64,000 nt of DNA from Methanobacteriota archaeon (GCA_018650285.1 JABIGF010000023.1:12091-76090), one strand, 5' to 3'. Numbered from the stretch's first letter, positions 1 to 64,000 are shown. Numbers and translations are program-made. Notes: a model not told the origin generated them from the letters alone.

Positions 1-255
1 GAAAGAATGGGGTGGAATCAGATGTTTAGGGACGTTGGGATCCAATTGATTGACCCTGGTTGTGGAGCCTGTATTGGTGCTGGACCCGGTGTATCAAATA
101 ATTCGGAACAAGTTTCTATTTCGGCTATTAATCGAAATTTTCAAGGTCGTTCTGGCCCAGGAAAACTCTACCTTGCAAGCCCGCTAACTGTAATGGCTAG
201 CGCCTTTATGGGAAAAATAGTTGCTTGGACACCTGAACTTTTCGCAACAAATTGA
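1..255 (+). CDS. Aconitase-family dehydratase large subunit, C-terminal fragment (3-isopropylmalate / homoaconitate dehydratase-like); 5' end lies outside the window
   Basis: The translation contains GCGACIGAGPG (Fe-S Cys ligand region), INRNFQGRSG and the LASPLTVMASA tail. This is the typical C-terminus of LeuC/HacA/aconitase large subunits. The frame is open from base 1. Confidence 0.7.
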   Translation, partial: ERMGWNQMFRDVGIQLIDPGCGACIGAGPGVSNNSEQVSISAINRNFQGRSGPGKLYLASPLTVMASAFMGKIVAWTPELFATN

Positions 256-334
256 TTTGTTATGGAGCCATTGTTTGGGCCTTGTATCTGATTAATTTGA
301 AACTGATAAAATTTGGATAACCGCCCTAACATGA

Positions 335-349
335 AAAAGTATAATTTTT
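335..349 (+). promoter_or_regulatory. AT-rich TATA-like box upstream of top6B
   Basis: AAAAGTATAATTTTT lies in the 200-nt intergenic gap before top6B. It is the only strong TATA-like element there. No TSS data are available. Confidence 0.3.
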
Positions 350-459
350 CTCACATCCAATACACACTACTTATGACCCGTCGCTAAAGTCGAGTGTTTT
401 GCCGCTTACTAGCCCCTCGTCATTCGGCCGAGGGAGGACTGGAGGGAGGGAAAAGTGAC

Positions 460-2655
460 ATGGCGTCTACACGTAGCAAAATGCAACAAGCAAGCATCAG
501 CGAATTTTTTGAGAAAAACAAGCACTTTCTCGGGTTTGATACTCTTAATCGATCCATCATTACTGCCGCCAAAGAATCTGTAGATAATTCACTTGATGCT
601 TGTGAAGAAGCAAGATTATTGCCTGATATCCATATTGAAATTAGAAAGGTACCCGGAAAAAAAGACGAACTAGAAATGATTAGCCAAGATAATGGTCCGG
701 GAATACCACCTGATGCGATTACCAAGGTGTTTGGAAGTTTGCTTTTTGGTTCACGGTTCCACACCATTAGACAAACTCGCGGTCAACAAGGAATTGGTAT
801 TACAGGAGTTGTAATGTATAGCCAATTAACAACTGGAAAAAAAACACATGTCATATCAAAAGTCAAAGATGAAGCAACCGCTGTTTATCTTGACATTGGG
901 CTTGATACAAAAAAGAACAAAGCAATTACTAGTAACCGAAAACGCGACCACTGGTTCAATTCTGATGGTGAAATCATAGAGCATGGTGTAAAAGTAAGAG
1001 CGCAGATGAAAGCAAAATATCAACGCGGAAAACAAAGTGTACACCAATATTTGAGAATGACTTCAATCGTCAATCCACACGCCTCAATTTCCCTCACTGT
1101 TTACGATGAAGAAGGAGCGGTAATTGATGAAGGAAATTGGCCAAGAGTCACCGAAGTATTACCACGGCCAGTTAAAGAAATCCGTCCTCACCCTCATGGA
1201 TTAGAAATAGGTTCACTACAACGTTTCATGAGAGATTCTGAAGAGCGGAAAATGACATCATTCTTGCGCCACAATTTTTCAGGAGTATCAATGCGTGCTG
1301 CACGAGAAGTACTTGGACAAGCAGGAGTTGACGAGGCGCGAAAACCAACAACGATTACTGCTCCAGAAGCTCAAGCAATGCTTGAAGCATTCAAGAAAGT
1401 GAAATTGTTAACACCTCCAACTGATTGCCTTTCCCCTATTGAAGATCTGTTAATTAAGAAAGGATTATCAAAAGCAATTGATTCAAAATTCGTTTCAACG
1501 GTAACAAGATTGCCGAGTGTTGCAAATGGTAATCCGTTCCAAGTTGAAGTTGGATTAATTTTCGGCACAGAATTAGCAGCAGATGGACCTGTGGAAGTAT
1601 TGAGGTTTGCCAATAGAGTGCCACTAATGTATCAACAAGGTGGATGTTTACTAACAAAATCAATTGAAAGTGTTGATTGGAAAAAATATGGATTAGAACA
1701 CCCAGGTGGAAGAGGGGTGCCTAAGGGTCCGGCTGCTATTCTTGTTCACCTTGCAAGCACGAATGTTCAATTTACTAGTGAAGCAAAAGAAGCTCTTTCA
1801 GATAATGAAGAAGTACTCAATGAAATGCGTCTAGCACTTCAAGAAGTTGGGCGGGGATTGAGAAACCACAAACGAAAGAGCAAACAGAGAGAAAAGGCCC
1901 GGGAAAAATTTGAATTAGTCAATGTAATCTTGCCTGAAATTAGTAAAAAGGCTAGTTTGATTCTTGGTCGGGAAGAGCCAAACCTTGCACCAGTAATTAC
2001 CAGCATTATGAATGCGGTATTTGTTGAAGAAAGCGCAGAATGGGACTCAAGTGAAAAGATTACACGATGTATTATCAAACTGTTCAATTATACTGCAAGA
2101 CCTCGACAATACACACTTCTAGCAACTTGGCCAGAACGAGAAGGCGTTGAAATTATTGAAGAAAATGTTGAAGGAAGAAGGGAAGCAAAAGGTCTTAGAA
2201 AGTGGAAACTTGAAACCGTTGCCCCAAGTGAAATGTTGGAAATATCCTTTGCTCTTGATGGGTTGTCAAAGGGAGATTGGAATCAATACGATGTCTTCTT
2301 CCGTGGTTCTGGAGATATCATTGGGGCAATGAAACTCGATGAGAAGATTCTTGAAGAAATAAGAAAAGAAGAAGATGCCGAAAAAGAAGAATTACGAATT
2401 AAGTCCGCTGATATTGCAGAAGATGCTATGGAATCTGACGTTGATAATTCAGAAGATTTAGGCCCTGATGAATTAGATGATGCTCTGAAGGGGCCGCTCG
2501 GAGATGTATTGAGTGAATCAAGTGATGAAGAAATTATTGAAGCGCATGATTCAGATGAAAGTGGAACATTAGACCGCGTAGAAATAGAAGATGCAGTTCA
2601 AGAAACACAAACGCGTCAAGCCAATTTGTTAGATGGAGAATGGGGTGATTCATGA
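460..2655 (+). CDS. top6B: DNA topoisomerase VI subunit B (GHKL ATPase) with a long acidic C-terminal extension
   Basis: Bergerat-fold motifs ESVDNSLDACEE and QDNGPGI are present, followed by GxxGxG-like GQQGIG. The stop overlaps the top6A start (ATGA). ATG 460 is preceded by GGAGGGAGGG; the ORF track starts at GTG 394. Confidence 0.9.
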   Translation: MASTRSKMQQASISEFFEKNKHFLGFDTLNRSIITAAKESVDNSLDACEEARLLPDIHIEIRKVPGKKDELEMISQDNGPGIPPDAITKVFGSLLFGSRFHTIRQTRGQQGIGITGVVMYSQLTTGKKTHVISKVKDEATAVYLDIGLDTKKNKAITSNRKRDHWFNSDGEIIEHGVKVRAQMKAKYQRGKQSVHQYLRMTSIVNPHASISLTVYDEEGAVIDEGNWPRVTEVLPRPVKEIRPHPHGLEIGSLQRFMRDSEERKMTSFLRHNFSGVSMRAAREVLGQAGVDEARKPTTITAPEAQAMLEAFKKVKLLTPPTDCLSPIEDLLIKKGLSKAIDSKFVSTVTRLPSVANGNPFQVEVGLIFGTELAADGPVEVLRFANRVPLMYQQGGCLLTKSIESVDWKKYGLEHPGGRGVPKGPAAILVHLASTNVQFTSEAKEALSDNEEVLNEMRLALQEVGRGLRNHKRKSKQREKAREKFELVNVILPEISKKASLILGREEPNLAPVITSIMNAVFVEESAEWDSSEKITRCIIKLFNYTARPRQYTLLATWPEREGVEIIEENVEGRREAKGLRKWKLETVAPSEMLEISFALDGLSKGDWNQYDVFFRGSGDIIGAMKLDEKILEEIRKEEDAEKEELRIKSADIAEDAMESDVDNSEDLGPDELDDALKGPLGDVLSESSDEEIIEAHDSDESGTLDRVEIEDAVQETQTRQANLLDGEWGDS

Positions 2656-3755
2656 TGAGTGGAACAGGAAAAACAAACGAAGGTGTAATTGAATCGCTTC
2701 ACGAAGTTGCTGCAGAAATGCATAACAAAATGATGAAAGGATCCGCGCCAACAATGACTTTGCCGGTTAGGACAAAAAAGAACATTGAGTTTGATAAGAG
2801 GCTAGGTGTATACAAATATGGCAAAAAGAGGTCTCTCCGTGATGCTACATCCTTACGCTCAGCGAACCAATTACTCCGTGCATTGCATATTATTGAATTC
2901 ATCGAAGAGATGATTGATAATGGCAAATCATCAACTCTGAGAGAAATGTATTACATCTCAGAAGCTTGGGGGCATGGAAAATTTGGAAGTCAAAATGAAA
3001 GTAATAATTTGGCAGAAGATTTGGAAATTGTGACGAAATGCATGCGAGAGGATTTCAAATTACGTCCTGAAGAAGACGGGGCAAGAATGATTGGAGACAT
3101 CACCATAAATGAGAGAAACCGAAAAGGCGTGTGGATGAGAATAAATGCACGTGATGATGTGGGGGATTCTGGCTATGGTGTACCATACAATGTGGAATCT
3201 GAAAAATTGGAACTATTGGAACAGGATGTTGATTTCATTATGGCTATCGAAACTGGTGGTATGTTTGACCGATTGATTGAGAACGGTTTTGATGAAGATT
3301 ATCGCGCCGGTCTTTTGCATCTGAAAGGGCAGCCTGCTCGCTCAACACGGCGTATATTGAAACGGATGAATGAAGAGTGGAATCTTCCGATTGTCGTCTT
3401 CCTTGACGGGGACCCTTGGTCATTCAGAATTTTCGCAAGTATTGCTTATGGGGCTATTAAAACTGCACATATTTCTGAATATCTAGCAACGCCCTCAGCA
3501 TCATATCTCGGAATTACTGCCGATGATATTCTTGCATACGACCTACCATCTGATGACCTGTCGCCAAAGGATATTGAAGCGTTGAAAGCGGAATTGACTG
3601 ACCCGAGATTTGCAGATGGGTGGTGGCAAAACCAAATTAACATGATGCTTGATTTAGGTAAAAAGGCTGAACAGCAGTCATTGGCAAAGTATGGTTTAGA
3701 TTTCGTAACCGATACTTATCTGCCTGAAAAGTTGAGGGGCCTCGGATTAATCTAA
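2652..3755 (+). CDS. top6A: DNA topoisomerase VI subunit A (Spo11 homologue)
   Basis: 367 aa with a winged-helix region containing REMYY (catalytic Tyr region) and a Toprim region IMAIETGG ... FLDGDPWSFRI. It is translationally coupled to top6B. Confidence 0.9.
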   Translation: MMSGTGKTNEGVIESLHEVAAEMHNKMMKGSAPTMTLPVRTKKNIEFDKRLGVYKYGKKRSLRDATSLRSANQLLRALHIIEFIEEMIDNGKSSTLREMYYISEAWGHGKFGSQNESNNLAEDLEIVTKCMREDFKLRPEEDGARMIGDITINERNRKGVWMRINARDDVGDSGYGVPYNVESEKLELLEQDVDFIMAIETGGMFDRLIENGFDEDYRAGLLHLKGQPARSTRRILKRMNEEWNLPIVVFLDGDPWSFRIFASIAYGAIKTAHISEYLATPSASYLGITADDILAYDLPSDDLSPKDIEALKAELTDPRFADGWWQNQINMMLDLGKKAEQQSLAKYGLDFVTDTYLPEKLRGLGLI

Positions 3756-4510
3756 TCATTACTGCCCAATACAGCCCACCAAGGCAACGGTACTTTTTTG
3801 CCCGCTATTATTACTCGGCGGTCTGCATCTGCAATCTCATACATCATACGCTCTCTTACTTCTGTGATGATAGCCTCGGCCTCGGGAACTTCCAATCTTA
3901 GTGTGTCGCTCCAGGCATCTAAGTCAACAGGGCGTCGTGGCCGTTCTAGTAATGTGTGTACAAGATTTCGCTCTTCATAACCCCTGAAATTTTCATCTAC
4001 CGTCGATGAAACTCGACTCATTACTTGTTGATGAAGGGCGATTAGTGCATCTCTTTGAGCGTCTAATAATTCTAATGTTTCATTAAGTTGGCCAACTAAA
4101 TCCATCGCTTCACTAACTGATACTTTACGTCGGCCACCTATCTTTTCAGCAATTGGAATTGCATTATCTGGAAGTTTGTTTGACAGTCTTACCGGGCCAC
4201 CTGGCGGTAACGTCCGATGATCTGAACGGAATAAATCAGGGCCCAAATCAAGGCGTAGTGAAAACGACTGCTTGACTGAAAAAATCTTTTTTGGAGGGCC
4301 TCCTTTGTCGCTTTTCACCTTTTCAGAATCAACAAAGCCGGCTTCCTCTAACACTTTCAAGTGCTTCATGACTGCTTGTTGACTGATTTCAAGGTGTTGA
4401 GACAACTGCAATGGATAGTGCGGTTCTCGCACTAACATCTCAAGAATTTGACGGCGAGCCTTGTTTTCAAGTATCGTTAAAGCAGCATCAAAGCCAACCA
4501 CACTATTCAA
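3752..4510 (-). CDS. ArsR-family winged-helix transcription regulator with a C-terminal helical domain
   Basis: The N-terminus ILENKARRQILEMLVREPHYPLQLSQHLEISQQAVMKHLKVLEEAGFV is a typical ArsR/HTH_20 signature. Confidence 0.7.
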   Translation of the reverse strand: MNSVVGFDAALTILENKARRQILEMLVREPHYPLQLSQHLEISQQAVMKHLKVLEEAGFVDSEKVKSDKGGPPKKIFSVKQSFSLRLDLGPDLFRSDHRTLPPGGPVRLSNKLPDNAIPIAEKIGGRRKVSVSEAMDLVGQLNETLELLDAQRDALIALHQQVMSRVSSTVDENFRGYEERNLVHTLLERPRRPVDLDAWSDTLRLEVPEAEAIITEVRERMMYEIADADRRVIIAGKKVPLPWWAVLGSND

Positions 4511-4561
4511 CTCAAGGTTGTGTAATCGCCCGCCTTGTAAAAACCCACCTCTATTTTGAGA

Positions 4562-5845
4562 TTAGATTTCATCAAAGTTTACAAATCTTGATTCTGTCAT
4601 TGAAATATCGGCCGCATATGCTATTTTATGGCTATTCAATGAATCTATGAGTGTTGTTGTTGCTAAAGATGGGGTGTTGCCATTAACTAAATTGAGGAAA
4701 TCTTGAACTAATCGTAAATCGCCATCACCATGCAAGTCGTCAATGACCCCTACATCCACAATCTCTTCATGGTATTCTTCGCCATCAACAGCTGCAGGTT
4801 TCAAAATAGTAAACACACCAGTTGTCATATCTCCAAAGATTTCACCTTTAGTCCCAGTAATCTGAATTTTTCTAGTGCCGCGTGCACTATTTGTAACCAA
4901 ATCGTGAGTTGCAATTGAACCATTTTCAAATTCAACAATAACTGATTGACGATCTGCAACATTGTTGTCTGAATGCCACACGCAACGGCCATAATCATTG
5001 TTAGAAATATGTTTAGCAGATGCGATTTCATCTGCTTCCCCTCCACTCTCATAATTTATTTCACCTGAAAGTGAATAGAATGGCCACCAATTGTTATCGA
5101 TGTAATGACGTTTTGCTGAATGTTGACACTCTCTTTCAATTTGACAATCAAAACAATTTTCACCAGATTTATCTGGTTTGTTTTTTGAAGAAAAGAAATG
5201 ACGGCCACCCATTGAAGAAATTTTTATTGGGTTTATTCCACTATTAAACCAACAAATCAAATCTAAATCATGGCAACATTTTGCCAACATTATTGGATTC
5301 GTTTCTCGGCGGTTCCATTTTCCTCTAACAAAGGCGACTGCCATGTGGTGGTATGACACATTTTCAGTAGAATGGATGTGAATTATTTCGCCAATATCTC
5401 CACTCATTATTCTTTGTTTAATCACATTGTAAAATGGTGCATAACGCAATACATGACAAATCACCACATGAACACCAGATTTTTCAACCGCTGTATTAAG
5501 CAAATTTAATTCAACGGGCGAAGGTGCGATTGGCTTTTCCAACAATATGTGATAACCAGCCTCAATTAGAGGAATTGATGTTTCAACATGAACTTCATCC
5601 ATTGTACCATTAATTGCAACATCACCAAACTTTGGTATTGCTGCTAATTCTTGAGCACTAGAAAAACATCGCTCGTCGGGGATATTCCATTTTTCAGCAA
5701 AGGTTGCGAGCCTCATACTATTTGGGTCGGCTAATCCTACTATTTCCATTTCATCCGGATTTTGCTCTGCATAAGATGCGTAACAAGCAGTCCGATGACC
5801 TAAGCCAACCAACACTGCACGCACCGCCGCCACAAGCACACCCAA
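4562..5845 (-). CDS. Gfo/Idh/MocA-family NAD(P)-dependent oxidoreductase
   Basis: N-terminal Rossmann segment VLVGLGHR, then the EKP motif (LLEKPIAPS) and a C-terminal alpha/beta domain. 427 aa, TTG start in the ORF track. Confidence 0.7.
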   Translation of the reverse strand: MGVLVAAVRAVLVGLGHRTACYASYAEQNPDEMEIVGLADPNSMRLATFAEKWNIPDERCFSSAQELAAIPKFGDVAINGTMDEVHVETSIPLIEAGYHILLEKPIAPSPVELNLLNTAVEKSGVHVVICHVLRYAPFYNVIKQRIMSGDIGEIIHIHSTENVSYHHMAVAFVRGKWNRRETNPIMLAKCCHDLDLICWFNSGINPIKISSMGGRHFFSSKNKPDKSGENCFDCQIERECQHSAKRHYIDNNWWPFYSLSGEINYESGGEADEIASAKHISNNDYGRCVWHSDNNVADRQSVIVEFENGSIATHDLVTNSARGTRKIQITGTKGEIFGDMTTGVFTILKPAAVDGEEYHEEIVDVGVIDDLHGDGDLRLVQDFLNLVNGNTPSLATTTLIDSLNSHKIAYAADISMTESRFVNFDEI

Positions 5846-5961
5846 CCCCTCAAGAGAGGGTCACACACTTGATACCCGCGAGAGAACTGTTCATCTCAAA
5901 CAGTAAGCAAACATGACGGTTGCACACAAGTATCAAAGAGGATAGGGGTGAGGCGGGAGCG

Positions 5962-6513
5962 ATGCAAAGAAAGTGGTTCATGCGCCAATATTGGCGATTA
6001 CAACAATCTCAGACCCTTATTTCAATGGTGTTTTGGTGTACAACACTAACCCTCCTTATCTGGCCATATGTGTCTTGGCGGTTTGACTCAAATTCGACTA
6101 TGATTGGAATACCTATGACATATTTTGGATTGGGTCTAATTGCGTTTGGTGTATTATTTACTGTCCTTTCAATTGGTTATATCTATGACCAATTCTTAGC
6201 CTTGTGGAAGGAACAAAGAACTGTGGATACTGAAAGGAACCCATTTGGAACATATGCAATGATACCCGTAAATACGGTAATTGTTGGCATGTTGAATAAA
6301 GTTCTTAGAGAACAATCTAAAGATGACAATGAAATTCAAAAAACATGTGCTTGGGTAGACCAATGGCTTGCATGGTCGGCAAAACAAGAAATCTGGGCGC
6401 GCTCTCAGCGATTCTGGGACGAAACATTTCCTGAACCTGTTCCAGACTTGTTCTTCATGCCAGAAGGTTCGATTGAAGCTGCTAGAGATATTGGTAAGAA
6501 ATTAGATGATTAG
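5962..6513 (+). CDS. Hypothetical integral membrane protein
   Basis: It has several hydrophobic helices (LISMVFWCTTLTLLIWPYV, YFGLGLIAFGVLFTVLSIGYIY). ATG 5962 is preceded by a purine-rich SD-like stretch; the ORF track starts at TTG 5920. Confidence 0.55.
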   Translation: MQRKWFMRQYWRLQQSQTLISMVFWCTTLTLLIWPYVSWRFDSNSTMIGIPMTYFGLGLIAFGVLFTVLSIGYIYDQFLALWKEQRTVDTERNPFGTYAMIPVNTVIVGMLNKVLREQSKDDNEIQKTCAWVDQWLAWSAKQEIWARSQRFWDETFPEPVPDLFFMPEGSIEAARDIGKKLDD

Positions 6514-6517
6514 GTAT

Positions 6518-7450
6518 TCAACCTTCATCCCAATCTTTCCAAGAAGATTTTTGTTCTTCTGCTTGTATAGATGATTCGGTTTCTACTTCAGATGGGGTTT
6601 CACTTCCCATATCTTGAGAGGTTGTTTCCTCTGATGGTTTAGTAGACTCAACAAGAGAGTCTGGTCGATCAGAAAATGGAGGGGGAGTCATTTCTGATTG
6701 GATATCTGACGGCACTTTGAAATCAATCGTGATTTTTCCATCGGGCCCTGCTCTTTCTTGTAATCGTGCTAATGCATAGATTTGTTCGGTTGTCAATACT
6801 GCCCCACTATTTGTCAACCCTTGCATTGCGAGGCTGATTTGCCTACCATCGGATGTCTTTAGAGTAACATTAGATGATTTGGGGGCGTGCTTTTTTTGCC
6901 TAAAATACATGATAACTGAGAGTGGTAATAGACAAACCGAGACAACAAGAGCGAAGCATGAAGAAAGAACTGCAGGTTGTGTAAATGCTTCTTCACTAAC
7001 TTGATTTTGGTCTACAATAAAAATTGATAAATTTGAATCTGAAACAAAATTCATTTGGGTATTATTCGGTGGCTTAATCCAACCCATTGTTGTGAATATT
7101 ATTCCATCAGGATATTCCATATCACCCACACCCGCAAAAAGGGAGGGTTCTGACAAAGTTACTTCTTCTCCATTTTCATAAATTGTAACTGAACCATCAA
7201 TTGACTTGCTATCGGTCGTATTTTGAAACAAAGAATAGATTCGCAATCCTGTCAAATTTACCTCTAAGCTTGAACCGGGTTCAATGACTGCGATATTAAA
7301 TTGGTCTGGTTGCATCTCATTGCTAATTGATGGCAATGTGGTAAGTAGGCCCACAACTCCAAGCAATAGAGTGACAAGTCCGGCAATCAACAAACGACGT
7401 GCCCATGCCGGTTTTTTCGGCGATGGCTGTTGAATCATTGTGCTCACCAA
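6518..7450 (-). CDS. Hypothetical membrane-anchored protein
   Basis: N-terminal TM (LLIAGLVTLLLGVVGLLTTL), a second TM (CFALVVSVCLLPLSVIMYF) and an acidic Ser/Thr-rich tail. I recognised no family. Confidence 0.5.
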   Translation of the reverse strand: MVSTMIQQPSPKKPAWARRLLIAGLVTLLLGVVGLLTTLPSISNEMQPDQFNIAVIEPGSSLEVNLTGLRIYSLFQNTTDSKSIDGSVTIYENGEEVTLSEPSLFAGVGDMEYPDGIIFTTMGWIKPPNNTQMNFVSDSNLSIFIVDQNQVSEEAFTQPAVLSSCFALVVSVCLLPLSVIMYFRQKKHAPKSSNVTLKTSDGRQISLAMQGLTNSGAVLTTEQIYALARLQERAGPDGKITIDFKVPSDIQSEMTPPPFSDRPDSLVESTKPSEETTSQDMGSETPSEVETESSIQAEEQKSSWKDWDEG

Positions 7451-7526
7451 GAGGTCTCACTTTGAAAGGCATTGGTTATCCATCAATCACCAGCAATGTG
7501 GTGAAAGATGGTTGCGAGTATCAACT

Positions 7527-10500
7527 TCAGAACATGTCATCAGTTGACATTAGGCTGCTTTGTTCTGCAACCTTTGCCAATGCTTCCTTGCGGCGACCGT
7601 ACATCACAAGTCCAGCAACTGCTAGAAGTGAAAGTGTCAACAAGATGATGATTGCAGGTACGCTCCACTCACCAAGTGTTTCTGTTGCTTGGTCTATCCA
7701 TCCATTACTGGATTTCAAACCGCCGTCGATTTCTTGGATGTTATCTCGCTCACTTGATTCAACAATCATATTGTCTGGATCGATGATAACTACAATTTCA
7801 TGGTTACCGGCTTTTACAGGGTAAAGAAGTACGATTTCAGCAGGCTCTACACGGTCTGCTGCATCTGGTGGCATTAATGCGCCAATTACTTGGCGGTATG
7901 CTACATTCTCTTCATCGCAGCCATTCTTACGAACATCGTCTTTAGATTGGTCTTGACAAACAATGATGTGAATATCTGTTGCGTGTACATTTCCATCGTT
8001 AACAACATGGACAGTAATTGGTAGCATGTCACCTACATCTCCAGAAGTTATTCCTACCTCCACTTTGTCAAATCGCAAATTTGGTGCGCGCAGTCTAATG
8101 GTAACTGTCAACTCGTTAGTATCCATTAAGTCGCCTTCCCATGATTCTGAATCATCATGGTCGCCGCCTTCCACCATATTTCCAAAGAATGAACGGACCT
8201 TCAATCCCAAATCTTGGTTACCTAGAGCTGCGTCCGTGCTAATGTTAACAAGAGCAACAATTGGAATTGTTGTGTAAGATGCCATCTCAGGTAAAATCCA
8301 GGTGCCATCAGCATGACGAACACACTCGCCAGCAGGTGCTTCTTCCCCTACTGCAAGTTCACGGCATGGGATTTCAAATTGACCATCCATCACAGCCCAT
8401 GAAATTTGCCACTTATCCAAATGCCCCATTCCTGGGCGTTCGCTCCATACTCCTGAAGAGAGATCAATGGTATGGTTGTGAAGAGTTGCTCGGTCAGGAA
8501 CGTTACCGTTGTTGGTAACATTTAGATTGAATCGAACAGTTCTTCCTGGAGCAGTTGTCTTCACATCAGACTCAACAAATGGGTCTAACAGAAGTTGCAT
8601 ATCATGGAATTCATTGACTGTTATTTTGAGAGTCATTGAGTCACGAAGGCGTGTTGGCCTGCCTGCTGCATCAGGATAAGATTCTTCCGAAAATACATCA
8701 AGAACGATTTCATAATCGCCAGCCTCTACCATTAATGGAACATTAACAGTTACAGAAATATTTTCTGCATCGCCACGCTGTAGTTCAGAAAGTATCCCTC
8801 TTGGTACATCTACATCCCATAGAGTTTCAACACCTGTTGCTAAGTCTGTGACGCGTGCCACGCGTATATCGTATCGGTCAGCACCATTACCAAGATTGGT
8901 TGTGATAATTGGGACTTCAAGTTCATCCGATGGATTAACTGTGTACTCATAAGGTACAGATGCGCCAGATACTTCTGAATCAAGGTCGTAAACATGTATG
9001 ACATTAGTTGAAAGTATTACTGAGTCTGATACTCGGCTTGCACCTTCAAGATGTGCTTTAATTGTCAATGCTGGCCCTAAGCCTGCATCTGCATTGTTTG
9101 GAGCACAAATAACTGCTGTCACGGTATATGGATAATCAATTGTACCCCAGTGACGAGGTTCATTCAATCCCTGTCCATTCCCACCAGGAGCATTTGCAAA
9201 ATCTACTGAAAGTGTCCAGTGGTCCTCTTTCCAAATGTGCTCAGGAATTTCATCAGGGCGCACTGCTGGTGCACCAGGTGTTGTGAAAATCAAATAACCA
9301 GGTTGGAAGTGCTTGATTACATCAATATCATATGTTGCACAATCTCCAGGCAAGACATAATCTGTTGTATCATATATTTCAAAGACAATATTGCCTGTTG
9401 AACGTATACTTACGTTGACAAATAATTCCAACACATCCATTGAACCGGCTGCTACAGATTTGCGCGGCTCACCCATAGACCATCCTTTCAAGAATAACGC
9501 GAACGTTCCGGGTTCTTGAGTTGTGGGAACGCTAATTTCTAAGTTCTTCGTAACCGATTGACCGGGGTCAAGAGAAACCTGTAATGGGAATCGAATTTGC
9601 CAACCAAATGGAAGCAACCACTCTTGTTGACCTTCAATCGTATTGGGGTCATAGAAAGCATAACTATCGTACACATTACCAGTATTGGTTATCGTAATTG
9701 AGAAAATTGCTGTTTGTCCTTGTTCGACATCTGATTGCTGGTGTGTTGTATCTAACTGTATTCCATGTACAACATCCATCATAGTAAGAGTCAGTCTATC
9801 TGACCTTATTGCTGGATCTTTATGCGATACCGCTGACACCGTAATATACGAATTTTCATCGTGATGTGCTTGATAAACTGAAGGTGCCCTTACACGCAAA
9901 TATACTCTTTCAGCTTCTCCACCTTTCAGATAGATGTTAGTATCTGGGAAAATTGCTGTATGATTGCTTGCAAAGAAGAGAGTCATTGTCCAGTTTCCAG
10001 CATTACACTGGTTAGAGATGCTGTGAGCCTCTGCAATTTCTTGTGGTACAATACACATCATACTCATGTTTAGTGAATAAGTATCTGCAACTAAGTCAAT
10101 AGGACCTGGTGTAGTATTGTTGATTGTCATGTTGAAGATTGTCTCTTCACCTGGCTCAATAATGTGCAACCAGTCTGCTTCTCCGTCCTCAAGGAACACA
10201 TCAACTTGACCTGTCAAAATATGTGTGTAACATACTGTGTACATGTTATTGTTTGAAGTCCCATCACACTTTGTAGTATCAGACCATGCAAGGTGAGCAC
10301 CACTTCCAAGGTCGTTCGCAAATGCTGGTGGTTGACCAAGTTCAGGAGCGCGTCCTGTGTTTGGCCCTAGTTTGTCTGATGCCCACTTTGTCACTGGTGT
10401 AGGCTCCCATTCGTCAAGAACGAAAGTTGCTAAGGAATTTAGTGGGATTCCATTTGGATAAGCATCGTTTGTATGATTGAGACGAGTATACATTATCTCT

Positions 10501-12596
10501 TCACCTGCTGTTGCGTTGGAGTTTTCCAACCATGCAATGTGGATGTTATCTTGAGCATCTGCCAAAATCGAAGGCATGTAAGAAGATGGGCCCCATGGCC
10601 TTGATGGTGGAACATTGTTCTTACCTTCAAAGGTTGAAATTGGGTAATCATAAATTTGTTTGATACCGTATGATGGGAGACCACCGGGTACACCATTCCA
10701 TTCACCTGAGCCACGTAGTCTCAAGCGTGTGTACCAAACTTCGTAGTTGTCATCTTTGTCAAATCCGTATCCACGGCCATCCATCCAAGCGATGTGTGTG
10801 TTACCACTTGAATCAACTGCGATAGATGGGTGAAGACTGAATGCGTCATCAATAGTAATTCGTGTATCGTTGACCACTACTAAACTACCAACACCATTTG
10901 AATCAACAGATGGGCCCATAAATTCAACATATCCGTTACCTGCGATTTTATGACCTTCATCACCGTATGACCATGTATTTGGAGGATTATCTACAAATGA
11001 ATGTGGGTCAAGAACTGTCATGTAAATTTCACGTGAATTGTTTGTTGCGAGGTAAATCATTGCTTCGACAAGCAAGTTCATTGAGTTAGAACCACCAGAT
11101 GGGAAAGCGTGTGCTTGACCACCTGCATTGGTGTTTCTAATGGTTGAGCCCGGGCAAATCCTTGGGCCTGTTGAAGTCTGACCATTCGGGCACTTTGCCA
11201 TGTCAATAGATGCTGATGCAACTTCTTGGCTATTTCCAGAATATATTGGGACTGGTGTAACGCCAGCAATTACGCAAGCATCGTGAGCTTCGTTGATACT
11301 TTGATCGTCTTGCTGGTCAAACGGATGGCCACCATATGGTCCTTCATCAGAAATTGGCATGACGATTTTTGTTGCGTTTGGATTCCATTTGTGGTCCCTC
11401 TGAGTTGGTGGGTTGCCTGGGATGTTACCGGCAGCATCTCTCCATGATAGACATGCCCATGTAGAACCTGGGCCCCAGAATTCAGAATAATAACCACCAT
11501 CTGATGGAAGGTTAGTTGCTGCACCGCCATAGACCACTTCGGTCAATTTACGGATTCCGCCTGAATCATCGCCAGGAGTCAATCCAAGGGCAGTTGGACG
11601 GACATTGCCACCAGAGCCACCGGTTTGGTATGCAGTAGAACAAGTACCGCCACTAGCAGCACCTGGTGTGTTTCCACTCAATAGGTAGAGTGTTTCGTAA
11701 ACTGTAATGTTTGCATCAAGAAGCATCGGCTTAATTCCGCGGAAGTTGCCGCCGTTTGACCATGAGCCGCCATAGAAAACAGTACACATGTCACCCCATT
11801 CTTGGTACATTGAACCTGATGTATCAATTGGTGCTGCAAATTCTACCTTGCCTCCACGTGTATCATCCCATACAACTTGGACGAAGTCATCTGCATCAAC
11901 TACTACGTCTGGGTGGCCTTTGTGACCAATGATTGGAGTCAACAATGTGTCATCAATTGCTGTGATTGCTTCGCGTGTTGAAAGATCAATGTCAAGCATT
12001 GAGTAGTAAATTTGTGGCTGCTGATAATACTTACCAAGTTGTTCGTATGCGTCTTCCCAAACAATGTGAACCGAGCCAAATGAGTCAACTGCAATAGCTG
12101 GCCAGTCTCTATCTTGATTCCGTTGACTAACAACGGTATCATCAATTATGGAAATTACAGTATCATCACCAGGAGAGCCATCTTGAGCGTGTAAAGATGG
12201 GTCAATCAGAGTATACATAATGGCGTATTGACCTGCAGTGTTTGTCCATGAAACGTGGACTTTTCCGCTGCTATCAACTTCAATATCTGGGTGCCAAGCG
12301 CGGTGTGCGCCAGTATTGGATATTTGGGTTGCGTCAATAATAGTCTGCGCCCTTGCATCCAACATTGAATAGTAGAGATGTTGTGTGTTTCTACTCCATA
12401 CAATGTGGATGTTTCCATCCGCATCAGAATCTACTGATGCCATTCTATCATTTACTTGGCCTCCATCGACCACTTGTACTGCATCTGTGATAACCACTTG
12501 GGCTGCTTCTACTGTTGGTGAATAACCTGCCAAAAGGCTGCTAAATACCATTAATAGAACCATCATCACGCTCTTATTTGTGTCATTCATTTTCAT
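7527..12596 (-). CDS. Giant secreted surface protein (about 1690 aa) with propeller-like repeats, a vWA-like MIDAS segment, CARDB-like Ig-fold repeats and a C-terminal TM anchor
   Basis: The signal peptide MKMNDTNKSVMMVLLMVFSSLLAG follows a GAGGAG SD-like element. Blades recur as D.(D/S)G.(I/V)H(I/V).W (NIHIVW, KVHVSW, SVHIVW, NTHIAW, NIHIAW). DTSGS is a MIDAS-like motif, with TNTGNV/NNGNV/TNLGNGADRYD motifs further on. The C-terminal TM is AIIILLTLSLLAVAGLVMYGRRK. The ORF track starts at TTG 12629. Confidence 0.8.
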   Translation of the reverse strand: MKMNDTNKSVMMVLLMVFSSLLAGYSPTVEAAQVVITDAVQVVDGGQVNDRMASVDSDADGNIHIVWSRNTQHLYYSMLDARAQTIIDATQISNTGAHRAWHPDIEVDSSGKVHVSWTNTAGQYAIMYTLIDPSLHAQDGSPGDDTVISIIDDTVVSQRNQDRDWPAIAVDSFGSVHIVWEDAYEQLGKYYQQPQIYYSMLDIDLSTREAITAIDDTLLTPIIGHKGHPDVVVDADDFVQVVWDDTRGGKVEFAAPIDTSGSMYQEWGDMCTVFYGGSWSNGGNFRGIKPMLLDANITVYETLYLLSGNTPGAASGGTCSTAYQTGGSGGNVRPTALGLTPGDDSGGIRKLTEVVYGGAATNLPSDGGYYSEFWGPGSTWACLSWRDAAGNIPGNPPTQRDHKWNPNATKIVMPISDEGPYGGHPFDQQDDQSINEAHDACVIAGVTPVPIYSGNSQEVASASIDMAKCPNGQTSTGPRICPGSTIRNTNAGGQAHAFPSGGSNSMNLLVEAMIYLATNNSREIYMTVLDPHSFVDNPPNTWSYGDEGHKIAGNGYVEFMGPSVDSNGVGSLVVVNDTRITIDDAFSLHPSIAVDSSGNTHIAWMDGRGYGFDKDDNYEVWYTRLRLRGSGEWNGVPGGLPSYGIKQIYDYPISTFEGKNNVPPSRPWGPSSYMPSILADAQDNIHIAWLENSNATAGEEIMYTRLNHTNDAYPNGIPLNSLATFVLDEWEPTPVTKWASDKLGPNTGRAPELGQPPAFANDLGSGAHLAWSDTTKCDGTSNNNMYTVCYTHILTGQVDVFLEDGEADWLHIIEPGEETIFNMTINNTTPGPIDLVADTYSLNMSMMCIVPQEIAEAHSISNQCNAGNWTMTLFFASNHTAIFPDTNIYLKGGEAERVYLRVRAPSVYQAHHDENSYITVSAVSHKDPAIRSDRLTLTMMDVVHGIQLDTTHQQSDVEQGQTAIFSITITNTGNVYDSYAFYDPNTIEGQQEWLLPFGWQIRFPLQVSLDPGQSVTKNLEISVPTTQEPGTFALFLKGWSMGEPRKSVAAGSMDVLELFVNVSIRSTGNIVFEIYDTTDYVLPGDCATYDIDVIKHFQPGYLIFTTPGAPAVRPDEIPEHIWKEDHWTLSVDFANAPGGNGQGLNEPRHWGTIDYPYTVTAVICAPNNADAGLGPALTIKAHLEGASRVSDSVILSTNVIHVYDLDSEVSGASVPYEYTVNPSDELEVPIITTNLGNGADRYDIRVARVTDLATGVETLWDVDVPRGILSELQRGDAENISVTVNVPLMVEAGDYEIVLDVFSEESYPDAAGRPTRLRDSMTLKITVNEFHDMQLLLDPFVESDVKTTAPGRTVRFNLNVTNNGNVPDRATLHNHTIDLSSGVWSERPGMGHLDKWQISWAVMDGQFEIPCRELAVGEEAPAGECVRHADGTWILPEMASYTTIPIVALVNISTDAALGNQDLGLKVRSFFGNMVEGGDHDDSESWEGDLMDTNELTVTIRLRAPNLRFDKVEVGITSGDVGDMLPITVHVVNDGNVHATDIHIIVCQDQSKDDVRKNGCDEENVAYRQVIGALMPPDAADRVEPAEIVLLYPVKAGNHEIVVIIDPDNMIVESSERDNIQEIDGGLKSSNGWIDQATETLGEWSVPAIIILLTLSLLAVAGLVMYGRRKEALAKVAEQSSLMSTDDMF

Positions 12597-12655
12597 CGAC
12601 TCCTCAGTATCACTACTGCGCTGAGCCAAATGCCGTTGGCTTCATACTTAACTAC

Positions 12656-12669
12656 GACCCTTTCGGGTC
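12656..12669. promoter_or_regulatory. Palindrome GACCC-TTTC-GGGTC, about 60-70 nt upstream of the giant surface-protein ATG
   Basis: In gene orientation it reads AATCAATTATTGACCCGAAAGGGTCGTAG, directly after an AT-rich TATA-like stretch. The same half-site (TTGACCC) recurs at 43243-43260. Confidence 0.35.
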
Positions 12670-12741
12670 AATAATTGATTATTTGACAACTCAACAATAA
12701 ATCGTTTATTCGCAATAATTATTTGAATAATAAATGATAGA

Positions 12742-13359
12742 TTATTGCCATTCTGATGGGTCAAAACCAGAACCAAAAGAACCACCTTCATCTGTTGAAA
12801 CAACATTATCACGTTGTTGTGGTAACCTCTGTTGACCCTGTTGCTGCTGCCAATCATCAACTGGACCTGGTTTACCAACGCCCGGTCCGAATGAGTATTT
12901 TATTTCATGAATTAATGCCAATTTTGTCAGCCACAAATGACGAAGTGTTTGCATTAACTCGTTTTGACTCAAACCATCAAACCAAATTGGCTTACTGAGA
13001 TTGAATGCTTGAAGTGGCCCGGGGGGCGTTTCTGTAGAATTTCTAACATGTAGTACCCAATCAACACCACTACGCGTCAAATGGAGCCTACTATCATGAA
13101 GCCATCCTTCCCAACCTGAACTATCTTCAGCACTATTTTTTGCCATCGCATCTTGTTGCCCTGCATCAACTTGAGTAACTGTAGAAATAACCACTAGATT
13201 ACGTTGTTTTGGTGAAGCAATATTGAACACGTGACCATGTGGAGTTGGAGGATATCTGACCATTAAATGAAAATCTGCTCGCTGATCTGGCCTCTCTCTA
13301 ACCTCAAGGCCTTCACTGGTTAGCCAATTGCGAATCTGAGCCTCGTAATCGCCACCCAT
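12742..13359 (-). CDS. Hypothetical cytosolic protein with a Gln-rich C-terminal tail
   Basis: 205-aa ORF with good coding look; no motif recognised with certainty. The tail is DDWQQQQGQQRLPQQ. Confidence 0.5.
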   Translation of the reverse strand: MGGDYEAQIRNWLTSEGLEVRERPDQRADFHLMVRYPPTPHGHVFNIASPKQRNLVVISTVTQVDAGQQDAMAKNSAEDSSGWEGWLHDSRLHLTRSGVDWVLHVRNSTETPPGPLQAFNLSKPIWFDGLSQNELMQTLRHLWLTKLALIHEIKYSFGPGVGKPGPVDDWQQQQGQQRLPQQRDNVVSTDEGGSFGSGFDPSEWQ

Positions 13360-13380
13360 AATAACTGTGAGAAAGGCACA

Positions 13381-14949
13381 CTATTTGAGCGCACCGAGCA
13401 TCTTTGATAACTCATCAAATTCTGCTCTAAGAGAAACCCAACCCTTTGAACGAGACGCAAAATAGGTGCGAGAATTACGCTTAATGCCACCAGAAATGCG
13501 GAGAAAGCACCTACACAAGAAAGCGCTTGCATCAGTAATAAGCCAAAGGATAGGGGTGAGAATAGGTACCATGGCATATGCTGAATATTCTGAAAAATAA
13601 CCCATCCTTAACAATATCAACACAGTACCAACATGAATTAGTGGGCGAAATAATACAGTACCAAGCATCATTGGCATCATATGGAATGTTGTTTTCTTAT
13701 CAACAGCCTCACTATTGAACTTTGCAATCGTTACACCAACTAAAGCTTGGAGGCCATTACCAACTATTATGAAAGGTAATGCAACAGCGACCAAGGGCAT
13801 GAGAACTAATGCCAATGCTATGTTTTTCCAGTTTATCTTGGCAGAATCAGGATGAGATGCACGAGCATCTAATCCCATGTCATGAAGAGTATTAGCGGCT
13901 TTACGCGCCCGTTCTGATAATTTTGAAGTGGATGCTAAATCCTCTTCACCACACCCTTCTGGGCCTTGCCACACTTTGTTTGATGTACCGCGCATTTGGT
14001 CTCGGAATGCTCGCCCATGCAATACTTCTTGTTTCCATGTTGTCAAGCGCTTCCCATCTAATTTTGCAGTGATATGCCCGAGCAATAACCAAGCCCTCCA
14101 AGTATCAATATCTGGGGCATCTGGAGTCAAATAACCTAGCCTATCTCGCATCTCATCTCGAACCGCGATGGTTGTTTCTTTGTCTGGTTCAACCCAATCT
14201 CCAGCAAGTAATTTAGCACCATGATTTTTATCGGGAAGTTCGGGAAGTTGGATGGGTTCACCAAATTCAACTAATGCATCTGAAAACCACGCGTGAGGGT
14301 CACGAAAAGTTAGACCAACAGGCAATATAACCGGAACGTCATTGCCAATTTCTCTTGCTAGAGCTGCCGCATTGAGAGCAGAACGAACTGGCCCTGTTCG
14401 TAAACGATGGATATACCACTCACTATGAGAATGGCCTTCTGGTAACAATATTGATGCTTGTCCATGGGCAAGTTTTGATGCAACCGTCAGCATACTTGCA
14501 GAATTAACTCTCGTTGCTGTTTCATCATCAACAAATCCTCTCAATCTCTCTGCTTGACGAAGCAGGGGTTGGACACCCATCCTCCTTCCCCACCAACCAA
14601 TAATGGGGCCTGTAAGGATATCTTGGCGGCCAGCGAAAACAAACGGTTTGTTTATTTTTAGTACTATCAAAAGTGGGTCTATCAAACCTGCAGTGTGCCA
14701 TGCAACTGCAAGCGCTCCAGGGCCATTGTTAGGGTCTTCTCCATGGTAATGATACCAAGTTCTACTCATTACATGATCATGCCCATAACCCATCATCGTA
14801 CGGATTATCGGCCAAAAACCAGTAGTGGTAAGGTGGGCATCGGAAAAATCTGGTTTGTGTAATTTCAAAATGCGCTCAAGATTAATATTTCTTGAACGCT
14901 TTGTAAGAGGAGGTAATTCGTCGCCGCGATGGTCAACTTCCTCTTCCAT
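13381..14949 (-). CDS. PlsC/GPAT-like glycerolipid acyltransferase domain protein with a C-terminal multi-TM region
   Basis: Acyltransferase-like blocks appear in order: WHTAGLIDP (an H-x5-D variant of HX4D), FAGRQDI, LLPEGHSHSE (FPEGTR-like) and VILPVGLTF. Several hydrophobic helices follow in the last 150 aa or so. Confidence 0.5.
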   Translation of the reverse strand: MEEEVDHRGDELPPLTKRSRNINLERILKLHKPDFSDAHLTTTGFWPIIRTMMGYGHDHVMSRTWYHYHGEDPNNGPGALAVAWHTAGLIDPLLIVLKINKPFVFAGRQDILTGPIIGWWGRRMGVQPLLRQAERLRGFVDDETATRVNSASMLTVASKLAHGQASILLPEGHSHSEWYIHRLRTGPVRSALNAAALAREIGNDVPVILPVGLTFRDPHAWFSDALVEFGEPIQLPELPDKNHGAKLLAGDWVEPDKETTIAVRDEMRDRLGYLTPDAPDIDTWRAWLLLGHITAKLDGKRLTTWKQEVLHGRAFRDQMRGTSNKVWQGPEGCGEEDLASTSKLSERARKAANTLHDMGLDARASHPDSAKINWKNIALALVLMPLVAVALPFIIVGNGLQALVGVTIAKFNSEAVDKKTTFHMMPMMLGTVLFRPLIHVGTVLILLRMGYFSEYSAYAMVPILTPILWLITDASAFLCRCFLRISGGIKRNSRTYFASRSKGWVSLRAEFDELSKMLGALK

Positions 14950-14991
14950 GTTCCTTCGGAGATAGTATCAAACCATCAATTCGTCGGATAA

Positions 14992-15426
14992 TTATTCCAA
15001 CGATAATTTGTCTGCAAGATTGGCTAAGGTAGAAAAATCTGGGTCAACTGCACCTGGCGGGGGTGTATCGGGAAACATGGCCAAAGCACTCTTGCCACCA
15101 TCACCTTTGCTTCGTGGGATGATATGTACATGTACATGTGGAATCTCTTGACCTGCTGCTGGCCCATCATGAACAACAATTGTGCAATCAGATGTTCCAA
15201 AGTGGCTACACAACTTTTCTGAAACCATTGCTACACCCTCCATCAAAGAGTGTTGGCTCTCCTTACTCAAATCCCTAATCCTCTGCTTTTGCTCTACAGG
15301 TACTACGAGTGTGTGGCCTTCAGCGCGTGGATTAATGTCAAGAAATGCAACCCACAACTCATTCTTAGAAATGAAGGATGCTGGGATTTCGCCTTCAATT
15401 ATTTTAGTGAATAAACTAGATTCCAT
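14992..15426 (-). CDS. HIT-family (histidine triad) nucleotide hydrolase/transferase
   Basis: Histidine triad HVHVHIIP plus N-terminal LFTKIIEGEIPA. The ATG overlaps the upstream stop (TAATG). The ORF track starts at 15453. Confidence 0.85.
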   Translation of the reverse strand: MESSLFTKIIEGEIPASFISKNELWVAFLDINPRAEGHTLVVPVEQKQRIRDLSKESQHSLMEGVAMVSEKLCSHFGTSDCTIVVHDGPAAGQEIPHVHVHIIPRSKGDGGKSALAMFPDTPPPGAVDPDFSTLANLADKLSLE

Positions 15427-16685
15427 TATGCACAACTCCCGGGGGGTGTCCACTGAAACTCAATACCTCGATGACTTGGCCCGGGCCAACTAATTCTATG
15501 ACTACCTCCAATTAATTCTATGTCTCCATCGCCGTCAATATCACCAGAATCAAATGTCAATAAGTAACGATAAATTTGAGTTGATTCATGGCGAATGAAT
15601 TGTTGATTGCCTTTGTTTTCAAGAATTACTACATCTATTCTATCCTCATCGGGGAATAAATCGGGAATTTGTAATGTACCAACTATGATGTCTAAATCTC
15701 CATCATCATCTAAGTCAACGGCATGACTTGTGAAAGCGCCCCACACGTTAGTCAAATGGTGGCGGGTGAATTCTCCGTCTCCTTTGTTTTCTAACCAATT
15801 CACGCCATGGTAATCGTGTGGCAAAATATGGCCAGGCAAATCACCATCAAGTGTGTCGCCATTTGAATAGATGATATCTTGGTCTCCATCTTGGTCTAAA
15901 TCAATCACCTCAAGTCCTGACATTCCATAATAGGCGCTATCTTCATTGATTAGAGAATGTTTTGTGAAATTTCCTTGGCCATTGTTGCGATAAATGTTAA
16001 TCTCTTCAGATACTTGTGATAATGATACAGCGATATCCAAATCACCATCCCCTTCTATATCGAATGGAAATGCATGAATTGCACCTGGCCTTTCATCAAA
16101 ATTATGTCTTATCCAAGTATTGTTTTCACCCTGTTCTAACCAGAACACGCTCCCTTGGAAATTTCCAAATTCACAAACGACTAGGTCTAGGTCGCCGTCC
16201 ATGTCAAAATCTCCAGATTCTGCGCAAACGGTTCTGCCAATTTCTTCAATGAGTATTATTGGTTCAAAATTTCCATCTTCTAATCCTTTGAGAAGAACTA
16301 CCTTTCCAACAAGTTCATCTGCTGGGGGTAAAATACCAATATCAGCTACTACAATATCCATCAAACCGTCTGCATCAAGGTCCACTACATGTGTTCTAAC
16401 TGGTGCGGTGTATCCTTGATCCAATATTTTTTCATTGCATCCATCTTGATTACAGTCTGCAATAGTGATTATGCCATCTAATGGCTGAGTGGAAATGATT
16501 TCATCGGAACCATCCCCATCTAAATCTGCTAATCTAATATTTGCAACCGTTACGCCATCAGGATCTGATTGAAATTCAATTGCTGCTAATCCTTCTTCAC
16601 AAGGAATTTCTTCTTGTGGCCCGACACAACCAGAAAAAAATGCGGAAACGAGAAGAACGGTGAGTATGATTTGGCCCCGTCTCAT
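15426..16685 (-). CDS. FG-GAP/VCBS-repeat secreted lipoprotein
   Basis: Lipobox-like signal MRRGQIILTVLLVSAFFSGC. Ca-binding repeats recur as DLDGDGSDE, DLDADGLMDIVV, FDMDGDLDLVV, DIEGDGDLDIAV, DLDQDGDQDII, DLDDDGDLDIIV, DIDGDGDIELI. An alternative start at 16742 overlaps the upstream gene by ATGA. Confidence 0.75.
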   Translation of the reverse strand: MRRGQIILTVLLVSAFFSGCVGPQEEIPCEEGLAAIEFQSDPDGVTVANIRLADLDGDGSDEIISTQPLDGIITIADCNQDGCNEKILDQGYTAPVRTHVVDLDADGLMDIVVADIGILPPADELVGKVVLLKGLEDGNFEPIILIEEIGRTVCAESGDFDMDGDLDLVVCEFGNFQGSVFWLEQGENNTWIRHNFDERPGAIHAFPFDIEGDGDLDIAVSLSQVSEEINIYRNNGQGNFTKHSLINEDSAYYGMSGLEVIDLDQDGDQDIIYSNGDTLDGDLPGHILPHDYHGVNWLENKGDGEFTRHHLTNVWGAFTSHAVDLDDDGDLDIIVGTLQIPDLFPDEDRIDVVILENKGNQQFIRHESTQIYRYLLTFDSGDIDGDGDIELIGGSHRISWPGPSHRGIEFQWTPPGSCA

Positions 16686-16738
16686 AATTTCCCCACATGG
16701 GCGGCACAAGTCAACGTTGCGGGTAGGTGAATACTCAA

Positions 16739-18235
16739 TCATTCATCGGTTCGCTGGTGGCTGCCGCACGACTCATCTCGAGATGCTGCGGCTGTGACTG
16801 CACTTGTTGCTGCGGTAACCATTCCCTCTAATCGGAATACTTCAACTAATTCTGTATTCATCAATGAACTCTCGTCAGAAAGGGTGATTGGAGTTGATGC
16901 AAGTTGTGCTAAGCGCTCTACTGCACTAGATAAATTTGTGCTGGTTCGAGTTATTCCCATTGCTTCGGACATAATTGTATTCAATTGATTTGCCATCTGT
17001 CCACGAGTAATTCCTGAATCATCACCTGCTAGCAAATTAGCAAATTTTGATGCGGATTCGGAAAGTGAAATATCCATAGCATCGGTGTTAGAATAGTCGG
17101 CATTAGATGCAAATTCTGCTGCTGCTGCTCCCGCACTACTACCGCCATCCAAAGATTCTAACATTCTATTTCCAACCGCTATGTCAGCACCGTGAAATCC
17201 ACTGCAAGCATTATCTCCTGCAGCAAAAAGCCCTGCTAATTCAGAAACTGCCCCAGTCATATCACAAGGTATGCCACCAAGTGTTGTGGATACTTGTGGA
17301 ACTATTGGGATGACTGATTCATCCATCACTGAACCAAGGCGTGAAGATACTCTCTCAGATGTGTCGGCATACCATACTGGCGCTCCACGTGAAAGAACAC
17401 GGGCATCAAGAACGCAACGCTCGCCTGCTGCTAGGATTGTTTGAGATGCTTGAGTGAGGCCCCCTTCTGATGCGAACTCAATATTTGAGCCGGATGCTGA
17501 ACGAACTGATGCACCATCATTAAGAATTGCAAAAGGAAGTTCAAGGCCGTACATTTCCATACAAAGTGGGTTCCAACTTACAAATTCCATGTTGGATAAT
17601 GAGATGCCGGCGTTTGCTGCTAACCAAAGCCCTGTGCCACCGCTGCCACCATTCCAAGCAGATTCTAAACCGTCTGTTGCAAGTATGACTGCCTTCGTTT
17701 TGATAGCAACCATTTCCCCATGTTGAACATCAAGAGTGATGAGGCCAGAAACCATTCCACCTTCGGTTACCAATTTGAGTGCTTGAGTATCGCCTCGACG
17801 AAGAATTGAACGCTTCATGCATTGCTCTTCTAAAATAGAATGAATTTCTCTTCCGGTAGTGTCGCCCGTTGTTGCAATTCTCGCTGTTGAATGACCTAAT
17901 CCAGTTGTAAGATGTGGATTTCCATTTTCTGCACGACGTAGCACTAATCCCCAGCGCTCCATTTCTACTAGGTGGTCAAATGCTGCTGCGGTTCGATGGC
18001 GAACTGTGGCTTCATCACATTCACCAGCACCAACAACAATGGTATCATTTGCATGACTATCATAGTTGACTTCGTTTAATGATGATGCATAACCTTCTAC
18101 AGATGTTGAACTACCACCTGAACCAATCGCACCTTCTTCGAGAATTATTGTTGATGCTCCACCATCATGGGCAGCAATTGCGGCTCGTAATCCAGCAACA
18201 GTGCCTCCTACAACAACTACGTCCCAGGCTTCCAT
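16739..18235 (-). CDS. FAD-dependent flavoprotein of the succinate dehydrogenase / fumarate reductase / L-aspartate oxidase family (size fits NadB better than SdhA)
   Basis: N-terminal dinucleotide fold DVVVVGGTVAGLRAAIAA, then MEFVSWNP (a variant of MEFVQFHPT), GLFAAGDNA, and C-terminal ESCGSHQRTDE (ESRGxHxRxD-like). 498 aa. Confidence 0.6.
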   Translation of the reverse strand: MEAWDVVVVGGTVAGLRAAIAAHDGGASTIILEEGAIGSGGSSTSVEGYASSLNEVNYDSHANDTIVVGAGECDEATVRHRTAAAFDHLVEMERWGLVLRRAENGNPHLTTGLGHSTARIATTGDTTGREIHSILEEQCMKRSILRRGDTQALKLVTEGGMVSGLITLDVQHGEMVAIKTKAVILATDGLESAWNGGSGGTGLWLAANAGISLSNMEFVSWNPLCMEMYGLELPFAILNDGASVRSASGSNIEFASEGGLTQASQTILAAGERCVLDARVLSRGAPVWYADTSERVSSRLGSVMDESVIPIVPQVSTTLGGIPCDMTGAVSELAGLFAAGDNACSGFHGADIAVGNRMLESLDGGSSAGAAAAEFASNADYSNTDAMDISLSESASKFANLLAGDDSGITRGQMANQLNTIMSEAMGITRTSTNLSSAVERLAQLASTPITLSDESSLMNTELVEVFRLEGMVTAATSAVTAAASRDESCGSHQRTDE

Positions 18236-18357
18236 GTTTGATGCCCACCCGCTATCGCATCATAAAGTCCGCGCCCAGCGTCTCTTTAGAGACGCCAAGA
18301 GAAAGTGAGATTAATTAGTCAACAAAATACAGAAAGTATCCTACATCAAAGAATAAA

Positions 18358-18431
18358 CGGACGCGGCAGGATTTGAACCCGCGATCTGCGGCTTAGGAGG
18401 CCGCCGCCTTATCCAGCTGGGCCACGCGCCC
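18358..18431 (-). tRNA. tRNA-Arg (anticodon CCT)
   Basis: The reverse complement folds as a cloverleaf: acceptor GGGCGCG/CGCGTCC, anticodon stem GCGGC/GCCGC with loop CTCCTAA, T arm GCGGG-TTCAAAT-CCTGC. CCA is not encoded. Confidence 0.85.
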
Positions 18432-18470
18432 AACCTTTCGACCAACCCACCTTAGATGACGCTTGTGGCA

Positions 18471-19616
18471 TCAAGCCATGACCATGCCATGCCGCAAACC
18501 CGCTTCAGATACCTCGTGAAGGAATCTCTCAAATTGAATACGGGGGTATGAACTACGACCAAGTCGTGAGTCGCATTCAGCTAACCTATCCAATAATTCA
18601 GCCTGCAATTCAGGTGGCAACATCAATCGACCAGATGTAAGTACTCGATGCAATTGTGATATCACATCATCTTTGTCAAGTGATAAATCCATCATGAGCC
18701 TATCAAGTTCGGCCATTGCTCCAGAGAGCATCTTCTTTTTCCGACCATAAACGGTCTCCCATCGCCATTCAATAATACGGCCACGTAGTGCCATTTCTAT
18801 CATCAACCTACCACCTTGTAATGTAGATGCAGCCACCAATTTATGGACTGATGAACGGTCTTCTACTTGGTTGGTTCGAGCCAATAATTCTAGCATGAAA
18901 ACGGCCTTTCTTAGATTACCCCCACTCACATGAATAATGTCACCAAAAAGACCTGGCGCTGGTTGGATTTTTTCCTTAGTTGCAACCTCTTGCAAAATCG
19001 ATTCTAATTTTTCAGATTCAACCGACGGAATTCTCAGATGTTTACTTCGACTTCGTAGAGCATCCATTATTCGACTGGGTGCTCTGGCTGTGAAAATAAA
19101 GCGAGATGTTGTTGATTCTGATTCCATCATTCTCCGCAAATACGGTTGCCTCTTAGGGCCGAGATGATCTGCATCTTCAATGACAATCAACCGACTGACT
19201 GGAATCATTCCTTTGGTTGGTGGGGCGAGTTCAACTCCTGCGGGAGGTGGGTCGCGTGTTGGGGAAGATTCCCACATTGAACGGTCAAATGCTTCAAGAC
19301 TTGTCCGACCTGCTAATGTATCACGAGATGTTCTCCCTGATGGGCGAAGAAAATCTTCAAATTTTTGCATTGCACCGCTACTTCCTGCCAAATCTCTCGC
19401 TTGAAGAATGTGAGTTGTTGATTTCCAACCTGGCCCCAATAATTGTCTTGCCACTAATCTCCATGCTGCCGTTTTCCCAACACCTGCTGGCCCTGTAATC
19501 AACAAATGAGGGGGGCTTCCAGATAGACTAACTGTTGTCAGCGCTTTACAAATTTGTTCTGGCACCGCCAAATCATCAAAGCGGCGGGGGGCGTGCTTTT
19601 CCAACCAACTCGGCAT
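18471..19616 (-). CDS. rfcS: Replication factor C small subunit (clamp loader AAA+), divergent, with an insertion between Walker A and B
   Basis: WLEKHAPRRFDDL (RFC box II-like), Walker A GPAGVGKT, Walker B IVIEDADHL and sensor LRSRSKHLRI (an SRC-motif variant, SRS). 381 aa versus the usual 320-330 or so. Confidence 0.75.
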   Translation of the reverse strand: MPSWLEKHAPRRFDDLAVPEQICKALTTVSLSGSPPHLLITGPAGVGKTAAWRLVARQLLGPGWKSTTHILQARDLAGSSGAMQKFEDFLRPSGRTSRDTLAGRTSLEAFDRSMWESSPTRDPPPAGVELAPPTKGMIPVSRLIVIEDADHLGPKRQPYLRRMMESESTTSRFIFTARAPSRIMDALRSRSKHLRIPSVESEKLESILQEVATKEKIQPAPGLFGDIIHVSGGNLRKAVFMLELLARTNQVEDRSSVHKLVAASTLQGGRLMIEMALRGRIIEWRWETVYGRKKKMLSGAMAELDRLMMDLSLDKDDVISQLHRVLTSGRLMLPPELQAELLDRLAECDSRLGRSSYPRIQFERFLHEVSEAGLRHGMVMA

Positions 19617-19683
19617 GGGACCAAACCTAGTGTTAATGCCACAGTCCTTGAACTCAACGATTAGAAGTCTTACTTTGATTGAT

Positions 19684-20076
19684 TTATTCTACAATCGCTT
19701 CAACTTCAATTTCAATTAACATTTCTGGGTTAACCAATTCATGGACCACAACAAGTGTTGCCGCTGGGCGGATTTCTTCGAAAACTTCTCCATGGACCAC
19801 CATGATTGCGTCACAATCTTTTGCTCTAGTTGCGTACATCCTTGTTCTTACAATATCAGTAAGAGATGCGCCTGCTTCGTCTAAGGCGCGTTCAATTCTT
19901 CCAAAAATAATGCGGCATTGTTCAATGATATTTCCTTTAGCAAGAACATTGCCATCAGAATCTGTAGCAGTTGTGCCTGCTACGTGAACAACATTTCCAA
20001 CCCTAATTGCACGAGAATAGCCAGCAACCCTCTCAAACGGGGTGCCACTTGACACCAATCTACGCTCCACCATCAT
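19684..20076 (-). CDS. RidA/YjgF/L-PSP family enamine-imine deaminase
   Basis: 130 aa, with AGYSRAIRVGNVVHVAGTTA ... RPAATLVVV ... IEIEVEA, the typical YjgF fold signature. Confidence 0.8.
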   Translation of the reverse strand: MMVERRLVSSGTPFERVAGYSRAIRVGNVVHVAGTTATDSDGNVLAKGNIIEQCRIIFGRIERALDEAGASLTDIVRTRMYATRAKDCDAIMVVHGEVFEEIRPAATLVVVHELVNPEMLIEIEVEAIVE

Positions 20077-20109
20077 TGGATGAGATAGCGTGGGGCTAGA
20101 TGACCTTTG

Positions 20110-20421
20110 TCAATCAGCTTTAATCATCTTGTATGCGCCTTCGCCGCCTTTTTCTGGGTCTGTACCAGAGCGACGCGGCTTGACGAAAATGCGGAAACCG
20201 CAACTACGGCAAGAAACACCATTCTTTTCTTGGCTAAATGCCTCAAGTGCACCGCACTTCAAACAGCGGTAGAGAACTTCGGTAGGTAGGGCATGAGCGC
20301 CACATGCTTCACAGTTAATCCACTGTGTCCACCCTTTAATGCGGTGGTTTTCTTTACAGTTGATGTTGATGCACCGGTAGGTGAACATGCGGTCTTCAAG
20401 GAAGGTGTAAACTCGTTCCAT
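20110..20421 (-). CDS. rpoP: RNA polymerase subunit P (Rpb12)-like zinc ribbon fused to an additional N-terminal zinc ribbon
   Basis: The C-terminal half YRCLKCGALEAFSQEKNGVSCRSCGFRIFVKPRR matches the RpoP pattern Y.C..CG...(G)V.C..CG.RI..K.R. The N-terminal half YRCININC...INCEACG is a second CxxC/CxxC unit. No in-frame start codon lies between them. Confidence 0.6.
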   Translation of the reverse strand: MERVYTFLEDRMFTYRCININCKENHRIKGWTQWINCEACGAHALPTEVLYRCLKCGALEAFSQEKNGVSCRSCGFRIFVKPRRSGTDPEKGGEGAYKMIKAD

Positions 20422-20474
20422 GTGAGGCGGCGACCGGCCCGCCCTTTTTCAACCTCGCCCTTTGGCTGAAATCA

Positions 20475-21059
20475 TTAATTTACCGAAAGACGACATATTT
20501 CAACAAAATTTTCCATCATTTTTGCTCCAAATTCTGAATCATTCACTTCTGGATGAAATTGCAAACCGAAACGGTCGCCTGCATCATTTTCCATCGCCTG
20601 AACACGGCAAGAAGTACTACTCGCTGTAATAAAAAATCCTTCTGGGACTACGGTTACTTCATCGTTATGACTTTCCCAAACCACTTGAGTATCAGGTGTT
20701 TCTTGAAAAATTGCGCCGCCGCCATCATGCAGGGTGATTTCCATAGCACCAAATTCTGGAGATTCCGCCTCACCACAATCGCCCCCATAGTGTCGAGCCA
20801 TGAATTGATGGCCCGCACAAATACCAAGAATAGGTATGTCAAGAGTAAGAAAATCTGCACAATTACCTAACTCACCAGTAAGACCTACTCGTGCCGCACC
20901 CCCTGAAAGAAGAAGGCCGTCCATTTCACGAAGTTCAGATAATGGAGTGGAATTGGCAATAATTTGAGTGTCAACGCCGAGATAACGAAGCATTCTCCAC
21001 TCTCTATGGGTCCACTGACCACCATTATCAACGACGTCGATAACTAACCTCTCTGCCAT
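20475..21059 (-). CDS. guaAA: GMP synthase (glutamine-hydrolysing) subunit A, class I glutamine amidotransferase
   Basis: VIDVVDNGGQWTHREWRMLRYLGV, nucleophile elbow GICAGHQ and QFHPE. Its size is typical of the split archaeal GuaA-A. The ORF track starts at 21092. Confidence 0.85.
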   Translation of the reverse strand: MAERLVIDVVDNGGQWTHREWRMLRYLGVDTQIIANSTPLSELREMDGLLLSGGAARVGLTGELGNCADFLTLDIPILGICAGHQFMARHYGGDCGEAESPEFGAMEITLHDGGGAIFQETPDTQVVWESHNDEVTVVPEGFFITASSTSCRVQAMENDAGDRFGLQFHPEVNDSEFGAKMMENFVEICRLSVN

Positions 21060-21107
21060 GATTCCCAAGTGCTGTGCGAAGCGTGAGTTCAATGAACATG
21101 CCGCTTC

Positions 21108-22220
21108 TCATTCAATGCCTGCGAGGCGGGATAAGAATGAAATTTTCATGCTGTGTTCAACTGCTGCCGCATTGTCCCACGCCTCGTTGAAATCAGCACC
21201 TACTGCATATATTCCGCCACCGCGTACAACGATTGCTTTACATCCTGATTGCTGAAGCCCTTCTGAAAGTTGGCGGAGAAAGTCTTCTTCTGAAGCATCG
21301 TCTGAATCAACAATCACAACAGAGCCGAAGCGAGCTTTGCCAGCAAGGTCTTCTGGCCTAAGAACAAACAAATCTTGCTCCAATGACATTGCGGTCGCAT
21401 ACGGTGCGGGTAAATGTGCGCAAGCCGCCCTGCCATTATGCTCAAGTGAGGCTACTGCTAACAAAATGGTATGAACTTTCCAAGCATCACCTGCGCCAAA
21501 AGGAGTTGCCTCGCCTAATCGTCCTGAAACAATATATCGCTCATCAATTTGTCCAAGTGGTGTACCTTCGCGTGTGATATGAATAAGGTTGGGCTGATCA
21601 AGTGATAGAGTTGAGATGCTTCCAACAGTTGCATAACAAAGTCCATCGCGTTGTAGTTGGCGACCTATCCTAACAAAATCGCCTACAACGTGTGCTGGAA
21701 TGACAAAACCATCTCCAACAATTGGTGGCATTGGTTGGCTCTCTATTTCATCAATGAGTCCTGAAGCATTAGTAACAGCGTTACGGAGTGATTCGTTTTC
21801 ATTGCGAAGAGCGTCTACTTCTGACATTGGAGTATTAACTATCGCTTGACCTATCATCCCATCAATGTCTGTGGGAAGATTGCTTACTGGTTCCACTTCG
21901 TCATCTTCTGGTTCTTCTTCGACAATGTCTTCATCTTCGTCTTCATCTTTGTTTTCTTGCTGGACTACCGCTGGCGGACCAGCAGAGCGTTGCGGGGGGA
22001 CGCCACCAACTGACATACCAGGAACCATGCCCATTGGCATACCCATCGGGGGGCCACGCGGTGGCCCTTTTGGCGCACTAGAAGGTGGACCTCTTGGGGG
22101 CCCTTTTCCTTCGTTTTCATCATCATCGCCGCCGGTTGAATCCTCATCGAGCGCCATCTCTATCAATGCGGCGAGTTGGGTTCTCATTAAATACAGGTTG
22201 GCTTTGGCCGACCTATTCAC
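21108..22220 (-). CDS. Class II aldolase/adducin-domain protein with a roughly 150-aa disordered Pro/Gly- and acid-rich N-terminal extension
   Basis: The C-terminal 200 aa show the aldolase-II layout (VGSIS...LIHITREGTPLGQIDERYIV ... AHLPAPYATAMS ... AIVVRGGGIYAVGADFNEAWDNAAAVEHSMKI). The N-terminus has GPPRGPP repeats and an acidic run. Confidence 0.55.
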   Translation of the reverse strand: MNRSAKANLYLMRTQLAALIEMALDEDSTGGDDDENEGKGPPRGPPSSAPKGPPRGPPMGMPMGMVPGMSVGGVPPQRSAGPPAVVQQENKDEDEDEDIVEEEPEDDEVEPVSNLPTDIDGMIGQAIVNTPMSEVDALRNENESLRNAVTNASGLIDEIESQPMPPIVGDGFVIPAHVVGDFVRIGRQLQRDGLCYATVGSISTLSLDQPNLIHITREGTPLGQIDERYIVSGRLGEATPFGAGDAWKVHTILLAVASLEHNGRAACAHLPAPYATAMSLEQDLFVLRPEDLAGKARFGSVVIVDSDDASEEDFLRQLSEGLQQSGCKAIVVRGGGIYAVGADFNEAWDNAAAVEHSMKISFLSRLAGIE

Positions 22221-22223
22221 TTA

Positions 22224-22299
22224 GCCCCGATAGTGTAGTGGCCTATCATGAAGCCCTGTCGAGGCTTCGACCCGGATTCAAATTCCGGTCGGGGCGCCA
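22224..22299 (+). tRNA. tRNA-Asp (anticodon GTC) with genomically encoded CCA
   Basis: Acceptor GCCCCGA/TCGGGGC, anticodon stem AAGCC/GGCTT with loop CTGTCGA, T arm CCGGA-TTCAAAT-TCCGG, discriminator G then CCA. Confidence 0.9.
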
Positions 22300-22304
22300 A
22301 ATCC

Positions 22305-22311
22305 TTTTTTT
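22305..22311 (+). terminator. Oligo-T tract after tRNA-Asp (archaeal-type terminator candidate)
   Basis: A run of seven T lies 6 nt after the CCA end. The opposite strand has TTTTCTTT just after the stop of the giant gene. Confidence 0.35.
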
Positions 22312-22331
22312 AAAGAAAATGGGGGTTATTA

Positions 22332-25300
22332 TCACTCAATAGGCCAAGGTATCCAATCATCTTGAGTATCTTCTGTTCGGAAATAATTCTTACCACTACC
22401 CTCTGGCCATTCAATCCATTCAAATCCATCGGATATTGTCGGGTTTTCTGGATTCATTGGTGGCGATATTGCTTCTGCCACAACAGGTTGTGGTGTTTCT
22501 ACAATTGATTCTTTCACCTCATCTTCTGCCGCGATAAAATCGTTACTCGATTCAAGCACATCAGAGGAATAATCTATTTCGTCAAACACACTTTGTTCGG
22601 CCAACATACTCTCGGGTGGGCCTGATGGCACCATTGGCTTTTTCACTAATTGAAGAGCTTGGATAAATAATAGCAACACCATCAAAATTACGACTATCAA
22701 TGGAACCCAAGACATACCGGCAAGTGATTCTTCATCTGCAACACTATCAGTTACAGTGTTATCAGCAGTATCATTCAAAATGTCTCCTTCGTTAATTGTT
22801 TGATTGAGATTCGTGTTATTCTGAAATGTTTGATTTTGGAATGTTTGATTTTGGAATGTTTCATTATCATATGAGTTGTTTGCATATGTGTTATTTACAT
22901 AGGTATTATTCACATACGTATTGTTGACATACGTGTTATCCTCAGTATAATTCACTGAAGAACTACCGCCACCCCCATTACCATCTGGAATTTCACCAGG
23001 TGCGCAACCATCTGCATTAGGAGTCTCTCCTACCATTGTCCTTGAACAATCATCAATAAGATCTGATACCCCGTCACCATCATCATCAGTATCTTCATTC
23101 CAATCATGACACCCATCTGCATCAAAATCAACAGTGGGATTTGTAACCCAGCCTTTGACTCCTCTTGGGCAATTATCATCTATGTCTAGAATACCATCTG
23201 CATCATCGTCCAAATCTTCATCTGAATCTTTACAACCATCACCATCGTAATCTGTAATACTTCCAGAATACCAACCAACAGTACCATTTGGACATGAATC
23301 ATCGTAATCTTGGTAGTGGTCATTATCATCATTAAGGTCTTCAGTAGCATCAAGACATCCGTCTCCATCATTATCTGTTACATTAGATGACGTCCAATTT
23401 AATTCGCCGCGAATACAAGTATCAGAATCATCACCTATTCCGTCATTATCATCGTCCAAATCTTCATTCGAATCTTTGCAACCGTCTCCATCATGATCAG
23501 TTGATGAAGTAGATATCCAACCCAAACTTCCTTTCGGACAAGCATCTGCTGTATCGTTGACAGAATCGTCGTCGTCATCTAAATCTTCATTTGAATCTTT
23601 ACATCCATCTGTATCATAATCGGTCGTGCTGTTTGAAGTCCAGTTTAGAGTGCCAGCCATGCATGCATCATTGCTGTCAAGAAGGCCGTCGTTATCATCA
23701 TCTGAATCCTCAATATCATCTTTACAACCATCTGTATCGTGGTCAGTCGTGTTGTTTGAAGTCCAACCGAGTGCCCCCATTGGACAACTATCTACTGAAT
23801 CTGCAATACCCTCTGCATCATCATCTGCATCACAAATATCTCCTTGGTTATCTCCGTCATAATTTGTTTGACTTGGGTTGTAAATTTGCTGACAGTTGTC
23901 GCGGTTGTCTGTAATTCCATCAGCATCAGCATCAGCACTCATGCGCGCAAGGAATATGTCATCACCATCTGAGGAATTTAGTGAATCAAGACCGAAAGTT
24001 CGGGCGCTGGTTGAATAATGTAATTGTCCAGCGGCTGCTACCGTTCCATTACCAGTTGCAGTCACTTGTTTCACTGTGGTTGAGCCACTGGGTTGTGCTG
24101 CCCATTCCCAGGTACCTAATGTAGAAGCCATAGCAACAAAGCCAGTACCTGCTGAAGAGAGGGTAGTAAGTCCAACACTGATTACACCCGTTTTCTTTCC
24201 AACGACTACAACGCTGCCGTTACCGACCATATTTATGTCGTAAATATAGTCATTAGAAGTCCCGCCAAGAGCAATAGACCAATCCCAAACTCCAGTATTG
24301 TTAAACTTGGCAATGAACCCATCTCGGGAACCACCCGAATTAACTGAGCAACAATTAGGAAATGAAACTGAGTTCTGAAAATGGCCAGCGATATAGACAT
24401 CACCAGTCGGTGTAGTGTCTATTGATTCAATGTAAATGCAATTACTACTAGAACAAGTCGGAGCACCCATCCACCACATTGTCGAATTACTTGGTATTAA
24501 ACGAATCAATGCACCTGGGTAACTACCTGGATAAGATGTCCCCCCGCTTGGGTTAGTAAAGTATCCAGATTTTGCCCAAAATACCACACCTCCGCTTGGG
24601 TGGTCAGTCATTGCTTCCATTGTAGCAGTATTCGAATTACCAGAACGATGAAGATTAATCCAACTACTTGTAGCACCATGACGCTGCGCAATACAAATAT
24701 TCCAATAATTGCTACCAGAGAATTGTGTTCCATGAATTGTAGTTGTGCCTGCACAAGCTCCTGAAAAGAATACATCCCCATTGACATCTACGGCGATATC
24801 AAGATTGACATATTGACTTGTACTAAATCCAATTGTATCAGCAGACATCCATCCACTTGTGGGAGACCAACTTGCAACTATGAATCCAGAACCACTGTTA
24901 CGGCTTGTAAGGCCGGGAATATCGACCCAACCGTTCCAGTGGAAACCAACCCATACCGTACCATTTGGGCCAATAGCCATTGCCGCGAAGTCTTTCTCAT
25001 TGGTGTAGGAAGATGTTGAGGTACTCATTCGTGCGCCCATCTTGATTTGGGCAACATCTGTCCAAGTTCCGTTATCACTAGCAACAGCCAAGAACAGACG
25101 CGATTGTGTTGAGGTGGTACTTTGGTCAGCAATGGAGGCGTTCCCCCCTAATACATCGTTGCCAAAGCGAAGACTGTGAGAAAATGCATTAGTAACGCCC
25201 ATCATGACTGTGGCTGTTGAATTCAATGGTTCGAGATCAATAATATCCTCTGTGCCAGTATGGCCTATCATTTTGTAAAACCGATAAGATTGCGGCTGCC

Positions 25301-26807
25301 CATTTGACCATGAGAATCGAGACACCGTAGTGGCGGGTGCATCAGAATAGACGTTGTAATCGTAATCTTGGCGGGCTTGATGGTTGATGGAGGCAACCAC
25401 ATCAGGATAGGCGCTCCCAATATCCATCCAAGCAACATCATCGATTGTAGCGCGGCCTGACCTAATGCAATAATTGGAATAAGATACCGTGCTACCTGTG
25501 TTCGTCAATTCAACTACAATTGCATTGTCATAACCACCTGTTTGTATGTATATTTGGCTGCTGGAGGAACTACCGCGGAAATAAAAGTAATAGTTGGCAG
25601 TTAGCCCAACCAATATTTTACTGCCAAAGACATCTATTGATGGAGAATGATAACGGTAGTAATTGTTTTGTGTTTCAAGCGCCCAGCCGATTGCACCGAC
25701 ATTGGAGAACTTCACCACATAAACAGACTCATAATCGCGGCCATTGTTGATTTGAATTGAGCCCCAAGTAATTGAATGAGAACTCGAGGTATTTGCCATC
25801 AGTTCACCGACAACGAATACATTTCCCGCACTATCTACATCGAGTTTCCATGCCCTATCATTGACATTACAAATTGGTTTGCGGACCCACTCCACACCAG
25901 CATGAGCCACGCGCATCACAAGGCTGTCTGAACCTGAACCGCCTCCATGAGAAATTGTTGTTTGGTCAAGCGTTAGGGAGGGTGTGGAAAATTCGGCGGC
26001 AACCATTACTTTTCCATTTTGGTCGGCCACAATGTCGTGTGCCTGTTCTTTGCCTGTGCCACCATAGATTCTTCCTTGGTCCCAAGTTCCATTTGCTAAT
26101 CCCCAAAGAATGAGAAAATCAGTGTCGCCACTATTATTGAGAACTGTCCCATTCACTGTAAGCGTGGGGCTAGCCGTCCAACCTGAATATGCAAAGTGGC
26201 CATGGGAATCTTTTGTCACTCCGGTGATGTTATCAAAGCCCGCTCCATTGATTGAATTACCCCAATCAATAGAACCATTATTTGCATTAATCTGAATTGC
26301 AAATCCATCTCGGCTTCCCGAATTAGTCAATACATCGGTGCTTGCGTTGAATTGTGGTGAATCATAACTACCAACCACTACAACATTCCCTGAATCATCA
26401 ACGAGCATGTCCTCAACATATTCGTCTAAAACGCCACCAAATGATGTGAGCCAAAGCACATTTCCACTTGTGTCAAACTTTGCAACAAAGGCGTCTAAAC
26501 CACCTTCATTGAGAGCGTGTTGATTGTCAATAGAGAGGCTGCCTCCTCTGAATATTCCTGAAATATATGAACTCTGAGAAGAATCTGTTTCAACACTTCG
26601 TGTCCAAACAAAACCCGCATCAGTATCTTTGGCAACCCATTCCCAACCAAGGGGATTAGTAGCTACTTTTGCACTATTAAGTGCTTCATCGCCTTCGTCT
26701 AAAACAACATATTCATCTGTCATCTCAAAATTTGTTGAAAGGGCCACAAGAGGGGCTGCCAACATTAGAATCGTTAAGAACAGTGCTCGGTGCATCAACG
26801 GTGACAT
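22332..26807 (-). CDS. Giant secreted adhesin-like protein (about 1490 aa): N-terminal beta-propeller (SBBP-like) repeats, thrombospondin type-3-like Ca-binding repeats, an N-glycosylation sequon array, a TM helix and a cytoplasmic tail
   Basis: Signal peptide MSPLMHRALFLTILMLAAPLVALS. D.(S/A/N)GNV.VVG-type propeller motifs are present (DDSGNVVVVGSY, DSAGNVFVVGEL, DVNGDVFFSG, TPTGDVYIAGHF). About 7 copies of D.C..G..GW.S...TD.D.DGC.D..EDLDDD.DG follow. The TM is LIVVILMVLLLFIQAL. The ORF track starts at 26873, which would overlap the Trm5-like gene. Confidence 0.8.
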   Translation of the reverse strand: MSPLMHRALFLTILMLAAPLVALSTNFEMTDEYVVLDEGDEALNSAKVATNPLGWEWVAKDTDAGFVWTRSVETDSSQSSYISGIFRGGSLSIDNQHALNEGGLDAFVAKFDTSGNVLWLTSFGGVLDEYVEDMLVDDSGNVVVVGSYDSPQFNASTDVLTNSGSRDGFAIQINANNGSIDWGNSINGAGFDNITGVTKDSHGHFAYSGWTASPTLTVNGTVLNNSGDTDFLILWGLANGTWDQGRIYGGTGKEQAHDIVADQNGKVMVAAEFSTPSLTLDQTTISHGGGSGSDSLVMRVAHAGVEWVRKPICNVNDRAWKLDVDSAGNVFVVGELMANTSSSHSITWGSIQINNGRDYESVYVVKFSNVGAIGWALETQNNYYRYHSPSIDVFGSKILVGLTANYYFYFRGSSSSSQIYIQTGGYDNAIVVELTNTGSTVSYSNYCIRSGRATIDDVAWMDIGSAYPDVVASINHQARQDYDYNVYSDAPATTVSRFSWSNGQPQSYRFYKMIGHTGTEDIIDLEPLNSTATVMMGVTNAFSHSLRFGNDVLGGNASIADQSTTSTQSRLFLAVASDNGTWTDVAQIKMGARMSTSTSSYTNEKDFAAMAIGPNGTVWVGFHWNGWVDIPGLTSRNSGSGFIVASWSPTSGWMSADTIGFSTSQYVNLDIAVDVNGDVFFSGACAGTTTIHGTQFSGSNYWNICIAQRHGATSSWINLHRSGNSNTATMEAMTDHPSGGVVFWAKSGYFTNPSGGTSYPGSYPGALIRLIPSNSTMWWMGAPTCSSSNCIYIESIDTTPTGDVYIAGHFQNSVSFPNCCSVNSGGSRDGFIAKFNNTGVWDWSIALGGTSNDYIYDINMVGNGSVVVVGKKTGVISVGLTTLSSAGTGFVAMASTLGTWEWAAQPSGSTTVKQVTATGNGTVAAAGQLHYSTSARTFGLDSLNSSDGDDIFLARMSADADADGITDNRDNCQQIYNPSQTNYDGDNQGDICDADDDAEGIADSVDSCPMGALGWTSNNTTDHDTDGCKDDIEDSDDDNDGLLDSNDACMAGTLNWTSNSTTDYDTDGCKDSNEDLDDDDDSVNDTADACPKGSLGWISTSSTDHDGDGCKDSNEDLDDDNDGIGDDSDTCIRGELNWTSSNVTDNDGDGCLDATEDLNDDNDHYQDYDDSCPNGTVGWYSGSITDYDGDGCKDSDEDLDDDADGILDIDDNCPRGVKGWVTNPTVDFDADGCHDWNEDTDDDGDGVSDLIDDCSRTMVGETPNADGCAPGEIPDGNGGGGSSSVNYTEDNTYVNNTYVNNTYVNNTYANNSYDNETFQNQTFQNQTFQNNTNLNQTINEGDILNDTADNTVTDSVADEESLAGMSWVPLIVVILMVLLLFIQALQLVKKPMVPSGPPESMLAEQSVFDEIDYSSDVLESSNDFIAAEDEVKESIVETPQPVVAEAISPPMNPENPTISDGFEWIEWPEGSGKNYFRTEDTQDDWIPWPIE
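22790..22955 (-). repeat. In-frame 15-nt tandem repeats encoding N-x-T/S sequons (NNTYV x3-4, NQTFQ x3)
   Basis: The protein reads NYTEDNTYVNNTYVNNTYVNNTYANNSYDNETFQNQTFQNQTFQNNTNLNQT, immediately outside the TM helix. The DNA periodicity is visible as GAATGTTTGATTTTG and ACATACGT(A/G)TT units. Confidence 0.8.
22990..23935 (-). repeat. About 7 tandem ~39-aa (~117-nt) thrombospondin type-3-like calcium-binding repeats (coding)
   Basis: Units such as CPMGALGWTSNNTTDHDTDGCKDDIEDSDDDNDGLLDSNDA recur with conserved Cys, Trp and Asp positions. Confidence 0.8.
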
Positions 26808-26841
26808 TCCTCGCGCGTTAATACCTGTTTCGCCGGAAAAA

Positions 26842-28032
26842 TTATTCGAATGAAATAAATTGCCACGACTCAAATCTGCATAACCAGTCAGTAGTATTGT
26901 ATTGAGTTCGGCGCTCTACTTCTACTATTGGGCTGCCATCAAGTGGGTGTGGTAATATTTTTTGTAATTCTTTAGTTAGGTTTGGAATCTCTTCTTCAGA
27001 AGCAATTAACCAACCACGCACAAGAGTTGGGCTACCTACTTTCAATAATCCAATAAGGTGGGGTAAATGAGTAACTGTTTCATGAGGGAGATTTACGAGT
27101 AAAACATCGTATTTACCGACTAATTCACTATCTTTTGTCAAAGTTAATGCATCGCGTACACCAATATAATTGCCGGATTTTTGAAATCGTTTTTCATTGA
27201 TCTCATCTAGTGAAACTTCTATTCCGTTTTGTGTCAAATTGTCAACAAGGAGAGGCATCGCATCTGGATTGATGTCACAAGCGAGCAGGTTTCCCACCAA
27301 CTCATCAATTTGCAAAAGATGAGTGAAGGCTGGCCCAACACCACAATATGGGTCTGCAACGTCTAGCGGACGGCCCAACATTTCTCTAAGTTTGATTGCA
27401 CTTTCAACAGTATGTACGCGTTGACTTTGTAGTCGGTGAGAAAAGAAGGCTTTTCGTGGATTTATTTTGATGTATAAATTGTATTCCCGAACTATTGTTT
27501 CGGTCTGCAATAACTTTTCACGGGCTGGTTCAGATAGTAAATTGATTTCGTCAACTGTCAAAATTTGACCATCTAATCTAGCAGCTAGTGGCTCTAATTC
27601 CCTTATTCTAAAATCTCCCTTTACTCCGTGGTCACGGAATACCGCTCTCACCTTTTTGTGGTGAGTGATTTTCGCAAGTGCAACCTCTTGGGCGTATTGT
27701 TCGAGATGTTTTTCAATTTTGAATAGAAGTATGTCTCCCAATGGTTCTTGGGCATTGGGCCAACCACCTTCGTGAAGAGAGATTATTTTTTCATCAATAA
27801 ATTGTGGCAAGTATCCAATCCATTTTTGTGGCAAACGTTCTGATTGTTCCGCCTCTTTCTCTTCAAAACCGTTCAACTGCTTGGGCAAAATATCTGGAGG
27901 ATTATCTCCAAGAGGGACGAGTTTGAACTCACCATCATCCAATACACGATATCCTTTAGATGACCATTCAAAGCTATTTACGCAATCCAAAATGGATTGA
28001 GTTTTTTGCTTCGGCACCCTCAAATGACGCAT
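26842..28032 (-). CDS. Trm5/Taw2 (Met-10+) family tRNA methyltransferase, class I SAM-dependent
   Basis: SAM motif VADPYCGVGPAF and NLPH catalytic loop (LLVNLPHE). N-terminus MRHLRVPKQK. The ORF track starts at 28056. Confidence 0.7.
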   Translation of the reverse strand: MRHLRVPKQKTQSILDCVNSFEWSSKGYRVLDDGEFKLVPLGDNPPDILPKQLNGFEEKEAEQSERLPQKWIGYLPQFIDEKIISLHEGGWPNAQEPLGDILLFKIEKHLEQYAQEVALAKITHHKKVRAVFRDHGVKGDFRIRELEPLAARLDGQILTVDEINLLSEPAREKLLQTETIVREYNLYIKINPRKAFFSHRLQSQRVHTVESAIKLREMLGRPLDVADPYCGVGPAFTHLLQIDELVGNLLACDINPDAMPLLVDNLTQNGIEVSLDEINEKRFQKSGNYIGVRDALTLTKDSELVGKYDVLLVNLPHETVTHLPHLIGLLKVGSPTLVRGWLIASEEEIPNLTKELQKILPHPLDGSPIVEVERRTQYNTTDWLCRFESWQFISFE

Positions 28033-28086
28033 CTGACTCGAAAGTCCGAGAAGCACTACTCGCTTGACGATGACGGAGGATTGGAG

Positions 28087-28866
28087 ATGACCAAAACAAA
28101 CTCTGGACTTTGGTTAATAGGGTTGGGCCCTGGTGATCTTTCAGCAATGAGTTTGGCGGCTATTGATGCCGCTAAAGATTGCGAATATCGTTATTTAGAG
28201 GGATATACTGCACTTTTACCAGAAAATGAAATGAGTAGATTGAACGAGTTTGTTGGCGATTTTGAAGTTTCAATGCGCCCCGCTATTGAAAATCCTGAAC
28301 AATTGTTTGAGTTGGCAAAAAAGGCGCGTGTGGCCCTCATGGTTGTCGGCGACCCTCTACAAGCAACAACACATGTGGATTTGCAATTGCGAGCAAGTGA
28401 AGCGGGAATTGAATGTCATGTCATTCATGGAATCTCAATAACCACTATTGTCACTGGCGCTGTTGGTCTTCAATCGTACCGATTTGGAAGACAAGTTACG
28501 CTTGCCTATCCGTATGGTGAATATCTTGCAACATCACCATTTGAATTAATTATTGAAAACAAAGAGAGAAAATTACACACATTGGTTTTACTTGATTTAG
28601 ACCCAACTGGAATGGGTGTTGACGAACAAAAGCCAATGACGCCAGCAATTGCTGTTGATGTGCTACGGAAATCGGCAGACAAATTATCAATCAATATTGA
28701 AGATTGGAATATTGCTCTTTGTAGTGATATGGGGCGCCCTGAACAACGCATATTTTACGGTACTCTTGATGAGGTGGCAAACATCAATGATGGTTCAATT
28801 CACTGTCTCGTAATTCCTGGAAGAATGGATGAATTGGAACTCAAAGCACTGCAGCGCTGGAAATAA
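28087..28866 (+). CDS. dph5: Diphthine synthase (tetrapyrrole-methylase fold)
   Basis: LWLIGLGPGDLSAMSLAAIDAAKDCEYRYLEGYTALLP ... VVGDPLQATTH ... CLVIPG. The ORF track starts at 27997, but ATG 28087 gives the canonical N-terminus. Confidence 0.85.
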   Translation: MTKTNSGLWLIGLGPGDLSAMSLAAIDAAKDCEYRYLEGYTALLPENEMSRLNEFVGDFEVSMRPAIENPEQLFELAKKARVALMVVGDPLQATTHVDLQLRASEAGIECHVIHGISITTIVTGAVGLQSYRFGRQVTLAYPYGEYLATSPFELIIENKERKLHTLVLLDLDPTGMGVDEQKPMTPAIAVDVLRKSADKLSINIEDWNIALCSDMGRPEQRIFYGTLDEVANINDGSIHCLVIPGRMDELELKALQRWK

Positions 28867-28922
28867 CCACAGCCGTTGCCCTCAAGGGAGAGGGGCGACT
28901 CGGAGGGGTACGGGGAACTCTT

Positions 28923-30587
28923 ATGGCAGGTGGATCAGAGGTTGAGTTTCCAGGCAAGAAAAAACAAAAAATGCGTATGCGTGGCACGAAAAAGGCTTCT
29001 GATTCGGTGCAAAAACGTCTTCGAAAAAATCTTGATGTTTTGTTAGAAGAGCCTCATACGATTCTTCCCACAATTGTTGGCCCAACTTCACCTGGATTTG
29101 GCCGACGCGATAAACTCAAAGCGTGTCTAAAAGATATTGAAAAGGTCATTTCAAAACGTGAAGATAGAAAGTGGTTGCATAAGAGAATGGCCGCAAGAAA
29201 AGGCGACCTTGTAGCGCGTGCTTTTGCTGGCTCATTAGCAGCTGCTCATGAGGATGAATTTGAGACGGTGGCGGTATTCAAACATCCTGTGTATGGTTCT
29301 TCATCATTCATTCGACGCGGAAGTGCAAGGCCAGCACATTTACTTGGAATTCAAATGCATTCAAACCCACAATTTAGACTGTTAGCGTGGGAAGAATTAG
29401 CACGTTCAGGATACTGGTTCTTTGCATGGGGAAATGAACTGATCTGTACAGGAGTTAAGCCAACACCGCCTACAAAATGGGTTGAAGAAAGCCTTACATC
29501 ATCGCCGCTAAAATTTACAGACGATGATGGGGTATGGAAAGCGGGAAGTGGTTCCAATGTTATATCTCTAAAATATAATAATGGAATGATTGCTGAAATT
29601 AGTCTTGATGTTCTTTCAAAATCAAAAGAATCGTTTATACAAAATATTGCACTGACTATGTCACCTCCACGACTAACTGAATTAATGGAAGTTGAAACGA
29701 ATTACAAACCAGAAGGATGGCCCGATGATAAAGAAATGAATGATGCATCAAAGGATGCGATGGAATCTGTTATTCAACGCTGGCTACGTTTGGAAATTCC
29801 TGACAATCATTTGCAAACAGCCCTACACAATATGTTCAGTGAACAGCTTGATGAAGGATTAATGCTGAAAGATACTTGGTTTGACAATGAAGACATAGAT
29901 GATTTTCTCAAAGCATTACAAGGAAGTAAAATTGAACTTGAAGCGGTTGCAATTATTCTAGATACATTAGAAGGAGGGGTAAGAGTTGATGCGGCTGGCG
30001 AAGCACATTGGTTGGCTGGAGATGTTATTCGGTTGGAAGAAGATAGCGCCCATTCACTTCTTAGAGCAACATGGGGTAAATGTGGAATGGATATTCTCGA
30101 AGTAATGTTTGACCTTACAGGTGAAGATGCCGACAATATTTACGAACAGCAATTGAACAGTAGGAAGGCATTTAGTGGATTCTTAACAAAACTCAATGAA
30201 AAACAGAGTGGCGTCAGAATGATGAAAATGTTTCCATGGGCTTCTAGTGACTTGCCAACACCACTCAATTTTGCCGATGAACTAATCAAAAAAGCACATA
30301 CAGAAGGTGTCGGGAAAACAACTACTATGGCAAGAAAAGCGGGTGGTAGTAAATCCTCTATTGGCTGGGCATGGGTTTCTGTTCATGGTAAAGGTGGCAG
30401 TGAAGCGTGGCATTATGAACCATCGATCCGCGATAAAGGTGGAGATTGGGTGCCTTCACTAGATAAACTTTGGAAGGCGAGCAAAAACGTTGTTGAAAAT
30501 AACGAATATGGAGACTATATTGCCGCCATGGATGAATTAAGAAGTGCTACTGGCACTATTGAAAAACTGCCTGATGCCACTTCATGA
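28923..30587 (+). CDS. Hypothetical protein, 554 aa, basic N-terminus, no recognised domain
   Basis: A long ORF with ordinary coding composition and no competing frame. I recognised no motifs. Confidence 0.6.
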   Translation: MAGGSEVEFPGKKKQKMRMRGTKKASDSVQKRLRKNLDVLLEEPHTILPTIVGPTSPGFGRRDKLKACLKDIEKVISKREDRKWLHKRMAARKGDLVARAFAGSLAAAHEDEFETVAVFKHPVYGSSSFIRRGSARPAHLLGIQMHSNPQFRLLAWEELARSGYWFFAWGNELICTGVKPTPPTKWVEESLTSSPLKFTDDDGVWKAGSGSNVISLKYNNGMIAEISLDVLSKSKESFIQNIALTMSPPRLTELMEVETNYKPEGWPDDKEMNDASKDAMESVIQRWLRLEIPDNHLQTALHNMFSEQLDEGLMLKDTWFDNEDIDDFLKALQGSKIELEAVAIILDTLEGGVRVDAAGEAHWLAGDVIRLEEDSAHSLLRATWGKCGMDILEVMFDLTGEDADNIYEQQLNSRKAFSGFLTKLNEKQSGVRMMKMFPWASSDLPTPLNFADELIKKAHTEGVGKTTTMARKAGGSKSSIGWAWVSVHGKGGSEAWHYEPSIRDKGGDWVPSLDKLWKASKNVVENNEYGDYIAAMDELRSATGTIEKLPDATS

Positions 30588-30602
30588 GATTGGCACTTTG
30601 AA

Positions 30603-30953
30603 TCATTCAACTTGTTGAGACACCCAAGCAAAATACTCGTCTGTTGTTGCTTCATTATGATGAATTATTTGTGGTGTTTCATATGGGTGTTCTGCGCAAA
30701 CCCAATCTAGTAATATTGCTAATTTTTCAATGGTAGTTTTGGCAACTATTTTCCACTCATCTTCATTGATTACTTTTTGTTTCCATGAATAGGTGGAATT
30801 GATTGAATAATGTTGTATGCAGGCTGCTAATTTTTTGTCAATTATTTGAAATTTGAATTGTTCAACCTGCTTATCAGTCCAAGTAATTGGTAATGTTGTA
30901 GTCAACACTGCAATCTCCAACATTAATCTCTCGAATAATTGGTGGTGCATCAA
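30603..30953 (-). CDS. cutA: CutA1 divalent-cation tolerance protein
   Basis: KLAACIQHYSINSTYSWKQKV...EWKIVAKTT...HPYETPQII...YFAWV matches the CutA signature (LAAC.n...i.S.Y.W.g.i...E..l..KT...HPYe.Pei). Confidence 0.8.
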   Translation of the reverse strand: MMHHQLFERLMLEIAVLTTTLPITWTDKQVEQFKFQIIDKKLAACIQHYSINSTYSWKQKVINEDEWKIVAKTTIEKLAILLDWVCAEHPYETPQIIHHNEATTDEYFAWVSQQVE

Positions 30954-31029
30954 CCTACGCTAATTGAAAGGAGGAACAAAGCGAACCATTGAAGGGTGGG
31001 AGGTTGGCGTCGGCTACGGGGGAGAAACA

Positions 31030-32406
31030 ATGAGCGCATCATGGACTGAGCCGATTGATAGCGGAGAGGTCCCAAAAAATAATGATTCATTTGATGTCAT
31101 TGTTGTTGGTGGTGGCCCTGGTGGTTCTTCATCAGCAGCCTATGCTGCGATGAATGGGTGGCGCGTCTTGTTGCTCGAAAAGGCCGTCTACCCTAGAGAC
31201 AAAACATGTGGTGATGCTGTTGGTGGAAAGTCACTCAAACATGTCGAAGAATTAGGCGTAAAACCACTAATTGAATCAACACCACATAATCGTGTTACTG
31301 GGATTATATTTTCATCGGCAAACGGACAGCAAATTCATTGCTCTTTACCAGAAGAGGAAATTGAAAACAAAGAGGCTGGTTTCGCTCTTCCTAGAAAACA
31401 ATTTGACTACATGATGTTCAGTCGAGCCAACGAATTGGTGCTTGAAAATGGTGGTTCGGTAATACAAGATTTTACTGTTACAAACGTCAATGTTGTCGGA
31501 GAGGGTGAGTCACAAAAAATTGTCGGCGTTACTGGAATAGTTGGTGGCAAGCGGTCAAAAAATGAACCTTTAACTTTTACAGCACCACTAACTATTGGCG
31601 CAGGTGGATACACTTGCCCCGTTGCAAAAACCGTTACTGAAACGTGTCACAATGAACCAATGCGCGATGACCTCCACTACTGTGGGGCATACCGCGAATA
31701 CTGGGTTGATGTAGAAGGTTGTGAAGGTGACAAAATCCCAATTGAAATCCATTTCATCAAGGAAGTTATTCCAGGTTATTGGTGGATATTCCCTGTCGGC
31801 GTAAATGATGAAGGAAAAACCATGGTCAATGTTGGAATTGGAATGGTCATTAATGAGATGAATAAAAAATCTGTTAAACTCAAAAAATTGCAAAAGTGGG
31901 TAATTGAAGAACACCCCGTTTTCTCAAAGCGATTCAAAAATGCCACACTCGTTGAAGGAAGTGGAAAGGGGCATCAATTACCGTTTGGTAGCCCCCGAAA
32001 AAACGCACCCTCTTACCAACCACGGCGCTCTGCAATGGCGGGTGCGATCTGCGTTGGTGATGCTGCATCACTTGTTGACCCTTTTTCTGGCGAAGGGGTT
32101 GGGAATGCATTAGTTAGTTCTAAAATTGCCATTTCACATTTTGATAAAGAAGCGCATGCAGATGGTTTACCCACCAAAGCTGCTGAAGCATATATGCAAG
32201 AATTGTGGGGTGTTCTTGGACCTGAATTAACTAATAGTCTAAAAATGCAAAAAATGGTTCGTAAAACATGGTTGATGAATTGGATTATCAAGAAGGCGAA
32301 CAAAAAACCAGCCATCAAAGATATGTTAGAACAATCTCTATCTTCCAAAGAAGCACAAGAAGAAATGAAGAGTACGTGGAATCTCCTCAAATTATTATTA
32401 TTCTAA
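31030..32406 (+). CDS. Geranylgeranyl reductase family flavoprotein (digeranylgeranylglycerophospholipid reductase-like)
   Basis: FDVIVVGGGPGGSSSAAYAAMNGWRVLLLEKAVYPRDKTCGDAVG and a GDAASLVDPFSGEG motif. The ORF track starts at 30964. Confidence 0.8.
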   Translation: MSASWTEPIDSGEVPKNNDSFDVIVVGGGPGGSSSAAYAAMNGWRVLLLEKAVYPRDKTCGDAVGGKSLKHVEELGVKPLIESTPHNRVTGIIFSSANGQQIHCSLPEEEIENKEAGFALPRKQFDYMMFSRANELVLENGGSVIQDFTVTNVNVVGEGESQKIVGVTGIVGGKRSKNEPLTFTAPLTIGAGGYTCPVAKTVTETCHNEPMRDDLHYCGAYREYWVDVEGCEGDKIPIEIHFIKEVIPGYWWIFPVGVNDEGKTMVNVGIGMVINEMNKKSVKLKKLQKWVIEEHPVFSKRFKNATLVEGSGKGHQLPFGSPRKNAPSYQPRRSAMAGAICVGDAASLVDPFSGEGVGNALVSSKIAISHFDKEAHADGLPTKAAEAYMQELWGVLGPELTNSLKMQKMVRKTWLMNWIIKKANKKPAIKDMLEQSLSSKEAQEEMKSTWNLLKLLLF

Positions 32407-32415
32407 GGTGATGAA

Positions 32416-33189
32416 ATGGATGAATCACTAAATGGTGTTAAGGCGGTATTCCTTGACCTTGATGGAACAATCTATCTTGGTGGGAACTTAATTGATGGCT
32501 CTGTTGAATTTTTGAATCGGTGCGAAGAACGAGGCATTCAACGTTTCTTCTTATCAAATAATTCATCAAAATCGGTCACGGAGTATTTGGCAAAACTGAA
32601 TGGGCTTGGGATTCCTGCAGAAGCAAAGGATGTTTTACTTTCAACCCACGACCTACTCTCTTGGTTGGCTAAAGAAGGTGTTACTGAAACATACCTTGTG
32701 GGTACAGAAGGGATGCGTTCAATGCTAGAAGATGTTGGAATTTCAACGCGTAGTAGTGGACCACAATATGTGGTACTTGGCTATGATACTGAAATCAATT
32801 ATGAGAAGTTGACTACCGCTTCAATTCATCTTCACAATGGGGTGCCACTTGTTGCATCCCACCCTGATGTTGTCTGCCCTTCACCAGATGGTGGGCTTCC
32901 AGATGTTGGCGCATACCTTTCACTGTTTGAAGCGACTTGTGGAGTAAAGGCCAGTCACATTTGTGGTAAGCCGAACGCTGGAATGATATTACATAAAATT
33001 GAGGAATTAGGATTGCAACCTGCTGACTGTGCAATGGTTGGCGACCGCCTTTACACTGATATGGAAATGGCTGAAAGAGCGGGTGTTGTTGGCATTCTTG
33101 TTCTATCTGGGGAAGCTACGATGGAAGATGTGGAAAATGCAAAACAAAATCCAGACATCGTTGTAACATCTGTTAATGATTTATTGTGA
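32416..33189 (+). CDS. HAD-superfamily hydrolase, subfamily IIA (NagD/PNPase-like sugar phosphatase)
   Basis: Motif I FLDLDGTIY, motif II FLSNNSS, then GKP and motif IV GDRLYTDM. Confidence 0.8.
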   Translation: MDESLNGVKAVFLDLDGTIYLGGNLIDGSVEFLNRCEERGIQRFFLSNNSSKSVTEYLAKLNGLGIPAEAKDVLLSTHDLLSWLAKEGVTETYLVGTEGMRSMLEDVGISTRSSGPQYVVLGYDTEINYEKLTTASIHLHNGVPLVASHPDVVCPSPDGGLPDVGAYLSLFEATCGVKASHICGKPNAGMILHKIEELGLQPADCAMVGDRLYTDMEMAERAGVVGILVLSGEATMEDVENAKQNPDIVVTSVNDLL

Positions 33190-33211
33190 TTTTTCAATAG
33201 ACTGCGAGCCG

Positions 33212-33395
33212 GTTGCATGGGTAGGCAGTGTACTGGGGGACTGAACACCCATTGTACTCTTTCATAATCTCTTGAGGGGTTTGCAAGAACCCTTGCGATT
33301 TCACGGAAATGACATGTCGGTTGTCTGTATCAGCCCATGAGAGACGGTGTGAAATTTGGTTCAACACTTGAGGGTTTTCTGTTCATACCCTTGCG
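33212..33395 (+). repeat. Left inverted-repeat arm (IR-L)
   Basis: GTTGCATGGGTAGGCAGTGTACTGG...CTCTTGAGGGGTTTGCAAGAACCCTTGCGATTTCACGGAAATGACATGTCGGTTGTCTGTATCA...CATGAGAGACGGTGTGAAATTTGGTTCAACACTTGAGGG...ACCCTTGCG. It matches the reverse complement of IR-R with roughly 20 substitutions and no indels, by eye. Confidence 0.85.
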
Positions 33396-33479
33396 AGACA
33401 TTGGACATGATTTGTCCATAGTATGCTTCTGCGATTCAAGTCTGCTTAAACGTATAAGGAAGACGTGATTATTGAAGGT

Positions 33480-34250
33480 ATGACCGCAAAACGAAACAAG
33501 ACAATCGCCTACATCCGTGTCTCATCTCAAAGACAAGTCGATGAGGGTGTGAGTGTTGCCTCACAGAAAAGAATAATCACACAACTTGCAAGTTTCAAAA
33601 GTCTGAAAATAGAATCTGATGATTTCCTCATCGAGAAAGGAGTTAGTGCAGGGATTCCGTTGTGGGAAAGACCCAAGGGTCGGGTGTTGAAGAAAAAACT
33701 GCTATCAGGAGAATATGACAATCTCATTGTTATGAAGATAGATAGGTTGTTCAGAATCACATCTGATTTACTCTTCACTATTGAGGAATTAGATGATATG
33801 GGAATCAATCTACTCGTAGCAGATTTAGGTGGCGAAGCCATCGACACATCCACTACGATGGGAAAATTCATGCTCACCTTGTTTGGCGCAATTGCAGAAA
33901 TGGAACGTGGCCTCATTTCGGAAAGAACACAAGAAGGAATGGAGCAACTGAAGGCTCAAAACAAACGTTTCACAGATTCAATCTTTGGGTGGGATGTTGA
34001 CAAAAACGGTATGCTCAAACCGAATTGGTATGAACAGGACATCATTGATTGGATGTATTGGCAGGTCAATGTGAACGGGATGTCACAGGCATCTGTCGCT
34101 CGAAGTTTGAATTCAAGAGGAGTCAAGGGCAAACGCGGGGGGGAATGGCAGGGACAGTCTGTAAAGCGTACGATTGCCCATACATTCCACGCAAACAGAA
34201 AGGGTTTCCCTTATCCGAAGAATTGGGGTTCCATGCCTTGGCATCGATAA
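33480..34250 (+). CDS. Serine recombinase: resolvase/invertase catalytic domain plus a 'recombinase' domain, lacking the zinc-ribbon/coiled-coil of large serine integrases
   Basis: Catalytic motif AYIRVSSQRQ, then DNLIVMKIDRLFR and GAIAEMERGLISERTQEG. The C-terminal segment WYEQDIIDWMYWQ...GMSQASVARSLNSRGVKGKRGGEWQGQSVKRTI resembles the PF07508-type recombinase domain. The ORF track starts at GTG 33465. Confidence 0.85.
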   Translation: MTAKRNKTIAYIRVSSQRQVDEGVSVASQKRIITQLASFKSLKIESDDFLIEKGVSAGIPLWERPKGRVLKKKLLSGEYDNLIVMKIDRLFRITSDLLFTIEELDDMGINLLVADLGGEAIDTSTTMGKFMLTLFGAIAEMERGLISERTQEGMEQLKAQNKRFTDSIFGWDVDKNGMLKPNWYEQDIIDWMYWQVNVNGMSQASVARSLNSRGVKGKRGGEWQGQSVKRTIAHTFHANRKGFPYPKNWGSMPWHR

Positions 34251-34321
34251 CCCTGTGGAATCTTAGAATTAATCATTTACAATCCAGGAGTTAATATACT
34301 GTCGCTATTGCCAATACATGT

Positions 34322-35599
34322 ATGCGAAAGCCCACTTCCATCGATCTCTTCGCGGGTTGTGGTGGTTTGACACGTGGTCTTGAGTGGGCTGGGTATGAAT
34401 GTTTGGCATTTAATGAACTCAACAAAGATGCTGCCGACTCTTTCGCGGCTAATTTCCCAGAGGCAATTCGCCTTGATGGAGACATACGAAGTGCATTAAC
34501 AGATGAGGTAATCACCAAACAACTCCTTCCCCTCATTGATAAGAAAGGTGGACTTGACCTCCTTTGTGGTGGACCACCATGTCAGGGATACTCAGGAATC
34601 GGCCATCGCCGTACGCATAAATTGGAGAAGAAAGACATCCCTACAAACCATCTGTTCCTTGAGATGATAAGCGCGATTTCTCGTCTTCAACCAAGAGTAT
34701 TTCTGTTTGAGAATGTAGAAGGAATCCTAAGTGGCAAGTGGACGACCGATGGTGCGAAAGGAGAGATATTTCGTGATGTTTGGGAATCCTTCTCACAAAT
34801 AGAGGGATACGTGGTTCAGCCTACATTACTCCACGCATATGGATTCGGTGTTCCTCAAAACCGTCCGCGTGTGATGATTATGGGTGTCCGAGAAGAACTT
34901 CTGGAACACTGTGAATTCGAGCCTGTTGATTTCAACCCCAATACGAACAATCAATCCTATGCTTCTCAATTACGAAACAATGGTGGCTTCTTTCCTAGTT
35001 GGGATGAGAACAATATCAACGCCCCAGATTTAATTGATGTTCTCTCCGATCTTGACTTTGAAGGTTGGACTCCAGACAAACCGCATTATCGTAAAAAGCC
35101 CAAGACAGATTTCCAAAAATTCCTGCGAAATGAAGTACAGACAAATGGACGAGGTCGTCAAATTCTCACTGACCACGAGTTCTCCAACCACAAACCACAT
35201 GTAGTGGAGAGATTTCAGTATATGTTGGACAATAATGTGACTAAGAAAGCGGATTTGCCACCTCATATGCAGACGAGAAAATTCAACCAAAAACCCCTTC
35301 CAGCGCGCTGGCCCAACAAGCCTTCCATGACTGTGACCTCACTTCCTGATGACTATGTGCACTATCGGCGAGCAAGAACGTTCTCAGTTAGGGAATGGGC
35401 AAGATTGCAAACCTTCCCCGACAAGCACATCTTCTGTGGAAAGAGAACCACTGGGGGCGAAAGACGTGCTGGAAATCCTGCAGAAGGAAACTGGAATCGT
35501 GACGTCCCAAAGTATACCCAAATAGGGAATGCAGTACCTCCATTGCTTGGCAAGGCACTCGGTGAACAAATTGCCTTGATTCTACCAAGCCTTACGTAA
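34322..35599 (+). CDS. DNA (cytosine-5)-methyltransferase
   Basis: Motif I DLFAGCGGLTRG, motif IV GGPPCQGYS, motif VI ENV, motif VIII QNRPR, motif IX-X REWARLQTFPD ... GNAVPPLL. Confidence 0.95.
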   Translation: MRKPTSIDLFAGCGGLTRGLEWAGYECLAFNELNKDAADSFAANFPEAIRLDGDIRSALTDEVITKQLLPLIDKKGGLDLLCGGPPCQGYSGIGHRRTHKLEKKDIPTNHLFLEMISAISRLQPRVFLFENVEGILSGKWTTDGAKGEIFRDVWESFSQIEGYVVQPTLLHAYGFGVPQNRPRVMIMGVREELLEHCEFEPVDFNPNTNNQSYASQLRNNGGFFPSWDENNINAPDLIDVLSDLDFEGWTPDKPHYRKKPKTDFQKFLRNEVQTNGRGRQILTDHEFSNHKPHVVERFQYMLDNNVTKKADLPPHMQTRKFNQKPLPARWPNKPSMTVTSLPDDYVHYRRARTFSVREWARLQTFPDKHIFCGKRTTGGERRAGNPAEGNWNRDVPKYTQIGNAVPPLLGKALGEQIALILPSLT

Positions 35600-36418
35600 A
35601 TTTTCAAGTTCATTGAACCATTGTTGATATGTCATCAAAGTATCATGGTTGTTAAAGTGAGAAACTGCTTCAGGCAATACAACAAAACGGAAACCATTCT
35701 TTGTTGCATAATCGAGTCGGCCCTTGATGTTCTTCAGTTGACTCTCAAACTGTTTAGCCCCATGAGCAGTTGGCACACGTCTGAATGTATTTGGTTGCAA
35801 TTGTTGAATGGCCAATCTAACTCTGTCGTTAACAGTCGTCATGCAAGCACAAGTGACTGTGATGTTCGGATTCGCTCTGAGGTATGAGGTGTCAGCAGGG
35901 AAAAGAAAGTCGAGTCGTACTTGATTTAACCCTTGAACTTCCACTTGAGTCGCAAATTCAACTCCATATTCAAAGCCATGATCTTTCAACAAGAATTCCA
36001 ATTGAGCTTCGAGTGAACCCCCCGCTCTTGTTCGCCTCCCTTGGGCAAGAGAACTCTCCAGTATCGATAGCGCAGTCCAAACTTCAGAAGTGATGCCATC
36101 TACAGGAAATAAACTCTCAATCAATGGGTAACGTCCAGAGTGTTTCGCAACATATGTTTCACAATTTGATAGAAAAGTAGGCCCAGCATTTGAACTCTGC
36201 TCAAGGTAAATCTTGTACTCTTCTTCTAATAACCATCTCAACTTGTCATCAATCGTGCACTCTGACCAATCTTGAAGATAGAAATCTTTCTGAACACGGA
36301 TACGAATTTCGGGTGGATTTTCAATTCCAACATCAATATGTTTCAGAACCCCTCCCCTGTTTCCGAGAATTTCAGACTTCCAGTCCTCAAGGGCTGCCAT
36401 GTTACTCCCATAGACCAC
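35582..36418 (-). CDS. Putative type II restriction endonuclease partner of the C5-MTase
   Basis: It is convergent with the MTase and overlaps it by 18 nt at the 3' ends. 278 aa with no similarity to housekeeping families that I can see. The call is positional; specificity is unknown. An alternative ATG lies at 36400. Confidence 0.55.
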   Translation of the reverse strand: MVYGSNMAALEDWKSEILGNRGGVLKHIDVGIENPPEIRIRVQKDFYLQDWSECTIDDKLRWLLEEEYKIYLEQSSNAGPTFLSNCETYVAKHSGRYPLIESLFPVDGITSEVWTALSILESSLAQGRRTRAGGSLEAQLEFLLKDHGFEYGVEFATQVEVQGLNQVRLDFLFPADTSYLRANPNITVTCACMTTVNDRVRLAIQQLQPNTFRRVPTAHGAKQFESQLKNIKGRLDYATKNGFRFVVLPEAVSHFNNHDTLMTYQQWFNELENLRKAW

Positions 36419-36505
36419 TAAGTTCTCAATTTATCGCTTCAAATACCCTCTGTATTCCCTTAAGACAGGCATTCCACGCGACGGTACCCAACCATGAGTT
36501 TCTCA

Positions 36506-36534
36506 CGCAAGGGTGTACAAAGGGTTGCAGCAAG
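36506..36534 (-). promoter_or_regulatory. Internal copy of the CTTG-N17-CCCTTGCG module upstream of the endonuclease gene
   Basis: In gene orientation it reads CTTGCTGCAACCCTTTGTACACCCTTGCG. The modules inside both IR arms share its end motifs, and the inner (B) modules also share its N17 spacing. Confidence 0.4.
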
Positions 36535-36636
36535 TTGGGTTTAGACACACAAGCGCCTAGACGTTTGGACAGAGTCCGGACTGGAAAATCTGAACATAAC
36601 GATTGAATAACTACTTTCTACACGATGGCGAGGATG

Positions 36637-37020
36637 CTAATCCTTCTTATTCTGTTTACTTTTTTTAATATTTGAAACTATCTTTTCTATATTGTGGCCT
36701 ATGATAAATGTTAGAATCCCGATGGGAATTATAATACCATACCCTATTCCAAGCAAAAATGATGCTGCACCGCCTCGGTATGGGTTGAGAGGAATCCACC
36801 AATATACAACATCACACCATAACCCATCTTCCAAACACGGCTTTGCGGCTCCCACAAGGAGTGTAAATGCCCACCAAAGGAAGACTGAAACTCCTGAAAT
36901 TGACGCTATTGCCATGGATTTCTCTTTTATCTGATCTTCATTTTTTACTATCCAGTCATCAAGTCTGTCCCATAATCCCATATTTTCCATCTCCAATGTT
37001 CTTTTATTTATCCTTTTCAC
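36637..37020 (-). CDS. Small membrane protein (127 aa), unknown function
   Basis: Two or three TM helices (MAIASISGVSVFLWWAFTLLVGAA; ASFLLGIGYGIIIPIGILTFIIG) and a Lys-rich C-terminus. It overlaps the upstream small ORF by 17 nt. Confidence 0.5.
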   Translation of the reverse strand: MKRINKRTLEMENMGLWDRLDDWIVKNEDQIKEKSMAIASISGVSVFLWWAFTLLVGAAKPCLEDGLWCDVVYWWIPLNPYRGGAASFLLGIGYGIIIPIGILTFIIGHNIEKIVSNIKKSKQNKKD

Positions 37021-37240
37021 GGAAAATCATACTAAGAATTATCAATATAGTACCACCAATGAATAACCAACTGCTATATTCTTGGAATGGTTTTTCGCAG
37101 AATGCACTAAATCCGCCAATCTCTACTGCACATTTTTCATATAGTTCTGCAAAAAAACCTCCCATAATCAGTAAAAAACCAATTATTAAACCATTCTCCA
37201 ATGTAAACCTTCCAAGTGTCGGGAAGGTGTTAGCATTCAT
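37004..37240 (-). CDS. Small membrane protein (78 aa), unknown function
   Basis: Two TM helices (GLIIGFLLIMGGFFA; WLFIGGTILIILSMIF). It is the first gene of the two-gene unit reading inward from IR-R. Confidence 0.45.
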   Translation of the reverse strand: MNANTFPTLGRFTLENGLIIGFLLIMGGFFAELYEKCAVEIGGFSAFCEKPFQEYSSWLFIGGTILIILSMIFREKDK

Positions 37241-37344
37241 ATATAATGATTGTTAAAGCAATCCCAATTCCTCCCATGCCCGGTCATCTCATGGAGTGGA
37301 CTCGGTCTTGCGTCTACTCTCTGACTTGGCCCAGTGTCTGGAAG

Positions 37345-37528
37345 CACAAGGGTCTGAACAGAATGCCTTCAAGTCTTGAACCAAAATTCACACCGTCTCT
37401 CATGTGTTGATACAGACAACCGACATATCATTTCCATGAAATCGCAAGGGTTCTCTCAAACCCCTCAAGAGATTATGGAGGAGTACAGTGGGCTTTCAAT
37501 CGGCCAGTACACTGCCTACCCATTCAAC
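37345..37528 (-). repeat. Right inverted-repeat arm (IR-R)
   Basis: Reverse complement of the IR-L sequence; see IR-L. Confidence 0.85.
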
Positions 37529-37665
37529 TGTCTAATGAGGTAAAGAATTGGCACCAATTGTTCTTCATCTCTTGCCTCTTCGGTTCTTGTCTTTGTCTCC
37601 GTCGATAATTTGTTTCTTTATTTCGTTTATTTTTTCCTCTACCGCTACCCCTATACGGCCGGCCT

Positions 37666-38256
37666 TCAAAGCGATAACAATACCCACCAATATGAATATC
37701 CCAGGACTAATTTAGGACCAAATACTTCGAATATCATTCTGTATGTTAAACCAGGATAAACGTCTATTTCAGACGGGTCATCAGGGTTGTATGCAACCGA
37801 TTCCAAGTTTAGGTAATATTCGCTATCATGCAAGCATTGGGTTTCCCACGGATCCACATTTCCAGAACCTCCCTGTGTTTGTTCCGACGCTCCATGCACA
37901 TTGAAGTCACAACTGAAGGTAGAATTGTACTCAACGCCATCAACAGAATAATTGTAGAAGAATATTTGTTCGCCCTCATCCGCAGTATAATCTTGGCCGA
38001 TTGCTAGAACCTCGGTTTCGGTCCAATCCTTTGAGTCCCATTCGTCTATGACATAAAATCCACCAAAAAGGGCAACAGCGCCGATTGACAATATAATGAC
38101 AAACAAACCAATCATGACGAAAATTATTGGTGGCACATTCCCAACAGCAGGTTTTGGTTCAGTTTCTGAGCCATTACCACTAATCATGATACAACCCGCG
38201 GGCCCATCCATTATTATCTCTCCATTAAATCCCATAAGTTGGGTAATGTTTTTCAT
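37666..38256 (-). CDS. Hypothetical membrane protein (TM - beta-rich ectodomain - C-terminal hydrophobic segment; possibly DUF3592-like)
   Basis: The TM PPIIFVMIGLFVIILSIGAVALFGGFYVI is followed by W.ETEV....Y....G...FFYNYSVDGVEYNS, which recalls DUF3592. This is a weak call. Confidence 0.45.
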   Translation of the reverse strand: MKNITQLMGFNGEIIMDGPAGCIMISGNGSETEPKPAVGNVPPIIFVMIGLFVIILSIGAVALFGGFYVIDEWDSKDWTETEVLAIGQDYTADEGEQIFFYNYSVDGVEYNSTFSCDFNVHGASEQTQGGSGNVDPWETQCLHDSEYYLNLESVAYNPDDPSEIDVYPGLTYRMIFEVFGPKLVLGYSYWWVLLSL

Positions 38257-38277
38257 TAACCATTTAATGTACAGTAC

Positions 38278-40164
38278 ATGCGAAACAAGTCGATACCGAG
38301 TCTTTTCTCAATCGCCTTGCTTCTTGCTGTTCTTATTGCTCCTGTAGCAAGCACCGAAAGTAGTGAAGGGACAACACCTGAATTGATGGCTCGCATCATG
38401 ATGTTCCCTCCCGATGCCGAGGTTACTGGCATGCACATCAACGCTAATGGCCATTTTTTTGTGAATGCGATGCACCCTGATACTGACAACTACAGAGCAA
38501 CAATTGGAGTCGTCAATGGAATCGATTGGAACCATCTTCCGAGTTCTATTCCAGAATTAGCATCAACCAGTAAAGCATCAGATACCTGGAATGGGGTTCG
38601 AACTTCTTACGGGAATTATCAGGTTCTCCTGCAAAGTGGCGATGTATTCTCTGAAGGTGGGGTTGCCGGGGGAATCTATGCCGCTGCCGATGGACATCGA
38701 ATGTTCACCAGCGAAAGACCGGACTACAATGCCTTCGTACCTTTGAATGGAGACGCCAGTTGGGGATACCTCTACACCGCTTGGGAAGGGCGGCCTGCAG
38801 GGGTTAGCCAATTAGAGATCGAATGGAATTCAACAACTGCAGAATGGGAGGTGTTGGGTGGCATGATGCTGGACCTCAACGGTGTCAACGGTGGTTGGGT
38901 TTTCTGCTTCGGCAGTATGAGCCCTTGGGAGACACCCCTACTTTCCGAAGAACTCTATTTCTCCGATACTCAAGACTGGAATAATGAGAATTACAATTAT
39001 CACTCTGACCAAGCGAGTTTAGCGGATTATCTCGGCTATTACCCGAACCCTTACGACTATGGTTACATTGTGGAAATTGAGAATTCAACCACCGCCGAAC
39101 CGGACTTAAACAAGCATTTCTCAATGGGCCGATTCTCGCATGAAAATGCACAGGTGATGCCTGATGAAAGAACCGTTTACCTCTCCGATGATGGTTATGA
39201 CACGGTATTATTCAAGTTCGTAGCTGACACTGCAAGGGACCTCAGTTCGGGAACTCTCTATGCTGCCAAAGTCAGTCAAGACGATAGTAGCGATTCAGCC
39301 ACCACCGGATTTGATGTGGAATGGATTGAAATGGCCTCATCATCAAATTCGGATATTCAATTATGGATTGATGAATACGATGACATCACTACCGAGGATT
39401 TCATTGCCGGGCAGAATTCCTACATTACTGATGAAGAAATCAGAGATTGGGCGGAAGGGCGCCTGAACGAGGACTTGAATGATGATGGTTTAATTGGTTC
39501 TGCGGCTGATGACAGAGTCGCCTTCCTAGAATCTCGTAAGGCGGCAGCGGCGCTTGGCGCTAGCGATGAATGGAACAAGATGGAAGGGATTGCATTCAAT
39601 CCAAACTCACCTAGCCACCTCTATCTAGCGATGTCTGATGTTGGTTACGATATGAGTGATGGACAGGGCGACATTGATGTCACGCAGAACCGTTGTGGAA
39701 TCGTCTACCGCATGACTTTAGATGATGAATGGAATGTGACCCGGATTGAACCTGTGGTATCTGGTGGCCCTTACACATCTTCAGCCACATACGAATGTGA
39801 TATAGACAACCTCGCTGGTCCGGACAACCTTGTTGTTTTGGACGATGGACGACTTCTGATCGGCGAAGACACGAATAAGCATGAAAGCAATATGGTCTGG
39901 CTTTGGGGACATATTCCCGATACTGAACCCGAGCCTGAAATTGATAGTGATGCAGACGGTGTGGTTGACTCTCAAGACAATTGCACCGATACACCACAAG
40001 GTGAGACGGTTGATGTGGAAGGTTGCTCTGATGCACAGTTGTCTGGAACCGTTGAAGGTGAAGATGTAGAGAATAGAGAGACAACAAGCATCCCTGGCTT
40101 CGGGATTTTCATCAGCATTACTGCAGCATTAGGTGCTGCTATTATTGCAATACGCCATGATTGA
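38278..40164 (+). CDS. phoX: PhoX-like (DUF839) secreted phosphatase with a thrombospondin-3-like module and a PGF-CTERM archaeal sorting signal
   Basis: Signal peptide MRNKSIPSLFSIALLLAVLIAPVAS. DUF839-like blocks MGRFSHENAQVMPDERTVYLSDDGYDTVLFKFVAD and GPDNLVVLDDGRLLIGEDT. Then DSDADGVVDSQDNC and the terminal IPGFGIFISITAALGAAIIAIRHD. Confidence 0.6.
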   Translation: MRNKSIPSLFSIALLLAVLIAPVASTESSEGTTPELMARIMMFPPDAEVTGMHINANGHFFVNAMHPDTDNYRATIGVVNGIDWNHLPSSIPELASTSKASDTWNGVRTSYGNYQVLLQSGDVFSEGGVAGGIYAAADGHRMFTSERPDYNAFVPLNGDASWGYLYTAWEGRPAGVSQLEIEWNSTTAEWEVLGGMMLDLNGVNGGWVFCFGSMSPWETPLLSEELYFSDTQDWNNENYNYHSDQASLADYLGYYPNPYDYGYIVEIENSTTAEPDLNKHFSMGRFSHENAQVMPDERTVYLSDDGYDTVLFKFVADTARDLSSGTLYAAKVSQDDSSDSATTGFDVEWIEMASSSNSDIQLWIDEYDDITTEDFIAGQNSYITDEEIRDWAEGRLNEDLNDDGLIGSAADDRVAFLESRKAAAALGASDEWNKMEGIAFNPNSPSHLYLAMSDVGYDMSDGQGDIDVTQNRCGIVYRMTLDDEWNVTRIEPVVSGGPYTSSATYECDIDNLAGPDNLVVLDDGRLLIGEDTNKHESNMVWLWGHIPDTEPEPEIDSDADGVVDSQDNCTDTPQGETVDVEGCSDAQLSGTVEGEDVENRETTSIPGFGIFISITAALGAAIIAIRHD

Positions 40165-40196
40165 ATTCAATTATTTTGTTCCTTCTTCAAATACAA

Positions 40197-40739
40197 TCAT
40201 ATCCACTTGACTGAACAACCAATAGAATCTGTCTGCGGGTTTTGAACACTTTCTCCAACTAAGTATTGACCTAGTGCATCCATCATATCAGATGTTGTAG
40301 CCATTTGAGGATTCTTTGGAGAGTCATCATACCTACCTCGATAGACCAAGGTACCACTTCCATCAAGTAAGTAGAACTCTGGTGTGCGCTCTGCCCCCCA
40401 CGCCGCAGAAACTGACTGGTCAGTATCAATGAGGAAAGGGTATGGGACTCCTTTTTCACAGGCCTCACTAGTTCGCTGTGCTGAATCTGAAGCGTAGTTT
40501 GGATTTGCCGCATTAGAATTGATTGCCACAAACCCTAGTCCGTTTTCACCAGCATATTGTGCAAGACCCTCTATTCTTCCAATGTTACCCACTACATACG
40601 GACAATGTAAACAAGAGAACACGATTATTGCTCCCCTCCCATCCATCACATCACCTAGGCTCATCTCTAGAGAACCTTCACTTGGGTGTGCGTTTGGAAG
40701 TGTGAAATCTGGTGCGCTATCTCCAACATTGAATGCCAT
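40197..40739 (-). CDS. Thioredoxin-fold (AhpC/TSA-redoxin-like) thiol-disulfide oxidoreductase
   Basis: VGDSAPDFTLP N-terminus, CxxC motif FSCLHCPYV, and C-terminal RGRYDDS ... GCSVKW, typical of this redoxin subfamily. Confidence 0.75.
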   Translation of the reverse strand: MAFNVGDSAPDFTLPNAHPSEGSLEMSLGDVMDGRGAIIVFSCLHCPYVVGNIGRIEGLAQYAGENGLGFVAINSNAANPNYASDSAQRTSEACEKGVPYPFLIDTDQSVSAAWGAERTPEFYLLDGSGTLVYRGRYDDSPKNPQMATTSDMMDALGQYLVGESVQNPQTDSIGCSVKWI

Positions 40740-40784
40740 GAGTTGGCCAATGCAGGGTATTGCATCAACTCTTCGTTTACTTTC

Positions 40785-43082
40785 TCAAGCATTTTTCGCC
40801 AACGATATTCTCACATCGTCAAGCCGAGCGCGTGCTAATTTGTTATCTGGATCAGCATCCAACACCTTTCGCCATGCTACCTCTGCATCTTGAAGGTCTT
40901 CTCTTTCATGGTGAATTGCAGCAACTCGCAGTAATGCATCAACATGCTTTGAAGAAAGTTTTGCTGTCATCTTGAAATCAGCAAGAGCGCTATCTGCTTC
41001 ACCCATTTCTAAGTAAAGCATTGCTCTTTGGTAATACCCTTCAGGATATTCTTGATTGAGGTTTAGTGCGTTGTTCAGTGGTTGGAATGCTTCGTCTGCC
41101 CTTCCCTGTGCAAGTAGGCAGGCACCCAACCTAGTAAGGGCCACTTCGTTCTCCGGTTGTTCTTGAAGAACAGAACGTATTTCTCTCTCTGCTTCATCAA
41201 AGATGCCGTGCTGAATTAGTGCTTCGCCGCGCCTTAACTTTGCTAGAAGTAATGTTGGATAAGTCATTAGAAGCCAATCACAGTCATCTAATGCAGTTTG
41301 TACGTCTTCTGCTAACAAATGTAATGTGATGCGATTTAGACGTGCTCTAACATGATGCGGGTTAGTCATCAACACCTCGTTAAACCTGTCAAGCGCTTCT
41401 GAAAGATGTCCTCTCTTAGCTGCTACCAAACCTTTGACATAAGGGATTATAAGAGATTTTGAATCTTTAATATCAGCCTCGTCTATTAGTCGTGCAGCAT
41501 CATCAATTCTACCCTCATCAAGAGCGATGAGGCTCTCTTCAGCAGCAATCATTGCGTCGTCCATCAAACGACGCGCACGGTTGAGTGAAATCGTTGCTTC
41601 ATCAATATCGCCAACAAGCCTCTGACATCGACCTAAGCAAAGCCAAGCAAGACCGCACTCACGGTCTGCTTCCAATGCCTCTCTGAATGATGATTCGGCT
41701 GCCGCTAAAATGTCAGTATCGGAATGACCGGCATCACGGTTTGCATCATAATCAGCAAGAAGAAGGCGTCCTTTCTGAATATGTAATTCGGGACCGTTCC
41801 AGTTCGGTGCATTTTCAATCACTGCCCATGCTTCATTGTGTCGCCCAAGGAAAGTATGCATCTGTGAAAGTTCTGATTGAATAACCGAATTATTGGGGTC
41901 CTTCTCAACAACTGATTCAAGCCACTCAAAAGCATCATTATTTCGACCGCTGCGCTCAAGTAATTCTGCTTTCAATAGAATCATTTCTGTTCCACCTGCA
42001 TCTAATGCACAAGCATGAACTGATGCCTTCAATGCGTCTGCAAGCCGTTTTGGTTCACCAGTCAAGAGATAGGCTAGAAGTGCCCAAGCCTCACCATTTT
42101 GACGACCACCTGGTAATTCCAAGCCAGATTCTACAGCATCAATAGCAAGTAATGGTTCATTGCGACGGCGATGAATTCGTGCTTTCAACAAATATTGTTC
42201 AACAGTTGGATTCTGCTCAATTGCCGCCTCAACAGCAGCTAAGGAATGGTCGGATGAATCGCCTTGAAGGCGTTCCTTTAGACCTGATACAAAACTGTGA
42301 TCGGCGGGTGTTGCCTTACCAAGTGCCTCTAACCGCTGAACATTTCGTTCTGCTGTTTCTGGACGCAATACCGAAAGCCGGCGCAACAAATCAACATCAT
42401 CTGGAAGTTGAGATAGTTGCTCGCCAACCCAATGTGCTTCCTCATCAATATCTGCCGAATCTTTTGCCAACGAAGCTAAACATCGCATTGAAACAAGATT
42501 TCCAAGAGCCAAGTTGCTCGCTACTTCTTTGTAACAAGCACGAGACCATCCATCTTCACCCAACTCGTGAGCGATCTCACCTAAGCGACGCGCCTCTAGT
42601 GCCGATAGTGCAAGATTTTTTGGTCCATGAATATCTAATTCTCCAAACAATACAAACAAACGATTTGCTAATGCAAGAACGCCCGCATCGGGCTTTGTTT
42701 CTGCAGTTGTAAAATCTCCGTCTGTTGGATGTGTCGCTAACATTCCACGAATTGCGACCAATAATTGTTCGGCAGCATCTCTAATTGTTGGAGCACCAAA
42801 ATCAGATTTCAATGATGCTTCCAAACTGCTGATTGAATTATGTGCTGAAATAAGACCTTTCAGTTTTGGTTGAGTATGAATCAATGCTGCGCAATCATCA
42901 GACAATCGGCCTACTTCATCAATTAACAGCGTCATCTGAGATGATTGGCTGGCTCTCTCCCCAGCAGCCTCTTTGCTATATCTGCGGAAGTGTCCATCAA
43001 CTTGGATCATCCAGAAGATTATTCCTCCACCAAGTAGTGTTCCAAACAGGGTCAACCCAATTTCAAGTGGTGTCATGAACAT
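40785..43082 (-). CDS. Membrane-anchored tetratricopeptide-repeat (TPR) protein, 765 aa
   Basis: N-terminal TM IGLTLFGTLLGGGIIFWMI. TPR-like A..-..A-...-P periodicity runs throughout (e.g. EAWALLAYLL, GLAWLCLGRC, YYQRAMLYLEMGEADSALADF). Confidence 0.7.
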   Translation of the reverse strand: MFMTPLEIGLTLFGTLLGGGIIFWMIQVDGHFRRYSKEAAGERASQSSQMTLLIDEVGRLSDDCAALIHTQPKLKGLISAHNSISSLEASLKSDFGAPTIRDAAEQLLVAIRGMLATHPTDGDFTTAETKPDAGVLALANRLFVLFGELDIHGPKNLALSALEARRLGEIAHELGEDGWSRACYKEVASNLALGNLVSMRCLASLAKDSADIDEEAHWVGEQLSQLPDDVDLLRRLSVLRPETAERNVQRLEALGKATPADHSFVSGLKERLQGDSSDHSLAAVEAAIEQNPTVEQYLLKARIHRRRNEPLLAIDAVESGLELPGGRQNGEAWALLAYLLTGEPKRLADALKASVHACALDAGGTEMILLKAELLERSGRNNDAFEWLESVVEKDPNNSVIQSELSQMHTFLGRHNEAWAVIENAPNWNGPELHIQKGRLLLADYDANRDAGHSDTDILAAAESSFREALEADRECGLAWLCLGRCQRLVGDIDEATISLNRARRLMDDAMIAAEESLIALDEGRIDDAARLIDEADIKDSKSLIIPYVKGLVAAKRGHLSEALDRFNEVLMTNPHHVRARLNRITLHLLAEDVQTALDDCDWLLMTYPTLLLAKLRRGEALIQHGIFDEAEREIRSVLQEQPENEVALTRLGACLLAQGRADEAFQPLNNALNLNQEYPEGYYQRAMLYLEMGEADSALADFKMTAKLSSKHVDALLRVAAIHHEREDLQDAEVAWRKVLDADPDNKLARARLDDVRISLAKNA

Positions 43083-43119
43083 CCGAGCCTACTTACTGCC
43101 TACTTGATGTTGACCCTCA

Positions 43120-43136
43120 CTCTCCCGTAGGGAGAG
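43120..43136. promoter_or_regulatory. Hairpin CTCTCCC-GTA-GGGAGAG in the divergent intergenic region (5' side of the TPR gene)
   Basis: A perfect 7-bp stem with a 3-nt loop, preceded by a TTGACCC half-site at 43110-43116. Confidence 0.25.
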
Positions 43137-43242
43137 CGTTTTTGACACCTCTGAGAAAACACCGGCGCCAAAACATAATTGCGTATTATTATTCAAAAAA
43201 TACAGCAATTTTTTGAAAAGAATTTAGTTAATATTGAAATTT

Positions 43243-43260
43243 TTGACCCTTAGGGGTCAA
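43243..43260. promoter_or_regulatory. Perfect palindrome TTGACCC-TTAG-GGGTCAA immediately downstream of an AT-rich TATA-like stretch
   Basis: TTTAGTTAATATTGAAATTTTTGACCCTTAGGGGTCAAGG lies about 50-65 nt upstream of the 845-aa gene start. The 12656-12669 site shares its GACCC core and spacing, and its TTGACCC half-site in gene orientation. Confidence 0.4.
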
Positions 43261-43308
43261 GGCAACATTTGACAACCGACGGCGCCCTCGCTAAGTTGGT
43301 GATGTGGC

Positions 43309-45846
43309 TTGTCTGACAGCGATATGTTGGCTGAGCGACGTGAACGTTGGGATAACCAAGGATTTGATGCTGATGCCATTTCGGCCCATCTCAAGAATGT
43401 TGGCGGCAATATGTCCGAATCAGTAATCCGCTTAGAGAACGCAATGGTTACAGCTCTTTCACTGCGTAGAAAGGTTGCAAATTGGCCACACGCGTGGCCA
43501 GAAAGAGATGTGCTGTTAAACGCGCTTAGAAACCCAACTAATGTTGATGCTTGTGAACAAAAATGGCGTGAAATTGTACGGCAAAGAAGACCGTGGGTGT
43601 TCACTGCTGAAACCGCCAGACAAAGTTGGTCCCGTGAAGGGAGAAGTGATGAATTAAGAAAATGGGTTGAACGGTTGGAAACAATAGATGAGTCCATGAC
43701 ACCCTATGCAGAAGATGTGATGGGCGGCATCGAATCTGTTGCTCCAATAAATCAAATGGAAGAATTGGTTCTCACACTTGAACAAAAACAAATACGTCGG
43801 ACAAAAATTCTAGAGGATATGATAACCCATCTCAAAATAGAACGCGGTTGGGAAATGACTGCTTTACAAGGTAATTTAACAGAAAGATATGCTGAAGTTA
43901 ACCGCATTCAAGAAATGGATACTGTTCTTGGAAGTATAGAAGAATGGGTTGATGAAGTCATTTCTATTTTTGATCCTGAAACTGCAAGTTCGTTGTTGCA
44001 AAAAGCAACTCTAGCGCAAAAAATGGAAGATGGCGCTAGGCTCAAATCTATTGAAGTAAGTTCAGAAAAAATGGCTGCTGATTTAAGCAAGAGGCTTGAT
44101 GAAATCACCAATTGGTTATCAAAATTAGAAGCTTCTGGGCTTCACATTAATGCCCCAGGATTGCCACAACCATCTGATTTATTGACATTAGAATCTCGGG
44201 TTGAAGGAATAGAAAAAATGGTAATTAGACTAAATGATGCATGGATAAAACTTGATTCATTACTAACATTATTTCCTGAATACGCTGGTGACGCCATCGC
44301 ATTACAAGGCCAAGTAGAGATGGTTGACAAAGTAGAAAGTTTGCTCGCTATCCTTGAAGATAAACGTGATGAGAGAGAACAACAATCTCGAGCACGACTA
44401 TTATCTTGGAAAGAGTCTGGATTTGAAGTAGAACCTCTAGAAACTATCCTTAATCACAGCCAAAAAACCGGGTGGTTGGCGATTGATGAGCACGCAAAAA
44501 AAATCCAAGTATGTAAGCAGATATTGGCGACTATTGATTCAATTGATGTCTCTTTTAGTGGAAATGAAGAAGCCACAAAATGGAAGAGTTTGTTAACCTC
44601 AATAGACATTAATAATGATGATTATGAAATTATTCATGATGGTATTGCAAAACAATTGAGGAGAAATCGTTGGCATCGAGAAAAATTGGATGCGGCTAGA
44701 CTTGAAATGTCTGTAATTTGGCCTGGAAAAATAAATCCATACAATCTTTCACTCTTAGAATATGAAGATATTATCACTGGATTGCAATCTGGTACAAGTA
44801 TTGAAAAATTCGCAATTTCAAAACAAAGTGGAACTGTTGACAGATTACACGCTGCAAGCATCGCTGAAATTGATATGTGGCGGCAAGATGGTTGGGATGT
44901 TTCGGCTCTTGATGAACTCGTACAGCGAGATCATGTTGAATTATGGGTTCAACTTCCTGCTTTGAGAAAGGCAGTTTATGAACATGCCAAATTAACTGAA
45001 AGGCTCCTAAGATTGCCTTTACATCGTGACGAAAAATTGCTCGAAGATGTGTTAATGAATTCAGGCCGCCCGGACCAGTTGGTCAGGCTAACAGAATCTA
45101 TTCCTGAGATGGCAAAACATCTCTCCGCTATGCCGGATATTGGTGTGAGAATTAATTCTTTGTTTTCGCCTTCGCCACCAAAAGTTTTTGCAAAATTACA
45201 TCCACTGAAACCAGTATTAATTCCAAGTATTGATGAACCAAAATTGATAGTAAAAAAGGAAAGTGAAACTGTTGAAACTGAAATAGTGGAAAATAGCAGC
45301 GATGACGGCGTAAATGTTGAAAAAACTAGCCCAAAAGAACCTGAAAGCAATATTCTCACACCCACAATAAGTTGGAACGATAGCAAATCAGAAGAAACAG
45401 AGCCCATCGAAGATACAAATTCATGGTCTATTTTATGGAATAAATTAGGTGCCCCACTTGATGCTTCTCCTCGCGACATACGGGTTCAAAGATTGGTACG
45501 ATTGACTTACATTCTCAAACCAAATTCAAATCAAATAAGTGATGAACATGAGAGTTTAATTTCGCGCCTTAATCATATCAGAAAAGAATTAGAAAAATGG
45601 ACGATTCAACGATTGGAACGACGACAATCTTCGAATAAAGGAAATTTATCTGAATTATCAAAACGGCTAGCTGAAAAGTTAACAGAAATACCGGGGCCTG
45701 GATTTGATTTGCCAAAAATGTTGGATGATGATGAATTACCAAATGCTAATGATTTGCAAGCAATAACTGCTGAAATAATAATCCTTGAAAATGCAACGAA
45801 CTTACCACTTGCAGGTAGTAAAAGTACCATTCAAACAATATCATAG
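43309..45846 (+). CDS. Large helical / coiled-coil protein (845 aa) with a recurring W-x3-G-[FWR]-[DES]-x3-L module; unknown function
   Basis: A long ORF whose first ATG is at 43324. Repeats: RWDNQGFDADAISAHL, SWSREGRSDELRKWV, SWKESGFEVEPLETIL, MWRQDGWDVSALDELV, plus a degenerate ERGWEMTALQGNL. Confidence 0.65.
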   Translation: MSDSDMLAERRERWDNQGFDADAISAHLKNVGGNMSESVIRLENAMVTALSLRRKVANWPHAWPERDVLLNALRNPTNVDACEQKWREIVRQRRPWVFTAETARQSWSREGRSDELRKWVERLETIDESMTPYAEDVMGGIESVAPINQMEELVLTLEQKQIRRTKILEDMITHLKIERGWEMTALQGNLTERYAEVNRIQEMDTVLGSIEEWVDEVISIFDPETASSLLQKATLAQKMEDGARLKSIEVSSEKMAADLSKRLDEITNWLSKLEASGLHINAPGLPQPSDLLTLESRVEGIEKMVIRLNDAWIKLDSLLTLFPEYAGDAIALQGQVEMVDKVESLLAILEDKRDEREQQSRARLLSWKESGFEVEPLETILNHSQKTGWLAIDEHAKKIQVCKQILATIDSIDVSFSGNEEATKWKSLLTSIDINNDDYEIIHDGIAKQLRRNRWHREKLDAARLEMSVIWPGKINPYNLSLLEYEDIITGLQSGTSIEKFAISKQSGTVDRLHAASIAEIDMWRQDGWDVSALDELVQRDHVELWVQLPALRKAVYEHAKLTERLLRLPLHRDEKLLEDVLMNSGRPDQLVRLTESIPEMAKHLSAMPDIGVRINSLFSPSPPKVFAKLHPLKPVLIPSIDEPKLIVKKESETVETEIVENSSDDGVNVEKTSPKEPESNILTPTISWNDSKSEETEPIEDTNSWSILWNKLGAPLDASPRDIRVQRLVRLTYILKPNSNQISDEHESLISRLNHIRKELEKWTIQRLERRQSSNKGNLSELSKRLAEKLTEIPGPGFDLPKMLDDDELPNANDLQAITAEIIILENATNLPLAGSKSTIQTIS

Positions 45847-45847
45847 A

Positions 45848-47707
45848 TTATTCACTCAATTCATTGAGTAAATCTAGTGCTTCGTCTGTACTAATTAACT
45901 CCTCACGAGGAGCTGCTTGAACAGAATAACTCGTTGGCTCCTTTACTGGCCGTGGTGCGAAAGGGTCTGCCGCTGGTTGAGATACCCCTGGTGGAGGTGG
46001 GGGGGGTGGAAGTGCATCTAACTGATGAAGTGGAGGAGATGGAGTTTGAATTGTAGTTGAAGGTGGTGGAGGTGGTGGAACCTCTATTGGAGTGGGAGGC
46101 GCTGGCGGAATGGTAGTTGGAGCAGGGGGTGCTGGCGAAATAGTTGTTGGAGGAGGTGGAGGAGGTGGGATCTCCATTGGAATTGGGGGTGGTGCTGGTG
46201 CTGGTGGAAGGGCTGTTTCGGGTTTTTCTTCAACCACTTCTTCTTTTTCTTTGGGTTCTGGTTGTGATTCAACTGGCGGCTCTGGCTCATCGTTGGAAAC
46301 AGGGATAGGAGTTGGTGCCACTGGGGGTGCTGGTTGAATTGGGGCAGGGGCTACTATTGATTCGACAGGAGGTGGGGGTGTTTGTTGGGCAATCTGCTTG
46401 GCTTCGGCGAGTTTCCTTGCTTCTTCGGCTGCTGCCTCTCTTATCTCTTCAATTTCAATTGCTTTGGCTTCGATTGAATCGCCGTCAAGTGAGTCGCCGG
46501 TCAATATTTTTCCCATCGCAATATCAATTTCATCCATACTAAAATTTGTTAATTCCCTATTGGAACCAATGCGATAAAGCAAAACTCTATGTTTGCCTGC
46601 GTTTGTTTCAAAGAATAATAATTCTGGATCTGTGTATTGGGCTAATGTCAATATTAATCCGATTAGGAAAAGGATTGAACCAATGGATGCTGTGAAAAAC
46701 GAAACAATAATCCCTGACATTGTAAGCCCCCACCATACAAATTTACCACTATCAAGCCAGTCGTATCTTTGGTGTGTGAAGCCTGTAATTGCCGATTTTT
46801 GGGTCATAAATTGGTCTTCAACAATTGCATTATCTCCGTCTCTTCTTGCTAATGAAATTCGGAAAAGTTCCCCATCATCTAACAATGAAAGTGTAGTGGC
46901 GCCAGACATGCTTTCTCGCAGTACAAATTCATTAACGTCGTTTCCAGAAGTAGCCCTTACACCAACACCAGGGGTTCTTTCAATAGACGTATATTGTTCC
47001 GGAATAAGACTTGATAACCCTGCAAATGTTGCAATAAAGGCGGAGAATAAGACCGTCCACGCCGCGGCCCCTAATTTCATTGTAGAATTATTTTCTGATT
47101 CTATTTCTGGGAACATTATGTACCAAATCAATACACTTAACAGAGCAAAAATTGCTCCGATTAATGGAGATTTATCAAAATAAGGGAGCCTTTTATCGAA
47201 CAACGCCAACCCAATAATAATAGATGATATTACTAAAAATATGAGTGATAATGCTAATAATATGAGACCGGTGTTTCCTGCCGATGCTGCGTCTCCAAGT
47301 TTTTGACAGGCATTTACAGTGGAGTTGTCTGTAATATCCCATTCTTCTATTAGTGCTGTACAATTGTCAAATTCATCGCTTAAATCAGCATCATTTTCAC
47401 TCTCACACTCGTCATCAATACAAACGGTAATGTCAGCATCATCCAATCCAAAATTTGTTTCTCGAGAACCACCGAATATTGTAATATCCGATTCATTAGA
47501 AACCATCCAATTTTCTGAAAAGGGGGTTGTCAACGACAGAATGATTGCAATGACTACTAACGCCAAATTTATTTTTTCAATGCTTTTTGAACCGTTATGA
47601 AAATGAGTGATATTTGTAGATTGGATGGTTGCATCACCAGCAATTACTGAGTCTTGCAGGACTATTTCATCGCCGAGTGCAGGTGTTCCATCATCTCCCT
47701 GCATCAC
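45848..47707 (-). CDS. Polytopic membrane protein (619 aa) with a long poly-proline C-terminal region and an acidic helical terminus
   Basis: At least 6 hydrophobic helices. The C-terminal 150 aa or so are rich in PPPPPPP/PAPP tracts (IPPPPPPPTT, VPPPPPPST, LPPPPPPPGV). It ends EELISTDEALDLLNELSE. Confidence 0.65.
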   Translation of the reverse strand: MMQGDDGTPALGDEIVLQDSVIAGDATIQSTNITHFHNGSKSIEKINLALVVIAIILSLTTPFSENWMVSNESDITIFGGSRETNFGLDDADITVCIDDECESENDADLSDEFDNCTALIEEWDITDNSTVNACQKLGDAASAGNTGLILLALSLIFLVISSIIIGLALFDKRLPYFDKSPLIGAIFALLSVLIWYIMFPEIESENNSTMKLGAAAWTVLFSAFIATFAGLSSLIPEQYTSIERTPGVGVRATSGNDVNEFVLRESMSGATTLSLLDDGELFRISLARRDGDNAIVEDQFMTQKSAITGFTHQRYDWLDSGKFVWWGLTMSGIIVSFFTASIGSILFLIGLILTLAQYTDPELLFFETNAGKHRVLLYRIGSNRELTNFSMDEIDIAMGKILTGDSLDGDSIEAKAIEIEEIREAAAEEARKLAEAKQIAQQTPPPPVESIVAPAPIQPAPPVAPTPIPVSNDEPEPPVESQPEPKEKEEVVEEKPETALPPAPAPPPIPMEIPPPPPPPTTISPAPPAPTTIPPAPPTPIEVPPPPPPSTTIQTPSPPLHQLDALPPPPPPPGVSQPAADPFAPRPVKEPTSYSVQAAPREELISTDEALDLLNELSE

Positions 47708-47763
47708 CCTGTGAGATGACTATCTCTCTTATGAGAGATGCGAGAGAGGGATTTGTATGCAAC

Positions 47764-48921
47764 TCAAAAATCTGACGTTGCATAAACTGTGATGCCTTCT
47801 GGCGCATCGCTATCCATTGTTGGCACAATTACTGTTTCAATACCACTTTCAGCAATCATTTCCATTAATGATGATGTGCCTTTTGATTTGATTACAATTG
47901 CTTGGACACCTTCTGTTTCGCCTGCTGCTGCGATAATATCTTTGATACTTGCCGCATCAGATGCTGAGCCATCTTCTTGAATTATTATTGCTTGATTTGC
48001 CTTCTTAGGCATGTTGCCAGCCCATTCTTTTACTTCATCAGGAACTTCGACAGTGTTAGTTGCACCATTGACTTCACCTTCTGTTTTTTCAATTCTAGCA
48101 ATTACTCGCTTTGCTTCCTCTGCTTTACCTAGATGTTTACCAATCACCTTCTTTTCAAGATGTTCAACTTCACGGCTTTCTGGAGCAAAAGCGATGTGAG
48201 TAAGACTGGCACCAAGAACTCCTGAAAGTTCCAAAGCGATCATTCGGCCACCGCGGTCTCCATCAAGGAAAGCTTTGACCATTGATTTTTTAGCTGCTAA
48301 TTCTGCGAGTGATGGGTCAACACCAGCGCCCATAACTGCAATCACATTCTTGATTCCGCACGATGCTAAATTCAACACATCGTTGCGTCCTTCAACAATA
48401 ATCAAAGCATCTGAATCCTCTACATTTGGACCACATGTCATGTTTGTATCTTTGTATGTAGTAACTTCACTTGTGGTTAACACACTGCGAACTTCATCAA
48501 TCAAATTGCCTGCTTCTGTATCTCGCTGACGCACGATATCAAGAAGGATGTCTTTTGCTCTGTCAACCATCGATGTACGCTTTGAAGATTGAATATTGGA
48601 AATTTCAATCACTTTTAATTTTGAAGCCGCTGGGCCAATTCTTTCAATTGTTTCCAAAGCAGCACCAATAATTGCGCTCTCTACATTCTCAAGTGATGAT
48701 GGAATTTCAATAACTCCACTCACTTTGCCCTTATTGCTGTCAAGTTCAACATCAATATGTCCAATTCTACCAGAACGCTGTAACTTTCTCAAGTCTAATG
48801 CGTCGGGCATTAAACCCTCTGTCTGGCCAAAAATGGCACCTATGATGTCTTTTCTCCTGGCTTGGCCATCGAGTTTAACAGACACTCTAATCATATATTT
48901 TGCATTTGCTGATTCTTTCAT
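47764..48921 (-). CDS. dnaG: Archaeal DnaG-type primase (Toprim domain protein; exosome-associated in some archaea)
   Basis: KYMIRVSVKLDGQARRKDIIGAIFGQTEGLM N-terminal signature, and Toprim motifs LIIVEGRNDV and LDGDRGG. ATG 48921 is preceded by GGAG. The ORF track starts at 48954. Confidence 0.85.
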   Translation of the reverse strand: MKESANAKYMIRVSVKLDGQARRKDIIGAIFGQTEGLMPDALDLRKLQRSGRIGHIDVELDSNKGKVSGVIEIPSSLENVESAIIGAALETIERIGPAASKLKVIEISNIQSSKRTSMVDRAKDILLDIVRQRDTEAGNLIDEVRSVLTTSEVTTYKDTNMTCGPNVEDSDALIIVEGRNDVLNLASCGIKNVIAVMGAGVDPSLAELAAKKSMVKAFLDGDRGGRMIALELSGVLGASLTHIAFAPESREVEHLEKKVIGKHLGKAEEAKRVIARIEKTEGEVNGATNTVEVPDEVKEWAGNMPKKANQAIIIQEDGSASDAASIKDIIAAAGETEGVQAIVIKSKGTSSLMEMIAESGIETVIVPTMDSDAPEGITVYATSDF

Positions 48922-49020
48922 TATGCTCGTCTCCTTTAGGCCTACCCGAACCATGCACTGGTCGGTTTTCTCTGAATCGAGCGTTAAACGCCCGGTGAGT
49001 GGAACAGGTGAACCTGTGAT

Positions 49021-49584
49021 TTGGCGGACCTACCCTTCACACATGAACCCACCGGATGCTTAGTCAAGGTGAAAAGGTGTAACGTGTGTGGTCATTTTGT
49101 GTCTGAGGGTGGTGGGCCGGTCAAGACTCGCGAAGTTTATGCTTCGGTCACTAGAATTCTATTGCGTGACGGCCTACTAACACGTGAAGAACAAAGACTT
49201 GCAACTAAGTTGGCAATCTTACTTTTTAAGAACGATAATAATCTAAAAAACACACCCGGTGAAATCTACAATTCTGTTGTTGCGGGTGAAGCTGTTGAAG
49301 GTGGAAGAATTATTGGAAAACATGAACGTGTGAAGATATATCGGGATATGTTTGAGGCTGCTTTTGTCAACGCGTCATTGGGCCATGATGAGTTGGCTGT
49401 GATTGCTGTATTACGCTCAAGCATGAATATCAATGATGAGGAGCATGACGGTGCGATTGAAGAAATGCGCGGTTCACTTGAGGAAAGTATTGAGCCAAAA
49501 TTACTTGAGAAAGTAAAGGGTGATTTGACTAATGTCATTGACTTGGTTGGTGGGATGTTTGATTCAATTCGACTAAAGCGATAA
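49021..49584 (+). CDS. Hypothetical protein (helical; weak TerB/DjlA-N-like look)
   Basis: 187-aa ORF with an N-terminal CNVCGH. Two helical segments have the TerB-like pattern (DGLLTREEQRLATKLAILL; GHDELAVIAVLRSSMNINDEEHDGAIEEM). This is a weak call and the start is uncertain. Confidence 0.4.
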   Translation: MADLPFTHEPTGCLVKVKRCNVCGHFVSEGGGPVKTREVYASVTRILLRDGLLTREEQRLATKLAILLFKNDNNLKNTPGEIYNSVVAGEAVEGGRIIGKHERVKIYRDMFEAAFVNASLGHDELAVIAVLRSSMNINDEEHDGAIEEMRGSLEESIEPKLLEKVKGDLTNVIDLVGGMFDSIRLKR

Positions 49585-49636
49585 CATCCAATATTAGTTC
49601 AAAACAAGTTGTATTCGCCACAATCAAGATGAGGGG

Positions 49637-49858
49637 GTGTACCTACGGCTAAATGTGCGGTTTCTCGAACCCGAAGACCCAATTGCTCTAGCTGCTCTCC
49701 AGTATTTGTTGGAAAGAGACGCTGCAGACGTGAAGAAATTGCTTGAATGGTTGCCGTCTGCACAAACCCGTCGGGATCGGCTTGCAATCCTCAATAGGGC
49801 AAACAGTTTGATGGAAGAATTAGAATTTGCCATCAACAGAATTGCCGAGGTTGAATAA
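49637..49858 (+). CDS. Small hypothetical helical protein (73 aa)
   Basis: Its stop lies 1 nt before the ATG of the next gene (TAATATG). It looks more protein-like than the two antisense ORFs covering the same region. GTG start. Confidence 0.35.
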   Translation: MYLRLNVRFLEPEDPIALAALQYLLERDAADVKKLLEWLPSAQTRRDRLAILNRANSLMEELEFAINRIAEVE

Positions 49859-49859
49859 T

Positions 49860-50633
49860 ATGAAGCAATCTGTTTTTCATAACGAAAAAAAGGTTGAATA
49901 TGCCCTAATTATTGCAGGTGGCGCTTCAAAAAGAATGGTTGAAAATAAAAATTGGATTGATTTTAATGGGAAACCAATGCTAAGGCAGGTATTACATCGA
50001 TTATATGAATCTGGAATTGACAAAGTAACTGTTTGCTATGTTGAAGATGGATTACCAAAACAATCCTTAGATATTGAAGAAGATGAAGTTTGGGAAGATG
50101 AATATCAACACCTAGGGCAAAAACTTCCGTGGACTGCAGAAATGTGGCAAACTATCACCTTAAATGGTGTAGATGATGAACTCTTGAAAACGATTCGCCA
50201 CCCACTATTAGGAATTAGAGAAGCCGTCTTATCTGCTGCAAAAAATGTAAAATGTAAAATTGCTATGTTAATATCAAACGATGTGCCTATTTTAGACCCA
50301 GCACTTGTTAGTGCACTACACGGCCAATTGGATAGTTCGTGCTCAGGTGTAATGGCCCAAATGAGTGATGGGCAGCCAGCACCGCTACTATCGTTAGTTA
50401 AACCGAAAGAATTGCTCTCTAGGATGGAAGATGGTTATGCAGCAACAGTACTGGCATTAGCAAATAATGAAAAAACACCATCAACAACAAGTGTCATGAT
50501 TCAAGCAGGAGTGAAAGTTGTTGATATTGCAACACTAACTGCTTCTGGTGTTGATATGACCCGCCTTCAAGGCGCTAATACTCCTGAGGAATTGGAAGGA
50601 TTAAAACGACGCTGGAAAGAAATCAATCAATGA
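49860..50633 (+). CDS. MobA-like NTP transferase (molybdenum cofactor guanylyltransferase family) with insertions
   Basis: ALIIAGGASKRM...KNWIDFNGKPML is the N-terminal MobA/NTP_transf_3 signature. The ORF track starts at 49827. Confidence 0.5.
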   Translation: MKQSVFHNEKKVEYALIIAGGASKRMVENKNWIDFNGKPMLRQVLHRLYESGIDKVTVCYVEDGLPKQSLDIEEDEVWEDEYQHLGQKLPWTAEMWQTITLNGVDDELLKTIRHPLLGIREAVLSAAKNVKCKIAMLISNDVPILDPALVSALHGQLDSSCSGVMAQMSDGQPAPLLSLVKPKELLSRMEDGYAATVLALANNEKTPSTTSVMIQAGVKVVDIATLTASGVDMTRLQGANTPEELEGLKRRWKEINQ

Positions 50634-51309
50634 TTTTGAAATTATTTCCATCTTGTAATACTCTTCCTTCTGCAAGAGCATCAATAACTAATGGATACAA
50701 TTTATGTTCAATATCTATACGGATTCTTAATCCAAGAGATTGTTCATCTTCGCCCGTTAATATTTCAGTTGTTTTGGTGGCAATTAATGGACCATCATCA
50801 ACACCCGCACTAACAAAATGAACTGATGCGCCTGCAACCAGTGAACCTGCTTCTATTGTGTCTTGAATTCCGTGTGCACCAGGGTAAAGCGCACCATCCT
50901 CGCCCCAAGGACTAGGATGGATATTGATGACTCGCCCGAGGCGTTGGTTGAGAAAATTCTCTGTTAATATTCTCATATAACCACTGCAAACAACCAATTC
51001 AACTTGATGTTCATCAAGTGATTTAGAAATTAAATTTTCATGAGCAATTCTTCGCTCTGTAGGAGAAGAAAAATATCTAAGCGGTGGTAGTGTAATTGCC
51101 AGTGATTTGATACCATAATTAGTAGCACGCTCAAGTCCTTTCACGTTTGCTTTATCGGAAATAACAACGGCTGTCGTATGAGAGCAATTATTTGATTGTT
51201 GAAATCTCAATAACGCCTCTAAACCCGAGCCTGAACCTGAAATGAGCACGCCTATTTTTAGTGGTACGTCAATAGATGCAATCCTCGGAAGGTTGTATTG
51301 GACGGACAT
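50623..51309 (-). CDS. purN: Phosphoribosylglycinamide formyltransferase
   Basis: IGVLISGSGSGLEALL, LVVCSGYMRIL, INIHPS and the downstream Asp region. 228 aa. Confidence 0.8.
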   Translation of the reverse strand: MSVQYNLPRIASIDVPLKIGVLISGSGSGLEALLRFQQSNNCSHTTAVVISDKANVKGLERATNYGIKSLAITLPPLRYFSSPTERRIAHENLISKSLDEHQVELVVCSGYMRILTENFLNQRLGRVINIHPSPWGEDGALYPGAHGIQDTIEAGSLVAGASVHFVSAGVDDGPLIATKTTEILTGEDEQSLGLRIRIDIEHKLYPLVIDALAEGRVLQDGNNFKIID

Positions 51310-51438
51310 GTTCGGGAAACCTCACTCAGCATAGGCTAGATGCCTCATCCTCAAGATAAGGGGCTAGGCCAACACTTTTGAGCAAATCGGCCATTTTTTA
51401 GACACTACACTGCGCCGCAACAAATAGGGGGATATATT

Positions 51439-51879
51439 CTGAGTGAACGACTAGAGAATATTGATGCTGTTGTTGAGAAGTATTCTCGTAATTCAACACC
51501 ACTGCGTAGGAAAATCTATGTTTTCATTGGGTGTATTTTCATTGTTTGTGCTATTATTGGGATTTGGATACCTGGCTGGCCAACTGTATCTTGGGCTGTT
51601 CCAGCAGCTTATCTTTTCAGTATTTCAAATGAAAAATTGTTCCGATGGACTTTGACAAACCGTTGGTTTGGCTCAGCATTGTTTGACTACTACTCTACAG
51701 GAAAAACACTACCTAAGCACGTTAAAACTTGGATAATTGTATTCATTACAATAATGTCTGCTGTTTCTATTTGGATAACAGATCTTACCGGCGACCCGGG
51801 TTATGGCCAAGTTACTATTGTTATTGTTTGGTTAATTGGCGTTTGGTTCATCAATTCAAAAGTAAAAACCCGTAGTTGA
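51439..51879 (+). CDS. YbaN/DUF454-family small membrane protein; no canonical start codon in frame
   Basis: Frame-1 translation gives ...RRKIYVFIGCIFIVCAIIGIWIPGWPTVSWAVPAAYLFSISNEKLFRWTLTNRWFGSALFDYY...KHVKTWIIVFITIMSAV..., matching the DUF454 layout. The frame is open from 51382, but the first ATG/GTG/TTG is TTG 51637, inside the conserved core. CTG 51439 and ATT 51436 are the only near-cognate candidates. Confidence 0.5.
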   Translation: MSERLENIDAVVEKYSRNSTPLRRKIYVFIGCIFIVCAIIGIWIPGWPTVSWAVPAAYLFSISNEKLFRWTLTNRWFGSALFDYYSTGKTLPKHVKTWIIVFITIMSAVSIWITDLTGDPGYGQVTIVIVWLIGVWFINSKVKTRS

Positions 51880-51960
51880 GCCAACACCACTCAAACGAGA
51901 TATTGATTATCAATGCCTTTCTAGCGTTGGGTTTTCATGCTGCAAGGGTTGCGCGAGGTA

Positions 51961-52989
51961 ATGAAAGGTGTTGTGCTAGTCACTGGCGCTAGTGGATATA
52001 TTGGTAGCCACATTGTTGCAAATCTACTAGCAAGTGGGCGAAATGTGCGTGCTGCATTAAGGGCACCAGATGACCCCGAAAGAGTTGGGCATTTACTAGC
52101 CCTTCCTGTTGGTGACGGGGGCTCATTAGATATTGTTAAAATGGACCTTTTTGATGTTGAACAAGTCAAAACGGCTGTGGCTGGTTGTAGTGACGTGATT
52201 CACGCTGCTGCTGCTCTATATGTTGGCAAATCCGACCCACAAAAAGATGTAGTAGACCCGTCATTAATTGGTACTCAAAATATCTGTGATGCTATTGATG
52301 CAACCGATTCAGTAATACGAATTGTTCACACCTCATCTACTGCTGCTATTAGGCCAACAAACTACGAAGACGGTGTTTGCTTTACATCTGAGTCATGGGC
52401 AAATGATGCAACGATTGAGAATAACGCGTATGGATTAGCAAAGGCTGGTGCTGAAAAATTGGTTAGAAAATGGCACGCTAACAAAGATGAAAGTAATCGC
52501 CCTCGGCTTGTCACTATTCACCCGTGTGTGGTGTTTGGTCCCCCATTATCAAAGCGACATTTGGGTGGAAGTCTATCGTACATAGAAGCGTTGTATAAGC
52601 GTACGATGCCAAAATCTCTCCCCGTTCATATCAACATTGTTGATGTAAGAGATGTTGCAGAATCTCATGTACGAGCATTAACTGAGGGGAAAGATTGTGG
52701 AAGGTATTTGGTAATTGGTGGCGATATGTGGATGAAAGACGTAGCTGACATTTTGAGGGGAGCATATCCTGAAAGAAAATGGCCAAAAGGAGTTCTTCCT
52801 TACTCTGTGTGTTTAATTGCTGCATTATTTCATCCAAAAATAAGTATCAAATGGGCCCGTTCCTCTTTGAAACGCCACTGCACTTTTGATGCTGCACCAG
52901 CAATACAGGAGTTGAACATGACTTTTCGTCAACCAAGTGAATCGATTATTGACTCTATTCCGCCGATTAAAGACAACGGTTGGGCATAA
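51961..52989 (+). CDS. NAD(P)-dependent extended SDR (aldehyde / dihydroflavonol-4-reductase-like)
   Basis: VLVTGASGYIGSHIV Rossmann motif and YGLAK (YxxxK). The ORF track starts at 51937. Confidence 0.7.
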   Translation: MKGVVLVTGASGYIGSHIVANLLASGRNVRAALRAPDDPERVGHLLALPVGDGGSLDIVKMDLFDVEQVKTAVAGCSDVIHAAAALYVGKSDPQKDVVDPSLIGTQNICDAIDATDSVIRIVHTSSTAAIRPTNYEDGVCFTSESWANDATIENNAYGLAKAGAEKLVRKWHANKDESNRPRLVTIHPCVVFGPPLSKRHLGGSLSYIEALYKRTMPKSLPVHINIVDVRDVAESHVRALTEGKDCGRYLVIGGDMWMKDVADILRGAYPERKWPKGVLPYSVCLIAALFHPKISIKWARSSLKRHCTFDAAPAIQELNMTFRQPSESIIDSIPPIKDNGWA

Positions 52990-53027
52990 GCAAACTTTGA
53001 GGGGTGGCGCCACCCCCGCTTCTCTTA

Positions 53028-53834
53028 ATGCAGCCGAATGAAGTGTGGGGGGAGCGGTGGAATGCTAACCCAAATCCCTTGGCAAGAAGATGGATGGAAA
53101 CTGTAGTCAGCAAACAAAGTATGGTTGTCTTAGCGGCTGACCGTTACACCATGGCTAGCCTAACTCAATTACTTGAGGACGTTAGCCCGCATGTAGCAGC
53201 ACTCAAAACTCACGTTGACTTAGTTGAAGATTGGACTGCTGAGAGTTGGACTGAATTTTGTGAAAAGGCAAAAGATGCTGATATGCTAATATTTGAAGAT
53301 AGGAAACATGGTGATATTGGAAAAATTGCTAGAGACCAAATGGGTGGAGTATATGACTCTCGCTCTTGGGCTGATTTGATGACTGCTCACTTAATCTCTG
53401 GACCATCTGTTCTTGATGGAATGGCTGAAGGGTGGTCTAATGTGGGCCGTCACGGGGGGGTTCTCTTACTTGCTCAGATGAGTAGTGCTGGCAATCTTTT
53501 GGAAATACCAGGCTATACTGATGCTGTAGTTGAAGCGGGAAAAGAACACCCTGCATGTTTTGGGTTCATCGGCAATGGTTCACGAGCAAATGAATTAGCA
53601 GAATTACGACAAAAAGTGGGTGGAATCAAAATGATTTGGACGCCAGGAGTGAATCTAGTCACAGGAGATGCTGAACTTGGACAACGATATGGAGACCCCA
53701 CTGAAGCTGTCCTAGCAGGGTCTGATGGAATCATTGTAGGAAGTGGAATTCATCGTGCCGATAATCCAACAGAGGCTGCGAAATCCTATGCTGATGTTTC
53801 TTGGAAGGCTTTACTTCAACGTAGTGGTCTTTGA
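53028..53834 (+). CDS. pyrF: Orotidine 5'-phosphate decarboxylase
   Basis: VVLAADRY (substrate Asp), DRKHGDIGKI (the DxKxxDIG motif), LLAQMSS and GSGI near the C-terminus. The ORF track starts at GTG 53004. Confidence 0.85.
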   Translation: MQPNEVWGERWNANPNPLARRWMETVVSKQSMVVLAADRYTMASLTQLLEDVSPHVAALKTHVDLVEDWTAESWTEFCEKAKDADMLIFEDRKHGDIGKIARDQMGGVYDSRSWADLMTAHLISGPSVLDGMAEGWSNVGRHGGVLLLAQMSSAGNLLEIPGYTDAVVEAGKEHPACFGFIGNGSRANELAELRQKVGGIKMIWTPGVNLVTGDAELGQRYGDPTEAVLAGSDGIIVGSGIHRADNPTEAAKSYADVSWKALLQRSGL

Positions 53835-53873
53835 AGCGGAAGGTTGACAGTAAAGGCCACGTGTTGAATTTCT

Positions 53874-54170
53874 ATGAGTGAGGGCGACTTTGTGCTTTGG
53901 TTGGTCGCTGCTGCCATCACAATTTGTTTGGCAATTGTTGCTGGTTGGCAGGTTTGGATCCATAGTCAATTAGATGCGAGAATTGCTGCTTGTGACCCAG
54001 GATTACTCAGTAGTGTATCTCACAAAGTAGAGAGAACGACTGCTGCACCTGCTGGCTCGGTTGTTGTACCATACGTTCCAGTACAACTAGTTCCACTCAA
54101 TGCTTTGAATTCACCACAACAACAAATGCTTCCGTCACCACAACCAAAAATATTGAATGAATTAAATTAA
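53874..54170 (+). CDS. Small single-pass membrane protein, hypothetical
   Basis: N-terminal TM FVLWLVAAAITICLAIVAGW, then a Pro/Gln-rich tail. Confidence 0.4.
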   Translation: MSEGDFVLWLVAAAITICLAIVAGWQVWIHSQLDARIAACDPGLLSSVSHKVERTTAAPAGSVVVPYVPVQLVPLNALNSPQQQMLPSPQPKILNELN

Positions 54171-54814
54171 AGATAATTCATCTCTTTTAAGCCGTAAAAA
54201 ATTGCACCAGCGGCGCCAATAAACAATATTATTGCAAAAAATAGGAGACCTCTGCCCCGCTTTTTTCGTCTTGGAGGAGGGGCAAGAGCAGGTAATGCAC
54301 CTGGGGCAGGAGGTGGTGGAAGAGGAAGGTCGCCAAAATCTATTATTTCTTCAATTTCTACTTCACTACCAACATCTGGATAAAGAGTATCTAAGTCTTC
54401 TAATCCCGGGGCTTCGGGTATTGGGCCAAGAATTGAATCCCATTGTTCATCGACGGCTGAATTACTTACGGGCTTCTCAAGGATGGCCACAGCACCTGCA
54501 CTAAATGCTGCATCTTTTGCCAATCCAAGTTTGTTACGTGGTGTGGTAAAAATTATTCTTGTTTCATTGCGTGATTCCCGCATTTCTAAGGCAGCCACGT
54601 GGCCATCTAAACCGGGTATATCAAGTGAAATAACCACTATATCGGGCTTTTCAGAAATGAAAATATCAACAGCTTTGTCGCCGTCTTTACATTCAATAAC
54701 ACGATAATCACGTTGGCGTAATACCTCGTGCATTCGGTAAATTGCCATTTCATTATTATCTACAAGAAGGGCTAGTGGTGCTTCATCACTAGTGACCTCT
54801 GTTACACGTACCAT
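54167..54814 (-). CDS. Stand-alone response-regulator receiver (CheY-like) domain with a Pro-rich linker and a C-terminal TM tail anchor
   Basis: LLVDNNE (acidic pocket with DN instead of DD), phospho-acceptor region IVVISLDIPGLDG, IIFTT and LEKP (conserved Lys). Then PLPPPPAPGALPALAPPPRRKKRGRG-LLFFAIILFIGAAGAIFYGL. ATG 54814 is preceded by GGGGGGAG. Confidence 0.7.
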   Translation of the reverse strand: MVRVTEVTSDEAPLALLVDNNEMAIYRMHEVLRQRDYRVIECKDGDKAVDIFISEKPDIVVISLDIPGLDGHVAALEMRESRNETRIIFTTPRNKLGLAKDAAFSAGAVAILEKPVSNSAVDEQWDSILGPIPEAPGLEDLDTLYPDVGSEVEIEEIIDFGDLPLPPPPAPGALPALAPPPRRKKRGRGLLFFAIILFIGAAGAIFYGLKEMNYL

Positions 54815-54866
54815 TGGCTCCCCCCCCTCTATCGCCACAATTGTTTCGCACATCAAGGAAACGGTT

Positions 54867-55268
54867 TCACTCCTCTTCGGAATTTTGGTTATCTGTCAAC
54901 ACTTCTGCTGGCGCTTGTGACGGTTCTGTGAAAGTCTTCTTCAATTCTTCTGATGCGTCTTCTTCTGCTTGTTTTTCTGCAATATCGCGCGGTGCTTGAA
55001 CAAACATCATGCGCATTTCTGTGACAATTCCTTGAAGAAGTTTTGATTCTATTTCGTCTAAATTGCCTTCAGTACGCTTTTGTAATACTGCAATTAAATC
55101 AATCGCCGCTTTTGCTTCAGCGATGTTTACTACGTGTTTCCCTTCATGGTCTGGCATTTTACCTAAAGCCACTAAACTAGAACGCTGTAACATCTGAATC
55201 AAACCAAAAAATTGTTGACTTTCTTCGCTTTGTAAAAAATCTCCTGCCATCTTTAACACCTTTTTCAT
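54867..55268 (-). CDS. DUF1844-like protein
   Basis: FFGLIQMLQRSSLVALGKMPDHEGKHVVNIAEAKAAIDLIAVLQKRTEGNLDEIESKLLQGIVTEMRMMFV fits the DUF1844 pattern (...LG..P.P.tG....nLe.Ak..IDlL..Lq.KTkGNL...E..lL...L..LR..yv). Its start overlaps the ftsY stop (ATGA). Confidence 0.55.
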   Translation of the reverse strand: MKKVLKMAGDFLQSEESQQFFGLIQMLQRSSLVALGKMPDHEGKHVVNIAEAKAAIDLIAVLQKRTEGNLDEIESKLLQGIVTEMRMMFVQAPRDIAEKQAEEDASEELKKTFTEPSQAPAEVLTDNQNSEEE

Positions 55269-56680
55269 GTGAATATTTCTTCTATTAACCAATCTGGATC
55301 AAATTGTTTCAAATCTTCATAATTTTGACCAACCCCTGCCAAAACAATTGGTCGGCTAGTTGCGTGTGCGATAGAAAGGGCCGCGCCTCCTTTAGCGTCG
55401 GTATCTAATTTGCAAAGCACTGCGCCGTCAAATTTCAGCATTTTTTGGAATTCTTTTGCTTGTTCAACTGCATCATTACCAGCCAAAGCATCACCTACGA
55501 ACAATACTAGGTGTGGATTTGTTACGCGATGCACTTTACGAAGTTCTTCCATTAGATTTGATTTATTTTGCATACGTCCAGCGGTATCAACAATGACTAC
55601 TTCCATTTTTCTTGCTTTAGCGTGTTCAATCGCGTCACGGGCTATAGCGGCCGCATCACCACCGCGTTGACTACTGATACAACGAATGTCAAGACGCTTT
55701 GCGTGAGTTTCCAACTGGTCTATCGCCCCTGCTCTAAAGGTATCAGACGCGGCCAAAACAACTCTTCTGCCTTTGTTTTTCAAACGATGAGCTATTTTTG
55801 CAGTTGTTGTTGTTTTACCTGTTCCATTAACTCCAACCATCATAATTACTACTGGTAAATCGCCTGCCGCAAGTAATGAATCTACTGTCGCATCAAAATC
55901 CCAATATCCTGCATGGAGAAGAGTACGGAGCGCTCTTTTTAGAGACGCTTCGATGACTTTTGAAAGGTCGGCTCCCTTTCTTAATCGGCTGCCAATTAAT
56001 TCGTTTCTCAAAGCAGCGATTACTTCAACGATTGAAGCGTGGCCCATGTCTGATTCCAATAGAACTAATTCAAGTTCGTCGAGCATTATATTCAATGCTT
56101 CGCCACCCTTGATAATTTTTCCACCACTTTCGACCACGCCTCCGCCAAGATCTATTTCGAGAGTTTTTCCTGTATCAGTTTCTACAGAAGTTGGGCCAGT
56201 TGAACCGCGCGGTGCATTCTTGACTTCTACAAGTTTTCTTCCAGTAGTTGAACGCATAACATGTAAGTCAACACGTGAACCATCTGGGCGTAATTCTTGG
56301 TCAATATCGTAACCTTGCTTTTTCAATCTTTTACGCTCTTTTTTCGCTTCTTTGGCTGCTTTTTCCAGACGTTTTCGTTCTTTTTTATCAATTGATGGTG
56401 AAATTGGTTCTGCTATTGGGTCGTCGTCCCAATCATCCCATTCTTCTTCTTCTTGAATTGGTGAAATCGCATCTAATTCCTCAACAGATTCCCATTCATC
56501 TTCTGTGCTTGGGGCTGTTGTAATCATATCAACAGGCGCTGCTTGTTGCTGAAGATGTTGTTCTCTTTTTGCAAGTGCTTCTTGTGCCTCATCTGAATCT
56601 TCTTCTACAGTTAATGAATCGAGGTCGGTTTCCTCGGCGACTTCCTTTACGCGTTTTTTGAAACGGTCAAAGAAGCCCAC
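55265..56680 (-). CDS. ftsY: Signal recognition particle receptor FtsY
   Basis: Acidic/basic N-terminal A-domain, then the NG domain: VIMMVGVNGTGKTTT, DTFRAGA, IVDTAGR, LCKLDTDAKGG. Confidence 0.95.
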   Translation of the reverse strand: MGFFDRFKKRVKEVAEETDLDSLTVEEDSDEAQEALAKREQHLQQQAAPVDMITTAPSTEDEWESVEELDAISPIQEEEEWDDWDDDPIAEPISPSIDKKERKRLEKAAKEAKKERKRLKKQGYDIDQELRPDGSRVDLHVMRSTTGRKLVEVKNAPRGSTGPTSVETDTGKTLEIDLGGGVVESGGKIIKGGEALNIMLDELELVLLESDMGHASIVEVIAALRNELIGSRLRKGADLSKVIEASLKRALRTLLHAGYWDFDATVDSLLAAGDLPVVIMMVGVNGTGKTTTTAKIAHRLKNKGRRVVLAASDTFRAGAIDQLETHAKRLDIRCISSQRGGDAAAIARDAIEHAKARKMEVVIVDTAGRMQNKSNLMEELRKVHRVTNPHLVLFVGDALAGNDAVEQAKEFQKMLKFDGAVLCKLDTDAKGGAALSIAHATSRPIVLAGVGQNYEDLKQFDPDWLIEEIFT

Positions 56681-56689
56681 ATAATCACC

Positions 56690-57211
56690 TCAATCATCTA
56701 ATGTTAATTCACCAGAAAGGCTTCTTCGACGGCGTTTTTCCGGTTGTTTTGTTTCGTCTGATTCCTGTTTGGTTTCATTTGGAGGGGTGTTTTCAGCCTC
56801 TTCTAATGCTTCGGCTTGTGTTGTGAATTGAGATGCTAATTCTTTCACCTTCTCTTCGATATTATTGAATTCAGATTGAAGAGTTGAAATGAGTTCTTCA
56901 ATATTTGACACGCGTTGCATCAATATTTCAACCGCTTCACTTACGCTACGTTCTGCTTGAATACCGCTACCAATATCAATAACCACACCAGGGTTCTCTG
57001 GCTGGTCTACAACAAGTTGGGCGCCTGAACCCAAAGGAATCATTACTCTTTGAGAAGATTCGTTATCTAACGATTTGAGTGCCACGATGACGTCACGGTG
57101 TTCCTCTGATGCGTGATTCAACCGTTCTATTTGTTCACCAAGAGAGGTGAGGTGTTGTCGGTTCATCTCAACTAATCGTGCTATTCTTTGCAATTCAACA
57201 GCGTCGCCCAT
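56690..57211 (-). CDS. pfdA: Prefoldin alpha subunit with an extended acidic/basic tail
   Basis: Coiled coil - beta hairpins (VMIPLGSGAQLVV ... VVIDIGSGIQAERS) - coiled coil. It sits immediately upstream of ftsY, as in many archaea. Confidence 0.75.
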   Translation of the reverse strand: MGDAVELQRIARLVEMNRQHLTSLGEQIERLNHASEEHRDVIVALKSLDNESSQRVMIPLGSGAQLVVDQPENPGVVIDIGSGIQAERSVSEAVEILMQRVSNIEELISTLQSEFNNIEEKVKELASQFTTQAEALEEAENTPPNETKQESDETKQPEKRRRRSLSGELTLDD

Positions 57212-57346
57212 GACCCTCCCTCAACCATATCGGCGCGCTCAAGGCTCAAGAAGGCGTCGCCATAGAATTAATGAATAATTGATGATATTAATTAGGGGTT
57301 ATCTCCATAACTAAAACCGAAACTCCGATAATTGGAGAGTGGTTAC

Positions 57347-58342
57347 ATGCGTATAGAGGGAAGTCGCGTCCTAGTAACGGGTGGTACTGGTTCAATCGGT
57401 TCTGAAATTGTACGGCAATTGTTACAGCGATCTCCTGCACATATAGTCATATTTTCTCGCGACGACTCAAAACATTTCTATTTCCAACAAGAATTATCAC
57501 AATATGAAAATATCACTTTTGTTATTGGAAATGTGCGCGATAGGGAAGCTTTGTCTAGAGCGTTTGTGGGTGGAATTGATATTGTAATTCACGCTGCTGC
57601 ATTGAAACATGTGTTGATTTGTGAACAAAATCCTACAGAAGCGGTCAAAACAAATATTCTAGGTACACAAAATGTAGTAGATATGGCAAAGCAACATGGT
57701 GCCGAAGTAATGATGAGTATTTCTACTGATAAAGCGGTTGCACCTACATCTACAATGGGTGCGACAAAATATGTTGCTGAAAAATTGACAATTGATGGCA
57801 ACTTAACTGGCACAACAAAATGTGCTTGTGTACGCTTTGGCAATGTTCTTGGAAGCCGGGGCTCTGTTATCCCAGCAATGGTAAAAGGTATTCGAGAACG
57901 GGGTGCTATTTGGATATCTGATGAAGATGTAACACGCTTTGCAATGCCTATTCCGGATGCTGCAACATTAGTATTGGATGCTGTCGATATTTGTTCGGGT
58001 GGAGAAATATTTGTCTTGAAAATGAAAGCTTTTAGCCTAAAGCAACTTCTCTCGGTTATGTCTAATATGCCATTTGCATTGAATGGTTTTGATATTGAAA
58101 AGCGTGGGCTTGTACGTGCTGAAAAATTACATGAAGACTTAGTTACTACTGATGAAGTTGCTCGGCTTTGGGAATCAAAATCACATTATATTGTCGCCCC
58201 GCCTGTTGGTAATTGGGAACCCACTTCTGATCTAGCAAAAGTAACTTTAACAGAATATAATTCTAGTACGGGACTTGAATTTACAAATGAAGAACTATCC
58301 AAGCATATCGAAGAATGTGTCGTTGCACTTGGTCTTGATTGA
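57347..58342 (+). CDS. CapD/PseB/FlaA1-like nucleotide-sugar 4,6-dehydratase (Polysacc_synt_2 family)
   Basis: VLVTGGTGSIGSEIVRQLL, IHAAALKHV and ISTDKAVAPTSTMGATKYVAEKL (STDKA...YGATK signature). The ORF track starts at 57332. Confidence 0.75.
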   Translation: MRIEGSRVLVTGGTGSIGSEIVRQLLQRSPAHIVIFSRDDSKHFYFQQELSQYENITFVIGNVRDREALSRAFVGGIDIVIHAAALKHVLICEQNPTEAVKTNILGTQNVVDMAKQHGAEVMMSISTDKAVAPTSTMGATKYVAEKLTIDGNLTGTTKCACVRFGNVLGSRGSVIPAMVKGIRERGAIWISDEDVTRFAMPIPDAATLVLDAVDICSGGEIFVLKMKAFSLKQLLSVMSNMPFALNGFDIEKRGLVRAEKLHEDLVTTDEVARLWESKSHYIVAPPVGNWEPTSDLAKVTLTEYNSSTGLEFTNEELSKHIEECVVALGLD

Positions 58343-58351
58343 TGTGAGATT

Positions 58352-59182
58352 ATGATTGGTGTTACCGGTGCAACCGGATTTATAGGCACTCAATTAATGA
58401 CTAAATTAGGAAGTGAAGGAATCGCTATTGATTTACGGAATCAAAATTGTGATGATATTGCAAATCTATTGAAAAATAGGCGTTGTAATACTATTATCCA
58501 CCTAGCAAATCCACCTCCTTCAAATGATGTAAATGAACAAGATAGGATAAAACAAGAATCTTCTGATTTGGCAGAAAAATTAATTCAAATAGCAGACTTA
58601 ATTGAAAATGTGAATTTTATTGTACTATCATCTATCAGAGTATACCCAAACGGTATTGATTCTTTTACAATTAATTCTGAAATCGGGCCAATAGATGGTT
58701 ATGGCCAAGGTAAAGTAGAGATGGAAAAGAAGTTTGTGAATTCAAAATATAACTCTGTAATTTTAAGGTGTTCAAGTGTACAAGGTGTTGGTTTAGATGG
58801 GTCTCCGCGCGGATTGATTGGTGCGTTTGCTCAACAATCAGCTAACCGCTTATTGAAAATAATGGGCGAGGGGGGGGCAATCAAAGATTGTCTTCATATT
58901 GATGATTTGGTTAATCTTCTGTTATGTTTACTTGAAATTATACCAATTAATGAAAATGTCATCCTACCAGTGGGTGGGGGGTCGCCCAGATGTGTGTTAG
59001 ATATTGCAAAAATTGTAATGGAAAAAACTGAATCTGAAATTGTTCATGTTGAACCGGCTCAATTTGAACTGTCAGGTTGGGTAGACAATAATGACTTGAA
59101 ATTGATTGTTGATTGGGAACCGGTGTGGGCTATTGATGAGATGATTGACGAATCGCTTGATGCTGTAAGAGGTGCTACTTGA
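58352..59182 (+). CDS. NAD(P)-dependent sugar epimerase/reductase (short extended SDR, RmlD/GalE-like)
   Basis: MIGVTGATGFIGTQL Rossmann motif and YGQGK (YxxxK). 276 aa. Its stop overlaps the next start (TGATG). Confidence 0.65.
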   Translation: MIGVTGATGFIGTQLMTKLGSEGIAIDLRNQNCDDIANLLKNRRCNTIIHLANPPPSNDVNEQDRIKQESSDLAEKLIQIADLIENVNFIVLSSIRVYPNGIDSFTINSEIGPIDGYGQGKVEMEKKFVNSKYNSVILRCSSVQGVGLDGSPRGLIGAFAQQSANRLLKIMGEGGAIKDCLHIDDLVNLLLCLLEIIPINENVILPVGGGSPRCVLDIAKIVMEKTESEIVHVEPAQFELSGWVDNNDLKLIVDWEPVWAIDEMIDESLDAVRGAT

Positions 59183-61311
59183 TGGTGGGTGCAAGAAATT
59201 CAACAACCATCATCCATTTATTGAAAGAAAAAGACGGACAAGTGGTTTCTGCAATTAGAGAATATGAGCAAAAATTTGGCATCGGGCCAATATGGGTTGT
59301 AAGGGTCCCTGCAAGACTTTGTTTAGCTGCTGACCACACCGATTACTGGCTCGGATTTACTCCCGAATTGATCACAATGGCTAGTGATTCGCAATCAATG
59401 ATTGCAATTATTGGGCCTAGGGATGACGAACTTGTCTCTTGTCACTCAAATAATACAAAATTTCAACCGTGGGATTTTGATATTTCAGAAAATGTACCTG
59501 AAACTAATGATTGGTTATCTTGGTTAAAAAATAATGGTAGTAAAGATTCTCATTGGTCGAATTACATTATTGGTTCTATCAAATATTGTCAAATGTTTGA
59601 AAATATAAATTGTGGATTTAATATTTCAATTTCATCAACAATACCTCCTGCCTCTGGCGCTTCTTCTTCCTCGGCTCTAGCTACGTGTGGAATGTTTGCA
59701 ATTAGATTGGCAAATTCTTTGCCTATTGACGCTTTAAAAATGGCACAGAATACAGCAGAAGCAGAATGGTTTTGTGGTACGCGTGGGGGTATGATGGATC
59801 ATGCAACAATGATGTTTGGGGAAAAAAATGCAGCACTAAAACTGACTTTCAATCCCTTTACAAACGAAATTATTCCTTTACCAAAAGAAATCGCAAATGG
59901 AAAATTCACCATGTTATACACCCACCCTTCAGAAAAGGGTGGAGAAATTTTGATGGCTTTCAATGAACTTTCATTTGTTGCTAGAGAAATTGTTCCGAGA
60001 TTATTGCCGAATCAATGGAATGAAAATTGGACCCATGAATTAGAAAAACTGCCAAACATAATGTCAAAAGAGGATGTAAGAAATACTTGGCCAAATGAAT
60101 TTCAATCTTTTCAAAAATTGTATCCGGCTCTTTTTGAATCAGATTTCAAAATTAGAATTGCTGATAGATTTCAGTTTGCTATGAAAGAATTTGAAAGAAG
60201 TAAATTAATGCAAAATTGTTTGCAAAACGAAAATTGTACTATCCAAGATATTGGAAATATAATGAATAAAGCATGGGTTGATGCGGGTGAATTGTATGGC
60301 ATTAGAACAGAATTGATGGATTCGTTTGCTATGCAAGCAAAAGATATTCCTGGTGTGTTTGGAATCAAAGTTATGGGGGCTGGTTTTGGTGGGAATTTAT
60401 TGATTCTTAGTGAAAGAGGTTCTGATCTCAGTTCACTTGGAAAAGAACGTTTGTTAGATTGTTCTGCTGGTGATGCGGCAACCATTCTTGATGTTGAAGC
60501 GTTGATGCCAATTAATGAGAAAATGCCACCACTTGCTGCGGTTTTGCTTTGCGGTGGAAAGGGGACTAGAATGTTAGACCAGGGTATCGATACCCACAAA
60601 CCGTTGTTAAAATTAAATGGTGTACCATCAACTAAATTGGTAGTAAGTCAATTACTTGATTCTGATTTAGATTTCTCTCAAATAATTATTGTAATTCCAC
60701 CAGAAAGAAAAAATGAATATGTTGATGCGTTGGATGGCTTGGATGTGAAAATTGTAATTCAACATAATGCATTAGGCACGGGGAATGCTGTATATTGTGC
60801 ACTCGATGAACTATTGTCGCCAATTGAACAAATTTATGTCTCCTTTGGAACTCAACCACTTGTCAGAAGTAAAACCATCGTTTCTTCATTAGCCTACCAT
60901 CAATCAAAGGGTGTTGGATTTACTCTACCCACTACTTTGCGTGAAAATCCCTATGCGCCATTGCTGCGCGATGCAAACGGGGTGGTAATTGGTTCAATTG
61001 AAACCCATCTAGATGGTGTCGAAATGCCTGCATTTGGGGAAACTAATGTTGGGGGATATTGGGTGAGTAGGGTGGCACTTGAGAAAGTTCTTTCCAACCT
61101 ACATGCAAAACTCTTTGATGAAGAAAATAATGTCTACAAAACAAATTCTGGAGAATTGGGTTTTCCTAACGAGATGACAAAGGGGTGTCTTGAAATGAAG
61201 TTGGGGGTAGAAGGTATTGCCATCGCCGACCCCGAAGAGGTCGTTGGTCTCAAAACCCCCGAACACATCGGAGAGATTGAACGGTGGCTAAACAAACCGT
61301 GGCGGAGATGA
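59182..61311 (+). CDS. Bifunctional fusion: N-terminal GHMP sugar-1-kinase (galactokinase-like) + C-terminal sugar-1-phosphate nucleotidyltransferase
   Basis: N-terminal half: VVRVPARLCLAADHTDYW (galactokinase signature GR.NLIGEHTDY-like), GHMP motif PPASGASSSSALA and KVMGAGFGGNLLIL. C-terminal half: AAVLLCGGKGTRM...HKPLLKLNG and LGTGNAV (NTP_transferase). Confidence 0.75.
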   Translation: MVGARNSTTIIHLLKEKDGQVVSAIREYEQKFGIGPIWVVRVPARLCLAADHTDYWLGFTPELITMASDSQSMIAIIGPRDDELVSCHSNNTKFQPWDFDISENVPETNDWLSWLKNNGSKDSHWSNYIIGSIKYCQMFENINCGFNISISSTIPPASGASSSSALATCGMFAIRLANSLPIDALKMAQNTAEAEWFCGTRGGMMDHATMMFGEKNAALKLTFNPFTNEIIPLPKEIANGKFTMLYTHPSEKGGEILMAFNELSFVAREIVPRLLPNQWNENWTHELEKLPNIMSKEDVRNTWPNEFQSFQKLYPALFESDFKIRIADRFQFAMKEFERSKLMQNCLQNENCTIQDIGNIMNKAWVDAGELYGIRTELMDSFAMQAKDIPGVFGIKVMGAGFGGNLLILSERGSDLSSLGKERLLDCSAGDAATILDVEALMPINEKMPPLAAVLLCGGKGTRMLDQGIDTHKPLLKLNGVPSTKLVVSQLLDSDLDFSQIIIVIPPERKNEYVDALDGLDVKIVIQHNALGTGNAVYCALDELLSPIEQIYVSFGTQPLVRSKTIVSSLAYHQSKGVGFTLPTTLRENPYAPLLRDANGVVIGSIETHLDGVEMPAFGETNVGGYWVSRVALEKVLSNLHAKLFDEENNVYKTNSGELGFPNEMTKGCLEMKLGVEGIAIADPEEVVGLKTPEHIGEIERWLNKPWRR

Positions 61312-61315
61312 TTGA

Positions 61316-62536
61316 GTGGTTGTACTTCTTTATCTCACAGATAGGTGGCCGTTTCACCCAGGTGAATCATTTTTAACACGTGAAATTCGAGACTTGGCTC
61401 CTCATTTTGAAAAGATTTTGCTATTACCACTAGCTGAAAATATTGATAGAGAACGCCCACCTAGAAAATACCCAGAAAACGTAGAAGTTTTGACTAAATT
61501 AAGAGATGAAATATGGGGGATATGGGGCACAAGGGGTTCAATTTCAAGATTAATGGGGGGTCTTTCTAGGCCTCTGGTTTGTACTAAAGAAAGTTTAATT
61601 TCTAAACCTTTCAAACCACGGAATATTATTGGTGAAGTTGCTCAAGTAAAATTGATCTGTGACCAAATAATGAAAAATGTTGATATGAAAAATGTTGATG
61701 CTTGTGCCTCTTTTTGGTTGAATCGGGGTGCTTCTGTTTGTGCAGAGTTGAAGCGGCGTAATCAACACCTTGTTGCTTTCTCGCGGGGGCATGGTGGAGA
61801 TATTTATTCTGAAAGGCAAAATATGAAACACTTGCCACTTCAATCTACAACTCTAAAAAATCTTGATGGTATTCTTCCCGATTCTGAAGCGGGTGTTGAT
61901 TACCTCGTCAATAAATTTCCCTCGAAAAAAGATAATATTTTTGTGGGAAGATTGGGGGTTGATAATGGAGATGTTGTTGAAGGTTCAACAGATGGGATGC
62001 TGAGGTTGCTTTCTGTTTCTACATTGGTACCAGTGAAGCGTGTGCACTTGATTCCAGATGGTTTGAAAATGTGTACAAGAAAAGTAATTTGGACACATAT
62101 CGGTGGAGGAGAATGTCTCGATATCGTGAAACAAAGTATGGTGGGGTTGGATAATAATGTTGAAATTAATCTCTTGGGGCAATTACCTCACCAAGATGTA
62201 TTAGAATATTATCAAAATAATCCCATTGATTTATTTATCAATGTTTCAAGTAGTGAAGGTTTGCCAGTCAGTATTATGGAAGCGTTTGCAAACGGAATAC
62301 CAGTGATTGCAACATCTGTAGGAGGATGCCCAGAAATTGTAACTAATGATTGTGGATTTATATTACAACCAAATTTTTCAGCCATTGAATTGGCTAAAAT
62401 CATTGATGAATATGATCTTGATTCTTCAAAAATGAGAACTGCTGCTTTAGAAAAACAACGAAATGAATATTCTTCAAAGAAAAATCAAGCAGCATTCGCA
62501 AAGACTATCATTGCAAAAATTAACCAAAAAAGATGA
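61316..62536 (+). CDS. Glycosyltransferase, GT-B fold (GT4-like)
   Basis: C-terminal EX7E-type region SSSEGLPVSIMEAFANGIPVIATSVGGCPEIV. GTG start. Confidence 0.75.
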   Translation: MVVLLYLTDRWPFHPGESFLTREIRDLAPHFEKILLLPLAENIDRERPPRKYPENVEVLTKLRDEIWGIWGTRGSISRLMGGLSRPLVCTKESLISKPFKPRNIIGEVAQVKLICDQIMKNVDMKNVDACASFWLNRGASVCAELKRRNQHLVAFSRGHGGDIYSERQNMKHLPLQSTTLKNLDGILPDSEAGVDYLVNKFPSKKDNIFVGRLGVDNGDVVEGSTDGMLRLLSVSTLVPVKRVHLIPDGLKMCTRKVIWTHIGGGECLDIVKQSMVGLDNNVEINLLGQLPHQDVLEYYQNNPIDLFINVSSSEGLPVSIMEAFANGIPVIATSVGGCPEIVTNDCGFILQPNFSAIELAKIIDEYDLDSSKMRTAALEKQRNEYSSKKNQAAFAKTIIAKINQKR

Positions 62537-62797
62537 TTATTCTTCTTCAGTAGCTACTGGGGCGGGGGCCGCTCCATCTCGAAACGCCGAAATTACTTTT
62601 GCTTCTTTTGAATCGGCAGGGTTGATTTGTTCAACACTGTTGATTTTGATTGCTCTTCGACTAACACGATGTCGACTTCCCAAGGTTGATTCAACACGGT
62701 GTTGCGCATCGTCTGCATCGCTTGCCACAACATCTTGAAGAAATTGCTGGGTTACTTTTCCATTGGGGAACTCGCCCACTACACGGTAAGCCTTCAT
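62537..62797 (-). CDS. rplX: Ribosomal protein LX (L18Ae/eL20 family)
   Basis: MKAYRVVGEFPNGKVTQQFLQDVVASDADDAQHRVESTLGSRHRVSRRAIKINSVEQI fits the LX pattern (MK.f.V.G.f......F.kev.A.ne..A.e..ys.lGSkH.vkR..I.I..v.ei). The ORF-track start 62851 would overlap the divergent protease gene. Confidence 0.7.
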   Translation of the reverse strand: MKAYRVVGEFPNGKVTQQFLQDVVASDADDAQHRVESTLGSRHRVSRRAIKINSVEQINPADSKEAKVISAFRDGAAPAPVATEEE

Positions 62798-62849
62798 TGA
62801 GCCGCCGACTTGGGTTGTCGTCTTAAACGCGATGGGAGGTGAAGGGGAC

Positions 62850-64000
62850 ATGAACAGGGGCTCCGGAGCGGTTATTCTGGCAATATTCCTTATTCTTCCG
62901 CTACCGCCGATGCCACAAGAAAGTGGTCAAATAAATGGTGAAATTATAGTTGAATCATCTACACCATGGGATAGTGAGGGGTGGCAATACCTTCTTTCAA
63001 AAAATATGCAACCATTAAGACAACTTTCTGCAACTGAAATGTTAGTATGGGGCCCAATTGAAGAATATAATATACCAGAAAGTATAACTCAATATAGAGG
63101 AAAAATAAATGATTATGAATCTTATTTTGTAATTCTTGAACCACGATTAGCCCCCTCAATAATTGAGGTGGTTATTGATGATTTAAATTCAATAAATTTG
63201 AATCCAAGGGTTGTTTTCTCTGTGGAAGAAAATTCCCCTCTATCAACAATCTTAGTTATTCAACCCAATACACCAATTACAATATGGTGGGATTATGTTG
63301 AAATCATGCACGGAATTCATTGGGTTGAGCCTATTTTAGAAACAACAGGACGAAACGATGTTGCTGCCGCAATTATGCAAAGTGGCAATATGACCACCCA
63401 ACCCGCGTGGTTGTTGGGTTTAGATGGGAGTGGAGTTGTTATTTCAAATGCTGATTCGGGAATAGATCGAGATCACGCCTGTTTCAGAGAAGCGACTCAA
63501 CCTGGTGGGTCGGGTAGTGAATGGAATAATGCGACTGGGACACCTGGAGAAAACCATAGAAAAATTATTTTTCTTAATGAATCGATCGACCAATGGGATT
63601 CTCCTGGAGATGAAAACTATCGCCACGGCACCCACGTGGCGGGAAGTTTGGTTTGCCGTTCTATTTGGGAAGTTGACGCAGAGGGGCGCGGAGATTGGGT
63701 TAACGCCACTCCCGGTGAGGGAACATCAGTAGCACATAGAGCGCGCCTCGTCGTTGAAGATGTGGTTGACGAAGATGGTTGGCATATTCCTGAAATAGGT
63801 GATTTGTTTTGGGATGCAAATAGACATGGTGGAATTATTCGTTCCGACTCGTGGGGTGATGATAGCACCGCATATACGGCGCGCACTAGTAAATTTGATA
63901 CATGGCTCTACCAAGTTCCGTGGTCTGTCTCGTTTGTAGCTCCAGGTAACACTGGAGACGAGGTGCTTGAACCTGCAAATGGGTTGAATGTTGTTTCTGT
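62850..64000 (+). CDS. Secreted subtilisin-like (S8) serine protease, N-terminal part; continues beyond the window
   Basis: This ORF is not in the ORF track because it is open-ended. Frame-3 translation: MNRGSGAVILAIFLILPLPP (signal), a pro-region, then GLDGSGVVISNADSGIDRDHACF (catalytic Asp) and YRHGTHVAGS (catalytic His). An alternative ATG is at 62832. Confidence 0.75.
   Translation, partial: MNRGSGAVILAIFLILPLPPMPQESGQINGEIIVESSTPWDSEGWQYLLSKNMQPLRQLSATEMLVWGPIEEYNIPESITQYRGKINDYESYFVILEPRLAPSIIEVVIDDLNSINLNPRVVFSVEENSPLSTILVIQPNTPITIWWDYVEIMHGIHWVEPILETTGRNDVAAAIMQSGNMTTQPAWLLGLDGSGVVISNADSGIDRDHACFREATQPGGSGSEWNNATGTPGENHRKIIFLNESIDQWDSPGDENYRHGTHVAGSLVCRSIWEVDAEGRGDWVNATPGEGTSVAHRARLVVEDVVDEDGWHIPEIGDLFWDANRHGGIIRSDSWGDDSTAYTARTSKFDTWLYQVPWSVSFVAPGNTGDEVLEPANGLNVVS

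Follow-up and report, generated by a model that had tools for sequence, protein, structure and literature searches.

Two mobile cassettes at a chromosomal hotspot of a marine archaeon point to an integron-like system built on a serine recombinase

The 4.3-kb region described here lies in the 64,000-nt stretch of DNA that was analysed (the window; Methanobacteriota archaeon, GCA_018650285.1 JABIGF010000023.1:12091-76090), between a HAD phosphatase gene and the PhoX neighbourhood, and both flanking genes end towards it (HAD stop codon at 33189; stop codon of a 196-aa gene at 37666). From left to right it carries genes for a serine recombinase (33465-34250, plus strand; PF00239, PF07508), a C5 cytosine DNA methyltransferase (34322-35599, plus strand), a candidate restriction endonuclease of the EcoRII C-terminal catalytic-domain family (35582-36418, minus strand) and two small predicted membrane proteins of 127 aa (36637-37020) and 78 aa (37004-37240), both on the minus strand. 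ORF and Pfam analyses confirmed the gene content of the initial annotation, including the flanks. The methyltransferase matched PF00145 (E 4e-57) and TIGR00675 dcm of NCBIfam, with no nucleotide match in any related locus. The endonuclease candidate, which is convergent with the methyltransferase gene and overlaps it by 18 nt, gave a single modest match to PF09019 EcoRII-C (31.1 bits against a cutoff of 25, residues 120-202) and none in NCBIfam. Judged by these profile matches, the clear methyltransferase and the adjacent candidate endonuclease would form a type II restriction-modification (R-M) system. Neither small ORF had a Pfam or NCBIfam match, and the 127-aa ORF had no nucleotide match in related loci.

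The recombinase ORF encodes 261 aa from a GTG at 33465, but homologues begin at the second methionine (ATG at 33480), which is probably the true start and gives the 256 aa originally annotated. Its catalytic domain (PF00239 Resolvase, E 8e-32, residues 14-167) places it in the serine recombinase superfamily and aligns with those of gamma-delta, Tn3 and Gin (E 1e-11 to 1e-12 for gamma-delta/Tn3 resolvases and invertases), and the YIRVSSQRQ and DRLFR catalytic motifs are intact and invariant across 12 homologues. The last ~95 aa belong to the recombinase-domain type, with a weak PF07508 match (23.2 bits against a cutoff of 21.1) in which residues 190-240 cover the first half of the profile only. 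The best NCBIfam match, at 77 bits far under the cutoff of 900, was to CcrB and took in only its N-terminal half (positions 5-245 of the 542 in the profile), and the top Foldseek matches of a structure model of only moderate confidence (pLDDT 66) were Bxb1, phiC31 and other large serine recombinases, over 250-270 columns. The HMM searches proposed earlier, for placing the protein among small or large serine recombinases, gave a divided answer: PF07508 follows the catalytic domain as in the large type, but the homologues have 255-269 aa and not 400-700 aa, and Pfam and the alignment agree with the initial annotation that zinc ribbon and coiled coil are missing. Large serine recombinases, among them phage integrases, CcrAB, TnpX and XisF, distinguish attP from attB by their zinc-ribbon/coiled-coil domain. 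The sites found here also differ from the short (~40-50 bp) attP and attB with a non-palindromic dinucleotide of that group. Two further assignments were rejected. Small resolvases and invertases (Tn3, gamma-delta, Hin, Gin) have ~180-200 aa and a short HTH at the C terminus, and recombine two identical sites of fixed relative orientation within one molecule; the recombinase-domain C terminus and sites lying in both orientations and in varied contexts do not fit. IS607-family serine transposases have a MerR-like HTH ahead of the catalytic domain and no long terminal repeats; here the catalytic domain is N-terminal (the reverse of the IS607 order), and NF033518, whose cutoff is 110, scored 23.8 bits.

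The region is bounded by an inverted repeat (33207-33393 and 37347-37533; 187 nt, 88% complementary, spacing 3953 nt), close to the ~184 nt and ~20 substitutions first reported. Aligned without gaps, the two arms differ at 23 positions, and BLASTN aligned them over 182 nt (88.5% identity, E about 1e-62) and found no third copy in the window. The arms are non-coding, as the mismatches fall on the three codon phases as 9/8/6 and the variability across 102 arm copies has no 3-nt periodicity. They fold no better than shuffled sequence (z -0.9 to +0.2), and an Rfam search returned no match in them.

The outer ~12-17 nt of each repeat arm are chromosomal half-sites outside the insert, GGTTGCATGGG-TA and TA-CCCATTCAACTG. 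The left one, B0 (33211-33221, plus strand), lies downstream of the HAD phosphatase stop and is found in nine same-species contigs; the right one, B0' (37519-37530, plus strand), is an inverted copy of it. The insert itself comprises 33224-37516 and is delimited by a TA at 33222-33223 and a TA at 37517-37518, so the bounds of 33212-37528 given initially take in chromosomal nucleotides. A resemblance between the outer ends (GCATGGGTA) and the inverted inner end (CGCAAGGGTA) had been read as possible short terminal repeats; the resemblance is real and is that of a recurring half-site motif, RAGGGT/ACCCTY. The left arm proper (33224-33395, plus strand), a long-form member of family 1 that precedes the recombinase gene, holds two inverted motif pairs, GAGGGGT..ACCCTTGCG (33274-33297) and GAGGGTT..ACCCTTGCG (33370-33395). 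The right arm (37347-37516, minus strand) is a family-1 variant (GTACTGGCCGATTGAAAGCCCAC, GTACTGGCCGATTGAAAGCCC); this variant is also present in contigs L137, L139, L175 and L184.

Both outer TA dinucleotides are breakpoints in the population. Nine same-species metagenome contigs match the window at 100% identity as far as 33223/33224, and homology with L001-L008 breaks at the left TA, where the L008 contig itself ends. Beyond this point L009 continues as the window does, L001 and L005 continue with a family-2 arm and a 63%-related recombinase, and L002-L004, L006 and L007 continue with a cassette of a 94-aa gene. On the PhoX side, 9 of 10 same-species contigs are 99.7-100% identical to the window from 37516 on and different before it; the remaining one, L014, is arranged like the window over its whole length. 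In L012 and L013 further cassettes lie beside the 94-aa cassette, again joined at TA. The arms were also looked for in metagenomes, in line with the advice of the initial annotation: other copies and other cargo at the same TAs were recovered, but the fully empty site, GGTTGCATGGGTACCCATTCAACTG, was absent from JGI metagenomes, and no circular cassette or excised form was seen among about 120 contigs. Mobility, which uniform relatives would have contradicted, is borne out by the heterogeneity exactly at the repeat ends and by recombinase cassettes with 98-100% identical interiors that occupy five different outside contexts. Related recombinase copies also bring different cargo with them (type I or II R-M, or Wadjet-like).

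As two inverted recombination sites flank a serine recombinase gene, and a symmetric TA core makes inversion chemically possible, the internal recombinase might be thought to flip the 4.3 kb between the arms and so alter expression, in the manner of a Hin/Gin-type switch. We consider such a switch exceedingly improbable. With both flanking genes ending against the segment, nothing outside it would be switched; the arms are 12% diverged and elsewhere lie mostly in direct arrays; and the population variants are replacements and not changes of orientation. The window arrangement has one independent copy only (L009 and L014, sample ERZ4200983), likewise in this orientation, and no inverted variant of the whole segment was seen among the population variants. 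The whole-cassette inversion offered as one option in the initial annotation thus has no support.

The region is composite, with a third TA junction at 36485-36486. The supposed single cassette is two single-arm cassettes in opposite orientation that meet at this tail-TA-tail (attB-like) site. Cassette A (33224-36484) consists of the left arm, the recombinase (~257 aa in this family), the R-M genes and a tail, ATACCCTCTGTATTCCCTTAAGACAGGCATTCCACGCGACGG (36444-36484, plus strand), whose CCCTC and CCCTT motifs are placed at -39 and -28 relative to the TA, an architecture common to the tails of L188, L028, L020, L021 and L023. Cassette B (36487-37516) consists of the right arm, the two membrane-protein genes and a tail (36487-36526, minus strand; reverse complement AACCCTTTGTACACCCTTGCGTGAGAAACTCATGGTTGGG-TA) that is 85-98% identical to the tails of L012, L133, L171, L185 and L080 and forms one tail family with L120 and L141. 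In L012 this tail follows an arm end (CACTGCC-TA-CCCACTC...), with homology beginning at the TA, so that only the tail side of the internal junction is common to both. Because each cassette brings its own copy of one recombination arm, and because A and B are placed tail to tail, the arms point outward and are seen as a 187-nt inverted repeat.

The same modules recur widely. The arm core was found in at least 120 marine metagenome contigs and is ~90% conserved over its first ~100 nt (102 unique copies), although conservation in the first 34 nt is partly forced by the search pattern used for collection. Of 126 unique arm junctions (104 tail|arm, 22 arm|arm), 124 have their TA at an identical offset, and all four half-site combinations were observed. 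The boundary of an arm is sharp at the TA and ill-defined on the inner side. Most cassettes have a single arm, with a tail at the opposite end; direct arrays of cassettes occur in L165, L183, L104, L124 and L012, and adjoining cassettes have one TA in common. Cargo is very diverse, with 171 ORFs near arms falling into 143 clusters, and of the 80 arms that could be evaluated only 3 are followed by a recombinase. In tails, the motif CCCTY is 5.6-fold enriched, with peaks at -28 and -39 from the TA. The two-cassette layout was put to the test as a prediction on loci with '+...-' arm pairs, and one tail-TA-tail junction lay between the arms in all seven (window, L028, L020, L021, L023, L124, L104). 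The left arm and its counterparts in other lineages share 84-89% identity, against only 74-77% for the recombinase coding sequence, and arm families follow recombinase clades, family 1 going with the clade of at least 74% identity and family 2 with that of 56-65%.

It is very unlikely, in our estimation, that arms and tails are passive intergenic repeats (MITE/REP-like, or ends of TA-targeting non-autonomous DDE or HUH transposons), with the recombinase as a passenger and with homologous recombination, or an enzyme whose gene lies elsewhere, reshuffling the cassettes. Such repeats would fit the many copies that are not beside a recombinase, the TA on both sides, which resembles a Tc1/mariner-type target duplication, and the small palindromes in tails, as in IS200/IS605 ends. 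However, the start of an arm does not recur in inverted form at the end of a tail, and exchange is exactly at the TA even when arm variants differ from the first base on (L087 versus L139) or when the partner of B0 is an arm of family 1, an arm of family 2 or a tail. Sharpness at the TA only and the concordance of arm family with recombinase clade also speak against it, and no DDE, HUH or tyrosine enzyme is among the genes of the five elements that are covered in full, in agreement with the lack of a DDE transposase first noted. These five elements, the pairing of an arm with an unrelated tail and the TA shared by neighbours do not fit a Tn3 or other DDE transposon or a MITE. Of the proposal that two MITE-like copies had trapped an R-M module, the abundant family, mostly not beside a recombinase, is retained and the MITE nature is not: the arms have no terminal inverted repeat to match them and no well-defined inner end, and are one-sided recombination sites.

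We therefore favour, with a probability of roughly 0.65 for the explanation as a whole, a chromosomal hotspot of a Poseidoniales (Marine Group II) archaeon, between the HAD phosphatase and the PhoX-neighbourhood genes, that holds two mobile cassettes of the general form TA-[arm, ~100-190 nt, highly conserved]-[cargo]-[tail, ~45 nt]-TA, each repeat being a copy of a conserved recombination site at the border of exchangeable cassettes, in an integron-like system across the abundant Marine Group II ocean archaea. Exchange would most likely be conservative, at the TA, and carried out by the encoded recombinase. In this scheme the recombinase is predicted to bind the repeated RAGGGT/ACCCTY motifs of arms and tails and to synapse two sites; a 2-nt staggered cut, typical of serine recombinases, would be made at the central TA, and strands would be exchanged without target duplication. 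As TA is self-complementary, sites could join in either alignment, so that cassettes could insert into a tail-TA-tail site in either orientation, be excised, presumably as circular intermediates, or be replaced. What remains of the undescribed serine-recombinase-mobilised R-M cassette first proposed is its substance, given the heterogeneity at the repeat ends, the recombinase-plus-arm block found elsewhere with other cargo, and the missing DDE, HUH and tyrosine enzymes; the single 4.3-kb unit with terminal inverted repeats is given up.

That single unit could still be defended as one integrative element of the large-serine-recombinase type, its arms making up, as P and P', an unusually long pseudo-palindromic attP. 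It would integrate into a palindromic attB, since B0 and B0', inverted copies of one another, would give the near-palindrome GTTGCATGGG-TA-CCCATTCAAC when joined, and it would be excised whole, the internal site being a cargo feature or a secondary attB. Inverted arm pairs do recur around the recombinase, 3.8-9.3 kb apart (L020, L021, L023, L028), attB-like palindromes are present (L002, GCATGGGTACCCATGC; L035, TTGGATGGGTACCCATCCAA), as are attP-like arm-TA-arm junctions (L035 position 486, L033, the 22 of 126 above), and the modelled recombinase appears structurally nearest to large serine recombinases. On the other hand, the majority are single-arm cassettes with tails, in direct arrays without a recombinase (L183, L165, L104, L012), the tail and junction of cassette B are arranged otherwise in L012, the recombinase lacks the zinc-ribbon/coiled-coil domain, and the empty attB was not found in JGI metagenomes. 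A single element is rather unlikely on this balance.

Besides the circular, excised and empty forms that were looked for and not found, two observations sit less easily with the two-cassette explanation. The serine recombinases known so far cleave in the middle of a pseudo-palindrome bound by a dimer, whereas in most junctions here the sequences to the left and right of the TA (GGG-TA-GGCAGTG) do not resemble each other, which we count against it. In addition, the cargo of near-identical recombinase cassettes diverges from the stop codon onward with no TA, tail or arm site visible at the switch; a second, unexplained exchange process must therefore exist.

The literature searched contained no description of this integron-like cassette system of marine archaea, which appears to be previously undescribed. 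As in integrons, arrays hold small, very diverse gene cassettes with one recombination site each, most cassettes have no recombinase of their own, the array has a fixed place in the chromosome beside the recombinase, defence genes are among the cargo and assemblies fragment at the sites. The likeness is an analogy of organisation and not homology: these arrays have no recombinase other than the serine recombinase. It takes the place of the tyrosine recombinase IntI, and a double-stranded bipartite site (tail ~45 nt, TA, arm ~100-190 nt, ~90% conserved) that of the single-stranded, structure-defined attC hairpin. The recombinase gene also rides on a cassette that is itself mobile, cassettes lie both ways round an internal attB-like site, and the host is an archaeon.

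SCC elements of staphylococci (large serine recombinases CcrAB/CcrC; arrays at rlmH) are likewise serine-recombinase cassette elements at one chromosomal site, with tandem composite arrays formed by repeated insertion, non-autonomous cassettes, and R-M and other accessory cargo, and CcrB is the best, though far sub-threshold, NCBIfam match noted above. The present protein, at half the length, has no zinc-ribbon/coiled-coil domain; its sites measure 100-190 nt instead of ~30-50 bp, the core dinucleotide is a palindromic TA, both orientations are found, and the cassettes are mostly 1-9 kb. With Tn3/gamma-delta res, Sin resH, beta six and the invertible Tn552 segment, which has inverted res sites on either side, the system has in common a homologous catalytic domain, a small serine recombinase directly beside a ~100-200-nt site, a crossover dinucleotide at the gene-distal end and repeated half-site motifs of varied spacing. 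It differs in having the recombinase domain of large serine recombinases instead of a ~40-aa resolvase HTH, in inserting and replacing cassettes in many contexts instead of resolving cointegrates, in subsites that are putative, and in the lack of a DDE transposase partner.

Within the 45 genome loci recovered, every relative with 47% identity or more comes from a marine archaeon, nearly all of them labelled Poseidoniales. Charybdis elements of Poseidoniales are circular and virus-like, with a conserved structural module of ~10 genes, and were recovered from viromes (bioRxiv 10.1101/2025.08.03.668216). The window cassette has no such module, and in IMG/VR the arm core had no match and no recombinase exceeded 39% identity. 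Common to both are the host order, a comparable size (~4.6 kb for Charybdis), methyltransferase accessory genes and, in some Charybdis copies, integration with an integrase/recombinase (bioRxiv 10.1101/2025.08.03.668216).

Between a HAD phosphatase gene on one side and PhoX on the other, the window carries a 4.3-kb segment which the initial annotation had described as one recombinase and restriction-modification (R-M) cassette bounded by inverted repeats of ~184 nt. The inverted repeat is present: 33207-33393 and 37347-37533 are 88% complementary over 187 nt and align without gaps at 23 mismatches (arm against arm, BLASTN E about 1e-62), and no third arm copy was found by BLASTN in the 64-kb window. 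The genes listed between the arms also matched our domain search, which returned a serine recombinase (PF00239 with a weak PF07508), a C5 methyltransferase (PF00145), an EcoRII-C-like endonuclease candidate convergent with it, and two small ORFs (127 aa and 78 aa) without family match. A 55-57-aa ORF traverses both arms, reading outward. Coding sequences or pseudogenes were ruled out as the identity of the arms, as the substitutions had no codon periodicity (arm versus arm, and across 102 copies) and there was no Pfam match; RNA genes were ruled out by tRNA and Rfam searches without match and by folding energies no different from those of shuffled sequence. In the flank, a 196-aa membrane-protein ORF (37666-38256, minus strand) has a called length of 215, 223 or 181 aa in further contigs of the species and an exact-protein look-up found no record of the window product, therefore its N-terminus appears to be strain-variable.

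By using the exact HAD and PhoX proteins as queries, 19 same-species contigs were retrieved from other metagenomes. On the left side, all nine contigs were 100% identical to the window through 33223/33224 (...GGTTGCATGGG-TA) and then split: L009 continues with window-type sequence, L001 and L005 enter a different arm of ~100 nt with a related serine recombinase behind it, L002-L004, L006 and L007 read CCCATGCGAAGG... and a 94-aa membrane-protein gene, and L008 ends precisely at the TA. On the right side, nine of ten contigs match the window only from 37516 (TA-CCCATTCAACTG), the exception being L014, which has the window arrangement throughout, and L012 and L013 carry extra inserts ahead of the 94-aa segment. 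The inserted DNA is 33224-37516, with a TA at each boundary. Because same-species contigs match the window up to and from these TAs, the outer ~12-17 nt of the repeat are chromosomal half-sites, inverted to each other, and do not belong to the insert as had been proposed. The fully empty site, GGTTGCATGGG-TA-CCCATTCAACTG, was absent from the JGI metagenomes in an exact 25-mer search, and terminal overlaps, looked for in all retrieved contigs as a sign of circular forms, were not found. A Hin-like inversion switch, in which the whole segment would be flipped by its recombinase, as the initial annotation had also considered, is highly improbable, since there is no supporting variant and nothing beyond the segment to be switched.

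In the population, this site is most often occupied by the 94-aa membrane-protein cassette, found in 8 of the 10 right-side contigs and missing from the window; this cassette is 513 nt long with a degenerate arm resembling family 2, the second of two arm sequence families (L002 10809-11319; L012 694-1199; also L013, L015, L017 and L019). In other strains, a second element with inverted family-2 arms sits at the same TA (L001 10807-11426, L005 and L013 1-122), and its recombinase is ~63% identical to that of the window, whose arms belong to family 1. Two recombinase and arm lineages therefore share one chromosomal site.

The repeat and genes of the 4.3-kb cassette stand, but it is not a single unit; two arm-to-tail cassettes are joined at the TA at 36485-36486. 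Homology between window 36487-36533 and L012 18-66 (92% identical) begins at this TA, and the shared sequence follows an arm end in L012 (CACTGCC-TA-CCCACTC...) and GCGACGG-TA in the window. Comparison with L028, L188 and others identified both sides of the TA as tails, each tail being ~45 nt, with a CCCTY motif at about -39, another at about -28, and either GGG or CGG right before the TA. The sequence 36419-36485, upstream of the endonuclease, was considered as a third arm and rejected, being a forward tail by comparison with L028 and L188. From these alignments, the window order reads as B0-TA-(armL, recombinase, methyltransferase, endonuclease, tail)-TA-(tail(rc), 127 aa, 78 aa, armR(rc))-TA-B0', B0 and B0' being the left and right half-sites, and the inverted repeat arises because each of two opposed cassettes bears the same arm. 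If cassettes insert either way into a tail-TA-tail site, facing arm pairs should enclose exactly one tail-TA-tail junction, and this was present in 7 of 7 loci examined (window 36485, L028 12040, L020 17426, L021 7764, L023 17454, L124 5726 and L104 2696). The inverted arm pairs around the recombinase in L020, L021, L023 and L028 therefore share the two-cassette structure of the window.

The explanation with the best support is that the encoded serine recombinase made these junctions at TA by conservative site-specific recombination; a two-nucleotide crossover without target duplication is a hallmark of serine recombinases. The enzyme would exchange strands at the TA. The palindromic dinucleotide accounts for the presence of all four half-site combinations (tail|arm, arm|tail, tail|tail and arm|arm), and would allow cassettes to enter a tail-TA-tail site in either orientation. 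RAGGGT/ACCCTY motifs, located at 33274-33297 and 33370-33395 in the arms and at -28 and -39 from the TA in the tails, are putative binding sites reminiscent of res subsites.

The arm core was found in at least 120 JGI metagenome contigs. Among the matches listed, conservation begins abruptly at the TA and is about 90% over the following ~100 nt (102 unique copies), the TA is at the same offset in 124 of 126 unique junctions, and the sequence outside it is a tail in 104 junctions and a second, inverted arm in 22. Only 3 of 80 evaluable arms among these matches precede a recombinase; the arm-adjacent ORFs (171 in 143 clusters) contain DNA methylases as their sole recurrent Pfam family. Direct cassette arrays were present in L165, L183, L104, L124 and L012. 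A unit element of large-serine-recombinase type, whose attP would have to be very long, would use the same chemistry as the cassette model; it is unlikely, as it leaves the many single-arm cassettes and the direct arrays unaccounted for. Family-2 arms go with a recombinase clade of 56-65% identity, and this co-variation, together with the dissimilar ends of each cassette and exchange points exactly at TA, makes it improbable that the arms are passive MITE or REP repeats or the ends of a DDE or HUH transposon. Conservation is also higher in the arms (84-89%) than in the recombinase coding sequence (74-77%), which points to selection on the site itself.

The suggestion that the cassette is mobilised is supported by variants exactly at the TAs, near-identical cassettes in five contexts and differing cargo. 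Recombinase-cassette interiors that are 98-100% identical were found within five unrelated outside sequences (L020, L021, L022, L023 and L125), in chromosomal neighbourhoods as different as riboflavin genes, giant surface proteins and an A-type ATPase, and L189, in another context, matches the window-type cassette at 94% identity. The recombinase is accompanied by a putative type II C5 R-M system in the window (the endonuclease being a candidate), an N6/N4 methylase in L189 (2551-3279) and L125 (1459-4582), a complete type I system of HsdM, HsdS and HsdR in L030 (3328-7875), Wadjet-like MksE/MksF with PIN7 in L021 and L023-L026 (same layout in L035), and membrane proteins in L028 and L029. R-M cargo is therefore recurrent, with differing types.

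The Wadjet/Mks-like cassettes (L021 1113-7395; L023-L026, e.g. L023 10780-17086; L035 1571-7862, the last by ORF sizes only) have recombinase coding sequences 74-77% identical and a four-gene set of DUF7281, a DUF3584/MksF-like protein, MksE and a ~410-aa protein. A PIN7 protein and an 84-aa gene adjoin the tail, and the pair recurs in recombinase cassettes of otherwise differing cargo (L020 16501-17059, L021 6447-7395, L023 16134-17086 and L035 6907-7862, the last by ORF size only); its role could be that of an addiction module of toxin-antitoxin type or of an accessory factor in recombination.

Exchange at TA does not give a full account of the cargo, which diverges exactly at the recombinase stop codon without a recognisable site. 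Nucleotide homology between recombinase cassettes ends there (window 34247-34322, and the equivalents in L020-L030, L125 and L189), and an arm, tail or TA-type site, sought at this position to explain cargo swapping, was not found.

The recombinase retains intact catalytic motifs, and the ~95 aa at its C-terminus correspond to the first half of the 'recombinase domain' of large serine recombinases; domain and structure comparisons agree with the initial annotation that zinc ribbon and coiled coil are missing. An exact-protein look-up found no record of the window protein, and 795 homologues were found at E < 1e-10, mostly of 255-269 aa and mostly on contigs of 1-3 kb. In one-genome-per-species data, relatives at least 47% identical were all from marine archaea, nearly all labelled Poseidoniales, Poseidoniaceae, Poseidonia or Thalassarchaeum, and bacterial relatives were at most 36% identical. 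Bacterial loci (L052-L061, from Skermanella, Azospirillum, Planctomycetota, Desulfovibrionaceae and others) encode relatives of 226-263 aa at 28-36% identity. These match the archaeal recombinase in both the catalytic and recombinase-domain regions, so the short form of large serine recombinase is not limited to archaea.

Our main reading is tentative, with a probability of roughly 0.45: Poseidoniales may carry a serine-recombinase counterpart of the integron, in which cassettes are captured, shuffled and exchanged at bipartite tail-TA-arm sites by a minimal recombinase (catalytic plus recombinase domain) encoded on autonomous cassettes, the arrays being fast-turnover banks of defence genes (R-M types I and II, Wadjet-like systems and PIN toxins) and of surface and membrane proteins. 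The symmetric TA could let one enzyme without a coiled-coil directionality domain insert, excise, invert and replace cassettes. The organisation resembles integrons in its cassette arrays, SCC elements in its composite arrays and resolvase-res systems in its layout of site and gene, but by their defining tests the archaeal system falls outside all three classes. A viral or plasmid origin was rejected, as IMG/VR does not contain the arm core and there was no BLASTN match in phage and plasmid collections; no recombinase relative above 39% identity was found in IMG/VR. A link to Charybdis elements of the same hosts (bioRxiv 10.1101/2025.08.03.668216) was also rejected, as these have other gene content and occur in viromes. 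No description of a serine-recombinase cassette system in Poseidoniales or Marine Group II was found in the literature searched in full text, and we place the system within a known kind, the site-specific-recombinase gene-cassette systems, as a variant not described in that literature and with a proposed mechanism.

Marine Group II archaea, which are uncultured, rank with the most abundant archaea of the plankton, and their islands and defence repertoires have mostly been recorded as "hypervariable regions" with assembly breaks. These breaks now gain a concrete molecular basis in a defined site (arm, TA and tail), a candidate enzyme and a simple rule that correctly predicted where junctions lie at seven independent loci. 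Should the proposed mechanism be true, then to our knowledge no other cassette-array system is driven by a serine recombinase and no earlier one in archaea works without IntI, and the system would provide a route for R-M and Wadjet-like systems between strains of an uncultured ocean lineage. The very small enzyme (~257 aa) of large-serine-recombinase type, with long sequence-defined sites, could then interest genome engineers. For MAG builders, arm, TA and tail provide a practical marker in resolving such islands.

Contig ends at or within ~100 nt of a TA were very frequent (the ends of L001-L008, and about 50 of 130 arms), and these sites systematically break the assembly of Poseidoniales MAGs. 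In L137 (reverse strand, 1-82), a family-1 arm stub of ~40 nt and a full arm meet head to head at a TA; the stub may be a truncated arm, a relic of an aberrant event. The 8.2-kb contig L035 (CAYMMZ010000034.1) was binned as 'Woesearchaeota' and bears a Poseidoniales-type recombinase cassette, therefore a binning error is probable. Its sequence includes a perfect palindrome resembling an empty site, TTGGATGGGTACCCATCCAA, as well as a head-to-head pair of family-2 arms (GTTCGC-TA-GCGAAC), at positions ~45-64, 486 and 8206.
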